The notes beneath the pieces were generated by a model. The model did no database searches, was not told where the DNA came from, and saw only the letters and a program-made list of their open reading frames with translations. Both the position numbers and the translations under genes were made by a program. DNA of 64,000 nucleotides. Source: Narcine bancroftii (Eukaryota). The stretch lies in contig NC_091474.1 in assembly GCF_036971445.1 (NCBI RefSeq), positions 209,064,001-209,128,000 on the forward strand, read 5' to 3'. Of this stretch, positions 1 through 64,000 are shown one piece after another; position 1 is the first letter of the stretch; each line of letters begins with the position of its first letter.

Positions 1-399
1 ATACACTCTTGGCCCTCTATGTCCAATGTAAATACTACACCTTTTCGTCTAATTACCCTAAAGTACCCCTCATATGGGCATTGAAATGCTGGGCATTTCT
101 GACCTTTCCTAACCATCACAAATTCCTCAGTCAGTAGGTCATGCAGCACCTGGGAACTCCCGTGAAAAACCGTGGGATAGGGTTGTCTTGCCTTATTGCT
201 ATCTTGGAGAATTAATTGCGAGGCTTGCTAATTTTAAACTTCTGTAGTTTTTAACCTAATTATTTTCCATGAATTTTTTTTTGCTAGTTGCTTGAATTCC
301 ACAAAATAGACACAATTCTAGGGGATCCAAGAAAAGAATGATTCATGCTGAATTTATTGACAGTATCAGGGTAGATTGACAAAGTGGTTAAGGTGTATG

Positions 400-793
400 G
401 GATCCCGGACTATGGAAATAGTGGCATAGAGTGGAATAGCCTCAAAGTAATTGATATTAATAGATGGCATAATGAGATGAAATATGGTTTAATAATGGAA
501 AAAATTACATATGTTTCTCATGATAATTATAATTTTTTTATTAATAAGTGGCTGTTATACTCAGAATATTTACATTTCAATTTATATTGATTAGATTTTA
601 ATATGTATATTTAATTTTTAAAAAAATATTTTTTCTTTTTTTATGGCTCTCCTTAGGAGAGTTGGCTGAAGGGTGGGGGGTTCTTTTCTTTTTTCTTTTT
701 ATATATATATAAAATGTTCATGTTCATGTTTAATTTCTGTATATGTCATATATTATTTGTTTTTTGAACGAATAAATAAAGTTTAAAAAAAAG
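400..793 (+). mobile_element. L1-clade LINE 3' fragment (ORF2 C-terminus, 3' UTR, A-tail)
   Basis: ORF 384-590 ends INRWHNEMKYGLIMEKITYVSHDNYNFFINKWLLYSEYL, matching the fish L1 ORF2 terminal EKITY..F..KW..Y pattern. It is followed by a T-rich UTR, AATAAA and an A-run at ~786-793. Confidence 0.75.
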
Positions 794-1049
794 TAATGAT
801 GAATGTTTCAGAACCTGGTTTGACTGCAGCTGGAGCACTTTGTTTTGTTCTGCTAAAGATGTCCTTGGAGACCGTACAGAAGAAACTTATTAAAAAGGTT
901 CCAGGGAAGAGGTTCTTCAGGTTCTACAGAGGGATTGGAGATGCTGGGCTTGTCCTCCCTGGATCCAAGGAAGTTGTAAGGAGATTAGATAGAAGTATTT
1001 AATATCTCAAAGGATGAGATAAAGCAGGCAGAGATAAGTTGATCAAATA

Positions 1050-1253
1050 CAGTAAAACCCGTATTATTCAGGATTCAAGCAACCAGCAAATAAAATGCAG
1101 AAAATAAATGGGTAAAAAGTACAGAAGTTTAAAATTGGTTCCCCCTAGCGGTTAGTTCAGCAATCACACAACTCGCAGTCTCAAGCAACTAGAAAATTCA
1201 CTTATCCGGCACCTACCAATCCCCATAGGTGCAGGATACCAAGGATTTTACAA
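1050..1253 (+). mobile_element. Tc1/mariner (Tigger-like) MITE, family A, copy 1
   Basis: TA-CAGTAAAACCC...GGATTTTAC(AA)-TA ends. Homologous to copies at 3125, 28577 and 55936, and to a partial minus copy at ~187-310. Confidence 0.75.
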
Positions 1254-1554
1254 TAAACGCAAGGTCAAGATCTTAGGAGAAAAGAATGATGATGGTTGGT
1301 CATGTGGAAAATGTGACATGAAGAAGGTATCTTTACGTGACAAGTGGTGAGGGTGTGGGATACACTGCCAGGAGTGATATTGAAAGTGGATTCTACTATA
1401 GTGTTCTCTAACAAGTTGGACAAGTAACTGAAAAGAAAGAGAATTTGCAGATATATTGTGAGATAGTGAGGTGTGTACAGTACTATCCACATTACTTTTA
1501 TATTAAGACATTTCAGATTTCTGTATTTCCTTAAAACACTGGAGGATAATTGGC

Positions 1555-1800
1555 CTATCAAGGTTTATATTCCCCTACTAATTCTCCCTGTAACCTATTC
1601 TACTTGCATTCTCATCAACTCCTGCAACGAGATTCTGTCAGTCACCTACAATAGGGCAAGTTAACCTGCCGGCCTGCAAATCTTTGTGACGTGAGAAGAA
1701 ATCTGAGGTCACAGGGAGAACAAGCAAATGCACAGATGCAGGAGGCCAGGTTTGAGCCCGAGTCACTGGAGCTGCGAGGCGGCAGCCCCCTCCCCTGAGC
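1555..1800 (-). mobile_element. tRNA-derived V-SINE (HE1-like), decayed
   Basis: Reverse strand carries a B-box-like CGGGCTCAAACC and the V-SINE core TTCTCCCTGTGACC; similar to the copy at 25670-25883. Confidence 0.6.
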
Positions 1801-1835
1801 TGTGACAGGGGATGAAGATTTGGGGGTGCGGGTTT

Positions 1836-2827
1836 TTTAACAGAAACTGGAGAAGTTGATGTTAATGCCCTCCGGTTGGAGGGTGCTCAGATAGAAGATG
1901 AGGTGGTGTTCCAATTTACGGGTGGTTTCCAACTGGCAGTGCATGAGACTATGGATAGACATGTAAGCAAGGGAATTGGGCTGGGGATTGAAATGGGTGG
2001 CCACTGGGAGATCCATGCTATGGTGATGGACAGGGTGAAGGTGCTCAGCGAAGCAATTTCCCAATCTACGCCCAGGCTCTCGGATGTAGAGGTGACCACA
2101 ACGGGAGGACCAGATGCAGTAGATGACCCCTGCAGATACATGAGTGAAATGTTGCTTCACCTGCAAGGACTGTTTGAGGCCCTGAATTGTGGTGAGGGGA
2201 AAGATGTGGGCACAAGCAGAGCATCTCCTGTGGTCACAGAATTAGGTCCCAAGGGAGCGAGGGAAGAGCGGACGAGGGAGTCACTGAGGGAGCGGTTACT
2301 TTGGAAGGTAGAGAGGGGAAAACGTGTCCGGTGGTGGGATCATGTTGTAAGAAGCAAGAAAGTGTTGTATATGGAGGCTGGTGGGGTGATAGGTGAGGTC
2401 ATGGGGAATCCTATCTTTGTTGCATGTGGGGGAAGATGTCCGGATAATGGAAGATATGTGGGCGAGGGCTGAGCTAATGGTGGTAGAGGGTTAGTAACAT
2501 TGTTTGAAGAAGGAGGACATCTCTAATGATCTGGCATGGAAGACCTCGAGCTAAGAGGAGATGTGACAGAGGTGGGGGGAATTGAGAGAAAGGAATGGAA
2601 TCCTTACAGGAGACAGGGTGTGAAGAGGTGTAGTTGAGGTAGCTGTGGGAGTAAGTTGCACAAGATTGCACCACCAGGGTCAGGAACAGATTCTACCCCT
2701 TCATCATTAGACTTCTCAACAACAAACTAAATAAGAGACTCATTTAAGGACTCTTACTTTGCACTTAATCGATTTTAATTTTCATCTCTGTATTGCACAG
2801 TCAGTTTATTTATATTTCTTTATTTTT

Positions 2828-2858
<31 letters not shown>

Positions 2859-3080
2859 GCTGTGTACAGTTTTTATTTGCACTACCAATAAGTGGTAATT
2901 TTGCCTCGTCTGCAATAAAAAGAATTTCAGGGTTGTATGTGATGTCCTGAATGTACTCCTGACAATAAATCTGAAATCTGAGTTGGTGGATTTGTAGAAG
3001 ATGTATGTCGAGACATGGAGATAGAGGTCGAGAAGAGGGTGAGTGTTGGACCAATTTGAGGTCAGGGTGGAAGTTGCCAT
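1836..3080 (-). mobile_element. Penelope-like element fragment (RT C-terminus + GIY-YIG endonuclease), interrupted by a Rex/Babar 3' end at ~2666-2978
   Basis: ORF 1837-2166 VIYCIWSSRCGHLYIREPGRRLGNCFAEHL...PVATHFN...LIFYLSTLQPEGININFS is a decayed PLE GIY-YIG domain. ORF 2474-2674 HSYLNYTSSHPVSCKDSIPFSQF is the PLE RT C-terminal region. Confidence 0.9.
2666..2978 (+). mobile_element. Rex1/Babar LINE 3' end
   Basis: Homologous to 12935-13315 (TTRFRNS..P..IRLLN C-terminus). Ends CAATAAATCTGAAATCTGA and contains a (TA)n run at ~2831-2857. Confidence 0.7.
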
Positions 3081-3124
3081 TTTACTCATGGTTCCTACTT
3101 GGTTTCTCATCCTCCCATTCCTCA

Positions 3125-3319
3125 TTTAAAACCCCTGGTATCAGGTTCCTATGGGATTGATAGATGTTGGATAAGTGAATTTTCCGGTTGCTTGAGATGG
3201 TGTATGGCGTGGATTGGTGAACTAATGGCAAGGTGCGCCAATTTTAAACTTGCATATTTTATTCCTATTTAATTTCTGCAATTTTTTTTCTTTTTAATTC
3301 CAGATACTGGGTTTTCCTG
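3125..3319 (-). mobile_element. Tigger-like MITE family A, copy 2
   Basis: Reverse-complement match to 1050-1253; ends GGGTTTTCCTG-TA. Confidence 0.7.
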
Positions 3320-3494
3320 TATTTAGTTTCCTGTTCAGAATCTTGTCAGGATTAAAAAACCTGCAGATTGATACATGCTGCATAATCATAATTCACTGTA
3401 TTCTATTGGAGAGAAGGTGAACTGTCGGCACTTCCAATGTATTATGCATAGAAAAGATACCACTTCAGAGGTTAGTTCAGGCACCAGGTATCGG

Positions 3495-4215
3495 AATCCG
3501 AATCCGAATTTATTGTCATGAACAAGTCATGAAATTCAATGTTTATGGCAGCATCACAGTGTAAACATTCATATTATAACCATCTTACAACATTACTATA
3601 AATTTTAAAAAATCATAGGGCACAAAAAGTAAGTTCATTGATTATTCAGGAATCTGATGACAGCAGGGATGAAGCTGTCCTTGTGCCACTGAGTGCTTGT
3701 CTTTAGGCTCCTGTACTTCCTTCCTAATGGTAGCAGAGTGAAGAGGGTGTGGCCCAGGTGGTGGGGCCTTTGAGGATAGTGGCTGCTTTTTTAAGACACC
3801 ACCTCATGTAGATGTCCTTGATGGAGTGAAGTCTGGTGCCTGTAATGTCGCAGGGCGAGTTACAACCCTCTGGAGTTTAATCTTGTCCTGAGAGTTGGTG
3901 CCTCCATTACCAGGCAGTGATGCAACCTGCCAGAATGCTCTCCACAGTCCATCTGTAGAGGTTTTTGGTGACATACTGAATCTCCTCAGACACCTCACAA
4001 AGTATAACCATTGGCAAGCCTTCTTTGTGATTGCATCAACACAGAGGCTCCAGGACAGATCCTCAGATATTGACACCTAGGAATTTGAAGTTCTTGAACT
4101 TCTCCACGACTGAGCCCTCGATAAGGACTGGGTCATGTTTCCCTGACTTCCTTCTGAAATCCACAATTATCTCCTTGGTTTTGGTAATATTGTTATTACA
4201 CCATATCTCCCTCAT
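3495..4215 (-). mobile_element. Rex1/Babar LINE 3' fragment
   Basis: Translates to LELNISKTKE-like NITKTKEIIVDFRRK...VEKFKNFKFLGVNISEDLSWS..VDAITKKA.QWLYF.R.LRRF, the Rex1/Babar RT C-terminus. A (GAATCC)n-type tail lies at ~3493-3510. Confidence 0.85.
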
Positions 4216-6084
4216 GTACACTTTCCCCGAGCTCCAGTTCAGAATCTCCAACACAGTTAGGAACCTTTTGGCACTCCCTTGCCTCCTGGTTCCACTATCT
4301 GGTACCCCTTCAGCCAGATTCGAGATCATCTCCAGCAGCCCACAGCCTCTGTGGGTTCCTCGCCTTGAGTCACCAGCAGCCACTGCATGCGTTGGTCTTT
4401 CAGCCACAGAGGCCCCTTACTGGTCTTCTACCATGGTCACCATCCCTTGGTCGTCTCCTCTGCTTCCCTGTTTTATGGTGCCCACGCCAGTCCTCCACTC
4501 ACCTGGAGTCTGTAACTCCTCATGGTTGCTGGCATTCATAGGCACCACCATCTTTGGCACAGACCCTGCACTTGCGGGATTTTAAATAAAACTCCTTTAA
4601 CGGGCTGTTCAAAGCCTATGCGGAACTGATGGCAGTTGACTGGACAGTTGCACCCCATGGGAGCGCTGTATCTCTGCTCCTCGCTCCCTATGGGTCTGTG
4701 GCACCACTGCCTTTACAGCGACTTTAGCAACACTGCCATTTTCCGCTCCACTCTAAAGTTTTAAGAATAAATTGGATAGTTACATGGATGGGACAGGTCT
4801 GGAGGGTTATGGAATGGTTGAAGGTCAGTGGGATCAGCGGAATGATGTTTTGGCACAGACTAGAAGGGTTGTAGTGTTCTAAGCCAAGAATATACCAAGC
4901 ATCCATAGCCTTTTCCTTCGTTCTAGGCAAATTGTACATTTGGAGGCTTTGCAGAAAGAATGGGTCACCTACTCTTAAATGCAGGAAGTTGAAAAATGAT
5001 AATCCAAGCTCCTGGAAGAAGATATTGGTACCATCTCCCAGTTCAGAGAGAATGATTAGTAGAGGGCAAAGATAGTTCACACCAGATTTCACAATATGAA
5101 GGTGACCAATTGGTCGTAGGGGCTGAGGAGCATCCCGGGGAGGAATTGTGGAATTTGATATCTGGTGTTCATTATAAAAACTTTTTTTGTAAAGATTGAG
5201 TTTCCTGGAGTGGAGGAACAATTTATTTGATCTGTTGGTTTTCTCATTAGTGAAGCTGAGCCGTCAGTTTTTAATTTGACGCTCATTAACCCAAATGCTA
5301 TGAATCATTAATAAAACAACAACTTAATTGACATTTTTTAGTCCATTAATAGCAGAGCATAAATGACATATTAAACATATTAAACCCACTGTTGAGAATT
5401 TGATGTTATCATTTTGTTTTTTTTTAAAAAGTACATTCTTGCCTGGAGTTCTTGCTGCAACCGTTAGGCTTTAACTTGGACAACGAAAGGGTTTCCCCCT
5501 CATTCGCTCTAAGGCCTTAGAAAAAAAATCAATAAGAACTGGCCACGAGGTTCATTCTATCCAATGGGCCATGCATAATTTCTAGTTGCAAAGATTCTTC
5601 TTGATATACATGATTGTAAAGGTGACATAATCATTATTGTGTTCTACATAGATCAACTGATTATCAGAATTAAAAGATGAATTGAGGGTGGATTTTGTCA
5701 GCAATCTAAATATGAAAAATATTTAAGGAAGAAAGAGTTTAGTACCTCTTAAAAATAGAAACCTACAGAACAGAGGATGTAATTTTTATTTGTTATTTGA
5801 ATCATTGCTCATCTATTTCTCAATTCTTTCTTTGCTCCATGTTCTTTGAAGTCCTCTCCAAACCGAGTATGATCTATTTTTGATCTTAAATTATTCAATT
5901 TTTATTCATTACCAAGTCTTTTTTGTAGAGAAATGCAGATCTCTACCACCCTTTGAGTTGGGGAGGGAACTGATGTTTCATCTAATGTCATGACTGTGCA
6001 ATAGCCAGAGAATAAGAACACTACTGCAAATGTTTATATAATTTGGATTGAGTTGTGCTTTTATGCAAGGATGCAGAACAGATG

Positions 6085-6390
6085 TAATTTAGTGTCTTGG
6101 GTCTATGGCAGCTCCCAGCCCAGCAAACCCATCAGTCCCATTCTACCACTCTTCATTTACCTGTGCTCCTTCAATTCATTTTCTCACACATGCTCCCCAA
6201 TTTCCCTTTGATTCCTTTGCTGCCACCTACGCTAGGGATGGTTGACAGAAGCCAATTAGTCTACTAGCATGCCTTTGGGATATTGGAGGAAACTGAAGCA
6301 AAAGCACACAGTGATAGATAAACAGCACACGGGGTCAGCATTGAAGGTGGTCCCTGGGGTAGTGAGCCAGTAGCACTACCTGCTGTGGTA
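6085..6390 (-). mobile_element. V-SINE, decayed
   Basis: Similar to 1555-1800 (GCCTTTGGGATATTGGAGGAAACTGAAGCA core). Confidence 0.5.
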
Positions 6391-7249
6391 ATGTTTGGTC
6401 AATTGGAAGGGTTACATTTTGCTGGAATGTCTGATTTTTGAATTTCCAAATTTATGAATGAAGTTATTTCATAATTGTCCCCTAATGTTGAAAAATTACT
6501 GTGTGTGTGAATTTCTTCTCATTTGAAGTAAATCAAATTGTATTTTTGTATTGAGACAGTGTTTATTTAGAAGGATGATTAACCAAAGTTCACAACTTGT
6601 CGATCCAATCTTAAAGGTGAACTAAGAACCTTCACTAGAGACCAAGCAGTATTTTTTTTTAATCAAAACAAATATTATGCCTAGATTTTAATAAGGGTTC
6701 CTGGTAACCAACAAGCTCCATCATAGGAGCTTGTCACTCTTCTGGTATGGCTTTATCATCATGTAACTGGGTCCATGTTTATGGAGGAATATTATCCTTT
6801 ACCTTGGCATGTGATGAAAGGGTATAAGTGTTTGTATTGGCGAATATCTGTTAATTATTCTCTTGAAGCACCATGTTAAATCCTAGCTTTTCTCGGGCAC
6901 CATCCAAGGACAGCTACCCTGAGGAACTTTCCACAGATGCAGAAAGGCTCCAGGCAAAGAGACAAGATACACTGAGTCCTTATTCTGGTGCTTCACAATT
7001 CTCAACCAAATTGAAGACGTTTCTTTTTTTTTAAAAAAGTAATTTCAGCAAAAATGCCAATACAGCGGAACTCTATCTTCCATGCCTGAAGCTGTAAATA
7101 AGTGTTATTTGATAAATCAATTAAAATATTATAATTGCCCAAAGTAGAGACAGATAATTTTTTATTTGCATAAGTTTGCACAATGAGGCAATTATGTTGT
7201 TGGCTTTAAGCATAAATGAAGGTGCTGAAGGTAGACGTATATCCTGGAG

Positions 7250-8640
7250 CTTGATCAGATATGTCCAAGGATACTGTGGGAAGCTAGAGAGGAAATTGCA
7301 AGTGTCCTAGCTTAGATTTTTGAGTTGTCAATAAGTACAGGTGAAATGCCAGAAGACTGAGGGATGGCACAGTTGTGCCTGTATTCAAGAAGGGCTGCAG
7401 GGAAAATACCAGTGACCCAAAAAAATCACTAAGTTACTATACTATATGGAGCATTTGAATGCCCAAATGCTGATTAGGGATAAAAAGTAAAACGCAAAAG
7501 TCTACTGACATCGTGGTTGAAGTAAAAACACAATGCTGAACAACCTCAGCAGGTCAAACAGATAAAGATACATAACCATTGTTTCATCAAGAGGGATAAG
7601 GGAGGGAAGGCACACCAGCAAACAAAGGATATTCAGCACCATCTTGAAAGCAGGAGTTCACACCTCATAAATCCGAGTTATTTGAGGATGTGACCAAGAA
7701 AATGTGACCATGAGGGAAGAACTGCCGAAGATATATTTGGATTTCAGCAAGATATTGTCATCTCATCAGTGATTTAGATGAAGATGTAATGGCAGGAAGA
7801 GAAAGTTTGTGGATAAGATTTTAGAAGTGAAGCTGGTGGTCAAAGATTGCAGCAGGATCTTGATCGGCTGGACAGATGGGCGAGGAATGGTTGATGGAGT
7901 TTAATAGAGAAATGTGAGTGTTGCATTTTGTGAGGTGTGACGTGGGTAGGACCTATACCGTAAATGGTACAACAGAGTGCACATATGTAGTTTCTTGAAA
8001 GTGGCATCAAAGGGATGTGGTCAAAAAGACTTTTGGCACATTGGCCTTCATCAGACAGAGTATTGAGTATAGAAGTTGGGAGGGCATGTTGCAGTTGTAT
8101 AAGATATTGGAGATGCCCCCGTTTAGAATATTGTGTTCAGTTTTTGTTACCATGCTGTAGAAAAGCTGGAGAGGATGCAGAGAAAATTTGAGGATATTGT
8201 CAGGACTCAGACAGGGCCTGAGTTATAGGAAGAGGTTGAGCAGGCTAGGGCTTTATTCCTTGGAATACAGGAGGATGAAGGGTGATAACACAGAAGTATA
8301 CAAAATCATGAGAAAAATAGATGGGGTGAACGCAGAGTCTTTCGTCCAGAGTAGGGGAATTGGTAACAGAGGGTGTAGGTTTAAGGTGAAGAGGATGAGA
8401 TTTAACAGGAACCTGAGGGGTATGGTTTTTTTTACACAGAGGTTAGTAAGTGTATGTAATGGACTGCTGGATGAGGTGGTTGAGGCAGGTACTTTGGCAA
8501 AATTAGACAAATTTGTGCATTAGATCTGTTTTGAGTGATGTCGGCCAAGTACAGGCAGGTGGGACTAATGTGTGAGAGGGGCATTTTTTTGGCATGGGCA
8601 AGTTGGGCAGAAGGGCCTATTTTCATGCTGTATGAGCATT
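7250..8640 (+). mobile_element. CR1 LINE, decayed 3' half, with a Penelope terminal-repeat fragment at ~7495-7590
   Basis: ORF 8188-8523 LSYRKRLSRLGLYSLEYRRMKGDNTEVYKIMR...FFTQRLVSVCNGL is the CR1 ORF2 C-terminus. Upstream remnants include EDW..A.VVPVFKKG. Confidence 0.85.
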
Positions 8641-9599
8641 ATGGGTTCAGAAACTCAATTCAGTAGAATTCTGGGTTTTACAGACACTCTGGATCAGGTT
8701 TAGCCATCGGCCAGGATGGGAAGCTAATTTGGTGGCTTAGAAAAGGTTTGTGGCTGAAATATGAAATCTCAGATAGGCCGACCTGCAATGAGGGACCCAC
8801 AGAGGTGAACTGAGTGAGACAATTTATTGAAGCTTCTGATTTCCCAAGGATGCTAGACTTTGCCATAAATCAAGAAAAGTCAATGCAGAAACTGCCCTTC
8901 ATTTTCATCTAGGTTACAAATAACCTTAGGCACTGGGTGGCAATGAGAAATGTTGTACGCAAGACTTGTGGCAAGTTGTTCACCTTTTCTTCATTCAATT
9001 GAACAGAAATATAGATTGTGTGTTTCTGGAGGGCATTGGAGTCAAACTTAGGAAGTCAACAGCAACACAATTGCAGTTAGATTCAGTGCCGTCAGCAAAA
9101 CCTCACAACATTATTATATGCACTGGCATTTAAATTACTAATAAGATGAAGTGTCATAAGTTGCACTCCAGGTTTTATTTCCTTTGGGTATTGACTGACT
9201 TGCTTGTAGATGAGGAAAAATGCAACCTTTTCCCTTTTTAATAAGGTCACAGCTAATACAAATATATAGGATTCACAACTGTAATCTGGTTAATATCGTT
9301 TAATTAATTGGCTTCCTCGGCACACATTGTAGCTTTCTGTTCCTGTTTAAATAATTCATTTTGCCAGTAAAGGATTTATAAAATACATAGATTCTAACAT
9401 AATCTGGGGATGGAGGTTACAGGTAATGGTACAATAAAGGTTATTAGAGTGACAGGCACTGGCTAATGTCTGACAAAGGCTTAACGTGGTATTAAATGGG
9501 GAAAAAGGGAACAATTAATTGTGGCATATGCTCTTAGCAACCATCTGGTATCCGAGGCTAGCAATGCCTGTTTATTTGAGTTGTGTGTATACAGGCTTA

Positions 9600-12015
9600 T
9601 GAGCAAATAAGATCACTAAGTCTCTTTTGAGGAGGTAATAAATATAAACAATGGGAATGGTAGTGCATGTTACCAACCTGGACTTAAGTAATACATTTGA
9701 CAAGACCCATAGTGATAGGCTGATCCATGGTGATTAGGTAGGTTGATTCAAGGTTGTCTTGGCCAGATGAGTCGGAGGACAGTGGTGGAGGAGTGTTTCC
9801 ATGACCATTGGTTTTCCTCAGGGATCAGTGCTGGGACCTCTGCTTGTGGTATTTGTACAAATGCTTTAGATGAAAGTGGGGATGTCACTGATTAGTAAGT
9901 TTGCAGATGACACAAAAATGGGTGGAGTTGTGGATAGTGAAGAAAGCTGTCAAAGGGTCCAGCATATATCGGTCCATTAGGAATCTGGGTGGAGAAATGG
10001 CAGATGCGGATGGGTGCAAGTTTTTGGCTCCCTGAAAGTGGCAACACAGATTGATAGGACATAAAAAACAACGTATGGCATGTTTGCCTTCATTGCTCAG
10101 GACATTGGAGTATAAATATGTGATGGCATGTTACAGCAATATGAAAGATTGTGCGAGCCACATTTGAAGTACCATGTTCACTTCGTTACTACATTCCTGG
10201 GAAGATGCTGCAGCTTTGGAGAGGGGGCAGAAGGGGTTCACCAGGAATTTGCTTGAACGAGAGAATGTTGACTACAAAGAGGTTGGACAAACTTGGTGTG
10301 CTTTCTCGGGTGTTGGAAGCTGACGAGTGACTTCATAGAACACTACAGCACAGCATAGGCCTTTCAGCCCTTGATGTTGTGCTGACCCATATTCCTTAAA
10401 AAAAGTATTATCCCACCCTACCTTGTTCCCTCTTTCTTTCATCCATGTGCCTGAGAGTCTCTTAAATTCCCCTAATGTTTCAGCCTTCATCATCATCTTC
10501 CCTGGCAAGACATTCCAGGCACCCACAATGGTGTTAATAAAAACAACCTTCCTCTTGATGCCTCCCCTAAACTTCCCTCCCTTCACCCCTCCCGAATCCA
10601 GTGGCATGGTGATGTCCAAGAGGGCTGGGGGAAGTTCTGTTGCAGTGAATGGCCAGACCAAGTTTCGATGCAAGGGATGCCCTTTCCACACTTCAAGGTG
10701 TGTATTTGTTAGATGGCCGTTGACCCTATGAGAGGGCTCCTCCGCCCCTTGACAAGTCTTGTTTTTCATCCTGCAGGGTGTCTAGCCATCTTCCACACTA
10801 GGAGCCTGTGTAGTTGCCGACCATGCAACAGGTAGTACTGGGTTACGTGGTACCAGTAGCACTACAAGTGACCTGACATGTACATATGTCCTCTGGTATT
10901 TGCTGGCTCTCCACCCTTTTTATGCCCCTCATAATCTTGTAGACTTCTATCAAGTCACCTCTCATCCTCTGTGCCCCAAAGAAAAATAATTCTCAGCTCA
11001 TCAGATTTGTTTCTCAATCCAGGCAACATCCTGGTAAATCTCCTCTGCACCCTCTCCAGGTGACCAGAACTGAACACAATACTCTAAGTGTGGTCTTATC
11101 ACAGATTTGTAGAGTTGCAACATGACCTCTCTACTCCTGAACTCAATCCTCCTATTAATAAAGCATCCCTTAGGCCTTCTTAATTATATCCTATCATCCT
11201 GTGTGGCGACTTTGAGGGATGTATGGATTTGAACCCCACTGTTCATCCACACTCCTAAGTATCCAACCATCAATCCTGTACTCAGCCTTCTGGTTTGTCC
11301 TTCCAAAAGGCATCACCTCACACTTATCTGGGTTGAACTCTATCTGCCACTTTTCTGCCCAACTCTGCATCTTGTCTATATCCTCTTGTAACCTTTGACA
11401 ACCATCAGCTCCATCCACAACTCTTCCAACCTATGTGTCAGATGCAACTTATTGACCAATCCTTCTACCTCTTCATCCAGGTCATTTATAAAAATCACAA
11501 AGAGCAGGGGTCCCAGAACAGATCCCTGTGACATTCCACTAGTCACTGACCTCCAGGAGGAATACTTTCCTTCCACTAACTGGTCTCTGCTTTCTTCCTA
11601 CAAGCCAATGTTTTATGCACACAGCCACCGATCCCACACCTCATGACTTTCTGGATGAGTCTCTCGTGGGGGTCCTTGTCAAAGGTTGATTTAAAAAATG
11701 AGAAGCATAGATAGGGCAGTGTTTTACTCAGGGCAGAAATGTGAAATATTCAGGGTCATAGCTTTAAGGTGACAAGGGGAAAGTTTAACAGAGATGTGTA
11801 AGGCATGCATTTTTTTTTTACACAGAGAACGTGCTGCTAGTACTGATGGTGGAAGAAATGTGATAGCGATGTTTCAGAGGCATTTAGATAGGTGAATGTA
11901 CGGGGTGTAGAGAGATATGGATCATGTGCAGGCTGACGGGATTAGTTTAATTTGGCAGCATGGACAGCACAGACATCATGTGCTGAAGGGCCTGTTCCTG
12001 TTCTCTGATCTGTTC
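9600..12015 (+). mobile_element. CR1 LINE (plus), split at ~10335/11685 by an inverted CR1
   Basis: [10 protein letters not shown] and SKFADDTK remnants at ~9815-9915. The sequence resumes after 11685 with the 3' UTR ending GAAGGGCCTGTTCCTG. Confidence 0.75.
10335..11683 (-). mobile_element. CR1 LINE (minus) nested in the plus-strand CR1
   Basis: ORFs 11376-11576 ([28 protein letters not shown]) and 11194-11418 ([26 protein letters not shown]). The 3' tail CATAGAACACTACAGCAC is at ~10335. Confidence 0.9.
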
Positions 12016-12934
12016 TGAGTCAGCTCTTTTCATAGTTCACAGAATCATGTCATAATTCAGTACCGACTCAACTTGTTAACCAGTTTATATTAAATTCATT
12101 CATGTGAAAAGATCAAAGTGTCTTGCTCATCTTTAATTACCATTGAAAAGTGGTGAGCCACCTTTGGAAGCTGAACTCCTTGCAGTGAACGTATTTTCAT
12201 CAGGGTGCAAAGAAAGAAATTTTAAGATTTTGACCCAAACCACAATGAAGAAATAGCAATAAATTCCAATTTGCTTGTCATATGATTTGGATATGTATAA
12301 ATGTAGATCCCCACTCTCCTGCTGCATGGTCCTTTTTGGTGGTGGAGGGAAATTGTGTCAAAGATGACTTGATTTGTTAAATTTTGATTTTGAACACCCT
12401 GTAGCCATATGGCACCGGTAATTAATATTGATTACTGTTGGTGGACTCCCAAGCTTCTTAGAGTGTTGTTGAAGCAGATTAAGTAGCAAATATTCCATTA
12501 CCCATCTGACCTTTGGCTTTGAGGAATCTGTGAGACCTTTTTTGGTACAGAACATCCAGTCTTTGATTCACACTTGTACGTGTAATATTTGCATTTTCAG
12601 TTTCTTAATTGACAAGGCTGGTATTTATTACCCACCGCTAATTGCTCTTGTGATGGTGGTAGGGAGTAAGGTAATAAGAGCTTCTTGTCATATACATAAG
12701 AACAATGGACGTATGGACCAAAATTCTTATTGGCTGCAGCCAAGTATGTACATAAAATATACCAACTACTATAGTAAATGTAAAATTAGCATGACATGGC
12801 AATACAGAAATACATGCCAATATAAAACGATAGATAAATATTCACAGCTGCTGTTAGTATGAGAAAAAAGTGACATTTTAATAATGCAAACTGATCCTTA
12901 GAAGGTTGATTACGATTAAGGTAGTATCAAGAGC

Positions 12935-13315
12935 TCTGTTCTCGCAGCTGCCATCAGGAAAGAGATATAGATGTCATAAGACTTGCACCACCAGGTTCAG
13001 GAACAGCTGCTACCTTTCCCCCATCAGACTTCTCAACAACAAACTCAATCGGAGACTCTTACTAAGACCCTGGACCCCTTTGAACTCTTACTTTATTGAT
13101 CACTTTATTGACTTTTCTTTTTGTTCTCACTGTATTGCACAGTCAGTTTATTTACAGTTGTTATCTGCTACAGTTCTTTGTTTACATGCTTTCGCTGTGT
13201 ACATTTCTTTTTGCACTACCAATTAGCGGTGATTCTGTCATTCCTGCAGGAAAAATGAATCTCAGTGTTGTATGTGGTGCCATATATGTACTCTGACAAT
13301 AAATCTGAATTTGAA
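12935..13315 (+). mobile_element. Rex1/Babar LINE 3' end
   Basis: LFSQLPSGKRYRCHKTCTTRFRNSCYLSPIRLLN, followed by the tail CAATAAATCTGAATTTGAA. Confidence 0.8.
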
Positions 13316-13339
13316 AATAAATCTGGATCTGTTCCAGGG

Positions 13340-13612
13340 AACTGTATAAGGGAAGGTAAATTGAAGGGAGAAGTCAGGGGTATGTTTTTTTTTACACAGA
13401 GAGTGATGGTGCTTGGAATACATTGCCAAGGATGGTGGTGGAAGCTGGTACTCAAGGGACATTTCAAAAACTCTTAGACAGGCACATAGATGTAAGAAAA
13501 ATTGAGGGCTATGAGTATGACATAGGGAAGGTCTAGATTGTTGAGTAACCTTACATAGATTGGCATGGCATTGTGGGCCAAAGGGCCCGTACTGTGCTTT
13601 AATGTTCTATGA
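13340..13612 (+). mobile_element. CR1 3' fragment
   Basis: GKLKGEVRGMFFFTQRV...; ends GGGCCCGTACTGTGCTTTAATGTTCTATG. Confidence 0.75.
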
Positions 13613-14240
13613 ACTTAGAATGCTGAACTTCAGGCATGGGAATTTCTGCCTGAAGGTAGCAGCGAGAAGAGGAGACCAGGGTGATGAGGGTCCTTTACGA
13701 TGTTGGCTGACCTTTGGAAGCAGTGTCTCACAAAGTTTCATTCACTGTATGGAAGGACAGTGCCCACTTTCTGCCACCTTCTGTGTTCCTGAGCACTTGG
13801 GTTACCAAGCCAGGTCGCGATGCAACCAGTCGATATACTTTTCACAGTAACACCTGTAGAAGTTCAATAGAGTATTTGAGAAATCTCCTGAGAATTCTTA
13901 GAAAATAGAGGTGTTGGGGGGCTGTGTTCATGTTTTGCTTTGATGTACTGGCTCCAGGCTGTGGAATCCCTGGATCCCAAAGGAACTGGAAAGCTGCCTG
14001 CTTCAACCGTTGTGGTCTGTCTGGTGAAGGTATTCTCACAATGCTATTGGTTTGTTCACTGCCATATGTATGTGGCCTGTACTGAATTAATCTCTCTTTT
14101 AATGTATATATACTTCCTGTCTAGCGACCTGTGTGACTTAAGTCCATCTGCACATACCACTGAAAATTTGTTAAAAAATTATAAAGAAAAAATATAATTT
14201 TTTTTGCGGTTTATGATGTATTTGACAATCTATAACAGGG

Positions 14241-14563
14241 ATACAGGGCATGTAAGAGCCAAAATGTGCACACTTACCTTGTTAATCGGTGTCCCAGGGT
14301 CCATAGGCTGGGCATGGCCTTCTTGATTCCTGTGTGCATGTATGAGTTTTCGGTTGGCGCATTCATGAGTTAAGGGCACAAAACTCTCACAGATGCACCA
14401 ATCAAAGACTCACGCACGTGTCAAGGAATCAAGATGGCCGCACTCAGCCTGCAGACCCCTGGGTGCTGACTAACAAGGTAAGTACGCAATTCCAACATAC
14501 ATCCATTGCGAGATATGACTGATCCTTCAGTCCAAATTACGGTCATAAGTCGGGGAGTACCTG
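14241..14563. mobile_element. Tigger-like non-autonomous DNA transposon with internal ~100-bp-arm inverted repeat
   Basis: Right end GTCATAAGTCGGGGAGTACCTG-TA. Arms 14272-14371 and ~14382-14483 are diverged reverse complements. The left TIR was not recognised. Confidence 0.55.
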
Positions 14564-16161
14564 TAGTAATAGGAACTGTGCAGTGGTTATTCCTACCATG
14601 GATAGTACTGCTATTAAAGCTGATATTTGGATGGTTGCAATTCCCACTGATCACTATGGCTGTTGCACTTCTCCATAATGTACATGAAAATTTGTTCCTC
14701 AATGTTCTTCTCAGTTGTTACTGGCCGATTAACATAGCCCTACAATGTAATTGAGTCTCAGTTTTTTTTAATTGTTTTGTCCTTGATCAGTTCAGGACAT
14801 CCTCTAATTTCCAACAAAGCAATAATCTCTTTACACAAAACTGCCACTTCCCTTTCTTCTCTTCCCTATCTTTCCTGAACACTTTGCATTCAGGAGTATT
14901 TAATACTTCACTTTTCTTAGCCAAGCCTCTATTATTCCTGTGACATCGTAATCCCTTATGGTCCATTTCTGTTTTATTCTTGTTGTTTCTGATAGCATCT
15001 TGTAGAACCAAAAGGCTTGCTTGCCTATTATTGAATGCATGTGAATATCAGCATGTTTCCTTGAGTCACCTTTAGCCTTGACTTGAATAATGGACTTCTC
15101 TTTCTAAGAAGATTTGGTGAATAACATGTCTGTTTCATCACAGACACTGTGAAAATATTTTTTGATTCAAATCCATTTAATTGACTAAATTGCCATAAAG
15201 CAATTTCAACTCTAACTTTATCAGGTGTGTGTTCAGACCTCCGGTTTTCTAGTCTAATAACTTTGCAATTGGACTCTAATCACAGTTCAGTCACTAACAC
15301 TTCAATCTCCATTTTGTCCAACAAACCTGCAAACAAAGTTAACCAGGCTCTTCACTCTCTCATTTACTTTAGTTGGACTACCCTTCAACTTCCAAGGGGT
15401 TGCCCCACCACAGAATCCACCCCCACTTCAGCACCTTGTGAAATGTAAATTTTGCCCATTAATAAACTTACAAGTTCCAAAGGTGATTCGGTGTTTTAAA
15501 TTGTTATTCTGCACCATTTGGGTGCTCAAATGACAACACAAACAATTTCAAGAGCAGTACAGAGTCTGGATTCACTAATGAAGTGGATTACTTCTTTGAC
15601 CCCTCAAAGCTTTGCCCTAATTTGTGAGGTTTGAGTTAGGAGTGCATTTGAATATCTTCTGCTGGATGCACTACCTTTGGGTCTCCAGCTGCTTTCATCC
15701 TACCTCCATCTTCAAGAGATGCCAGACCAGGCCAGTAAAGCAGCACCTTGTATATGGCCCCTCCACACTTCTTCCCAAGTCGTACACCATCATTCATTGG
15801 TGATAAATGGGATTGTAGAATTCTCATCAAACACCATTCCCAGATGTAGTTTAAGATCCGAGATAATTCACTGCCATCTTCTCTGAGCAACTAGGGAGGA
15901 GAATCAGAAAAAGCTTTCTGTTGTTCGGCATCTGGACTACACCTGGAGAGTAGCCACTTGAATGCATTACTGAAGGGCTGACAGCAACTATATGCCTTGC
16001 CTTCTGGAGAACAGAGCCGTGCAGAGAAACTGAAATGACAAAAGAGTAGGCTTTTGTTCTGAATGTGCCTGTTGCTATTTTTTCTGATGTAGAGGAGTTA
16101 TTAGTTGTGTGAACTTCAGATTAGCCAATTCACCTTCAAGGGAGCCAAATTTTAACACAAG

Positions 16162-16165
<4 letters not shown>

Positions 16166-16225
<60 letters not shown>
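16166..16225. repeat. (GA)n microsatellite
   Basis: Direct inspection. Confidence 0.95.
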
Positions 16226-16226
<1 letters not shown>

Positions 16227-18677
16227 TGCTGGAACTCTGGAGGAACACAATGTGAAAGACCCTGAGTAGGTCAGGCCAAAGGGGTCCAGGCTCGAAACAT
16301 TGGTTACCCTTTACGATCTCGAGATGCTGTGTGACCTGCTGAGTTTCTCCAGCACTTTTGGGTATTGCAAGGCAATAAATAGTTGAAACAGTCAGAAACC
16401 CTTTAACGGGAAACAGGCTGCTGCCCTTAGAAATGACAATCTATTTTCTTCCATGGACGCTGTTTGACATGCTGAGTTCCTTCAGCATTTTGTGTTTCTT
16501 GGACTTTAACACAACTAGTTAAGGTGAAGAATCAATTTGGTAGAGCCTGAAAAAAAAATCAGTAAGCACAGCAGGGAGGAAGATCATGAAACAGCAGTGA
16601 GGATGGAAGTCTAATTTGATAGGTAGGTCTCCCACATGCTCATCACCCTGTCCAGGTTCTGTGTGAGGAAGGAATAGAGCTAAGGATCGGGATGGTAACA
16701 AGCAATTTCCTGGAATTTGGAACACCTAGCACTTTTATAAATGTAAAATCAAGCATGAAACTCATTTTGTGCACGGATCAATCGGATCCTGCCCACTTCC
16801 TGCTAGCGTCCTGCCTGGTGTGACACTGCACCAGGCATGTCGTGCCAAATTTTTCAGTGCCATAAGAACACCGAATCGGTACAGACTGCCATTCCCAGTG
16901 AAATTAAAGAAGGAGGCTGAAACCTGTGACCTTTGCTAGAGTTAATTTAAGAACGGTTTATCGCTCTCTTTTGATTAAAAAAAGACTCTGCTGACATCAG
17001 ATCACATGACCAGGCAGCTTCAGAACTCTCCGCATGCTGCTCTAATATCCTCAAGTCCACCAAATGAGTTATGTGCGGCTGCAAATGCTTTCTCCGCTAT
17101 TTAAGCTGCTGAAATGCTCTTGTTACAGGACTCTCCGGGTGTCACTGGACTCATTGCAATGGCAATGATCAGCAACTGTTTGGGAACCTTGGACAAGGAT
17201 TAAAAGGCCTGCCTGTTTGTGAAGAGCCAACTTCTCATGTTTTTTTTTGCACTACTGATAAGTAGAAGTTCTGCCTGGCTCACAGGAAAAAGAATCTTGG
17301 GGTTGTATGCGAAGAATGTGCTCTGACAATAAACTGAACTTTAAACTTTAATGAAAACTGGCTTATCATAGGCAATGCATTTGTTTCCAAGGCTGTCATC
17401 ATCGTAGCCATATCCTCGTAAATGAATTGCTGTCTCCACGAATCCATAGGATTTTTCTGAATAAACCACAACAGATCTTTGCCACCTTCTAAAAGATTAG
17501 AAGTGCTGAAGGACCTTTTTTTTGTGCTGTAATGTTCTATGGTTCTTACTGGGATCATTATTTGTCAAGAATTGATTTGACCTGCATTGATTTCAATAAA
17601 AAAGAGGAGCTATTTCACACAGTGAGGTTTATCAGCACTGCTGGATTCACAAGAGTGCAGGTAGATAGAGACTGAACTGATGTGCCTGTCGGACTTTCCT
17701 TTAATAGGCAGGAAAGGCTTCCCCAGATTTTCCTCACTGTCAGCGCCATACTTCCTCTTAGAGTCCATGTGAGAAAATGAACTGCAAGATATTTGCACTG
17801 GTCAGAGGAATGGTTCCTGGGAGACCAGGTCACCTGCTACCTTTCTGGTTTCTCACACCATGTTGTTCTGCCTCTATAGGGAGAGAACGCTACTACGACA
17901 TGAATCACACATCGGTGTGAATCAGTGCACCTTTATCAGTACTTTATTGGAGTCACTAGTTATGTGGGAAGCCAGTCCTGCTGATAAATCTCACAACACT
18001 GGAATCCTTGCTCTCTTAATCCTGACATCCTAGTGCCTGCACCAGTCTGGATGTGCCCGCAACAGCATCTACAGTGACTTCATAATTGAACATGCAATCT
18101 GGCCATCTAGAGGTCGCAAGGAGCAGAAGAAAATGAAGAGTGTAGTTCTTTTCCTGAGAACCTGCAGGGATAACAGGTTCAGAGTTGGGGGGGGGGGGGG
18201 GGGAAGGGGGGGGGTTGGCGCACAGTGTGGCTGACCCTATTGAAAACCAATAACCTCATCTTCCAGCAGAGTGGAGAGGAAAGATGGTGATTACAAAGGC
18301 ATTTGGGGTGTACCTTGCAATGAGCTGTGTGGTCAATTATTCAGGCAAAGTGGCCTTGTCCTTGGTGCAGTCAAAAAAAACATGATTGCCCAACCTCTAG
18401 AAGCCCTTGTGATACGTTATAATTTCTCAAGTCCACGTCTGCAGGTCAATATATACATTCCAGGTACAAACAAAAATCTCTTAAGTACTGAACTGTAGAA
18501 TCTCTGTTTCTTGCTGAACAGTACTCAGTGAAAGGAAAACTGCCCCTCTACCATCAACTTTACTAAGATAAATTCCTCCTTTCAGGTCAGAATTCTGTTC
18601 CAAATTTTCACCTCTTGGACATCAATGTTTTCCAGTATCCACTGCAGCCAAAACAGCTAAGAATAATTGAAAGACTG

Positions 18678-18908
18678 TGTAGAGCACGTCGAAAGAATCA
18701 AAGACTTGTTGATCCAAACCAAGGCTTTTATTAACTAGAAGACTGGAGCGCATCACATGTAGGTCGACCAGTCCAGAATGATCTGGTCTGGCAAGGAGTA
18801 ATCCTTTAAGACCTGCCAGTAGGCGTGGCTACACTCTCAACCAATCACAATCATGCTATATTACAATCTATGCATATACACATTGGTGATAGAATCTGTA
18901 CTATCACA
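18678..18908 (-). repeat. 3' LTR (231 bp)
   Basis: TGTAGAGCACGTC...CTATCACA; direct repeat of 23309-23534. Confidence 0.97.
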
Positions 18909-18922
18909 TTCACCCCTTCTTT
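18909..18922 (-). other. Polypurine tract of the Gypsy element
   Basis: Minus strand reads AAAGAAGGGGTGAA immediately before the 3' LTR. Confidence 0.85.
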
Positions 18923-19229
18923 GAGAACTGACCCCGGGGTGGATGGAGGGCTGTTAAAAAAAAGAAAGAAAGGGCTGTAAGAAAGAAGGAGAAATAGAAA
19001 GAAAGGCTAGGGGCTGTACCGGTCAGGGGGCCTGACCATCTGGCGTGACCGCCGTGGTGCTGGGATGGGGTCGCTGGAGTCATGTCGCCGTCAGGCTCGT
19101 CGGGTGCGGCCACTGCTTCACTCAATTCCCCAACAGCGTTGTCGACAGTCTGGCCTCAGTTGGTGGGGTGATGCTGGTCCCTCTGTTCGAGCACATGACC
19201 TGGGGGAGAAGGATTTGGGGGAGGTTGGG

Positions 19230-20110
19230 TTGGAAGCACTGCTGGGCCTGATCCGGCTTGGGCTAGGTCCCTTACCGAGACTGTGTTCTCCCACCCGTCC
19301 GGGTACTCAGTGTAGGCATAATGCGGGTTCACATGGAGCAGAGTCACTCGGTCAACCAAGGGGTCATTCTTTGAGTACCAGACGTGGCATCGCAGGTGGA
19401 CCGGCCCGGGAACCATGAGCCATGCCGGTATGGTTGTTCCCAATTTGCATTTCCTCGGGAAAGAGAACATTCTTTCATTGGGGTGGCATTGGTCGCGGTG
19501 CATAGGAGGGAGCGGATGGAGTGTAGTGCACAAGTGAGCATATCCTGCCAGTGAGAGGTGGGAAGACCTTTGGACTGGAGAGCAAGCATAACCACGTTCC
19601 AGATGGTGGCATTCTTTCGACATGCCCATTACCGCGTGGGTTATAGCTGGTGGTCCTGTTTGAAGTAATACCACGCTCCAGAAGGTACTGCCGCAGCTCC
19701 GCGCTCATAAACGAGGACCCCCTGTCACTGTGGAAGTAACTGGGGTAACCGAAGATGGCGAAGATGCTGTGCAGGGCCTCTATGACTGAGGAGGCAGTCA
19801 TGTCCGAGCAGGGCACAGCGAAAGGGAAGCGGGAGTACTCATTGATGACCGTAAGGATGTAGGTATTATGGTTGGTTGACAGTAAGGGTCCCTTGAAGTC
19901 CACGCTAAGACGCTCAAAGGGGCGGGTAGCTTTGATGATGTGGGTGTTCTCTAGATGAAAGAAGTGGGGATTGCACTCAGCGCACACCGGGCAGGCTCGG
20001 GTCATGGAGTGAATCTCCTCGACCGTGTAGGACAGGTTGCGAGCTTTGACAAAGTGTGCAAACCTAGTGACCCCTGGATGACAGAGTTCCTCGTGGAGTC
20101 TCTGCAGCCT
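19230..20110 (-). pseudogene. Gypsy integrase (HHCC zinc finger + DDE core + C-terminal domain), frameshifted
   Basis: HEELCHPG...CPVCAEC; RPFERLSVDFKGPL; HSDRGSSF; YNPRGNGHVER; downstream KNDPLVDRVTLLHVNPHYAY...TVSVRDLA in another frame. Confidence 0.93.
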
Positions 20111-20139
20111 GTGCAGTTGTATGTTAGCGCAAGTCCCCC

Positions 20140-20500
20140 TGGAGAGCGCATCTGGCGGGTCGTTGAGTTTACCAGGCTGATACAGTATGTCATAATTAAA
20201 GGTGGAGAAGTTCGATTCTCCACCTGGTGATTTTGTCATTCTAGATCTTACCTCGCTGGGTATTGCTAAACATGAAGGAGACCGCACGTTGGTCAGTCAG
20301 CAGTGTAAAGTGCCTGCCAGTGAGGTAGTGTCTCCAATGACGTACTGCTTCGACTATGGCCTGGGCCTCCTTCTCGACAGAGGAGTATCGGCTCTCAGGA
20401 CCCTGGAGGGTTCTGGAGAAGAAGGCTACCGGCCGACCGGCCTGGTTCAAAGTGGCTGCCAGTGCAAAGTCGGACGCATCGCTCTCAACTTGGAACGGGA
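20140..20500 (-). pseudogene. Gypsy RNase H domain
   Basis: ESDASDFALAATLNQAGRPVAFFSRTL...YSSVEKEAQAIVEAVRHWRHYL.GRHFTLLTDQ...YQPGKLNDPPDALSR. Confidence 0.92.
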
Positions 20501-20559
20501 TGGACTCGTCGATGGCGTGCAGCGTTGCAGCAGTGATGTCCGATTTGATGCGTTCGAAG

Positions 20560-21350
20560 GCCGCTCTGGCTTCGGTTGACAGGGGGAAGAAGGTGGTCTT
20601 GATGAGTGGCCGTGCCTTGTCAGCATAGTGTGGAACCCATTGGGCATAGTAAGAGAAAAAACCCAGGCAGCATTTGAGTGCCTTCTGGGTGTGTGGGGGG
20701 TGTGGGGGGGAGGGTGCAAGTCCATGAGGGGATGCATGCGGTCAGGGCCTGGCATTAACACCCCGTTCTCCACCACGCAACTTAGAATTGCGAGCCAAGT
20801 GGTCCGGAAGACACACTTGTCAAAATTGTAGGTCAAGTTCAGCTGAATTGCAGTGTGAAAAAAATTCTCGAGGTTGGCATCATGATCCTCCGTGTCATGG
20901 CCACAGATGGTGACATTGTCCAGATACGGGAAAGTAGCTGTTAGCCTGTTCTGGTCCACCATCCGGTCCATTTCCCGCTGGAAGACTGCGATGCCATTTG
21001 TGATCCCAAAGGGTATCCTGTGTAATTGATACAGCTGCCCATTTGCTTCGAAGGCTGTGAGATGTCGGTCTTCTCGGCGGATCGGGAGCTGGTGATAGGC
21101 CGAATGTAAGTCAATGGTGGAGAACACACGGTATTGGTGGATCTGATTCACCACATCCGTGATCCGTGGAGGGGGTATGCATCCCGAAGCGTGAAGCAGT
21201 TGATTGTCTGGCTGTAGTCAACCACCATCCTCGGCTTCTCCCCGTTTTTAACAACCACCACCTGGGCCCTCCAGGGACTCAAGCTAGGTTCGATAATGCC
21301 CTCGTCCAGCAGTCTACGCACCTCGCTTGTGATGAATTTCCTGTCTTCTT
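20560..21350 (-). pseudogene. Gypsy reverse transcriptase, frameshifted
   Basis: FSTIDLHSAYHQLPI...TAFEA...RIPFGITNG..VFQREMD...FPYLDNVTICG...NFDKCVF. Confidence 0.95.
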
Positions 21351-21539
21351 AACTATATTGCTGGCTTTTGATGGCCACAGGGTTCCAGCCAGGGTGAGGT
21401 TTGCAAAGAGCGTTGGCGGAGCAACCCGGAGGGTGGAGAGGTTACAGGTGAGGTGTGTGGACGGGTGGCTCGGGCTACCGTGGCAGGAGGCTTCCGGGGT
21501 GGAGCAGTTACAGACAGAGAGTGGAGAGTGAGGCACCCC

Positions 21540-21870
21540 CAAGTGCAGGGAAATGGTTTGGAACTGGCACTGAAAATTCAGTCCCAGCAATAAAGGGGTG
21601 CACAGTTGGGGAAGGACTAATAGTTTGAAGTCTATGAACGTGATACCCTGGATTTTGAGGGTCACCACACAATACCCCTTTACCCCAGTCGAGTGTGATC
21701 TGGTCGCCAATGAAATCCTCTGGGCAGTGGGGAGAATAGCCAGTCCACAATGGTGGGCCAGGTCTGCGCGGATAAAACTGTGTCAGATAAGCAATTGGTA
21801 CGATGTCCATGCACTTTAATCAGTTCCATTGCTTTTGTGAGGGGATGGGGGCAGTCCTGGTCTAGGGTTA
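21540..21870 (-). pseudogene. Gypsy aspartic protease, disrupted
   Basis: IKVHGHRTNCLSDT (degenerate D-T/S-G site) and ...FKLLVLPQLCTPLLLGLNFQ (the LG.DF motif). Confidence 0.8.
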
Positions 21871-22499
21871 CTGATGTAGTGACTTGTAATGGGGGCAGTG
21901 AAGTCTTACGTGATGACGTCACGCAACGTGTGCGTGGTGATGTCACACAAACAGTTGGGCCGGTGCAGTCAGCGTCGAGGAGTTGGTGCTGCTGCCTGCA
22001 GCCTGCTGGGGGAGCCGGCCAGCTAACGGCAAGTGCTGAGGGTCGCTGCTTGCTGTCGGCGGTGGGGCAGTCAGTCGGGTGGTTGTCAGCGGTCACGATA
22101 GTGGGTACCAGGTTGGCAGTGTCGGTCGTGGTGGTGTGTCCCTGGTCGGCAGTGTCGGTAGCGGCATTGGGTACTGGGTCTGTAGCGTCGGTCGCGACAG
22201 CGGGTACCTGGTTGGCTGCCTCGGTGGTGGCGAGTTCTCGGTCAGCAGCGTCGGTATCGGCGATGGGTGTGACCTGTCCTTGGTCGGCTGCAGCGGTGGG
22301 TCCCTGGTTGGCATGTCAGTAGTGGTGGCGGCGGGCTCAGCGGTGATGGCGGTGGGCTCAGCGGTGATGGCGGCAGTGGCAGCGGCTGTTGAAGTCAGAG
22401 CTGGGGCCTGGTCGGACATTGCTTCTTGAGGGCGGGTGAAGCAGGCCAACGTCATTGCGGCGAGGGTGGGTTGTACCTTCCGTGCTTGGCACCTGCCCC

Positions 22500-23280
22500 G
22501 GGATGTCAGACGCTGCCGCGTGGTGGAGCCCTCGCTCTCATTGGATGAGAGCTCTGAGTAAGAAATGTTTGAATGGGAGGTTGGCGGTTGGGCTTCACAC
22601 GAGGCACTGTGTTTGACAGACTACAGCAAAGTGGCCGTTTTTAAGGCACTTCTGGCACCTGGCTTTTCTCGCCAGGCACTGGGACCTGCTGTGCTTGTCC
22701 CTCCTGCAGAAATAACCCTTTGGGGTCGCATCAGGCAGCGAAGCGGCAACTGACAGGCCGTCGGTGTGCTGGAGGTAGTAGGGTTGAGGGAGGGCATCCT
22801 ACTCACATCAGAGCATGGGGTCCAGTCCTGAGAGTACACGTCCATACTTAAGACCGCGTCCTCCATTGTCTCTGCGATCCGGATCACGTCTTCTAGGTTT
22901 TCTTCCCCGTGCTCTAGCAGATGCTGCCTATTCTCATTCGATCGGACCCCAGCCAAGTAGGCATCCCGAATGAGATCGTCTGTGGTCTCCGCATCAGTTC
23001 TGTCTGTGCAGGCACAGTCCCTGCCCATTGCCTTTAGTGCTTGAATATAAGCTCTATAGGACTCACCGGGCTGTTGCCTTCTTGTCGTTAGTTTGTACCG
23101 AGCGTAGACCTCTTGGGGACACCATAGTCATCAATATTAGTAGTCGATGGCTGTCCTCTATCACGGCAGTGTCAGAGAGTTGTATGTTTTGAAGCACCTC
23201 ACCCAGTGCTTAAAGTCATTCGAGGCTGTAGCCGACTGTGGGTCGATGTTGAGGCGTTCCAGCCGTAGTGTACGCTCCAA
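22500..23280 (-). pseudogene. Gypsy gag, disrupted
   Basis: Begins (TTG)ERTLRLERLNIDPQSATASNDFKHW. Continues RYKLTTRRQQPGESYRAYIQALKAMGRDCAC...DLIRDAYLAGVRSNENRQHLLE, with a decayed zinc-knuckle region near 22620-22720. Confidence 0.8.
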
Positions 23281-23308
23281 CCCTTTAAAACTTTCTAGTT
23301 AATAAAAT

Positions 23309-23534
23309 TGTAGAGCACGTCGAAAGAATCAAAGGCTTGTTGATCCAAACCAAGGCTTTTATTAACTAGAAGACTGGAGCGTATCACATGTAGGTCGACT
23401 AGTCCAGAATGATCTGGTCTGGCAAGGAGCAACCCTTTAAGACTTGCCAGTAGGTGTGGCTACGCTCTCAGCCAATCACAATCACCCTACACTACAATTT
23501 ATGCATATACACATTGGTGATAGAATCTATCACA
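23309..23534 (-). repeat. 5' LTR (226 bp)
   Basis: By hand count it differs from the 3' LTR by ~14 substitutions and one 5-bp indel. Confidence 0.97.
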
Positions 23535-23719
23535 GACTGAAACTCATTTGGTAGAGAGGATAATGTTTTCAGGCACTCAATTTCACTGGCATTCACTGAT
23601 TGAAAAGTCCCTTTTGAAGCCCCAGTTGAGGTTATTTTTAAGCCATTCATCAATTTGAGTGTTTCAATCGATTCAGTGGGTGTAGAAGCATAGGTTCACT
23701 CAATTCTCAACAGTTCAAC

Positions 23720-24555
23720 CTGTGCAAATGATACAAAGGTAGGTGAGGAGCAGGTAGTGCAGAAGAAACAAGGAGGCTGCAGAAGGACTTGGACAGATTA
23801 GGAGAACGGGCAGGGAAGTGGCAATGAAATATAATGTTGTAAAGTATACTCTCATGCACTTTGGTAGAAAAAAATGAACGGGCAGACTTTTTTTAATGGG
23901 GAGTCTTGTGCTGGATAGCCGGAAGGTAAACTTGTGTGTTCAGATGGTGGCAAGAAAGACAAATGCAATGCTGGCATTCATTTGAAGAGGAATAGATGTT
24001 GAGGCTTTATAAGGCACTGGTGAGATTTCAGTTGGAGTATTGTGATCAGTTTATTTGTCCTCATTCAAGAAAAGATATGCTGAAGTTGGAGAGGGCTCAA
24101 AAGAAGTTCACTCAGAGAATTGCAGGAATGAAAGGGTTATCATATGAGGAATGTTGGACAGCTCTTGGCCTGTATTTATTGGAATGTAGGAGAATGAGGG
24201 GGGATCTCACTGAAATATTTTGAATGTTGAAAGGTTTAGACGGTGTAGATGTACAAAGGTTGCTTTTTCTGGTGGGAGAGTTTAAGACAAGAGGGAACAA
24301 ATTTAGGATTGAAGGGCATCTTCTAAAAACAGAAATGTTTAGGAATTTCTTCAGCCAGAGGGTGGTAAATCTGTGGAATTTGTTGCCACAGGCAGTTGTG
24401 GAGGCCAGGTCATTGGGTGTATTTAAGAAAGAAGTTTTTGATTAGTCAAGGCATCAAATGTTTATGGGGAGAAGGTCAGGCATTGGGGCTGAGTGAGAAA
24501 ATGATCAGCTCATGATTAAATAGTGGGGTAGACTCATTGGGCTGATTAGCCCATA
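23720..24555 (+). mobile_element. CR1 LINE 3' fragment
   Basis: MLRLYKALVR.QLEYC.QF..P..RKD...LERAQKKFT..I.GMKGLSYEE; RNFFSQRVVNLWNLLP. Confidence 0.9.
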
Positions 24556-25669
24556 TCTGCTTCTATGCCTTATGGACTTACATATGTGGTGGAGAAACTC
24601 AGCAGGTCACATAGGAAGTAAAAGATAATAATTTGGTTACTTTTTCAGATTTCTATTCCTGATGAGGGGTTCAGACTGGAAATGTTGATTACCCTTCACT
24701 TCCTATGCATGCTGCTTAGCCTGAGTTTCTCTTGACCTTAGCATTTGCAGAATTTCTTGTTTAACTGATCGCTGTGGAATCATGTTTCCCTGCACTCTAT
24801 TTCAATAACTTCCATAAGGAGGTTGGCTCTAAGAGAAGGGGTACAATGGAATAAATTTTCCACGAAGGAAACCATTTTCAGGGCTGTTCATGGTAACTAA
24901 TGCAAGCAGGCATGTAGGGGAGTCATGCATTTGGACTCATGGTCATGCGCATTGGTCTCCAGAGCAACATGGCATCAGGTGAGGTGATAATCTCCAAGAG
25001 GAAGCATCACTCCATTCAGGATTAAGAGTGACTTTATTTACATGGCACGTACATTAGTAGTCTTTTCAGATGAGGCGTAGCAGGGTTTATGACAGTTCCT
25101 GTCACTGCCACACCTGTATTGACTTAAATCTGGACAATGAGGAATGCTAATTACTTGATGATAAAGAGAATGCATTTCTGCAGTCCTGGTGTATGACAGT
25201 TACATAAATCATCAATATAAAGTCACGTCTTTAAATACCCTGGTTACCCTTACAAATGCAACCTTATAAATAGGTCTAGAGGTTGTCGCACTTTGTCACA
25301 TTGTCACTTGCATGGATCAATTTGGAAGTACCATGGCTTCCAGAGAGTTATGGATTCCTGGCTTAGAACTATCTTCTACAAGAGCATGGAGTGCTTCTTA
25401 CTTCCTGCCTTCCTGACAACATCCTCATCATCTTATTCTGCACCTTGATCAAATTGGTCACAAAAGCATTCAAGTTGTGGTTCTCCAAGCAATAATGATA
25501 GGTAGTCATCCCCTTGCCCTAGATTCCTTGTGCTACTATCACAGTTATTCTTTGATGCAACTCCCTTTAACTTGTTGATCTCACATAACATCTGGGTGCC
25601 CATCTGTTGTTGGTTGAAGCAACATTGCAATGATCTACATTGATATGTTTAAATTTTTTACATTAAAAA

Positions 25670-25883
25670 AAAAATCACAGCATGTTAGAAAATGATTCCA
25701 GCCATTGACACCCTTCAGCCCCATATGTTTTGGAGGATGGGGGGAGGGGGAACTGGAGCATCTGGGGAAAACCCACACAGGTCATGGGGAGAACATACAA
25801 AGTCCCTCAGATCATGGTGGATTTGAACCCGGGTCACTGGGACTGTAATAGCATCACGATAGCCACTAAGCTAACTCTGCCAA
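25670..25883 (-). mobile_element. tRNA-derived V-SINE (HE1-like)
   Basis: Minus strand: GGCAGAGTTAGCTTAGTGG (A-box region), CCCGGGTTCAAATCC (B-box), then GTATGTTCTCCCCATGACCTGTGTGGGTTTTCCCC (V-core). Confidence 0.8.
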
Positions 25884-27439
25884 ACCTTCTTCATTCCCTC
25901 TCTCCTGTCCCTTGCAGCTCATCCTCTTGAGTGGAAATGTGATTCCATCCAATGAAGAGTGTTCCCACTTGTTCTCCTAAACTCCATTTTAGCCGGGGCT
26001 CCTTGGCTCCAAATCCTGTCTTGATGTTGCAGGCAGGTACTCTCTGTTCACCTCTGTAATCCAACTCTTTTGCCCATGTGTGAACCAAGGCTGTGATGAG
26101 GTGAGGCGCTGAGTGAATTTTGCTGGGCCCAAACTGAGCTTCTGTTATTACAAGCTCCTCTTTCATTTAGTGACTGTCACTTTAAGGATTAATACAGGCT
26201 GCAAACATTCACAGCTTGTGGTGAGACTGCATGCCATCATCAAGTACAAACTGTAAATGAAGTGATGCTGATGGTGAGTGAGTGAAACACTTAAAGAAAT
26301 TTGTGTGTTTGGGACACTTAAAGATACAGGCTTCGTTAATTGACCATCAGCCATCTAATGAAACAAAGGTGGAGTGGCTATGTGAAATGGACAATTCGGA
26401 TGATTCTTCCTGTCAGGGGAATTATTGAACCACCATGGCCAAAGGAATAATCACTTTGATTGGTCCGTATCTGGTAAAAGAAGGAGGCGAATTCCTGCAT
26501 TGGATCATGGCCATTTTGATGATAATTTTGACTGATCCCATGCCTGGGTTTTGGAAGCATCGTGGAAGTCACACATTTCGTTTTCCCCTATGCATGGAAA
26601 AGGAGAGTTGTGACAACTATTTGTAGGAAAGGACATTTCTCTGGAAGAAACTCAACAAGGATTTGTGAGTTTTCAACAGTCCAGTCACTCGGTCTCCCTC
26701 ACCTCCTTCATAATTACTTATGTACATCAGTTTAAGAGTCTATGTTTCAACTATGGACTTCTAAGACTGGAATTTGGAATGACTTTCCATAATTGTGACT
26801 AGGCTGCAATGGTTTGGCACTTACTCACGTATATTTATGCATAGTTGGGGATAAATTTAGCGAAGTTGTTATTAGTAGTAGTTATTAGCAAATATATTGT
26901 TTTAAAAGAAAAACACCAAGTCTCTTGGTGAATTTCTATTGTTGCTGTTCTACGGCGTAACACTGTGAGCTCGTTGTTTCCAAGCAAGTGCTGCTTGATA
27001 GCATGACGGATTATTCCATTCATCACTTGCTGATGAGTGAAAGTAGATTACTGGGGTGGTAAGTAGCTGGACAGGTCATCCCTGGACAATTTTCTGGGAG
27101 ATACTGAGGGAATATCAACCCAGATGATTTTGTATCTAAGCCACTTTCTCTTTGGTTTAAAATAACATCCTTATCCTCCACCTGTACTGCATCTTTATTT
27201 GATGCCTCTTTTACTCAGTTACTTTTTCCAAGCTGACAAACTGAACTGGAATTTATTCTACATTCCCATGAAAAATGGGATATACAGTGTGCTGCATCCA
27301 CTGAGTGGAGTTTATATCACAGAGCAACACCCTGCTTCCATATTTTAGTGTTCATTAGTAGTTCCAATGAGCTGAGGACTGATAGCAGTTAAAGATGAGT
27401 GGGATAAACTCTGTTGCTTCACAGATGTCAGCTATTGTT

Positions 27440-27750
27440 GTCTTGCGGCTGTGAAGTCAGACATTCTCCTATCAAGAGAGCTCTCTTTCACTGCCCTCTA
27501 TCCTCTTGCCCCTATCACTTCTCAGCTTCTCTTATACCCTCCAACCTGTATCCACCTATCACCTGTTAGCCTGTGCTGCCCCTCCCACACACCTCCACTT
27601 TTATTCAGGCACCTGACTGATGTTCAGCACTCCTGAGGAATGGGTCAGGCCTGAAACCTTTACTGCCTTTTACTTCCTATGAATGCTAAGTGGCCCGCTG
27701 AGTTTCTCCAGCACTTTCGTATTCTGTCTAGACCCTCAGTATCTGCAGAT
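27440..27750 (+). mobile_element. Penelope-like terminal repeat fragment
   Basis: Pyrimidine-rich tract, CTGAGGA...GAAAC and GCTGAGTTTCTCCAGCA; matches the ends of the PLEs at 29460 and 52030. Confidence 0.65.
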
Positions 27751-28576
27751 TTTCTTGTTTACCAGACATTCTGGTTTCTTTGCCAGTTGCGGTTTCACAT
27801 CCGTATTCTACGCCGTGTGGTTCCAGTGCAGCACAACTGGTCTTCAAGGCTGTTAAGGATGTTATCTTGTCACTGCATGAAAAAAGGCACCAGGTTAGAG
27901 TGGAATTTGGCAGACTTTTGCAATCTTTGCAGTGCCTTACATATACCATCTTCCTTGCAATATATTTACTTTGAATTCCTTTAGTTTATCATGGCGTTCC
28001 TTCCTGTTAGGTTCATTTTTTAACTGTTGCCTCTTGATTCAGGAGGGACATTGCCCACATCATTTGACTGAGTGCTTGAGGGAAGTAATCACTTAGTATT
28101 TTACTTTTGACTCCATTAGTGCTGCCTTGCCAGAAATGATCCCTTATGAGGATAGGGAGAGTGGATGGCTACTCTACTCCAGAAAGAAAGCAATGCCAAA
28201 ACTTGTACGCATGAGTACTATTATTCAGGCCATAGGTCAGTCATTGGAAAAACAAAATATTAGATAATTGTTCTCTTGCCAGTGGTGAAGCAGCTTATAG
28301 TTTTTTAATGTGAGAAATTGTCACATGTTGAAAGCAAACTTGGCGTTACATTCAGTCTGTCTGCGCAAGATGAGGCTCTGCACTTGTGTGCATGGCCGTC
28401 AGAGTGTTCATTATTTGAAGACATCACCATAATAGGAACTCTGAATGATAAGCTTTGCAAGATGAGTTAATATCAAAGATGGCAATCTATGTGGTTCGCA
28501 CAGTCTCTGCAGAATGCCTGCCTGCTAGATTTGGAAATTATTTTTAAAAGAAAAGAATGTTAATGTTTTAATAGTA

Positions 28577-28779
28577 CAGTTTAAAAACTCCTGTAATCCA
28601 GAATTCAAGCATCCGACAAAAAAAAATTGTGAAATATAAATAGGTTAAAAAAGATGGAAGTTTAAAATTGGTGCTTCTTGATGTTAGTTCACCAATCATG
28701 CAACCTCAAGCAACCAGAAAAATCACTTATCTGGCATCCAACAATCCTCATAGGTGCCGGATATCAAGAGTTTAAGCTG
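28577..28779 (+). mobile_element. Tigger-like MITE family A, copy 3
   Basis: TA-CAG...CTG-TA ends; homologous to 1050-1253. Confidence 0.7.
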
Positions 28780-29459
28780 TATTTGACATCATGTGTTCTT
28801 GTAGCAAAATATGGTTAATCAAACGCATTCTGTCAGCCTTGCAACTGTTAAAGATTTAAAGAAACCATCTTCACCAGATTAGATTCAGCAAGTGGGATGC
28901 TCGTTCCAGTGGAAGCACTTTGAAAATGTCTGTTTGTCAAAAGAATCATATTTACTTGCAATACAATTTCCCCTTTAACTGACATCTTTAAATATAAAAA
29001 CAACTTTTCTCTGCCACATAGTGTTTGTGTCATAGCTACTGCTTTGCAGAGAATCTGATTAAACTCTGGGTAGGTGCAATGCATTCTCCAACTACAGGGT
29101 GGAGCTGTTCTGTGAATTTGTAACGTTGTTACTGCACTGCCATTTTGTGTTGGTTTTCTGATCAGCATGAAACTTTTAAGCACGGTGTTTTTTAAAAAAA
29201 GTTATCATTTGGGAGGGGAAGTTGGTTTGGAAATATTTATTTCATTTGTGGGAGCTATCTTACAGATGCAGAGACCTGGGTTTAATCTTGACCATGTACT
29301 CCAGAAGTTTCTTCTGGCCCTAAAGTTCCCTCCCACCTCCCTGAGGCGTGTAGGTCGGGAGGGTAATTGGGCAATTGTTTCCATGTGTTAGTGAGTGGTA
29401 GGATCTGTAGAGAGAGTTGATTGAAATATGAGAAGAATAAAACAGGATGAGTGTAAATA

Positions 29460-29910
29460 TGCAATACACAACCGTGTTGGAGAAACTAGGCAGGCTATGC
29501 AGCATCTATAGTAACCAACGTTTCGGGCCTGATCCCTTTGTCAGGTATTTAAAAAAAACAGGCAGGCACCTGAATGAAAAGGTTGGCGGTGGGTGGGGGG
29601 GAGGGAGGGGGTTGCGGGGAAGGAGAGGGGTTGTGGGGAAGGGGAAGACTAACAGATAAGAGATCATAGATGGATACAGGTGGGAGGGTAGAAAATTTTT
29701 AAAAAGCTGAGATGTTAGGGGGAAGAGGTAGCTCTCTGATAGAAAGAAGGGAAGAGTGGGGTGTTGAAGGAAGCGGGCAGAGAAAGAAACAGGAGGGAGA
29801 GTTAATGGAATTGAAGATGTCACTGTTAATGCCGCAAGGTTGGAGAGTGCCCAGATGGAATATAAGGTGTGGTTCCTACAATTTGCAGGTGGCCTTAATT
29901 TGGCAGTGTA
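29460..29910 (-). mobile_element. Penelope-like element 3' end (GIY-YIG tail + terminal repeat)
   Basis: Minus strand encodes EPHLIFHLGTLQPCGINSDIFN; a G-rich tract and CCCGAAACGTT follow. Confidence 0.75.
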
Positions 29911-30994
29911 AAGGTGTGTTGGATGCTCAAAACAGACCCAGTACCAAAAGATCTGTTTCCGAGCTTTGTACGTCTATGGAAATTACACTGTTCCGGTAGC
30001 TATCCGAGTATACTGAGCTCTCCTCTTTCTTATCCACTTACACACAACAGATGCAAAAATAGAGTGAATATTCTCCGGTTCCCCTTTCTGATCCACATTA
30101 CCTTTTCTGCTTGCAGACGCTCCTCTTTCTCCTGCTCATGCCACTAAGTTAATGTGAGTGATGAGCTTCCGCTCTAATTCGTTTCTGGATCCTACTGTGC
30201 TCTGAATGTGCGTGGTTTTAATTCTAAACTCTCTAGTTCTCAGTCTGCCTCCCTTTCTTTACCAATCTGCCCCTCATGGCCTCATTCTTCCCACTGAGAT
30301 CAGTAGAGGCCCACTGGGCCTCTTTTTGCCCTTTGGTTTTCCCCTTCTCTTCCTCTCTCATCCTTGATTTCCTATGCAATCCCATACCCTTTTTTAAATC
30401 TCCTGTTTTTTTCTGCCTCCAAATGTTCCAGTCCCTTCAGTCCTCCTCTGCTTTACCTGTCCAATCTCCTCTTTGTTGTCACAGAAGTGTGAGAGGTCTG
30501 ACGATTGCACTAGAAAGCTGAGGAAACCTCTGGAAGCTATGGTTGCAGTTATGTGAGGGCTTGAAGAGGCCTTTTATATGGTTGTCATCTGTCACAATGT
30601 ATCTATTCTTCATGATGTTGCCAAGATCCATAGATCTTAAAATGCCTCAGGAGCCTAATTATATTTTTCTCTCTTCTCTCATAGGTAGCATTCTTGAAAC
30701 TGGATTGATGGTAGTCGTTACCGGATCGGAAAAATGCTTGGATTAGGAGAGACTTCAGACGTCTATAAATCAAGTTACAGGATAATAAAGAGGATTGGCT
30801 TAAAAAGGAATTGTTTAAAAATAGTGGCATCTGATATCATAAACCAGTGGAACAACTTATCGACAGAACTATGATCTCAGCAGTTAAAAGAAAATTAAAA
30901 ATAAGAGATGGAGTAAGGTAATGTCTGACCTTTTAGGTCCACTTTTCTATCCACTTCCATGAAACTTGGACAACTATTGTCAGATTTTATTATA

Positions 30995-31477
30995 CAGGTT
31001 GTACCTCTTTAATCTGGTGACATTGGGACCTGGCCATTGCCAGACCACAGAAAATGCCCAAAAACAAAAATTAAATATACTGACCGCATAGCTCTTTGCA
31101 TCACTCTGCGCCCTTGAGCCGATCCTCTGAGCTGGATGATAGGTTAGACATGTTCTATTAAAACTTGAGCCGTGCAATTTGCCTAAAGTTCTGCCTTGAT
31201 GTCAATCCGATCTCAGTGTGTAATGTTCGCAGCTGGATGAATAGGTGGGTTTGGAACACAACTTTAAACTGTGCAACCAAGAGAAGGGAAAAGAAAGAGA
31301 AGAGTTCAAATACTGCAAAAGGGCTTTGTGGAACCACCAGCACATTGTTGGCACATTAGCGCTGCTAACAGCACTGCCCTGGTGCCAGATCCACAAACTA
31401 ATGGCGGCAGATTCAAAGCATTCCGGGCCACGGGAGTTGCCGGACCACAGTTGGCCAGATTAAAGAGATACAACCTG
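30995..31477. mobile_element. Tc1/mariner (Tigger/pogo-like) non-autonomous element
   Basis: 23-bp TIR CAGGTTGTACCTCTTTAATCTGG versus CCAGATTAAAGAGATACAACCTG (1 mismatch); TA on both sides. Confidence 0.9.
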
Positions 31478-34400
31478 TACTTCCATAATAAGTTAACTGG
31501 ATGCTAGAAAGATGGAATTTTCAATTGACCAATCTCGAAATTATCCAAATTCTCACAATGTCTAGTTTATAGTTGGCTTCTTTTTAAAGATTTGTAAATG
31601 CGCTAATGTGACTCTAACCATCTGGATAGGCAAAGAACCCTTTTGAAGAATGAAAGCCAATAGCACAAGGCGACCATTTTAACCTTAGAGATTTGCTAAT
31701 AAGGATCATCAATCACAGAGGCTGGAAGGGATCCATTTCTGCTATTGGGAGTAGCTGTGCCAGATTTGAAAGTTCCTACAAAAACCTAAACGTTCCCCTG
31801 CCCTTTGTGTAGACTTCTCCCATCTGCTTTCGGTTTAATCCCGAGGTGTTCCCCAGGGTATGAAAGAGTTAAAGATATTCCTTTTGCTACCGATTTATAT
31901 GTGAACTGTTCTGAACTACTATGACTTGCAGTCTTTTTTGGATTTATTTTTCCTCGAGTTTATATGAATATTTCTGTTTATGCATTCTTAATGACTTCAG
32001 TGTGGATCAAGGAAGGGATTTGTGAATTTACATCAGTACATTTATTTAATCATCAATTGTGATCTATTACGTATGTCAGTTATTACTTTGCACTTTGAGT
32101 CTTTATTATGGACTTATATAGGCAGAGCAAGCTACTGAGGCTCTGTACATTTCACCATGCTCATCACCTTGCCATATCTAGAGGCCTGTAAGTAAACATT
32201 CTACATCAATATATAAGAAAAAGAAAACAAGAATTCTTCAGCACAGAATGCTTTAATTTTTCAATTTATAGTAAATCAAATGATAACTAATACGATGTTC
32301 CATATGGGGGGCAGATCATCTGATCTAAAGAGTTTGCCCTATCCTGATACGATACAGCCACATGCTTCAGAGGCAAATCTTTGGCCAAGTTAGAGAAACT
32401 CTGGGGAGGGGGGGGAATATTGCTTCCTGCATCCCGCTCACCGTCACATTGCCTGCAAAAGAATGCAGCCACTCCCTATTCCAGATCTTATATTGTTAAC
32501 CTCTCGTTACTTAAAATGCCCTCCTCTGTGAAACTGGTGCAGCTCGCATTGGGACTGCAGCCAATTTATCTTTGCCATGTAGTCTGGTAATCTGCCTTTT
32601 TAAATAAACATTTTTTTGAAGGAGGTTCTTTGATGTGTTTGTTCGCTGCTTCATTCTTTTCCCCCCCCCCCACCCCCCCAATCCAATTGATCTAATTCAA
32701 TTGAATAAAATATATTCATTATTAACACTGTGTTCCTTAAAGGAAAATTATGTCACTGGCTCAAGCTCAACTACAAATTAGTTGCTTTAAAATCGGGCAT
32801 CACTTCTGCGGGGCTTGGCCATCCTGGCTTGTTTAGAGATCAGCATGCTACAATGTTCCTATGTGCAAAGTCATGCCAAAACCTAGCATACTACCTGATT
32901 TATGTGATATTATCCCTGCCATATGAATGAGAAGCCACTTTGCCTTTACTAATTTATCCATAAGGTTTCCCAAACTTCATCGTTAATGGCTACACTTGTT
33001 AGATTGATTTAGTTTAGACACATTGTATGTCTGCTACTGAACTTGTGTCATTATCTTCTCAAAATTGGCTTTTACTTACTTTATGTTTGGACTAAACTCC
33101 CAACTCAAAAATCATAGTTCTAAATCATCTGCAAGATGTTAATGGTCCTTTTAAAACTGTCATCCAAATAATTTATAGCAGACAACAATTGAAATTGCAC
33201 CTGGAACTCTATTTGTGGCTGGTCTCATCTTGTTTGAAGATATCCCATCTGCAACCAGTTATCTCTCCACAACAATGCCTGATCATCCATTCTGGTAATC
33301 TGCTGCATGACACACTATCAAGAGCTTTCAATGTGGATCAACTACCAGACCTTTAGTTTACATTAATCAAATAACTTTCCAAAAGTTGGATAAGTTAGCC
33401 GCAAGCTCACGAGAATGTTTGTCAATTGCTGTGTGTTTTTAGTTTAAGAAATAGGCAGGTTGAATCATGTATCTAGATGCGATGCTTTGATGCTTCCAAT
33501 CTGAAAAATAAAAACTTTCTCAGTGTCAAGTAAATAGTTCATACTGCACGCTGCATGTTTAAGATGAACACAAAGTTCTATTCAGTTTTTGGCTTGTATT
33601 GACCAGTTCCCAATGTTGCATACACTTTCCTTTTGGAATAATAATCTCTGTGGTTTGAGTGCCAATAATTTGTGAGCTGCCAAGAGCAATGAGTTAGTGT
33701 TCCTTTTGACAGCTTGCAAAGTCCCTTTTCTCAGTTGTAATTCATGTGTTGCAAGGTGAGAAATCTGTAGAACGGTTCATTGTGGCCACCATCAAAGGAG
33801 CTCTCCAAATGATATGAAAATAAAATAATGGTGGTACTATTCAGAATATCTGATATAAATTGTGTTGAAAATAACTTGACATTTTGGTTTGGCAGATGGT
33901 TCTGATGTGTTGCCTGAACATCAAAAATGATGCAGAAAAAGTGGAAAACATTGTATGTGTAGTAGTGTTTCAAATAGACGCATCTACACGAGTTTCATTC
34001 TTTTCCAATGGAAGGTAACCTTTGTTATTTCATCTTTACTTTGAAGGTGCCTGGGGGATGTCCACTTAAGCCAACCAACAAACTGCTGATAAAAGTTCTG
34101 ATTCACTGTTACTCCTTTGGTGTTGGTGCTGTTAGAATCATCCAAACAATGGGAATTAATTTTATGCAGGGCATTCCCAAGATTAAAGAATAGCTTAATG
34201 AGTGATGTCAGTACACGTACAAATAGGATGTTAGCTTCATTCATGCTCTATGGGGGCTCTACGGCCTGCTGGGGGCCACAAGTAAAAGCTTTATTTTCTT
34301 TTCACCTCGCGTAACTATTTTTAAAATTTAATCGGTAGGTGAGAAGTATGGATGGAACCAAAACTTGACAGCTTCACAGGGAAAGGGGCCCATAAACTTT

Positions 34401-34671
34401 GGCTGGGGTATCGTGGGTGGGGCATAGCTAGAAGAAAAAAGTTGAGAATGGCTGTTCTAAGCCACCAGTGTGTACAGCACCAGTTCCATTGGAGGTCAGT
34501 CCCTCCCTACCACCTCTGACCCCACAAAATGTTGTGAAATTGGCGGCAAATAAATATGCCACATTGTTAGAATGGTTTCATGTTTTTTCCCCCCAAAATA
34601 ACTTTATTCATAAAGTATTGTATGTACAAAAATTACAAGAAAACAGTATACTTTTATATTCAGTCTATACA

Positions 34672-35140
34672 TTCAGAATCAGAATTTATTGTCATGAACG
34701 AGTCATGAAATTGGTGGTTTGCAGCAACATCGTAGTGTAAACATTCATAATATAACCATCTTATGACATTAATCTTTAAAAACAATTAAAATAATAGTGC
34801 AAGGTAAGTAAGGCAGTGTCATTGATTCATTGATCATTCAGTAATATGATGGCAGTGGGGAAGAACTTGTCCTTGTGCCGTTGAGTGCTGATCTTTAGGC
34901 TCCTGTACTTTTTCCCTGATGGTAGCAGAGTGAAGAGGGCATGGCCTGGGTGGTGGGGGTCTTTGAGGATAAAGGCTGCTTTCTTAAGACACCGCCTCAT
35001 GTAGATGCCCTCGATGGAGTGAAGTCTGGTGCCTGTGATGTTGCAGGCCAAGTTAACAACCCTTTGGAGTTTTTTCTTGTCCTGAGGGTTGGCACCTCCA
35101 GACCAGGCAGTGATGCTCTCCATGGTACACCTGTAGAAGT
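34672..35140 (-). mobile_element. Rex1/Babar LINE 3' fragment inserted in the 3' UTR of a Tx1-like element
   Basis: ORF 34827-35123 ITAWSGGANPQDKKKLQRVVNLA...ILKDPHHPGHALFTLLPSGKKYRS...FFPTAIILLN; (CAGAAT)n tail. Confidence 0.9.
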
Positions 35141-35149
35141 TTATGTTTT

Positions 35150-35790
35150 AATGTCCCATGCATTTGTAGTGTAAGCACATTTTGTGTCCAGAGCATCATT
35201 GCCATTTGTGACCTTCTGGGACAATGCAAACTTCAAGTGTTTGAGAGACTTCTGCACAGGATTTTCCCCTCAGTATCTAGTGGCAGAAACCTCTTACACC
35301 GTCGTCCCTCCCCATAGGTCCTTTGCGTCGACTGCAAGAATCTTCAGTTCATCCCTTTGCATGTACTGCAACCTGAAATGTGCCAGTCGTCAGTATTCCC
35401 AAACGCCTATCTCATTGTACTGGAAAAACAACAAGCTTTGGGCAGACTGAAGTGCGACTTTCCACAAGTAGATGATCTGCTTGTAGTGCTTGATGTTTGT
35501 CTTGGCATGTGTCCCCAGGAACAGCCGGGAAATGAGAGTCTCTGAGATTGAACCTCAACATCCTTTTCCAGATTTAAAAAAATGCAAATGGACAGTCCAA
35601 AAAGACCTGGATAACCATCTCCATATTGCAGCTGTCCTGAGGGCAACGTACATTTGGAGTGAGATTCTCACAGTGCTGGAAAGATCTAACAGGAAGCTCG
35701 GAGAGGTCTTGGTCCTTTTGCTGGTGAGTCCTAGTATGGAGGCATTCTGCTCTATGGTTTTGATAGCTCAGGTAACCAGGACACATTGAG
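35150..35790 (-). mobile_element. Tx1-clade (L1 group) LINE ORF2 C-terminal fragment; probable 3' end at ~34580-34671
   Basis: Mixed-frame translation LFLGTHAKTNI...VALQSAQSLLFFQYNEIGVWEY.RLAHFRLQ.Y..RD.LK....AKDLWGRTTV, plus a cysteine-rich CPQDSCNME..IQVFLDCPF motif. Confidence 0.7.
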
Positions 35791-36299
35791 TTGATTGCTG
35801 GTTGATTGTCTTGTAGTCAAAAATGGTTTTCAGATAGGACCATTCCAGAAAAGATTAGTAGTGCAGCAATGTCTGAACGGTGTGAATACAGGAATTTCAG
35901 CCTTCAATACAGACTTTCTGTCTAACCAGACAGCAGAAACACACAGAACATCCACTGAGGAAGAGATTGAGGCAGGAGAGATCAATAAGGTTCTCTGAAA
36001 TTCTGGTGTATGAGATGAATTGCAGGTGGGAGAACACACACATAATGGGACAATTGCATAAATACTTGTATCACAAATATCTTGGACCACCTCAGTATTG
36101 CATTTTAATCAGAATCTGCCTCTTCTCTGCCTCTCCCCGCCCCCTCTCTTAGAAGGAAGATATTGCCTGTAATGAGATAAGGTAACTCTATGGGTGGGGG
36201 CCCTGTTGAGTGCAGCTGCTCATCTGAAGAAGAGGCCATTCTTATGATCAGAGCGAGCACTGAGGCACTCATCATGAGTTCACTGGTTGTTGGACAATA

Positions 36300-38214
36300 G
36301 GATATAGAACAAGGGTCTTTAGTCCACATATCTATGCCAGACATGACATCCAAATCAAACTGAAACTGATGGTCACACTTGATAGGTACCCCTCCAACTA
36401 CTTCATGCATCTATTTAGAAGCCTTTTATATGCTGCTATTGTATCTGCTTCTGGCAGCCCATTCTAGGGACCTACCACACTCTATAAAATATTTGCCCCA
36501 CACATCTCCTTTAAACTTACTCCCCTTCACCGTAAACATATGTTTTCTTGTGTGTGACACTGTGGTCCTGAGGAAAAGATTCTGATTGCCACCCTATCTA
36601 TGCCCCTCGTGATTTTACACACCTCTGTCAGGTCACCCCCCCTCAGCCTTCTGTGCTCCATAGAAAACATGCCTTTGTCCAACCTCTTCTCATAAACGAG
36701 GCAACATCCTGATAAATCTCTTCTGTGCCCTTCCCAAAATCTCCATGTTCTTCCTGTAATGAGGTGACAAGAACTGCACACAGTATTCCCAGTGTGCCTA
36801 AATAGTTTTATATAGTTGCAACATGATCTTGTTACTTTTATTCTCAATGCCCTATCTAGTGAAGCCTGCTTTATCACCGTTTCTACCTGTGTGGCCACGT
36901 TCAGTGAGCTATGCACCTGGTCCCCCAGATCCCTCTGATCATCAATGGTTTTAAGAGTCCTGCCATAAACTATACATTTCCTTAACATTTGACTTCCCAA
37001 ATTGCAACACCTCACACTAGTGGTGATTAAACTCCATCTGCCATATTTGTAATTGATCTATATCCTGTTGTTTTCTAAGATAACTCTACACAGTCCACAA
37101 TTTCTAATCTTAGTATAATCTGAAAAGTTACTGACCCACCCACTTACATTATCATCCAAATCATTTGTATATATCACAAACAACAGGACTCCTAATACTG
37201 ATCCTTGCAGAACACCACTGGTCACAGGCCTCTAGCCTGAATAACAGCCTTCTGTCACTACCCTCTGTTTTCATGGGCAAGCCAATTTCATAGCCAAATT
37301 ATTAACTCATCATGGATTCCACGTATCCGTGCCTTCTGAATCAGCCAACCTTGTCAAACGCTGTGTCAAAGTCCATGTAGACAACATCCACTATGCTACC
37401 CTCATCAAGCACATTTTCTACCTCCTCAAAGAATTTAATCAAATTAGTAAGACAATACCTGCCCCTTACAAAGCCATGTTGACTATCACTATTCTGATTA
37501 CAACTTTCCAAATGTGTAAAAGTCATTTCAGCATGTAGTTTCATACCCAGTGTTATGAGCCCAAAGGAGCCCAAAACCCAGCAGCAATAGATATTCACCA
37601 CGAAAAATGGTTAAACAAAAGTTGCTTTTAATTATCTTTAAACTTGAAAACAGAATCAAACTTTAACTTTTCTTTATTAACTTAACTAAACCCAACTTAA
37701 CCCTCTTCTAATTCTAAGCACATGTGTATGTGATGTGTATGTAAATGTAAGAAAAGTTCTTTGGTTCACAGTTCAATCTCACTTCTCATTCTTCCAAGTT
37801 CTCTGCTTGCAGGCAATTCTTATACTGTGCACAGAATTTAACATGAATAAAGTTCACCAGGCTTTGGTGCTCGAAAGGTAAATGTTTACCGCTCAGGAAG
37901 GTTCTTGTAGGGTTTGCAGAGAGAGATTTGTTGTTCCAGAATTTCCAAAACGTAGGTACCACCATTAGTCACCTCAATGTCTTGCTGATGAAACTTGCAC
38001 CATCAGGGTTCTCCAGATGATGGCCTCTTTCTTTCAGGCTATCACATAGTTCCTTTTTGTTCCACTTATTCCAAGAGAAACATCAGACAGATAGCACTTT
38101 CAGCCATCTGCCATTCTGGAGCTTTCTGTTTCCAACTAGCTTCTCCTGGCTTGCACTGTTCAGCTGCTTTCAATGTCACACGCACTCTGGCTAAGAGAGC
38201 TTGATTCACCCCCC

Positions 38215-38251
<37 letters not shown>

Positions 38252-38720
38252 TCTCTCTAACTGAAACTTCTTGAAAGCCCATGTGACTCTCTTACTTGCA
38301 AAAATCCCCAACTTCTTCAGCAAACAACAAGAGTTATCCTTCTTGGTCAAGCTGTTGTCTTGGGTAAACAAAACCCAGGAGTGACCTTTCTCTGAGCACT
38401 TTGTAGAAAGGTCAGAAGCCTTGTAATCAGCCAAAATGTCTCCAGTCCAAACAATGGTTTATTCATTTTATGACATCATTTCTATTATCACCTACTTGTG
38501 AAATGTGCATAGCACACTGCATAGTTTCTGTAAAGTCCACTGAATATGAATTCTTCAGTATTTCAAATAAGATCTGTTCCAAAATGTGTGTATGTATGTA
38601 ACCTACTCTAATTTTAAATTACACTAGTTTCTCAACCCCTGATGTGAGCTTTGGCAGCCTATAATTCTTGATTTTTCCTTTTTCCTCCTCTTGAACACAA
38701 AGGAACAACATTATCCATTC
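36300..38720 (-). mobile_element. CR1 LINE fragment interrupted by a solo LTR
   Basis: DSQHGFVRGRYCLTNLIKFFEEV..VLDEGS.VDVVYMDF..AFDKV (37341-37500) and C-terminal RRLRGGDLTEVCKI; the sequence resumes after 38624. Confidence 0.85.
37551..38623. mobile_element. Solo LTR (~1.07 kb), probably Gypsy-type
   Basis: TGTTAT...ATTACA termini; flanks CCAG/CTAG (4-bp TSD, 1 mismatch). Cleanly splits a CR1, has no coding content, and carries an internal (CT)n at ~38216-38247. Confidence 0.75.
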
Positions 38721-40203
38721 CAGACCATAATGTAGCCAGTCAGCACATTTTCCACTACACAGCTATAGAAATTAGCTAAGGTTTCTGATGTCATACCAAA
38801 CCTCTGCAAACTCCTGAGGAACTAGAAGTGCAATTAACAAGTTTCACCTTGAAGTGATTGCTAATGCAACTTATTCACGTAGTTTTGGGTCACATAATGG
38901 TGAACAAAACCTCTCAAATGTGACTCCTTAGCAATCATTTCTCCAAGATCAACAGCACCTTGTATGATGAAATCTTTCACATTGTGGAGGAGAGATGAGT
39001 TGCTATGTTTTACGTACAGTGATGGCTTTATAGAGGTAAGTTAAATAAATTCAGAGCAAGTGATTCGAACATGTATGTTGTGATTACTGTAGTTATCACT
39101 TTCAAGCTGATTGGAAGAGATGGATAACAACAGAATTGTTCTAATTTGAGCTGAAGCTGCATTTTCATTATAATCCTGAAAACGGTACCGTTGTGACATC
39201 TTCTTCTTGAAATCAGTGTCACATTTGCTTGAGAAATGGTGAAAGAACATAGAACATTACAGAACAGTGTCGGCCAACATAGGCCTTCTTAAGCACCCTA
39301 TCAACTTGTGTGGCAACCTTGCGGCACAATGATGAATTTATCACCATAAATATTGCACAATGTGCATATGCTCCAAAATTCTTGCTGTTAGCTAAACAAG
39401 TACTTTGTGGAAAAAAATATAAAATAACTAAAATAAACTACAACAGTGTACTTAATTGAATTAAAGAGACATTTACAAATTGAATTAAAGAGACATATAC
39501 AAATGGAAGTGGGTCCAGGTCCTCCCTGAGCTCATGGTAATTAACTTCATAACCAATCTCTCAAAGCGCTTCATCATGGTAGACATCAGTGCCACTTGGG
39601 TGATGGTCTTTGAGGCATGTCACCTTGTTCTGCATAGACATCGGAATAACAGATATCCCTTTGCAGCAGGTGGCGACCCCTGACTGTTGTAATGAGTTTG
39701 AGGATGTCTTCAAAAACTACAGCCAGTTGGTTCGCATGGGTTTAAGCAAAGGGGCAGGTACGATGCCTGAGCTGGACACTTTTCAAGTATTCACCCTTGT
39801 GAAGGTTCTATTCACATCAACTGCAGAAACCAGGAGCACAGAGTTACTGGGAATAGGTTTGGAGGGGGGGAAGGTGTTCATTGTTTATTTTTTGAAGCAA
39901 TCATAGAAAGCTTGAGCTCATCCAGAACTGATGTATTGCAGTTAATTTTTAATTTTAATGATTCAGTACAGCAGTAGGCCCTTTCAGCTCATGCTGCCAA
40001 TCACACGCAATCAACCTACCAACCCAGTACATTATAAGGCAACACAAGGCAGCATCATTATAGAGGAATGGCAAATTGATGAATCAGCTTCTTTGTCTCT
40101 GTCTTTGTGGTAGACAAAAATACCAAAGGTCCAGTGGGAATGAGGAAATGAATGAAATAGTATCTATCTAAAAATTGTCCTCAAGAAATCAGTGAGCTTA
40201 AAA

Positions 40204-40793
40204 GATGTTTAAGGCATTGGTGAGGCCAGGTTTGGAGTACTGTGCTCAGTTCTGGTCTCCAAATTATAGAAAGGATATAGATAAGGTGGAGAGGGTGCAG
40301 AGAAGGTTTACAAGGATGTTGCCTGGCTTACAGCATCTGGATTACAGGGAGAGATTAAGGAGACTGAGACTTTATTCATTGGAACGTAGACGACTGAGAG
40401 GGGACTTGATAGAGGTATTTAAAATTATGAAAGGAATAGATAGACTAGACATAAATAGACTCTTTCACCAGAGGGCAGGGGAGGTTGGAACAAGAAGCCA
40501 TGAGCTTAAGGGTAAGGGGGCAACGCTTTAGGAGAAATATTAGAGGTGGCTTTTTCACTCAGCAAGTGGTAGCAGAATGGAATGAACTTCCAAATGAGAG
40601 AGTTGCGCCAGGGTCCCCTCTGTCATTTAAGAGAAGGTTGGACGTGTACATGGAGGTGAGGGAGTTGGAGGGTTATTGGCGGTGAGCGGGAGGTTTGATC
40701 TAGTGGAGTTGTTCTAGTGAACCGGTGCGGACTCGAAAGGCTGACATGCCCTGTTTCCGCTCCGTAAATGGTTATATATGGTTATATGGTTAT
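40204..40793 (+). mobile_element. Relatively young 5'-truncated CR1
   Basis: ORF 40205-40531 FKALVRPGLEYCAQFWSPNYRKDIDKVERVQRRFTRMLPGL...LERRRLRGDLIEVFKIMKG is nearly intact; 3' microsatellite tail of GGTTATAT units. Confidence 0.93.
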
Positions 40794-42544
40794 AAATCCT
40801 AAAGACCTAATGAGCTTATCCCAGAGTTTTGAGAGATGTGACTTCAGAGATAGTGAATAATGTGATTGTCATAATGTAAATTTCAGTAGGTAAAACAGAA
40901 CATTACAGCACAATACAGTCCCTATGGCCCACAATGCTGTGCTAACCTATACAAAAAAAAATCTCAAACCTAAATCCTCCCTACCTCATAACCTTTCATT
41001 TATGTTCTCTCCTAAATCCCCTTTTGTATCAGCGTCCTCCACCACCCCTGGCAATGCATTCCAGGTACGCACAGGTTTTGAATTTTTCTTGTGGATTTGG
41101 AGATAGAAAAATAGGAATCAGTGGATGCGGTGCATTTGGATATCCAAAAGGATTTTGACAAAGTGCCATAAAGGAGGCTAGAAAACACATGGAATTAGAG
41201 ATAGCATCCTGATTAGGATTTAGATTTGGTTATTTGGAATCCTCTTCCCCAGAGGACAATGGACACAGTGATTGGGCTATCAACAGAATAAAGGGACATG
41301 AGGAGAGTGCAGAAAAAATAATGCTGTGGTTGAAATTCAGCCAGGATCTTACTCTTAGCCCAGCAAGTACCAATCACATGATTGGTACTTCTTGGACTAT
41401 TTCCATAGAATTCAGCATTGATGGGGAGCATTTTGATGCCAGTTTGGTGAGGATATATGAGGATTTCCTTGCAAAGTGTTTTCCCCATTTCAACTTGATT
41501 AAATCTTTTTACATGCACTACACCAATGAAGTCCATAGAAGTAGTTAATGCATGTAGCTGGTTTGCCATTTGGCTCAACTCCACTTGTTTGCCTGAGGTG
41601 TATTGATATTCTAAATAAGAAATAATTTTCTTTGATTTATGTCAGTTAGGTAAACAAAAAATGAAAAATATTCAATTCAGTTCTGAAGGAAATAAAAGGA
41701 GTGTTAAACTGTTCTGCACTTACAGTACAGTTAAAATGACAGTTTTATTAAAAAAACCAAAGAATTAACTTTTGACATCCATTATTCCTGGTGCTTTTTA
41801 AATTGCAAGTCTTGGTTCCATGAAACATTACAAGAATGTTCAGAGCAAAGCAAGCAGCACCAAGTTGATGGACAGAGTAAAGATCACTCAGGATATTGTA
41901 GGGCGAACTATAGCCTGGGTTCCTATCCCAAAGCTGATGGATCTGCATGTCTCGGGTTTGGGTCAAGACAAAAATGATTGTGAGTCTACAGATTTGGGTT
42001 GGGTTTGGATTGATGTCAATTTGAGTTGTGTTTTAATTTGTAACCAAGCAGATCTTCAGGATATATCTATTATACAATTAACAGAAGCCTGCAATTATTC
42101 ATCATAATTTCAAGACACAGTTTGGTAGTGAGGTTCAATACAAAAATTGCAGTTAGTCAGTTCGAAAACATGATCTCTCCTGAGAAGACAAAAAATCCAG
42201 TGATGCCAAATCAGGATCAGTGCAATTAAAAGAATTTAGTCACGTTTTAGATGGGTTTAATCTTTCATTTCTTTTTAGAATAGACTGCCAGGAACAGAGG
42301 CGAAAGCGCAGGCACCCAAGACAGATGACATCTCACTTCCAAACACTCAGATCTTTATCACAGCACACATTGATTTAGGGTCAATCTAGCACACCTCATT
42401 GCCCAACTAAACACGCTTTGAAAATCAATGACTTTTGTCATGGAAGTCAGATGTGACCTTTGCAACTAGGCACCTTAAGGTGACATACCGAATCTCCTCA
42501 AACTCCTCTAAAAGGCTGGTGAGCCTTCTTCGGGGTTGCCAAAG

Positions 42545-42935
42545 ACTCTTGAAAAATTCTACAGGTGTACAGTGGAGAGCATTCTGGCTGGTTGCATAAC
42601 TATCTGGTAGTGAGGTACCAGACTTCACTCCATTGAGGGCATCTACAGGAGGCAGTGTCTTAAGAAAACTGCCTCTATCCTTAAGGACCACCACCACCCA
42701 GGCCATGCACACTTCATTCTGCTACCATCTGGAAAAAGTTACAGGAATTGCACAAGGACAGCTTCTTCCCCTCTTGCCATCAGATTCCTGAATGATCAAT
42801 GAACCACAGACACTGCTTGACTTTCACTTTTTTTTGCACTATTTTTATTTATTTTGTAAGATGATCTTTCTAAATGTTTGCATTGTGATGGTGTCACTCA
42901 ACCACAAATTTCTGACAATAAATTTTGATTCTGTG
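42545..42935 (+). mobile_element. Rex1/Babar LINE 3' fragment
   Basis: FYRCTVESILAGCITIW...ILKDHHHPGHAHFILLPSGKSYR; tail CAATAAATTTTGATTCTG. Confidence 0.8.
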
Positions 42936-43187
42936 AATTAACTTCCTTTTGTATTTTAGAATAGAATAATGCATCAGATTTAATTGATAATGTGATTAAT
43001 TAAATATAAATTTGGAGGTCAATGTTTTAATATTTTATTGTGTATCATTTTTTTTCGTTTTCCTTTATGTTCAGTGTTCAAAATGGAAGTGTTTTATCAG
43101 AATCAGAATTTATGGTCATGAAATTCGATGTTTAGCAGCGGCATGAGAGTGCAAACATTCATATTATAACCATTTTAAAACATTACT

Positions 43188-43917
43188 TTTTAAAAAGATT
43201 TTATTTATAGTTTTTCCACTCAAACTCCAACAATTTTCAATATCATTATCAACAATTTTAACATTATTTACATTTCATTCTTGTTAATTCCATATAATCA
43301 TCTCATTGAGTTTAAGTTCTTTTATCTCCTTCCCTCCCCCCTTCTCCCTCCCTGCAATATTGAACACTTTTTTTAAACTTTATTTAAAGATTTTATCACA
43401 TGAATAAAACAAAAAAATTACATTTAAAGAAAAATAAAAATAAAGTAATTATTACAACACAGCATTAATGACCTAACTTAAATTAGTCTAACCCCCCCCC
43501 CCATATATACGGCCACTAAAAAAAAATCTATATATATAAAAAAACTCCCACCTTCCCCCCCCAAAATAAAGAGTGAAGAATTAATAAAGTTAATAATATT
43601 GAACACTTAAAACCAGACTAATGATACAATAATCAAAGCACTCACAACAAAGGTATGAAACTTGTATTTGAGGGATTATGGGTTTGTCGTGTCTCAGCAA
43701 TCAGCACATAGGCTGCCTTCCTTTTTCTGTGGCTTTCCCTGGTTAGAATGGGATGGACCCCCCTCCCCCCCTCTGCTCTCCTGCCATTTGAGGAGTGATC
43801 AGGAGGGTAGGGCAGGGAGGCATGACAGTCCTCATTACAGTTGTACCCCTATATAGTTTAAGTAGGGCTGCCAGACCTTCAAAAAGGTATTGTATTGTTT
43901 CCTTAGGTGATTTTCTC
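43188..43917 (-). mobile_element. 5'-truncated L1 3' end with 18-bp TSD
   Basis: Minus strand at 43917-43850 gives EKIT...RKQYNTFLKVWQPYLNYIG. TSD is CCATTTTAAAACATTACT (43170-43187) / CCATCTTACAACATTACT (43918-43935). Confidence 0.85.
43370..43594 (-). mobile_element. Short L1-type 3' UTR insertion with 14-bp TSD
   Basis: Starts with poly(T)-AAACTTTATT; TSD AATATTGAACACTT at 43356-43369 and 43595-43608. Confidence 0.85.
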
Positions 43918-44959
43918 CCATCTTACAACATTACTATAAAAAAAGTAAACTAATAGTGCACAAGTAAGGCAGTGTCTGGTTTATTGATTAGTCAAGAATC
44001 TGATGGCAGCGGGGAAGAAGCTGTCCTTGTGCCGTTTAGTGCTTGTCTTTAGGCTCCTGTACCTTTTTCCCAATAGCAGCAGAGTGAAGAGGGCATGGCC
44101 TGGATGACTGGGGTCTTGGACGATAGAGTGAGCAGACACCTTCTGATATGATTTGTTTTAATAATGCTGAAGCAGGCTGAGCAGAGATAATCATCCTCAC
44201 TGAAACCCAGTGCTGGTCAATTTCGGCTCTTGATTGAAGAGAGCTGCAGTGGTGGTCGTTTTTTGCTGTCGTTTGCAGAAAGCACATCTGTGCTACAGAC
44301 TCTCCTTGAATACTGTGAATACAGATGGTATGTTGAAATGATGCCCCCGCAGTAAGCTAGCTGCTCTTAAACGTGCTGCTGTGTGTTTGTGATGGTTCAT
44401 TGATAATTCTGAAACAAGGCAGAGAAGATAAAGTTACAAACTTAAACTTTGTACAAAGTTAAATCAGTGAAAGTTTACTGCATATGATGGGCTACTGATT
44501 AGCTATGACGAAATAAATCAAATTCTATTTTTTATTCAAGAGAATGAATGGAATTTTTTAGCAGCCTTTTGGAGAGAGAATTTTGAGATTCCATTTACAA
44601 TTATGAGTACTGAATTAATATGCAAATACTACTTAATTTTCTGGGAAGATGGATTTTTTTTTACAGTTCTTATATTAAATTCTTTCATTCTCCTTGTATA
44701 TCAATGTGCAGGCTTTTAAATTATTCAGTTAAACCAGAACATTTGAATAGAATATTGTTGGAACACACATGACCATGGGTTTTGGGTGGGTGAAAATAGA
44801 CTAAGATCAGTTGTGGCAGAAAGTTAAATAATTATTGTGTAATATTCAAAGGAGATACAAATTTTTTTTAGGGAATGTTCTAGACATCCATTTGAATTTC
44901 ACTGCCTGAGCTTTATACATTGATTCATCACTCCATCGTGGAGAAATATTGTAATCAAT

Positions 44960-45293
44960 AGCCTCTTGTCCCAGAATTTATGGGGAATTAACTTGGTCAG
45001 AGTCCAGTGGAAAAAGAAAACAATTTGCACCCTGACGTCAAATCACGCTGGGGATTGATGTCCTCGACCCCTACTTGATGCTGGTGTGCCGATTAAACCA
45101 GTGGAAAAAGGACAGCAGAAGTCACTCGTTTCCAGTTGAAGGTAGACTCCCCGATCCCCAGGGATGAGTTGTGTTCAATGTGTAAAAGCAGTCAGTGTCC
45201 CAGTTAAAGGTGGCCCAGTGGAAACAGCACAATCAGCTTCCTATCCCGGGACACTGCACAACCAATTAAGTGGGATGCCAGTGGAAAAAGAGC
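44960..45293. mobile_element. End of a non-autonomous DNA transposon (PIF/Harbinger-like)
   Basis: CCAGTGGAAA motif repeated four times, ending TGCCAGTGGAAAAAGAGC. A related reversed segment lies at ~63290-63380. The superfamily call is tentative. Confidence 0.5.
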
Positions 45294-46786
45294 TCATGTT
45301 TTTATTCTTTACTGGATGTGGATGAACTTACTGGCCAAACCAGATTCCAACAGACTGCTGCAATTGCCCTTGAAAAAATGTGCTGAGATATCTTCTTCAA
45401 GCACTGCTATCTGTGCCGAGATATTTTATGTAAGGATTGAAGCAGAGCTTTCCAATAATGATTTCCAGAATCTAAATAAAGGCAGCACAGTTAACACAAC
45501 CAGGATGGGTTTCCTCCAGTTTCCTCCCACCATTCAAATTGAACCGGAGTTGTAGATCAGTTGGGTTTAGTTGGGTGGCATGGGCTGGTGAGCCAAAAGG
45601 GCCTGTTACCCTGTATATGTCTGAATTTAAAAAAAGTTAATTAGCGTGACACAATATATTTTCTGGTCAGGATAATGGGTACATGGACTTGAGGAAAAAA
45701 ATGGAGTGTTATGATATTGGGACATTCTAAGCCATTGTTAGGTTATTAGATTTGCACATTTCTCTGGGCTGAAGGGCCTGTACTGTGCTGTAGAATTCTA
45801 TGTTCTATAAGGTGAACTTTCCAGTGTTACCATGCCCCTGCTGTCTTTGTCTTTCTAGTGGTGGAGTTCATGGGTTTAAGTGGTGCTAACATGGTAGCCT
45901 TGAGGAATTACTCCAGAGTGCACTGGATATATTGTTCAACAATGGTGGAGTAAATTTTTAGGCTGGTGAATTTGATCCTAATCAAATAATCTAGGTCTCA
46001 TTGCAGATGAACTTGGTCACACTAGGAATGTAGATAAAGCATTAGGTTTTGACTTCTTTTTCTTGTTCCACAACTCAATAAAATCATGACTGATTTTACC
46101 CTCGTTTAATTCAGCCAAGCAGCAAAGGGTTATCCACATCCACAACAATATTCAATTATCATTTTCTGTTTATAATACATGACTTGGGTGAAAGGCAGGT
46201 AGGTGGAGTTGAGTCAATGATCAGATCGGTCATGATCTTATTGAATGGCAGAGCAGGCTCGATGAGCTGGAAGGCCTACTCCTGCTCCTATTTCTTGTGT
46301 TCTTATATTAAAGGAAAGGCCCACAATGTCTATGCCAACCATGATGGCAGTTTAAACCAATTCTGTCTCCATGTACTGGATCCGTATTCCTCAACTCCCT
46401 GCCTGCTCGTGTTCCTGTGTAAATGCTTCTCGTACATTGCTATCATATCTGCTTTCACCATTTCTGGCAGCATGTTCTAGGCACCTTCCATTCCCTATGT
46501 CAAATACAACCTGCATCATAGATTTCCTTTATAGCTTTCCCCTCATCTGAGACCACTGCCTCTGGTTTTTGACATTTTTCATTCTGACAAAGCCTCCACA
46601 TCCTTGTAATATAGTGACCGAACTGCACACAATTTCCAAAGGTGGCCTGAGTAAAGTTTTATACTGCTGCAGCATGACTTGCTGGCTTTTGTACTCTATT
46701 GATGTGAGTGTACTGTACATCTTCTGTATCACCCTGTAACCATTTATGGAAAGCTATAGACCCTACATCCCAAAATCCTTTTGTAT

Positions 46787-47690
46787 GAGCCTGCTCCACC
46801 ATTCAATAAGACCATGGCTGATCAGGTCATGCTCTACCTACCTGCCTTTCCCCATTACCCTTAATTCTCCCATTATGCAAAAATCTATCTAACTCTGTCT
46901 TAAATATACTTAATGAAGTAGCCTCTACTGCTTCCTTGGGCAGAAAATTACAGAGAATCACTATTCTCTGATAAAAATAGTCCCTCCTCATCTTGAGTCT
47001 AGTGCATTTTGGCACCAGACATTTTGGCCCACCTGTCCCACTCATTGTCTGCTGCGTGACTCCGTCCCGCTGCACTGCTTGAACCCCTGGCGATGCAGAG
47101 ACTCCGTCCCCCCAGGAGACTGCTCCCCCAGAAAACGAGGGCTTTTTGTAGCTTATAGTGATATATTTAAATTACAAAAACAGTTGGAGAACAATCAAAA
47201 ACAAGGGCTTTTGGTAAATTATAACAATATATTATATTGTAAGTTTAATTGCATATTATACAATACATAATTAATTGAATTTAAAATCATTAAAAATTAA
47301 AAACACTTATTAAAATCAATTTTTTATTCATATAATAGGTGATTATTTGTATAATAAGTCTAACAATAAATCCCAAAATGTTTGTTGGGGGAGTGGTTTC
47401 CTGGGGAAGGGAGTTTCTGAAACACCGGGAGTTCAGGCAGTGGCGGACAGTGAATGGGGTGGGTAGCTGGGCCACCATCAAACTGCGGGCGCCAAAATGT
47501 CTGAAGGGCTCCAAAAGGTTTTTTCTGTCAAAATTCCCCCCAAACTTGAGGCTATATCCCTTTACTCTGGCCTCACCTATCGGTGGAAACAACTTTCCTG
47601 CCTTTACCTCATAAATCCCTTCCATAATTTTACACGTTTCTATAGGATTCCTCTCATTCCTCTGTATTCTAGTGAGTTTTGCCTCGAGGT
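46787..47690 (-). mobile_element. CR1 3' fragment interrupted by a fold-back element
   Basis: MRRDYFYQRIVILCNFLPKEAVEATSLSIFKTELDRFL, continuing after ~47520 with IETCKIMEG...KLFP.IGEARVKGYSLK. Confidence 0.8.
47016..47502. mobile_element. Fold-back MITE-like element, family unassigned
   Basis: CAGACATTTTGGC...GCCAAAATGTCTG ends, ~120-bp diverged GC-rich inverted arms and an AT-rich core. Confidence 0.7.
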
Positions 47691-48283
47691 CAGGTTCACC
47701 ATTGGGCTGTGCACATATGGAGGTCACGGGGGTGCTGGAGGCGGTGGTAGGATCCAAGGAGATTCTCTTTTGCCTCTTTCTTCTCTTGATAATGGTGCTG
47801 TATTGGTGCCCGATACAGGACAAACAAAGGAAAAACTTTGTGTACATAATAAACAGAATCCGGAATTTCTTGGCTGCCTGTAAACTTACTCAACAGTCCA
47901 TCCATATTTTTGTCCAAATCATTTTTTCTCTCTCAAATAACAGATTCATTATTCTAATAATGAGGCCTGTTATTAGGAGATTATTAATGACAATGCCTTA
48001 ATGTACAGTTTTACTCTATATAAAAAAAAGTTTCAAGGTGCTTCATGATGGGATTATCAAATAAATTTGGATGTCAAGCCACACAAGCACCCAGGATAGA
48101 GTGGCAAAAGTTTGGTTAAAGAGATGAGTGATAAAATTCTAAAGGGATGTTAAGAGGCAGAAAAAACTGAGGAATGGTCAGAACTGCTGGAATAATGACA
48201 CCGGGGGAATAAAGCAGCCAGATTTGGAGGACCACAAGTATCTTTGAGGCCATGCGAACAATCTGGATTAGATTCAGAGGATT

Positions 48284-48287
<4 letters not shown>

Positions 48288-48318
<31 letters not shown>
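48288..48318. repeat. (GA)n microsatellite
   Basis: Direct inspection. Confidence 0.95.
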
Positions 48319-48320
<2 letters not shown>

Positions 48321-48819
48321 GGTTAGTGTTCTGGAAATGGAACATCTAATGAGGACCAAAGACATTGTTTTTAAGTTTTTCTTTATAATTTAGTTGGGGG
48401 AATTATTTGTTTATTTAGTTCTGGGTGGCAGGAAAATGGGCTGTCAGTTCAGCCCAGTGGAGGGGTGAAGAGAAGTGGTGGAGATGTAGAACTAGATGTT
48501 GACAGCACACACAGGTGCATTAACATTATGGCATCAGGTGATGTTGCCAGGGGGCTGTATGCAGATGGGAAATAGGAGGAAGCTGCAGGGAAATTCTTGG
48601 GAAAGATCAAGTGCTGTGGAGGTGGGAAGGGAAGTGATGACATAATTCCATCTTTACCTGTACAGGTAAAGAATGATATCAGATCAGAGTCATCCCAGAA
48701 GGCAGATCATGGTGGAGAGACGGTAGTGAGGCTAATGATATCTTAGGCTGCGGACATGTTGAGGAATCTGAAAAGGAGTAAATTACTTTTGCCATAACCA
48801 TCCAAGTTTTAACAATTTA

Positions 48820-49050
48820 AAAAAAATTTAGACAAACAGCATGGTAACAGGCCATTTCAGCCCAATTTAAACCCCATTGATCGACACCACAGGTATGTTT
48901 TGAACGGTGGGAGAAAACCGGAGCCCTGGACAAAACCCAAGTGGACATGTGGAGAATGTACTGTCTGTCCTTACAGACAGTGCAGGACTTGAATCCTGGT
49001 CCAATCCCAATTGCTGGTGCTGTAAAGGTGTTGTGCCAACCGTGCCACCC
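48820..49050 (-). mobile_element. V-SINE (HE1-like)
   Basis: Minus strand: GGGTGGCACGGTTGGCAC...CAGGATTCAAGTCCTGCACTGTCTGTAAGG...TTCTCCACATGTCCACTTGGGTTTT. Confidence 0.75.
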
Positions 49051-49799
49051 TTTTCAATTAGAGATTTTGAGAATGGGTGTGGTGGTAAAGCTAAATATCC
49101 AACTGGGCAGATTAATACATGGAATCTGTGTTAGATGGGCACATTTTGGATGTTACAATGTGTGCATGTATGTGAAATGGTCAACAAGGAAAAAATCTCA
49201 CAGAGGGAGTCCTGGTTTCATCATAATTTAGTGTATCTGGAATCAGTAGCAAAAAAAACTTTTCACAGGCAAAATGATCAAGGAAAATAAACTGTTTTCA
49301 TTTGTGCCATGAAAAGAATGAGCAGTATATTAACGTTAACAGTGTATTGGCATTAACAGACTTGATTTTTTTCCCTCCTTCCTCATTGGCTCATTCTCTA
49401 ATTTTATCAATATCAGGAACAGGGGAATTAATATATGCTTTGTTGTGGTTGTGTGCACGTCTCTTGTTACCCAGCTCCATTATCCACTGGCACTGTGTTC
49501 CTTCTGGAATTGCAGAAACTGCCACAATTTTCCAATATATGGCAAGAAAGAACTAAAGAGAAAAGTCTTGAATCAAACATATCATCTTCCCTTCTCAAAA
49601 TTACTGGTTGTGCAAAAACAACAAACCAAAAATTTCGTTTGTTTTTATGCATTAACATTCAGCAAAACCTTTCTCACAAATAAGGTGTTCAGTGAATCTA
49701 ACTCAACTTTGCATTGAAATATAAATTTTGGCATTAATAACAAAATAAATTTCACAAGTGACTTCTGTTGTTCCTCGTATCAGGTGAGATGGCTGCTCT

Positions 49800-50300
49800 A
49801 TCCAACATTACAACGCAAAAAAAAAAAGCAGGTCCTTTGGCCCATCCAGCCTGTCTCAAATTGTGAGTCTGCCTAATTCCATTGACCTGCCCTTGAACTG
49901 TAGACCTCCCATCCATATACCTATCCAAATTTTTCTTAAATTTCAAAATCAAGCCCATAGTCACCAATTCAACTGACAGCTTGTTCCACATTCTCTGCGT
50001 GAAATTCCCACTCATGTTCCCTTTAAACTTTTTGCCTTAAACCATGTTCATTAGTTCTTGTCTCACTAAACCTTGGTGGAAAAAGCCAGTTTGCATTGAC
50101 TCTACTCATGCCTCTCATAATTGATCAAATTTCCCCTCGTTCACTGGGGCTTCAGGGAGTAAATGCAAACTGGCTTTTTCGACCAAGTTTCAGTGAGTCA
50201 AGAACTAATTCCCTGAAACTCAGCTCCTCAAATCCTGGCAACATCCTTGCAACTTTTCTCTGCACTCTTTCAATCTTATTTCTATCTTTCCAGCAATAGG
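49800..50300 (-). mobile_element. CR1 3' fragment
   Basis: MSGNFTQRMWNKLSVELVTMG....FKKNLDRYMD. Confidence 0.75.
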
Positions 50301-52029
50301 TAAATGGTTCTCCATTCATGCTGCAGTGCAATCACCCAGTTAGGGCCTAGCCTGCTGCTGATAGGTCTGTCACAGGAGAAATCTGTCCCATTCCAGAGAG
50401 CTAAGGGGTAGCTTATACAACTGATAGACATTGAGCTGAAATATTAGCAGTATTTCCCTCCCCACCGACGCTGCCTGACTTGCTGCATGATTCCAGCAGT
50501 TTGTGGTTTTATTGCAGATATCTAGCATACACAGGGGGTGCCTTGCTTTTGCAGACGATGCTGTCCTGGCTGAGATTCAATGCAGGATCAAGGTTATGAC
50601 CTCTTGATCTTTTAAGATTCCTTATCAACCAACTCTTTTACAAAGATAATTTACCCTTTCATGCAGTTCCTCAGGCAGACCATCTGCTTCCTGTGAGTTC
50701 CAGAGACATTTACGAGCTAATGCCTTCTGCTTTTTGTTCTCACCCTGTGGAATGCATTCCACAAGCTTCGAGGTAGTTTACACAGCATTTAAAATTGCTA
50801 CTAATAATTTAATTGCTAATGAAGAGTGGCTACATCTCCCAAACATCTTCATCTTTTCACAGAGTAATTAATGACTGTACTCTCTCAAGGCCTACTCTCA
50901 GAAGTGTAATTCATGTGTGTTGCTTCTGTGTGCTTTTGGTTATGCTGGATATCAATGTATTACGACTGACTATTTATCTTCTGTGAGAGGACTGGTGAGA
51001 AAGCCTTGCAGAATTATTGCCTCATCACTGCAGTAAAGCAGCCTGATTTCAGAGTTTTCTAAGCATTGTATAATTGTTGAGCAAAATGCTTTTACATTGC
51101 AAGAAACTTGTTACAGAAAATCTGTGGAACTTTGTAGATAGCATGTAAAAGACGGTTAATTGAACATATGTTGCATACACACTTGGATAAGCATGATAGC
51201 AGTTTATAGTTGACTTCTTGCTGACAAACTCAAATTAAGGTAGATATAGACTTGCCTTCTGAATAATTTTATGTTCTAATTAATCAAAGAACTGGCATGG
51301 GTATGAATGGCTGAATGATCTCTGCTGTGAGATTTTATGGTTGTGTAACGTTAGCAGCAGTGAGATGTCTACATCCAGGGTTGTGCCTACTGATGGGTGA
51401 GGGTTGATATTACAGGACGCTATCTGCACTGTGTTGGTGCACCTACCACTAGCTTGGGCACATCTAACCCTCTGTCGAGGATCATGCTACCAAATGCGGG
51501 AGGAAGCATAATGCCAAATTAGGCAGGTGCTTGTTCACAAAATGTGATTTGAGATCCTGTGACAAGCCTCTTGGGTTTAGAGAGCTCCTTCTGCAATCTT
51601 CGTCTAGTTGAATGGAGGACTGAGCAATGAAAACAACTGTAATTAGGGCGATGGTTCTGAAACTACGAACAAAAAACAAAGGCATACCAAATGAATGTTC
51701 CAACAAAGTTCCCATCGCCTCATCTTCTTGCTCAAAAATCCAGATTAGTCCCAACTCTCCAATCAGCATTGCTGATCTGGTGACCTTTTCAGCAGAAATA
51801 TCCTTGAATGGGGTGGCAGATTTAGACATACAGCAAGGTACAGGTTCTTTTGGCTCATGGGCCGGAAGAGCCTGTTGCTGTGCTGTAGGTCTAAATTTAA
51901 ACATTTTAAATTTAAAGCAAGGAATGAGGTTATTCAGCTCATCATGTTTCTGATGGGGAAATGGAGCTATTTGGGTTACTCCCCTTTTCTAGTTCTTGGC
52001 TTGTAGCCCTGGAGGTTCTGACTGTACAA

Positions 52030-52810
52030 GTAAAACACAATGCTGGAGAAACTCAGCAGTGTTCTTTATATAGCAAAGGTAAAAATACATTACTGACCTT
52101 TCGGGCTTGAGTTCTTCATCAAGGTATGGAAAAATTTTGGCAGTCATCCGAACAAAAGAGTGGGGGAGGGGGGGAAAGTGTGGTCAATAAAGCAGGAGGT
52201 AATAGGTGGAGAAGGGAGGGAGGGCACAGCAGAGAGGAAGGGGAGGAGGGATGGCTGAGTGAAAAGAGAGGGAAGGAGACCTGGAAGGGAGAAAGTAAGG
52301 GGGGACGGGGGAAAGCAATGTTCATGCCATCTGCCTGGAAAGTGCCCAGATGGAAAAATCAGGTGTTGTTCCTTCAATTTGCAGGTCGTCTTGGTGGGAC
52401 AGTACATAAGGCCATGGACTGACATGTGAGTATGGGAATGTGACACAGAACTGAAATAGTTGGGCACTGGGAGCTCTGTGTCACTGGTATGGATGGAGCA
52501 AATGTGCTAAGTGAAGTGATCTCCTAGTCTGCGCCCAGTCTCCCCGATGTAGAGAAGGCAACAAAGGGAGCACCAGATGAAGTAGATCAGTCCTGCGGAT
52601 ACACAAGTGAAGTGTTGCTTCACTTGAAAGGTCAGTTTGGGACCCCAGACCGTGGTGATGGAGGCGTGAGTGCAAATGTGGCACATCCTGTGGCCACAAG
52701 GGAAGGTGCTTGGGGGGGGGGATATAAAATAGTGGGGAGGGATGAGTTCACGAGGAAGGCACGGAGGGAGCGGTCCCTATGGAAGGCAGAGAGGGGAAGA
52801 TGTGCAAAAG
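52030..52810 (-). mobile_element. Penelope-like element 3' portion (GIY-YIG + terminal repeat)
   Basis: LPLSAFHRDRSLRAFLVNSSLP; FTCVSAGLIYFIWCSLCCLLYIGETGRRLGDHF; KLKEQHLIF. Confidence 0.88.
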
Positions 52811-54289
52811 CAGTGGTGTAAAACTGCTTTGAGATCACAGACTGGAGCTGTTTTAAGGAGCCAGCCACCTTCAACAGACATGTTTTAGACTCCCCTCCCC
52901 TGGCAAAAAGACTGTGATCATTTACTTTATCTACACCTCTCATGACTTGACTTGGCTAATCACGAACCTAATAATCTCTGTCTTAAATACACCACTGCCA
53001 CCTGTTGCAACACATTTCACAGATTTACTACCCTCTTTTCTAAGTGGTCTTCCTTTAATTCTGAAATTGTGTTCTCTTGCCCTAGACCCTCCAACCATGG
53101 GAAGCAACTTTTCTACATCTACATTGTCTATGCCTTTTCACATATTCCTTTTATTCCCGGAATAACTCTAGTAAACACCTCCTTTGAACCCTCTTGAACA
53201 TCAGTACATCTATTCTTCAACGAGTAGCTCAAAATTCCAAGTGAGGTCTCACTAGTGCCTCAACATAACATCCCTGCTCTTATATTTTATCCCTCTTGAA
53301 ATTAATTTGCTTTATTCACCACCAACTGTCCCACCTGTCTTTGCAACTCAAATCTGACAATCCTTTTGAACAGGAGAAGTAGGCAAATTAAAAGCAGATA
53401 TGTATGCTCCAAAATCAAAGGTGACCTCGGAAGGTGTTGCACCCTCCCTTGGCCTCTCCAATTGCTGAAGGTTTCACCACTCATCTTGTTACCTTTTGAC
53501 TTGACAATTTAACTGCTTTCCTGGTTAATGCCCTATTCTTCACTCTGCATGAAATTGAGCGCCTAACTTGAACCATTCTAACTTGCAGTAGCTCCCAGTC
53601 TGGCACAAGCCGTATTTTGAAATCCTCATGTGTGTTCTCAAATCCCTTCATGTTGTTTGTTGCCCCTCTCTGCTTCCAAAACAACCCCTGCTGAAAGACA
53701 TCTGACCTCTTTGTTTTCCATTTAAACTTTTGATACCTGCTGTCAGCCCTGGAATCCCCTTTCTCAACCTCTATCTCTCCTTCCTCCCTTTACATGTTTG
53801 CATTTGAAACCCATTCTTTTGTCCAAATGTGGAATCTCAAATGGCAGGTCATCAAATTTGTCCAATAAATCTCCTATGGAGCACCTTGGAGCCCGTAACT
53901 AGGTTAAAAGCTGTTGTTTAAATACAAAGGTGTTGTTTTGGAGATTTTTTAAAAAAAAAAGCTTTCCTCAAAACTGGACCAAAAAAGTGATAATTCAAGC
54001 CCGTGTGTGATCTATGTGCTTACATTGATGACCACATCAATGAGTTGAGGCAAAAGACCAGTGTATCTAGTAGATCTGCTGCCTTGCAATTCCAGATTCA
54101 AAGTTCAATACTGACCTCCAGTGCCATCTATGTGGAGCTTGCAAGTATTTCCTGTGTTTGTGAGTGTTGTTTCCTGGACTTCCAATTTTCTCCCCCATCC
54201 CAAAGACATGTGGCCTGGTGGGTTAATTAATCATAGTTATTTGTTAATTGTGTGCAAGTTAGTGGTAGAATCTGGTGGAAGGTATGGAC

Positions 54290-54810
54290 CTGACCTGGGC
54301 AAGCCACATTGATGGGACAGTCAAGAAGGCACAGTATTACTTTTATTTTCGATTATTCTCCATGTCACTCAGCAAAAGCATTTGAGTTGGATGCATTGCC
54401 ATCTTGTGCAGAAGCTGCTCTGCACTAGATTGAAAGAAGGTGCAGAAAGTGGTGAATTTCTTTTGTAGCTCAAAATTTTGTGCAGACTTCCCTCCCCTGT
54501 ATTGCCTCCTTCTACATCTCCCACTGCCTCAGTAAGGCAACCAACAAACAGCCCATCACAGACACACTCCTCCCTTTGGAGAAAAGATTCAAGTGTTTGA
54601 AATCACATACTTACAGGCTTAAGGGCAGTTTCTTCTCAACAATCACCAGGCTATTGAACAAACCCTGCAATGGTACTCTTATGCTGCCCTTGCTATGAAC
54701 TAATCTTTTCTTTGTAACCCTATACTTTGCATCTGTGCTTTTGTTTGAATTGACTTGCTCAATTGCTCGTGGAAGAACCTTTCTCACTATAAAATGATAA
54801 TAAACTTGAA
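54290..54810 (+). mobile_element. Rex1/Babar LINE 3' fragment, decayed
   Basis: LLPLEKRFKCLKSHTYRLKGSFFSTITRLLN. Confidence 0.7.
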
Positions 54811-55935
54811 AAGGAAATGGAACAGAAAAGGAATATGGGGAGAATATAATTAGTGTAAGGTTAGTGTAATGCCATTTGATGATGAATGGGTAAAGGGCTT
54901 ATTTTTGTGCTGTATGATAATAACAAAAATTCTACAGCTTGATCTTGCAGATTTGTGTAGAAGCGAAACTGATGTTAATCATAGAGGGGTAGATCAGATA
55001 GGAGGTACTGAACAAGTTGAACGCTAGCACAATAATTTCATAACACAAGATTTATATCCTTTGGAAAAAGCAAGGCTGCAAAGGGTTATTATGAGGCCTT
55101 ATGATAACTGTGTTAAGAGTGCCAGTACTTCGGGACAAAGCTGGTTTTTTATCCAAGGCTACTGGATTGAATATATCTGCTAGTTTCAAACCATTTATAA
55201 CAGTGCAAATTTTACTGGAAGATGATTACAATGCTGTTCTGTTGCACAATGACAATTCTACATTAAAAAAAAAGCCACTAAAACCTTCAGAATAATCCTT
55301 GAGGTGAGATTAAATTGAATGATTCAAATAAAATATTGTATGTGCAACAGCTAAATATAGCTCAGTGCCTGTATTTGATGAATATTGAAATTTAATGGAT
55401 CATGCTTCTTTTAAAAAGTGCCTTCAGCCACCAATCCTGTTGTCTGTTAACTGAGACCAAATTAACAGTGGCTGAAACATTACAAATACAAAGGTTGCAG
55501 TTCTTTCCAGAGGCATGGAAAGGCCATTCAGGCCATTGAATGATTTCCCACTCTACTGCACTTCAAGAACACATCTCTTCACTCCTTTAGACAATGCATG
55601 GCAGACTGCTGAATGTAAAGATATTTTGTTCACCTTCTAGTTCTTTAGTCAATGACCTAAAATCCAATTTACACGATTACTAATTCTCCTGCCAATAGAA
55701 AAAGTTTCTCCTTAATTATTCCAGAAGTCACTTCATTCTTCTGAGTAGCTTCTGTTGTATCTTCCTTGCCATTCCTGTGCTGAAAGTACAATCCCAGTTT
55801 TCCCAATGATAGATGGTGTTAAATAAACTGGGCATAGCCTTGTATGATGTCTGCACACAAACTTTTGCCCATCATAAACAGAACACATGTTGGATTTTCT
55901 TGTCCTTTTTATAATTTGTTTTCATTAAATTGGTA

Positions 55936-56143
55936 CACTAAAACCACTATTATCTGGAATTCAAGTAGCTGGCAACCTAAAGCAATTGGCAAAAAAAATA
56001 GGTAAAATAAACAGAAGTTTAAAATTAGCTCACCTCATCATTACTTTGCCAATCCATGCAACATGCAATCTCAGGCAGCCAGAACATTCATTTATCTGGC
56101 ATCTACCAATCCCCATAGGTGCTGGATATCAAGGGTTTTACTG
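55936..56143 (+). mobile_element. Tigger-like MITE family A, copy 4
   Basis: TA-CACTAAAACC...GGGTTTTACTG-TA; homologous to 1050-1253. Confidence 0.75.
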
Positions 56144-56406
56144 TACATTTATTTTCTCTAACAGTACAGCATGGGAGTCAGCTACTGTTCGAACAATGAT
56201 TTTTATTACCAACTAAAGTAGTTTCAACAAAGCCAGATCAACACCACAGGTACTGAGAGAATTCTATATTTAGAAATTGGGATTTACCTGCTAACTAAGT
56301 TTCACAAATCTTATTATAAAATATTAAAAATGACATTTACCTGCCTCTGCTACACATTGTAGAGCTCATGAGATTCTTCTTTGGCTTGGCTTCGCGGACG
56401 AAGATT

Positions 56407-58714
56407 TACGGAGGGGTATGTCCACGTCTGCTGCAGGCTCGTTGGTGACTGACAAGTCCGATGCGGGACAGGCAGGCACGGTTGCAGCGGTTGCAAGGGA
56501 AAATTGGTGGGTTGGAGTTGGGTGTTGGGTTTTTCCTCCTTTGTCTTTTGTCAGTGAGGTGGGCTCTGCGGTCTTCTTCAAAGGAGGTTGCTGCCCGCCG
56601 AACTGTGAGGCGCCAAGATGCACGGTTGGAGGCGAGATCAGCTCACTGGCGGTGGTCAATGTGGCAGGGACCAAGAGATTTCTTTAAGCAGTCCTTGTAC
56701 CTCTTCTTTGGTGCACTTCTGTCTCGGTGGCCAGTGGAGAGCTCGCCATAGAACACAATCTTGGGAAGGCGATGGTCCTCCATTCTGGAGACGTGACCCA
56801 CCCAGCGCAGTTGGGTCTTCAGCAGCATGGATTCGATGCTTGCGGACTCTGCCATCTCGAGTACTTTGATGTTGGTGATGAAGACATTCCAATGAATGTT
56901 GAGGATGGAGCGGAGACAGCGCTGATGGAAGCGTTCTAGGAGCCGTAGGTGATGCCGGTAGAGGACCCATGATTCGGAGCCGAACGGGAGCGTGGGTTTG
57001 ACAACGGCTCTGTACACGCTGATCTTTGTGTGTTTCTTCAGGTGGTTGTTTTTCCAGACTCTTTTGTGTAGTCTTCCAAAGGCGCTATTTGCCTTGGCGA
57101 GTCTGTTGTCTATCTCGTTGTCGATCCTTGCATCAGATGAAATGGTGCAGCCGAGGTAGGTAAACTGGTTGACCGTTTTGAGTTTTGTGTGCCCGATGGA
57201 GATGTGGGGGGTCTGGTGGTCATGGTGGGGAGCTGGCTGATGGAGGACCTCAGTTTTCTTCAGGCTGATTTCCAGGCCAAACATTTTGGCAGTTTCCGCA
57301 AAACAGGACGTCATGCGCTGGAGAGCTGGCTCTGAATGGGCAACTGAAGCGGCATCGTCTGCAAAGAGTAGTTCACAGACAAGTTGCTCTTGTGCCTTGG
57401 TGTGAGTTTGCAGGCGCCTCAGATTGAAGAGACTGCCATCCGTGTGGTACCGGATGTAAACACCATCTTCATTGTTGAGGTCTTTCATGGCTTGTTTCAG
57501 CATGATGCTGAAGAAGATAGTAAAGAGAGTTGGTGCAAGGACGCAGCCTTGCTTCCCGCCGTTGTCAATGGAGAAGGGTTCGGAGAGCTCATTGCTGTAT
57601 CTGACCCGAACTTGTTGGTTTTCATGCAGTTCGCTCTAGTATTTCCCAAAGCCCTTTCCTGCTCACGGTGTCAAAGGCTTTGGTGAGGTCAACAAAGGTG
57701 ATGTAGAGTCCTTTGTTTTGTTCTCTGCACTTTTCTTGGAGCTGTCTGAGGGCAAAGACCATGTCAATAGTTCCTCTGTTTGCGCGAAAGCCACTCTGTT
57801 ATTCTGGGAGGACATTTTCGGTGACACTAGGTATTAGTCTATTAAGGAGAATCCTAGCGAAGATTTTGCCTGCAATGGAGAGCAGCGTGATTCCCCTGTA
57901 GTTTGAGCAGTCTGATTTCTCGCCTTTGTTTTTGTACAGGGTGATGAAGATGGCATCATGAAGGTCCTGAGGCAGCTTTCCTTGGTCCCAGCAGAGCATG
58001 AAAAACTCATGCAGTTTGGTATGCAGAGCTTTGCAGCCAGCCTTCCAGTCCTCTGGGGGGGATTCCATCCATACCTGCTGCTTTGCCACTTTTCAGTTGT
58101 TCAATTGCCTTATATGTCTCTTCCCGGGTAAGGACCTCATCCAGCTCTAGACTCAAGGGCTGTTGAGGGAGCTGGAGCAGGGCGGATTCTTGGACTGAGC
58201 GGTTGGCACTGAAAAGGGATTGGAAGTGTTCTGACCATCGATTGAGGATGGAGATCTTGTCACTGAGGAGGACTTCGCCATCTGAGCTGCGCAGAGGGCT
58301 TTGGACTTGGGGTGAGGGGCCGTACACCGCCTTTAGTGTCTCATAAAAACCCCTGAAGTCGCCAATGTCGGCACTAAGCTGCATTCGTTTGGCCAGGCTA
58401 GTCCACTACTCATTTTGGATCTCCCGGAGTTTGCACTGAAGATGGCTGCATGCGAGATGGAAGGCTCATTTTTTCTCTGGCCAGGAAGACTTTGCAAGGT
58501 GAGCCTGGTGGGCAGATCGCTTCTTTGCCAGCAGCTCTTGGATTTCCTGGTTGTTTTCGTTAAACCAGTCCTTGTTTTTCCTGGAAGAGAAGCCCAGTAC
58601 CTCTTCAGTGGATTGCAGTATGGCCGTTTTCAGCTGATCCGAGAGGGTTTCAGGAGACATGTCCGTGAGGCAATTTGCATCCTCGAGCTTTCCTTGGAGG
58701 TTTGCCTGGAAGTT
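56407..58714 (-). pseudogene. RTE ORF (RT and C-terminal domain; endonuclease missing), with stops and frameshifts
   Basis: GKAAGMDGIP; SDCSNYRGITLLSIAGKIFARILLNRL; FVDLTKAFDTVSR; KQGCVLAPTLF; ELLFADDAA; FTYLGC; QLRWVGHVSRMEDHRLPK; C-terminal FPCNRCNRACLSRIGLVSHQRAC. Confidence 0.93.
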
Positions 58715-58720
58715 TTATAT

Positions 58721-58851
58721 GCCGCCGCCGCTGCCGGAGGCCCGAGGTCCTGTTGCTGCTGCCGCCAGAGGCCTGAGGTCCTGTTGCTGCTGCCGGCGGA
58801 GGCCTGAGGTCCTGTTGATGCCACTGCCAGAGGCCCGAGGTCCTGTTGCTG
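58721..58851. repeat. GC-rich tandem array, 31-bp period, ~4 copies
   Basis: GAGGTCCTGTTG recurs at 58744, 58775, 58806 and 58837. Confidence 0.92.
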
Positions 58852-60479
58852 TTGTAGAGCTCATGAGATAGGATAAAGCTTAAGCAAAGAATATTTTCGG
58901 TGTTATGAAAGGCTTAAACTATAATACCATTTAACATTTCTTTTTTGCTGTAAGAACATTCTGAGTAATATTAATGAACAGAATTATGGAATGGTTATGG
59001 CACTGAAGAAGGCTGTTTGGTCAATCAAGTCCATGCAAGCTCTATGTCAAAGTAATCCAGTAAGTTCCAATTTCCACCCTCTCCCCTTTCCTCTTTCCTG
59101 CCAGATATTTATCCAGGCCTCTTTTTATCACATTTAAATCTCCCATCTATTGCAGATCCTAATCACCCGCTGTGTCCGAACTTTCTTTTATCGTGTGCTG
59201 GATTTGGTTCTTTTGCTAATTATCTTCATTCCCCGTCTCCTCTTTCTTAATCCATCCATCAAAACATCATGTATCCTTTCAGAGTTTAGTTGTGAGGTAT
59301 TACTGGGCCACCTTCTATTAATGATTAAACAATAGGGTATGGAGAGAAGAAAAAGACCAACATTTCCAAATTTAAGACAATGTGTATACTTCCTTCATCA
59401 GCAATTGTTCCTGTAAAAGTGCCTATGGATGACTAACTGTTCGAGTCACACAATGGCATGGAATTTGCAATCAGTGGTGTTATCCTTGCACCTTGCGTTC
59501 ACTGCTGACCTGCAACAATATGAAATGATGAGAAAATGAGCCCAAAGGCCAGTGGCCAAATCTGACAAAAGGGAGATTCAGGAATTATAAAAATTAGACA
59601 AATGCGATATTTTCAAAGAGATCAAAGATGTTAAAAAATAAGTTTAAAAAAAACTTAAGAACAATTAAAATACTTGAACTCTATTAATAAAAAAATGTAC
59701 CTTAACCATTAATCATGGCCTCTTGTTTGTTACTTGAAATTTGAATGCTTGAAGCTCCTGATCTGCATCAGGTTAAGCCTGGGACAGATTTTTTTCTCCT
59801 CCCCCCCACCATGGATCCCCCAGGGGAATGTAGGGGGATTGTTGCAAGTTTGTATTCTGCTGCTGGGTTCCATCAGGCAGATGACTGAATATAAAGATGG
59901 GGTGGGGGGTTGTTGGGGGGGGGGGGGGGGTTGAGGAAGGGGAAGGAACACAGACTAACAGGTAAGAGGATAAGGAAATTTTGATATTTATGCCCAGACC
60001 AATGAATCTAAGTTCAAGATCCTTCATTGGGAACTCATCTTTCCTTCATAAGTTCAGCTCATCCATGCCTTTCTGTTTAAGTTGGCCTAATGTTTTGTTC
60101 TTGTTTTTGTGTTTTTGGAACATCTGCACAGAATACATCCAAAAGCATTTTGTATGCAGAGTAAAGCATAATAAATGACTATAAAAGTATTACACAAAAG
60201 AAATATTCAGTCGCAAAATTTCAGTTCATATTTGGATCATTTATTCCTTTGTGTCCATGCTATTATTATCCTCCTCAGAAGTCATAAAAACTAATCCTAA
60301 TGTTCTCCATTTCTCTCTTCTCTCTGAAATATCTGGACTATCTAAATAGCTTTAAATAACTTGTGGACACTGCTTTAACAATATATTTTAATAAGGCTTT
60401 GTAATTGTGAACATTCTCTATATGAAGAAATACTTCAGATTTCCCCTTTACTCCTTGTGACCATCTTAAGTGTATGACC

Positions 60480-62330
60480 TTAGAACTATAGAATGTTATA
60501 GCACAGAAAACAGGTCATTTGGTCCTCCTAGTCTGTGCCAAAGTATTATTCTGCTTAATCCCACTGACCTGCACCCAGTCCATACCCGTCTCATCCATGT
60601 TCTGGTCCAAATTATTCTTAAATGTTAAAATTGACCTCAGATTCACCACTCAGCTGGCAGCTCATTCCATGCTCGCTCCACTCTCTATGTGAAGAAGTTT
60701 CCCCTAATCTTCCCTTAAATCTTTCCCCTTTAACCCATGTTCTCTAGTTTGCATCTCACCTACTCAGTGGAAAAAGCCACACGTACTCTGTCAATACCCC
60801 TCATAATGGTAAATACCTCCATCAAATCTCTCCTCATGCTTCTATGCTCCAGGGATAAAGTCTTAACCTGTTTAACCTTTCCCTGTAACTCAGTTCCTGA
60901 AGTCCAGGCAACATCCTAGTAAATCTTCCCTGCACCCTTTCAATCTTATTGATATCATTCCTGTAGTTAGGTGAACAAAACTGGACAAAATACTCCAAAT
61001 TTGGCCTCACGAATGTCTTATACAACTTTACCATAACATCCCAACTCCTTTTCTTAATACTTTGATTTATGAAGGCCAAAAGCTCTCTTTCTGGCCCTAC
61101 CTACCTGTGATGCCACTTTCAGGGAATTATGTATCTGAATTTCCAGATCATTCTGTTCTATTACACTCCTCATTTACCATTCTTGTTGTACCCATGGTTT
61201 GTCCTTCCAAAATGCAACACTTCACACTTGTCTGCATTAAATTCCACTTGTCATTTTTCAGCCCATTTTTCCAGCTGGTAAGCTTTGAAAGCCTTCTTTG
61301 CTGTCCACTGCATCTCCAATCTTTGTGTCATCTGCAAACATGCTGTTTGTATTTACTACCTTATCATTTAGATCATTGATATCTCATTGAATTTTATACG
61401 CGTTTATATATTAAACTCAAGAATAATATTTTAAAAGTGACATAGATGACAAACAACAATGGACCAACACCTCCTCTTCTTTAATCTGAAAAAATTCCAC
61501 GATCTCACTCCTACCACTCCCACAATTTTGTGTCAGTTTCCCGAGTAAATGCAGATGTAAAAACTCTTTTCTGGCTCCATACATAACTGACCACTCTGAT
61601 CATCAAGAAGACCAATTTTGTCCCTTAATATATATTTTGCTCTTAATATATAGAAACCCTTAGGGGTTTCTTTCACATTGCCCTCGTGTCTTCTTTTAGC
61701 CTTCCTGATTCTTGAGTTTTTGCTTTTTTTTTAAATACTCCTCAAATACCTCATTTGCTCCATGTTGCATATACCTGCTATACATCACTCTCTTCTTTTG
61801 AACCAAATCCCCAATATCCCTCAAAAATCAAGGTTCCCTATGCCTGTTAGCCTTGCCTTTAATTCTGACAGGAACATAAAAATTCTTTACTCTCAAAATT
61901 TTGCCTTTGAAGGCCTTCCCTTTACTTCGGACATCTTTGCCAGGAAACAACCTAGTCCAATCCATGCTTCTAAATCCTTTCTCATTTCCTCAAAATTTGC
62001 CTTTCTCCAATTTAGAATCTCAACCCAAGGTCCAGACCTATCATTATCCATATTTATCTTGAAAGCAATCGCATTATAACCACTGGACCCAAAGTGTTCA
62101 GCTACATGTTACCTGTCCTGTCTTGTTGCCTAATAGGAGTAGGAGATCCAGTATTGCACTCTCCCTAGTTGGTACATCTATATACATATTGATTTAGAAC
62201 ACATCTGACAAACTCTAAGCTATTCACCCCTTTTACAGTATGGGAGTCCCAGTTAAAATATGGAAAGTTAAAACCCCCCCTACTTTCACAACTTTGTTTC
62301 CTGCACTGTCTTGTTTTTCCCTGCAGATTT
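60480..62330 (-). mobile_element. CR1 LINE, long decayed fragment with internal deletions
   Basis: VKLYKTFVRPNLEYFVQFCSPNYRNDINKIERVQGRFTRMLPGLQELSYRERL (60834-61079); endonuclease remnant GGFNFPYFNWDSHTVKG..LEFVRCV (62165-62300). Confidence 0.88.
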
Positions 62331-62697
62331 GCTCCTCCAATTCTTGCTTTGTTTAATCCTATCAATGTACATTGTGATTTAATCCTTTTCAGTTTTGCTG
62401 ATCTCTCATATGAATACTTTAGTCATCTCACTGTGGAAATTACATTCTTCTGGTTTTTCTTATGGTCATGACCTCCTTGTTCCCAGACTTGTATGTCATG
62501 TATTTTGGCCCAAAAGGTAACATTTAATTACTTTGGAACTTTTGAAGTTTTGGTTATATCTTTTGAAGTTATATGGTGAATGTGGACATTCAACATCTAA
62601 TTTACACCTCAATGTCTACTTAGGCATTCTCCTAAACAAAAAATATTTATTTTCATAAATGTGGCAAAAATAAAATCTCCAAAGTCACCATCTAAAT

Positions 62698-63066
62698 CAG
62701 TGGTTCTCAACCTTTTTCTTTTCACTCACATACCACTTTAAGTAATCCCTACACCATTAGTCCTCTGTGTTTAGTAAGGGATTGCTTAAGGTGGTATGTG
62801 AGTGGGAAGAGAAGGTTGAGAATCACTGCTCTAGACCCAGTTGTTACTGAAATATTTTGCTTGAGAAAAGTTGTCATCGGCCCATTTCCTGTGGAGTTAT
62901 GAAACCATGCATATAATGAGTCATTTAGGTACGATTAAAACAGTGGTTTTCAAACTTTTCTTTCCACCCACATACCACCTTAACCAATCCCTTACACAGA
63001 GCACCTATGCCATAGGAAATACTTTAAGTGGTATGTGAGTGGAAGGAAAAAGGTTGAGAACCACTG
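62698..63066. mobile_element. hAT (Charlie-like) non-autonomous element of two inverted palindromic units
   Basis: TIR CAGTGGTTCTCAACCTTTTT / AAAAAGGTTGAGAACCACTG; 8-bp TSD ATCTAAAT / ATCTAAAG. Confidence 0.92.
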
Positions 63067-63129
63067 ATCTAAAGTATAAAATCTGAAAACACAATGTCAG
63101 AGATGAGGCATGTGTTCACTGGCTGAAAA

Positions 63130-63290
63130 GAAGGAGGGATGTTTAGACTGGTGGAGAGGAGACACAGGTAGACTGGTGGAGAGGAGACAAAGACAGAGTG
63201 GTCGAGACACAGTCAGACTGGTACAAAGGAGACACAGACAGACAGGCCGAGGGAAGCACAGACAGACTGGCGGAGAGGAGACAGACAAGC
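63130..63290. repeat. Low-complexity purine-rich degenerate repeat (GGAGAGGAGACACAGACAGACTGG-like)
   Basis: AGACTGG(T/C)GGAGAGGAGACA recurs about three to four times. Confidence 0.7.
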
Positions 63291-63403
63291 CCTTTTCGCA
63301 CTAGCTAACCTGTTTTCTGCGTCCTTTCACATTCATCTCCAGGCATCCCTGGGGAGAGGGGTGCCTTTCTTCCACTGGTATCATCTGAGTGATGCATCCA
63401 CTA

Positions 63404-63833
63404 ATTATGATCTTGCATTTAAACAAAATTAATCATACATAATTATAACATAATTAAACATTCTGTACAACACAGTATGAGCCCTTCAGCCCCTGTTGTT
63501 GTGCCAACTATATAAACTTTTAAAAAATTTTAAAGGACCATGGGAAAATGGTAGTAGCAATAAAATACATCGGCACACGATTTATAAAGACCGTGGGAAA
63601 GTTGCAGAGAGAGAGAAAGAGCGCACATGATGGCGGACCTCCATCCCAGAATTCTATGTGGTAGAGAAAGGGCTGTATGAATGGAGCACTCAAGGAGGGG
63701 TTTCTCTGCTGCACGGAATTCTGGGAGGGCAGGTTCACCATAGTGTTCATGTGCTCTCTTTCTACGACTTTCCCATGGTCTTTATAAATTATAATTACGC
63801 ATGATTAATTTTGTTTAAATACATGATCATAAT
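63404..63833. repeat. Long imperfect inverted repeat, probably the interior of a non-autonomous DNA transposon
   Basis: 63404-63448 pairs with 63789-63833, and 63581-63669 pairs with 63701-63788. Confidence 0.8.
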
Positions 63834-64000
63834 ATTTTGATCAGGATTTAGTAAATTGAATACAAAGTTTATATCTTTTTAATCTTTTGTTTCCTTCACA
63901 TTCCTGCACTCATCATCAACGTGTCCCTACTTTGTCCATGGATAGTTCATGTCCCTTTCTCTGGGCTAATTGGCACACAGGCATCAGATGTCTCTGGGGA

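Follow-up and report, generated by a model that had tools for sequence, protein, structure and literature searches.

How reverse transcription could be started in a Ty3/Gypsy retrotransposon that carries no tRNA primer-binding site is the question raised by an element lying within a 64,000-nt stretch of the Narcine bancroftii genome, referred to here as the window. A first-pass annotation of the window had proposed that the element primes itself, its primer-binding site being complementary to part of its own LTR. The host genome extends over 3.3 Gb, and the nearest named proteins to those of the element come from rays and catsharks. The order PR-RT-RH-IN, the TG...CA LTRs, the polypurine tract and the short target duplication are those of Ty3/Gypsy elements, and the integrase does not precede the reverse transcriptase as it does in the Gmr1 group. 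The window copy is dead: stops and frame breaks are numerous, and the gag start codon is lost. Its parts, all on the minus strand, are as follows.

18678..23534, minus strand: whole Ty3/Gypsy element, dead, 4857 nt, in the order gag-PR-RT-RH-IN and with no chromodomain
23535..23539, minus strand: 5-bp target-site duplication flanking the element, with its partner at 18677-18673
23309..23534, minus strand: 5' LTR, TG...CA, 226 nt; compared with the 3' LTR it has a 5-nt gap close to its start
23434..23440, minus strand: TATA-like box, 30 nt upstream of the cap site; retained in subfamilies A1, A2 and B, variant in C
23407..23412, minus strand: initiator-like motif; the A at 23410 is the putative cap site, by homology with two processed retrocopies
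23357..23410, minus strand: predicted primer, a capped 54-nt 5' RNA fragment (52 nt in family B)
23357..23371, minus strand: LTR arm of the 15-bp duplex, containing the poly(A) hexamer AATAAA at 23363-23358
23353..23356, minus strand: RCCT motif directly after the duplex; predicted cut at about 23357/23356 (+/-2)
23341..23345, minus strand: putative poly(A) addition site and end of R, by homology with L398, L403, L409 and L412; used in the 3' LTR
23308..23308, minus strand: one-base spacer (A) between LTR end and duplex, from the LTR end and the pairing
23293..23307, minus strand: primer-binding site without TGG, complementary to the LTR arm, from sequence pairing
23271..23279, minus strand: gag-start region, potentially pairing with LTR 23383-23375 as a second helix, for which significance is confined to this subfamily
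22600..23280, minus strand: gag, broken; the Gag of the clade is Mag-like
21573..21779, minus strand: aspartyl protease match (Pfam)
20804..21163, minus strand: reverse transcriptase match (Pfam), with YLDN replacing YLDD
20256..20576, minus strand: RNase H match (Pfam)
19637..19927, minus strand: integrase core match (Pfam)
18909..18920, minus strand: polypurine tract with the two bases separating it from the 3' LTR, from sequence
18678..18908, minus strand: 3' LTR, 231 nt, from LTR comparison

Other repeats occur in and around the element. Tandem repeats of 33 bp and 21 bp occupy the gag-protease spacer (22090-22216 and 22322-22385), short dispersed repeats, probably a SINE, are present in both orientations at 16272-16358, 24579-24713, 27631-27721 and 29460-29514, and a separate reverse transcriptase fragment with an RVT_1 match, probably from a LINE, lies at 56643-57635.

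The pairing described in the first-pass annotation is present in the window copy. On the minus strand the 15-mer at 23307-23293 is the exact complement of LTR positions 23371-23357, with a 49-nt loop between them, and the LTR arm includes AATAAA at 23363-23358. There is no TGG site of the tRNA type; the 5' LTR ends in CA and is followed by a single A (23308) and then by the 15-mer. The chance of a 15-nt complement at a fixed start, calculated from the base composition of the LTR, is about 7e-7, and the fold z-score is -4.0. The two LTRs are identical in 212 of 231 columns, with 14 substitutions and one 5-nt gap, which agrees with the reported divergence of about 6%. At that divergence 15 identical bases are expected in about 38% of cases, and therefore the identity of the arm in both LTRs, which had been advanced in support of self-priming, is uninformative.

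The site is the norm for the family within the Narcine genome. It was found in 30 of 30 copies recovered by a DNA search, but the query itself contained the site, and for this reason copies were re-selected by gag or RT matches. This yielded 140 copies (20 of 148 picked for long frames, and 120 of 149), of which 115 were anchorable; among the 25 not used are other families and damaged copies. None of the 115 carries TGG within 7 nt of the LTR, the kind of site which the first-pass annotation had set against self-priming. At the first 11 positions pairing was complete in 84 of the anchored copies and held at 10 positions in a further 19, such that 103 pair at 10 or 11 positions. Moreover, a change in one arm is matched in the other from subfamily to subfamily. 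At three or four paired positions family B has bases other than those of the window and remains complementary, and the A2, A3 and C variants likewise alter both arms and retain pairing. Three copies count against self-priming in that the state of their LTR arm is absent from the primer site (L158, L188 and L253).

Some individual copies are also recorded here. Comparison of L080 with L083, L084 and L088 shows the LTR arm and the primer-binding site altered at the same paired position, while L173, and L144 near its gag fragment, belong to more distant families of the clade with duplexes of their own of 14 bp and 8 bp, respectively. L066 has a duplicated primer-binding site, and family B copies L170, L198, L225, L240, L241 and L265 carry short duplications just after the site. 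The word depth of the LTR exceeds that of the internal region about 10- to 100-fold (L031 5900-6660, contig sets X1 and X4), which fits an abundance of solo LTRs.

A host tRNA, tRNA half or snRNA is a highly improbable primer at this site. Among 30 tRNA genes, which represent 11 anticodon types and 30 of 52 search matches, the best match covers 6 nt, whereas a Mag-like family of the Narcine genome used as a control (L148, L149, L153, L154 and L156) matches the 3' end of tRNA-Ser over 14 nt. Host-RNA priming is further opposed by the lack of TGG in the 115 copies, and by the fact that the site follows, family by family, the LTR of the element itself, as a single host RNA could not do; it draws what room it has from a comparison which covered those 30 tRNA genes and no snRNA. 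Gmr1-like elements of the same genome (L139-L145, L151, L152 and L155), which have integrase before RT, carry a site starting TGGG 5 nt after the LTR, and no primer for this site was identified among the 30 tRNA genes.

The first-pass annotation had called for covariation between the two arms in related elements. Relatives were collected from 79 metagenome and 7 MAG loci, 47 of which had enough sequence before gag, and together with two Narcine loci these formed 29 clusters, 28 of them metagenome or MAG and one Narcine. The first member of 24 of the 29 clusters has a perfect duplex of 11-18 bp, against a mean of about 7 in shuffles, and an 11-bp duplex is absent from the first member of the other five. 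Position-wise counts were made on 27 anchored rows, consisting of the best member of each cluster and both members of the Narcine cluster, with three clusters dropped. Positions 1-11 are paired in 26-27 of the 27 rows, and at positions 4-9 and 11 shuffled partners would pair in only 11-15 rows. Pairing then declines over positions 12-17 (25, 24, 22, 18, 15 and 10 rows, where shuffled partners would give 8-13), and G-U pairs are absent from positions 1-14 in every row.

The register of the duplex is also fixed. The spacer is one base, the arm is followed by RCCT (R in 25, C in 23, C in 24 and T in 22 of the 27 rows), and the duplex starts at +1 in 14 of the 18 loci where the LTR end is fixed by a second LTR, the four exceptions being two damaged copies and two loci with a mis-called LTR end. 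A G occupies arm position 10 in 24 of the 27 rows, and in the invertebrate relatives this G, together with their short LTRs, hints at an 11-nt primer resembling that of Tf1. Named proteins of the clade come from insects, spiders, a nematode, a coral and cartilaginous fishes, and in these cases the clade is known by protein and not by LTR. The contigs L130-L136, filed as bacterial MAGs, hold these animal retrotransposons, most likely as host contamination, and among viral contigs 51 pattern matches included no relative.

The same counts bear on the proposal that the hairpin serves only to hide the 5' poly(A) signal and the gag start, while another RNA primes. The hexamer lies within the arm in 16 of the 27 rows, the poly(A) signal is used where the primer site is absent, and in the window subfamily a second helix covers the gag start. 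However, the duplex is kept in 11 of the 27 rows with no hexamer in the arm, a plain hairpin requires neither the +1 register nor the exclusion of G-U pairs, and the element offers no alternative primer site. Nor is the second helix widespread: it is significant against shuffles in the window/A1 subfamily (p 0.01-0.035) and in two relatives and not in most others. Hiding as the sole function is thus improbable. Occlusion of the poly(A) signal, suggested in the first-pass annotation, is a plausible second role in the Narcine element because retrocopies show that the signal is used, but it does not account for the pairing across the clade, since the hexamer falls within the arm in only those 16 rows.

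The ends of the RNA are deduced here from integrated genomic copies. In four subfamilies a TATA-like box and an initiator-like motif lie about 30 nt apart, with the initiator 51-53 nt before the end of the duplex. Runs of A following the hexamer were found at 16 loci, four of them readable as processed retrocopies and the other 12 not interpretable. In these four (L398, L403, L409 and L412), all with target duplications, the poly(A) tail begins 12-16 nt after the duplex end. Two retrocopies, L378 (identical with L403, family A2) and L412 (family B), have their first templated base exactly at the initiator A, preceded by one untemplated G, and carry both a poly(A) tail and target duplications. 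An untemplated G at the start of a retrocopy is established as a trace of the cap. Read in this way, and transferred to the window by homology, the two copies would put the cap site at 23410, and the tails of the four would put the poly(A) site at about 23345-23341. A further search for the extra G gave five matches, one of them the known L378 and none new, leaving the total at two.

A transcript start near 23371, as predicted earlier from the Tf1 model, is therefore replaced by 23410, and the paired 15-mer consequently sits 39 nt inside the RNA. For the Narcine genome, a primer of 11 nt beginning at 23367 was also rejected.

Chimeric copies join the two strands at the site. Five types (L285/L312, L289, L304, L382 and L388) run from the cap site to AAAA and continue, after one base, into minus-strand U5, with their plus-sense part starting no more than 4 nt from the initiator A. 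A primer joined to its first DNA should have this sequence, and the chimeras may be records of normal priming. Against this reading, seven other junction types end elsewhere, spread over about 185 nt, and the cap-site chimeras show 3-10 nt of microhomology (none at L382) and a small hairpin around the initiator. L330 and L331 were examined as additional cap-site ends and dismissed, since a base-level reading puts them near -43.

Deep covariation, fixed register, the lack of a match in 30 tRNA genes and these fossils of primer and cDNA all support the self-priming proposed in the first-pass annotation, and we consider it very likely that elements of the clade prime themselves in some form. For the form itself we favour, as the probable course, action in cis in which a Tf1-like cut frees a capped leader of about 54 nt as primer. 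The transcript, capped at 23410, would fold 23371-23357 onto the site that follows the LTR, and cleavage at about 23357/23356, where the duplex ends, would release the leader with its last 15 nt paired. The cutter would be the element's own RNase H, by analogy with Tf1 (PMC7175516). Minus-strand DNA would then start one base from the LTR end and, after about 49 nt, the first product would jump to the 3' LTR by way of the 12-16 nt of R remaining after the cut. The duplex would also hide the poly(A) signal of the 5' LTR. Finally, the site would be regenerated by plus-strand copying of the retained primer, and we propose that the strict Watson-Crick match arises because of this copying.

Further fossils were sought where the primer site runs on as a copy of the LTR. 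There are 417 such junctions, and none in a reversed control. Seventy were read (L277-L346, the first 30 and 40 further listed) and 69 parsed. Target duplications are present in 17 of the 21 junctions with both ends visible. The inverted copy extends to the LTR start in 57 of the 69, although DNA snap-back could produce such fold-backs in any element with this inverted repeat. In L277 and L304 the primer site follows a 3' LTR, a position where in normal replication it should be templated by the primer end alone. Template jumps, where U5 is joined to element sequence, fall at -11 to +10 of the duplex end in 24 of 32 cases and at the cap site in one. This clustering fits a first DNA product which stops at the duplex end, as it would after a cut; hairpin formation in the new strand could be an alternative source. 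One snap-back junction at this end, shared by about 22 of 64 matches (a hand count), also speaks for a cut there. Truncation counts of 64 at the cut, 17 at the initiator and 21 at a U3 control have no common denominator and are mostly indels or point variants, and for that reason only individual loci are used as evidence.

Aberrant integrated cDNAs of this kind include palindromic LTR units and internally inverted elements, most of the testable ones with 5-bp target duplications, and L330 is a 278-bp tandem array of palindromic LTR units.

The junctions also bear on where the primer molecule would come from. It could act in trans, the substitute for a tRNA being an R-only RNA (cap to poly(A) site, from solo LTRs or early 5' polyadenylation) or the 5' end of a second packaged RNA, trimmed to AAAA. 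Short capped and polyadenylated R-only RNAs have existed, as L378 and L412 demonstrate, and the LTR is far deeper than internal sequence in contigs, as expected with many solo LTRs. The chimeras define the ends of the primer and not its molecule; the L328 jump and the L384 R-U5 fragment reach the cap site, as predicted for an uncut template; and in L318 the arms come from different subfamilies. Weighing against this, the concentration of jumps at the duplex end, with one at the cap site, fits a cut template, and the arms are mostly concordant at subfamily-linked sites, with L318 the only near-arm exception. We regard priming in trans as unlikely.

Less likely still is a primer taken from the far end of the RNA, the U3-R of the 3' LTR, cut just after the poly(A) hexamer. 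Pairing in relatives exceeds the shuffled expectation as far as position 16, most fold-backs extend through U3, and L323 continues for 1220 nt into the internal region. In the Narcine genome, however, positions 12-15 lie within the 5' RNA and therefore no U3 is needed. The five chimera types starting at the cap site argue against U3-R, though not against a second RNA, and 68 of the 69 parsed junctions do not extend far past the LTR start, pointing to plus-strand DNA as the template there. Mutation footprints compared between 5' and 3' primers offered few informative variants, and the haplotypes were mostly concordant.

The absence of a chromodomain, as claimed for the window element, extends to its relatives: none was found in 30 scanned, nor in the precomputed domains of 175 listed relatives, while most controls have one. 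YLDN was tried as a defining feature and abandoned, as the 175 divide into 70 with YLDN, 104 with YLDD and one with neither. In the RT-RH tree the clade (100/100) and the chromodomain-bearing references (100/100) are separate, and the clade also stands apart from the Mag-like and Gmr1-like references. The sister of the clade has support of 58/2, with AU p of 0.51 for Mag and 0.07 for Gmr1. The references did not include Tf1 or fungal and plant chromoviruses, L090 and L118 were left out as too short in this segment, and the large RT-RH tree was made by a quick method. The description of the element as Mag-like consequently holds for Gag and not for RT-RH, which forms a separate clade. A Gag profile built from 85 clade members gives 95 bits against a Mag-like Narcine element and at most 19 bits against nine chromovirus Gags; this is a single reference family, which we take to be Mag-like from features familiar in that lineage. 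With the sister group of RT-RH at this support (AU p 0.51), an origin independent of Tf1/sushi is likely and no more than that.

The Mag lineage (clades A, B and C) resembles the window clade in Gag, in a single long ORF and in lacking a chromodomain. Mag elements have a tRNA primer-binding site, as the tRNA-Ser site of the control family illustrates, and RT-RH does not group the window clade with Mag-like elements with support. Cigr-1 of Ciona is a single-ORF element of about 4.2 kb with a SURL-like Gag. The likeness of the window clade to Cigr-1 and MolGy is by description and not by sequence; the Cigr-1 clade is reported in molluscs and annelids, and the main text of the two reports does not use the terms PBS, primer binding or self (PMC6238403, PMC8556966). 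A motif search in the readable supplements of PMC6238403 found nothing.

Self-priming has been worked out in Tf1 and deduced for its chromovirus kin and for one plant Copia lineage (PMC7175516, PMC6317226). The Tf1 RNA pairs through its first 11 bases, and RNase H cleaves it between bases 11 and 12 (PMC7175516, PMC4600332, 10.1101/2022.12.06.519325). Tf1/Tf2 of S. pombe, Tj1, Tosmo and the Tf1/sushi group, as far as these sources describe them, share with the window clade the lack of a tRNA site and a site complementary to their own 5' LTR. The window clade differs from Tf1/sushi in having neither a chromodomain nor SH3_Tf2-1, in its Mag-like Gag and in its own RT-RH clade. In contrast to Tf1, the paired bases of the window element would lie 39-54 nt from the cap, the predicted primer being 52-54 nt long (from a cap site 51-53 nt before the duplex end, in the Narcine genome only). 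The predicted primer would also overlap the poly(A) signal and leave 12-16 nt of R after the predicted cut, and the predicted folds, with local loop hairpins and an upstream helix (the only part covered by the shuffle test), lack the three-duplex 'pretzel'.

Self-priming has already been proposed outside Tf1/sushi, for the Copia TAR lineage (Houba, Osr-1) and the Tcn1 clade, where an LTR-complementary site is predicted from sequence, as here (PMC6317226). TAR is Copia and Tcn1 a chromovirus, both plant or fungal, whereas the window clade is animal Gypsy. A literature search, which did not extend to subscription papers and Repbase, found no self-priming described for a non-chromovirus animal Gypsy clade. 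What is new here would be a known mechanism in variant form, working like that of Tf1 in elements that group neither with Tf1/sushi nor with Mag. The full picture combines an animal-wide clade (rays, sharks, coral, nematode, spiders and insects) with tRNA-free priming independent of Tf1/sushi, a capped leader cut at a conserved AAA/RCCT site inside R, one duplex both making the primer and silencing the 5' poly(A) signal, and hundreds of integrated copying accidents that record each step; we judge the case for and against this entire combination to be evenly balanced.

The model yields exact RNA ends that are open to testing, and aberrant insertions can map the cap site, the poly(A) site and the primer without RNA data. 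tRNA fragments can silence elements at the primer site, and a clade priming in the manner proposed would, we infer, escape such silencing. A common animal clade with a long capped primer would also bear on whether hairpin or tRNA priming came first, a question raised in PMC3601003. Two further loci of the Narcine genome relate to the chromoviruses themselves. The RT-RH of L147 falls with chromoviruses, and L137 is a degraded sushi-like chromovirus nested with other retroelement fragments.
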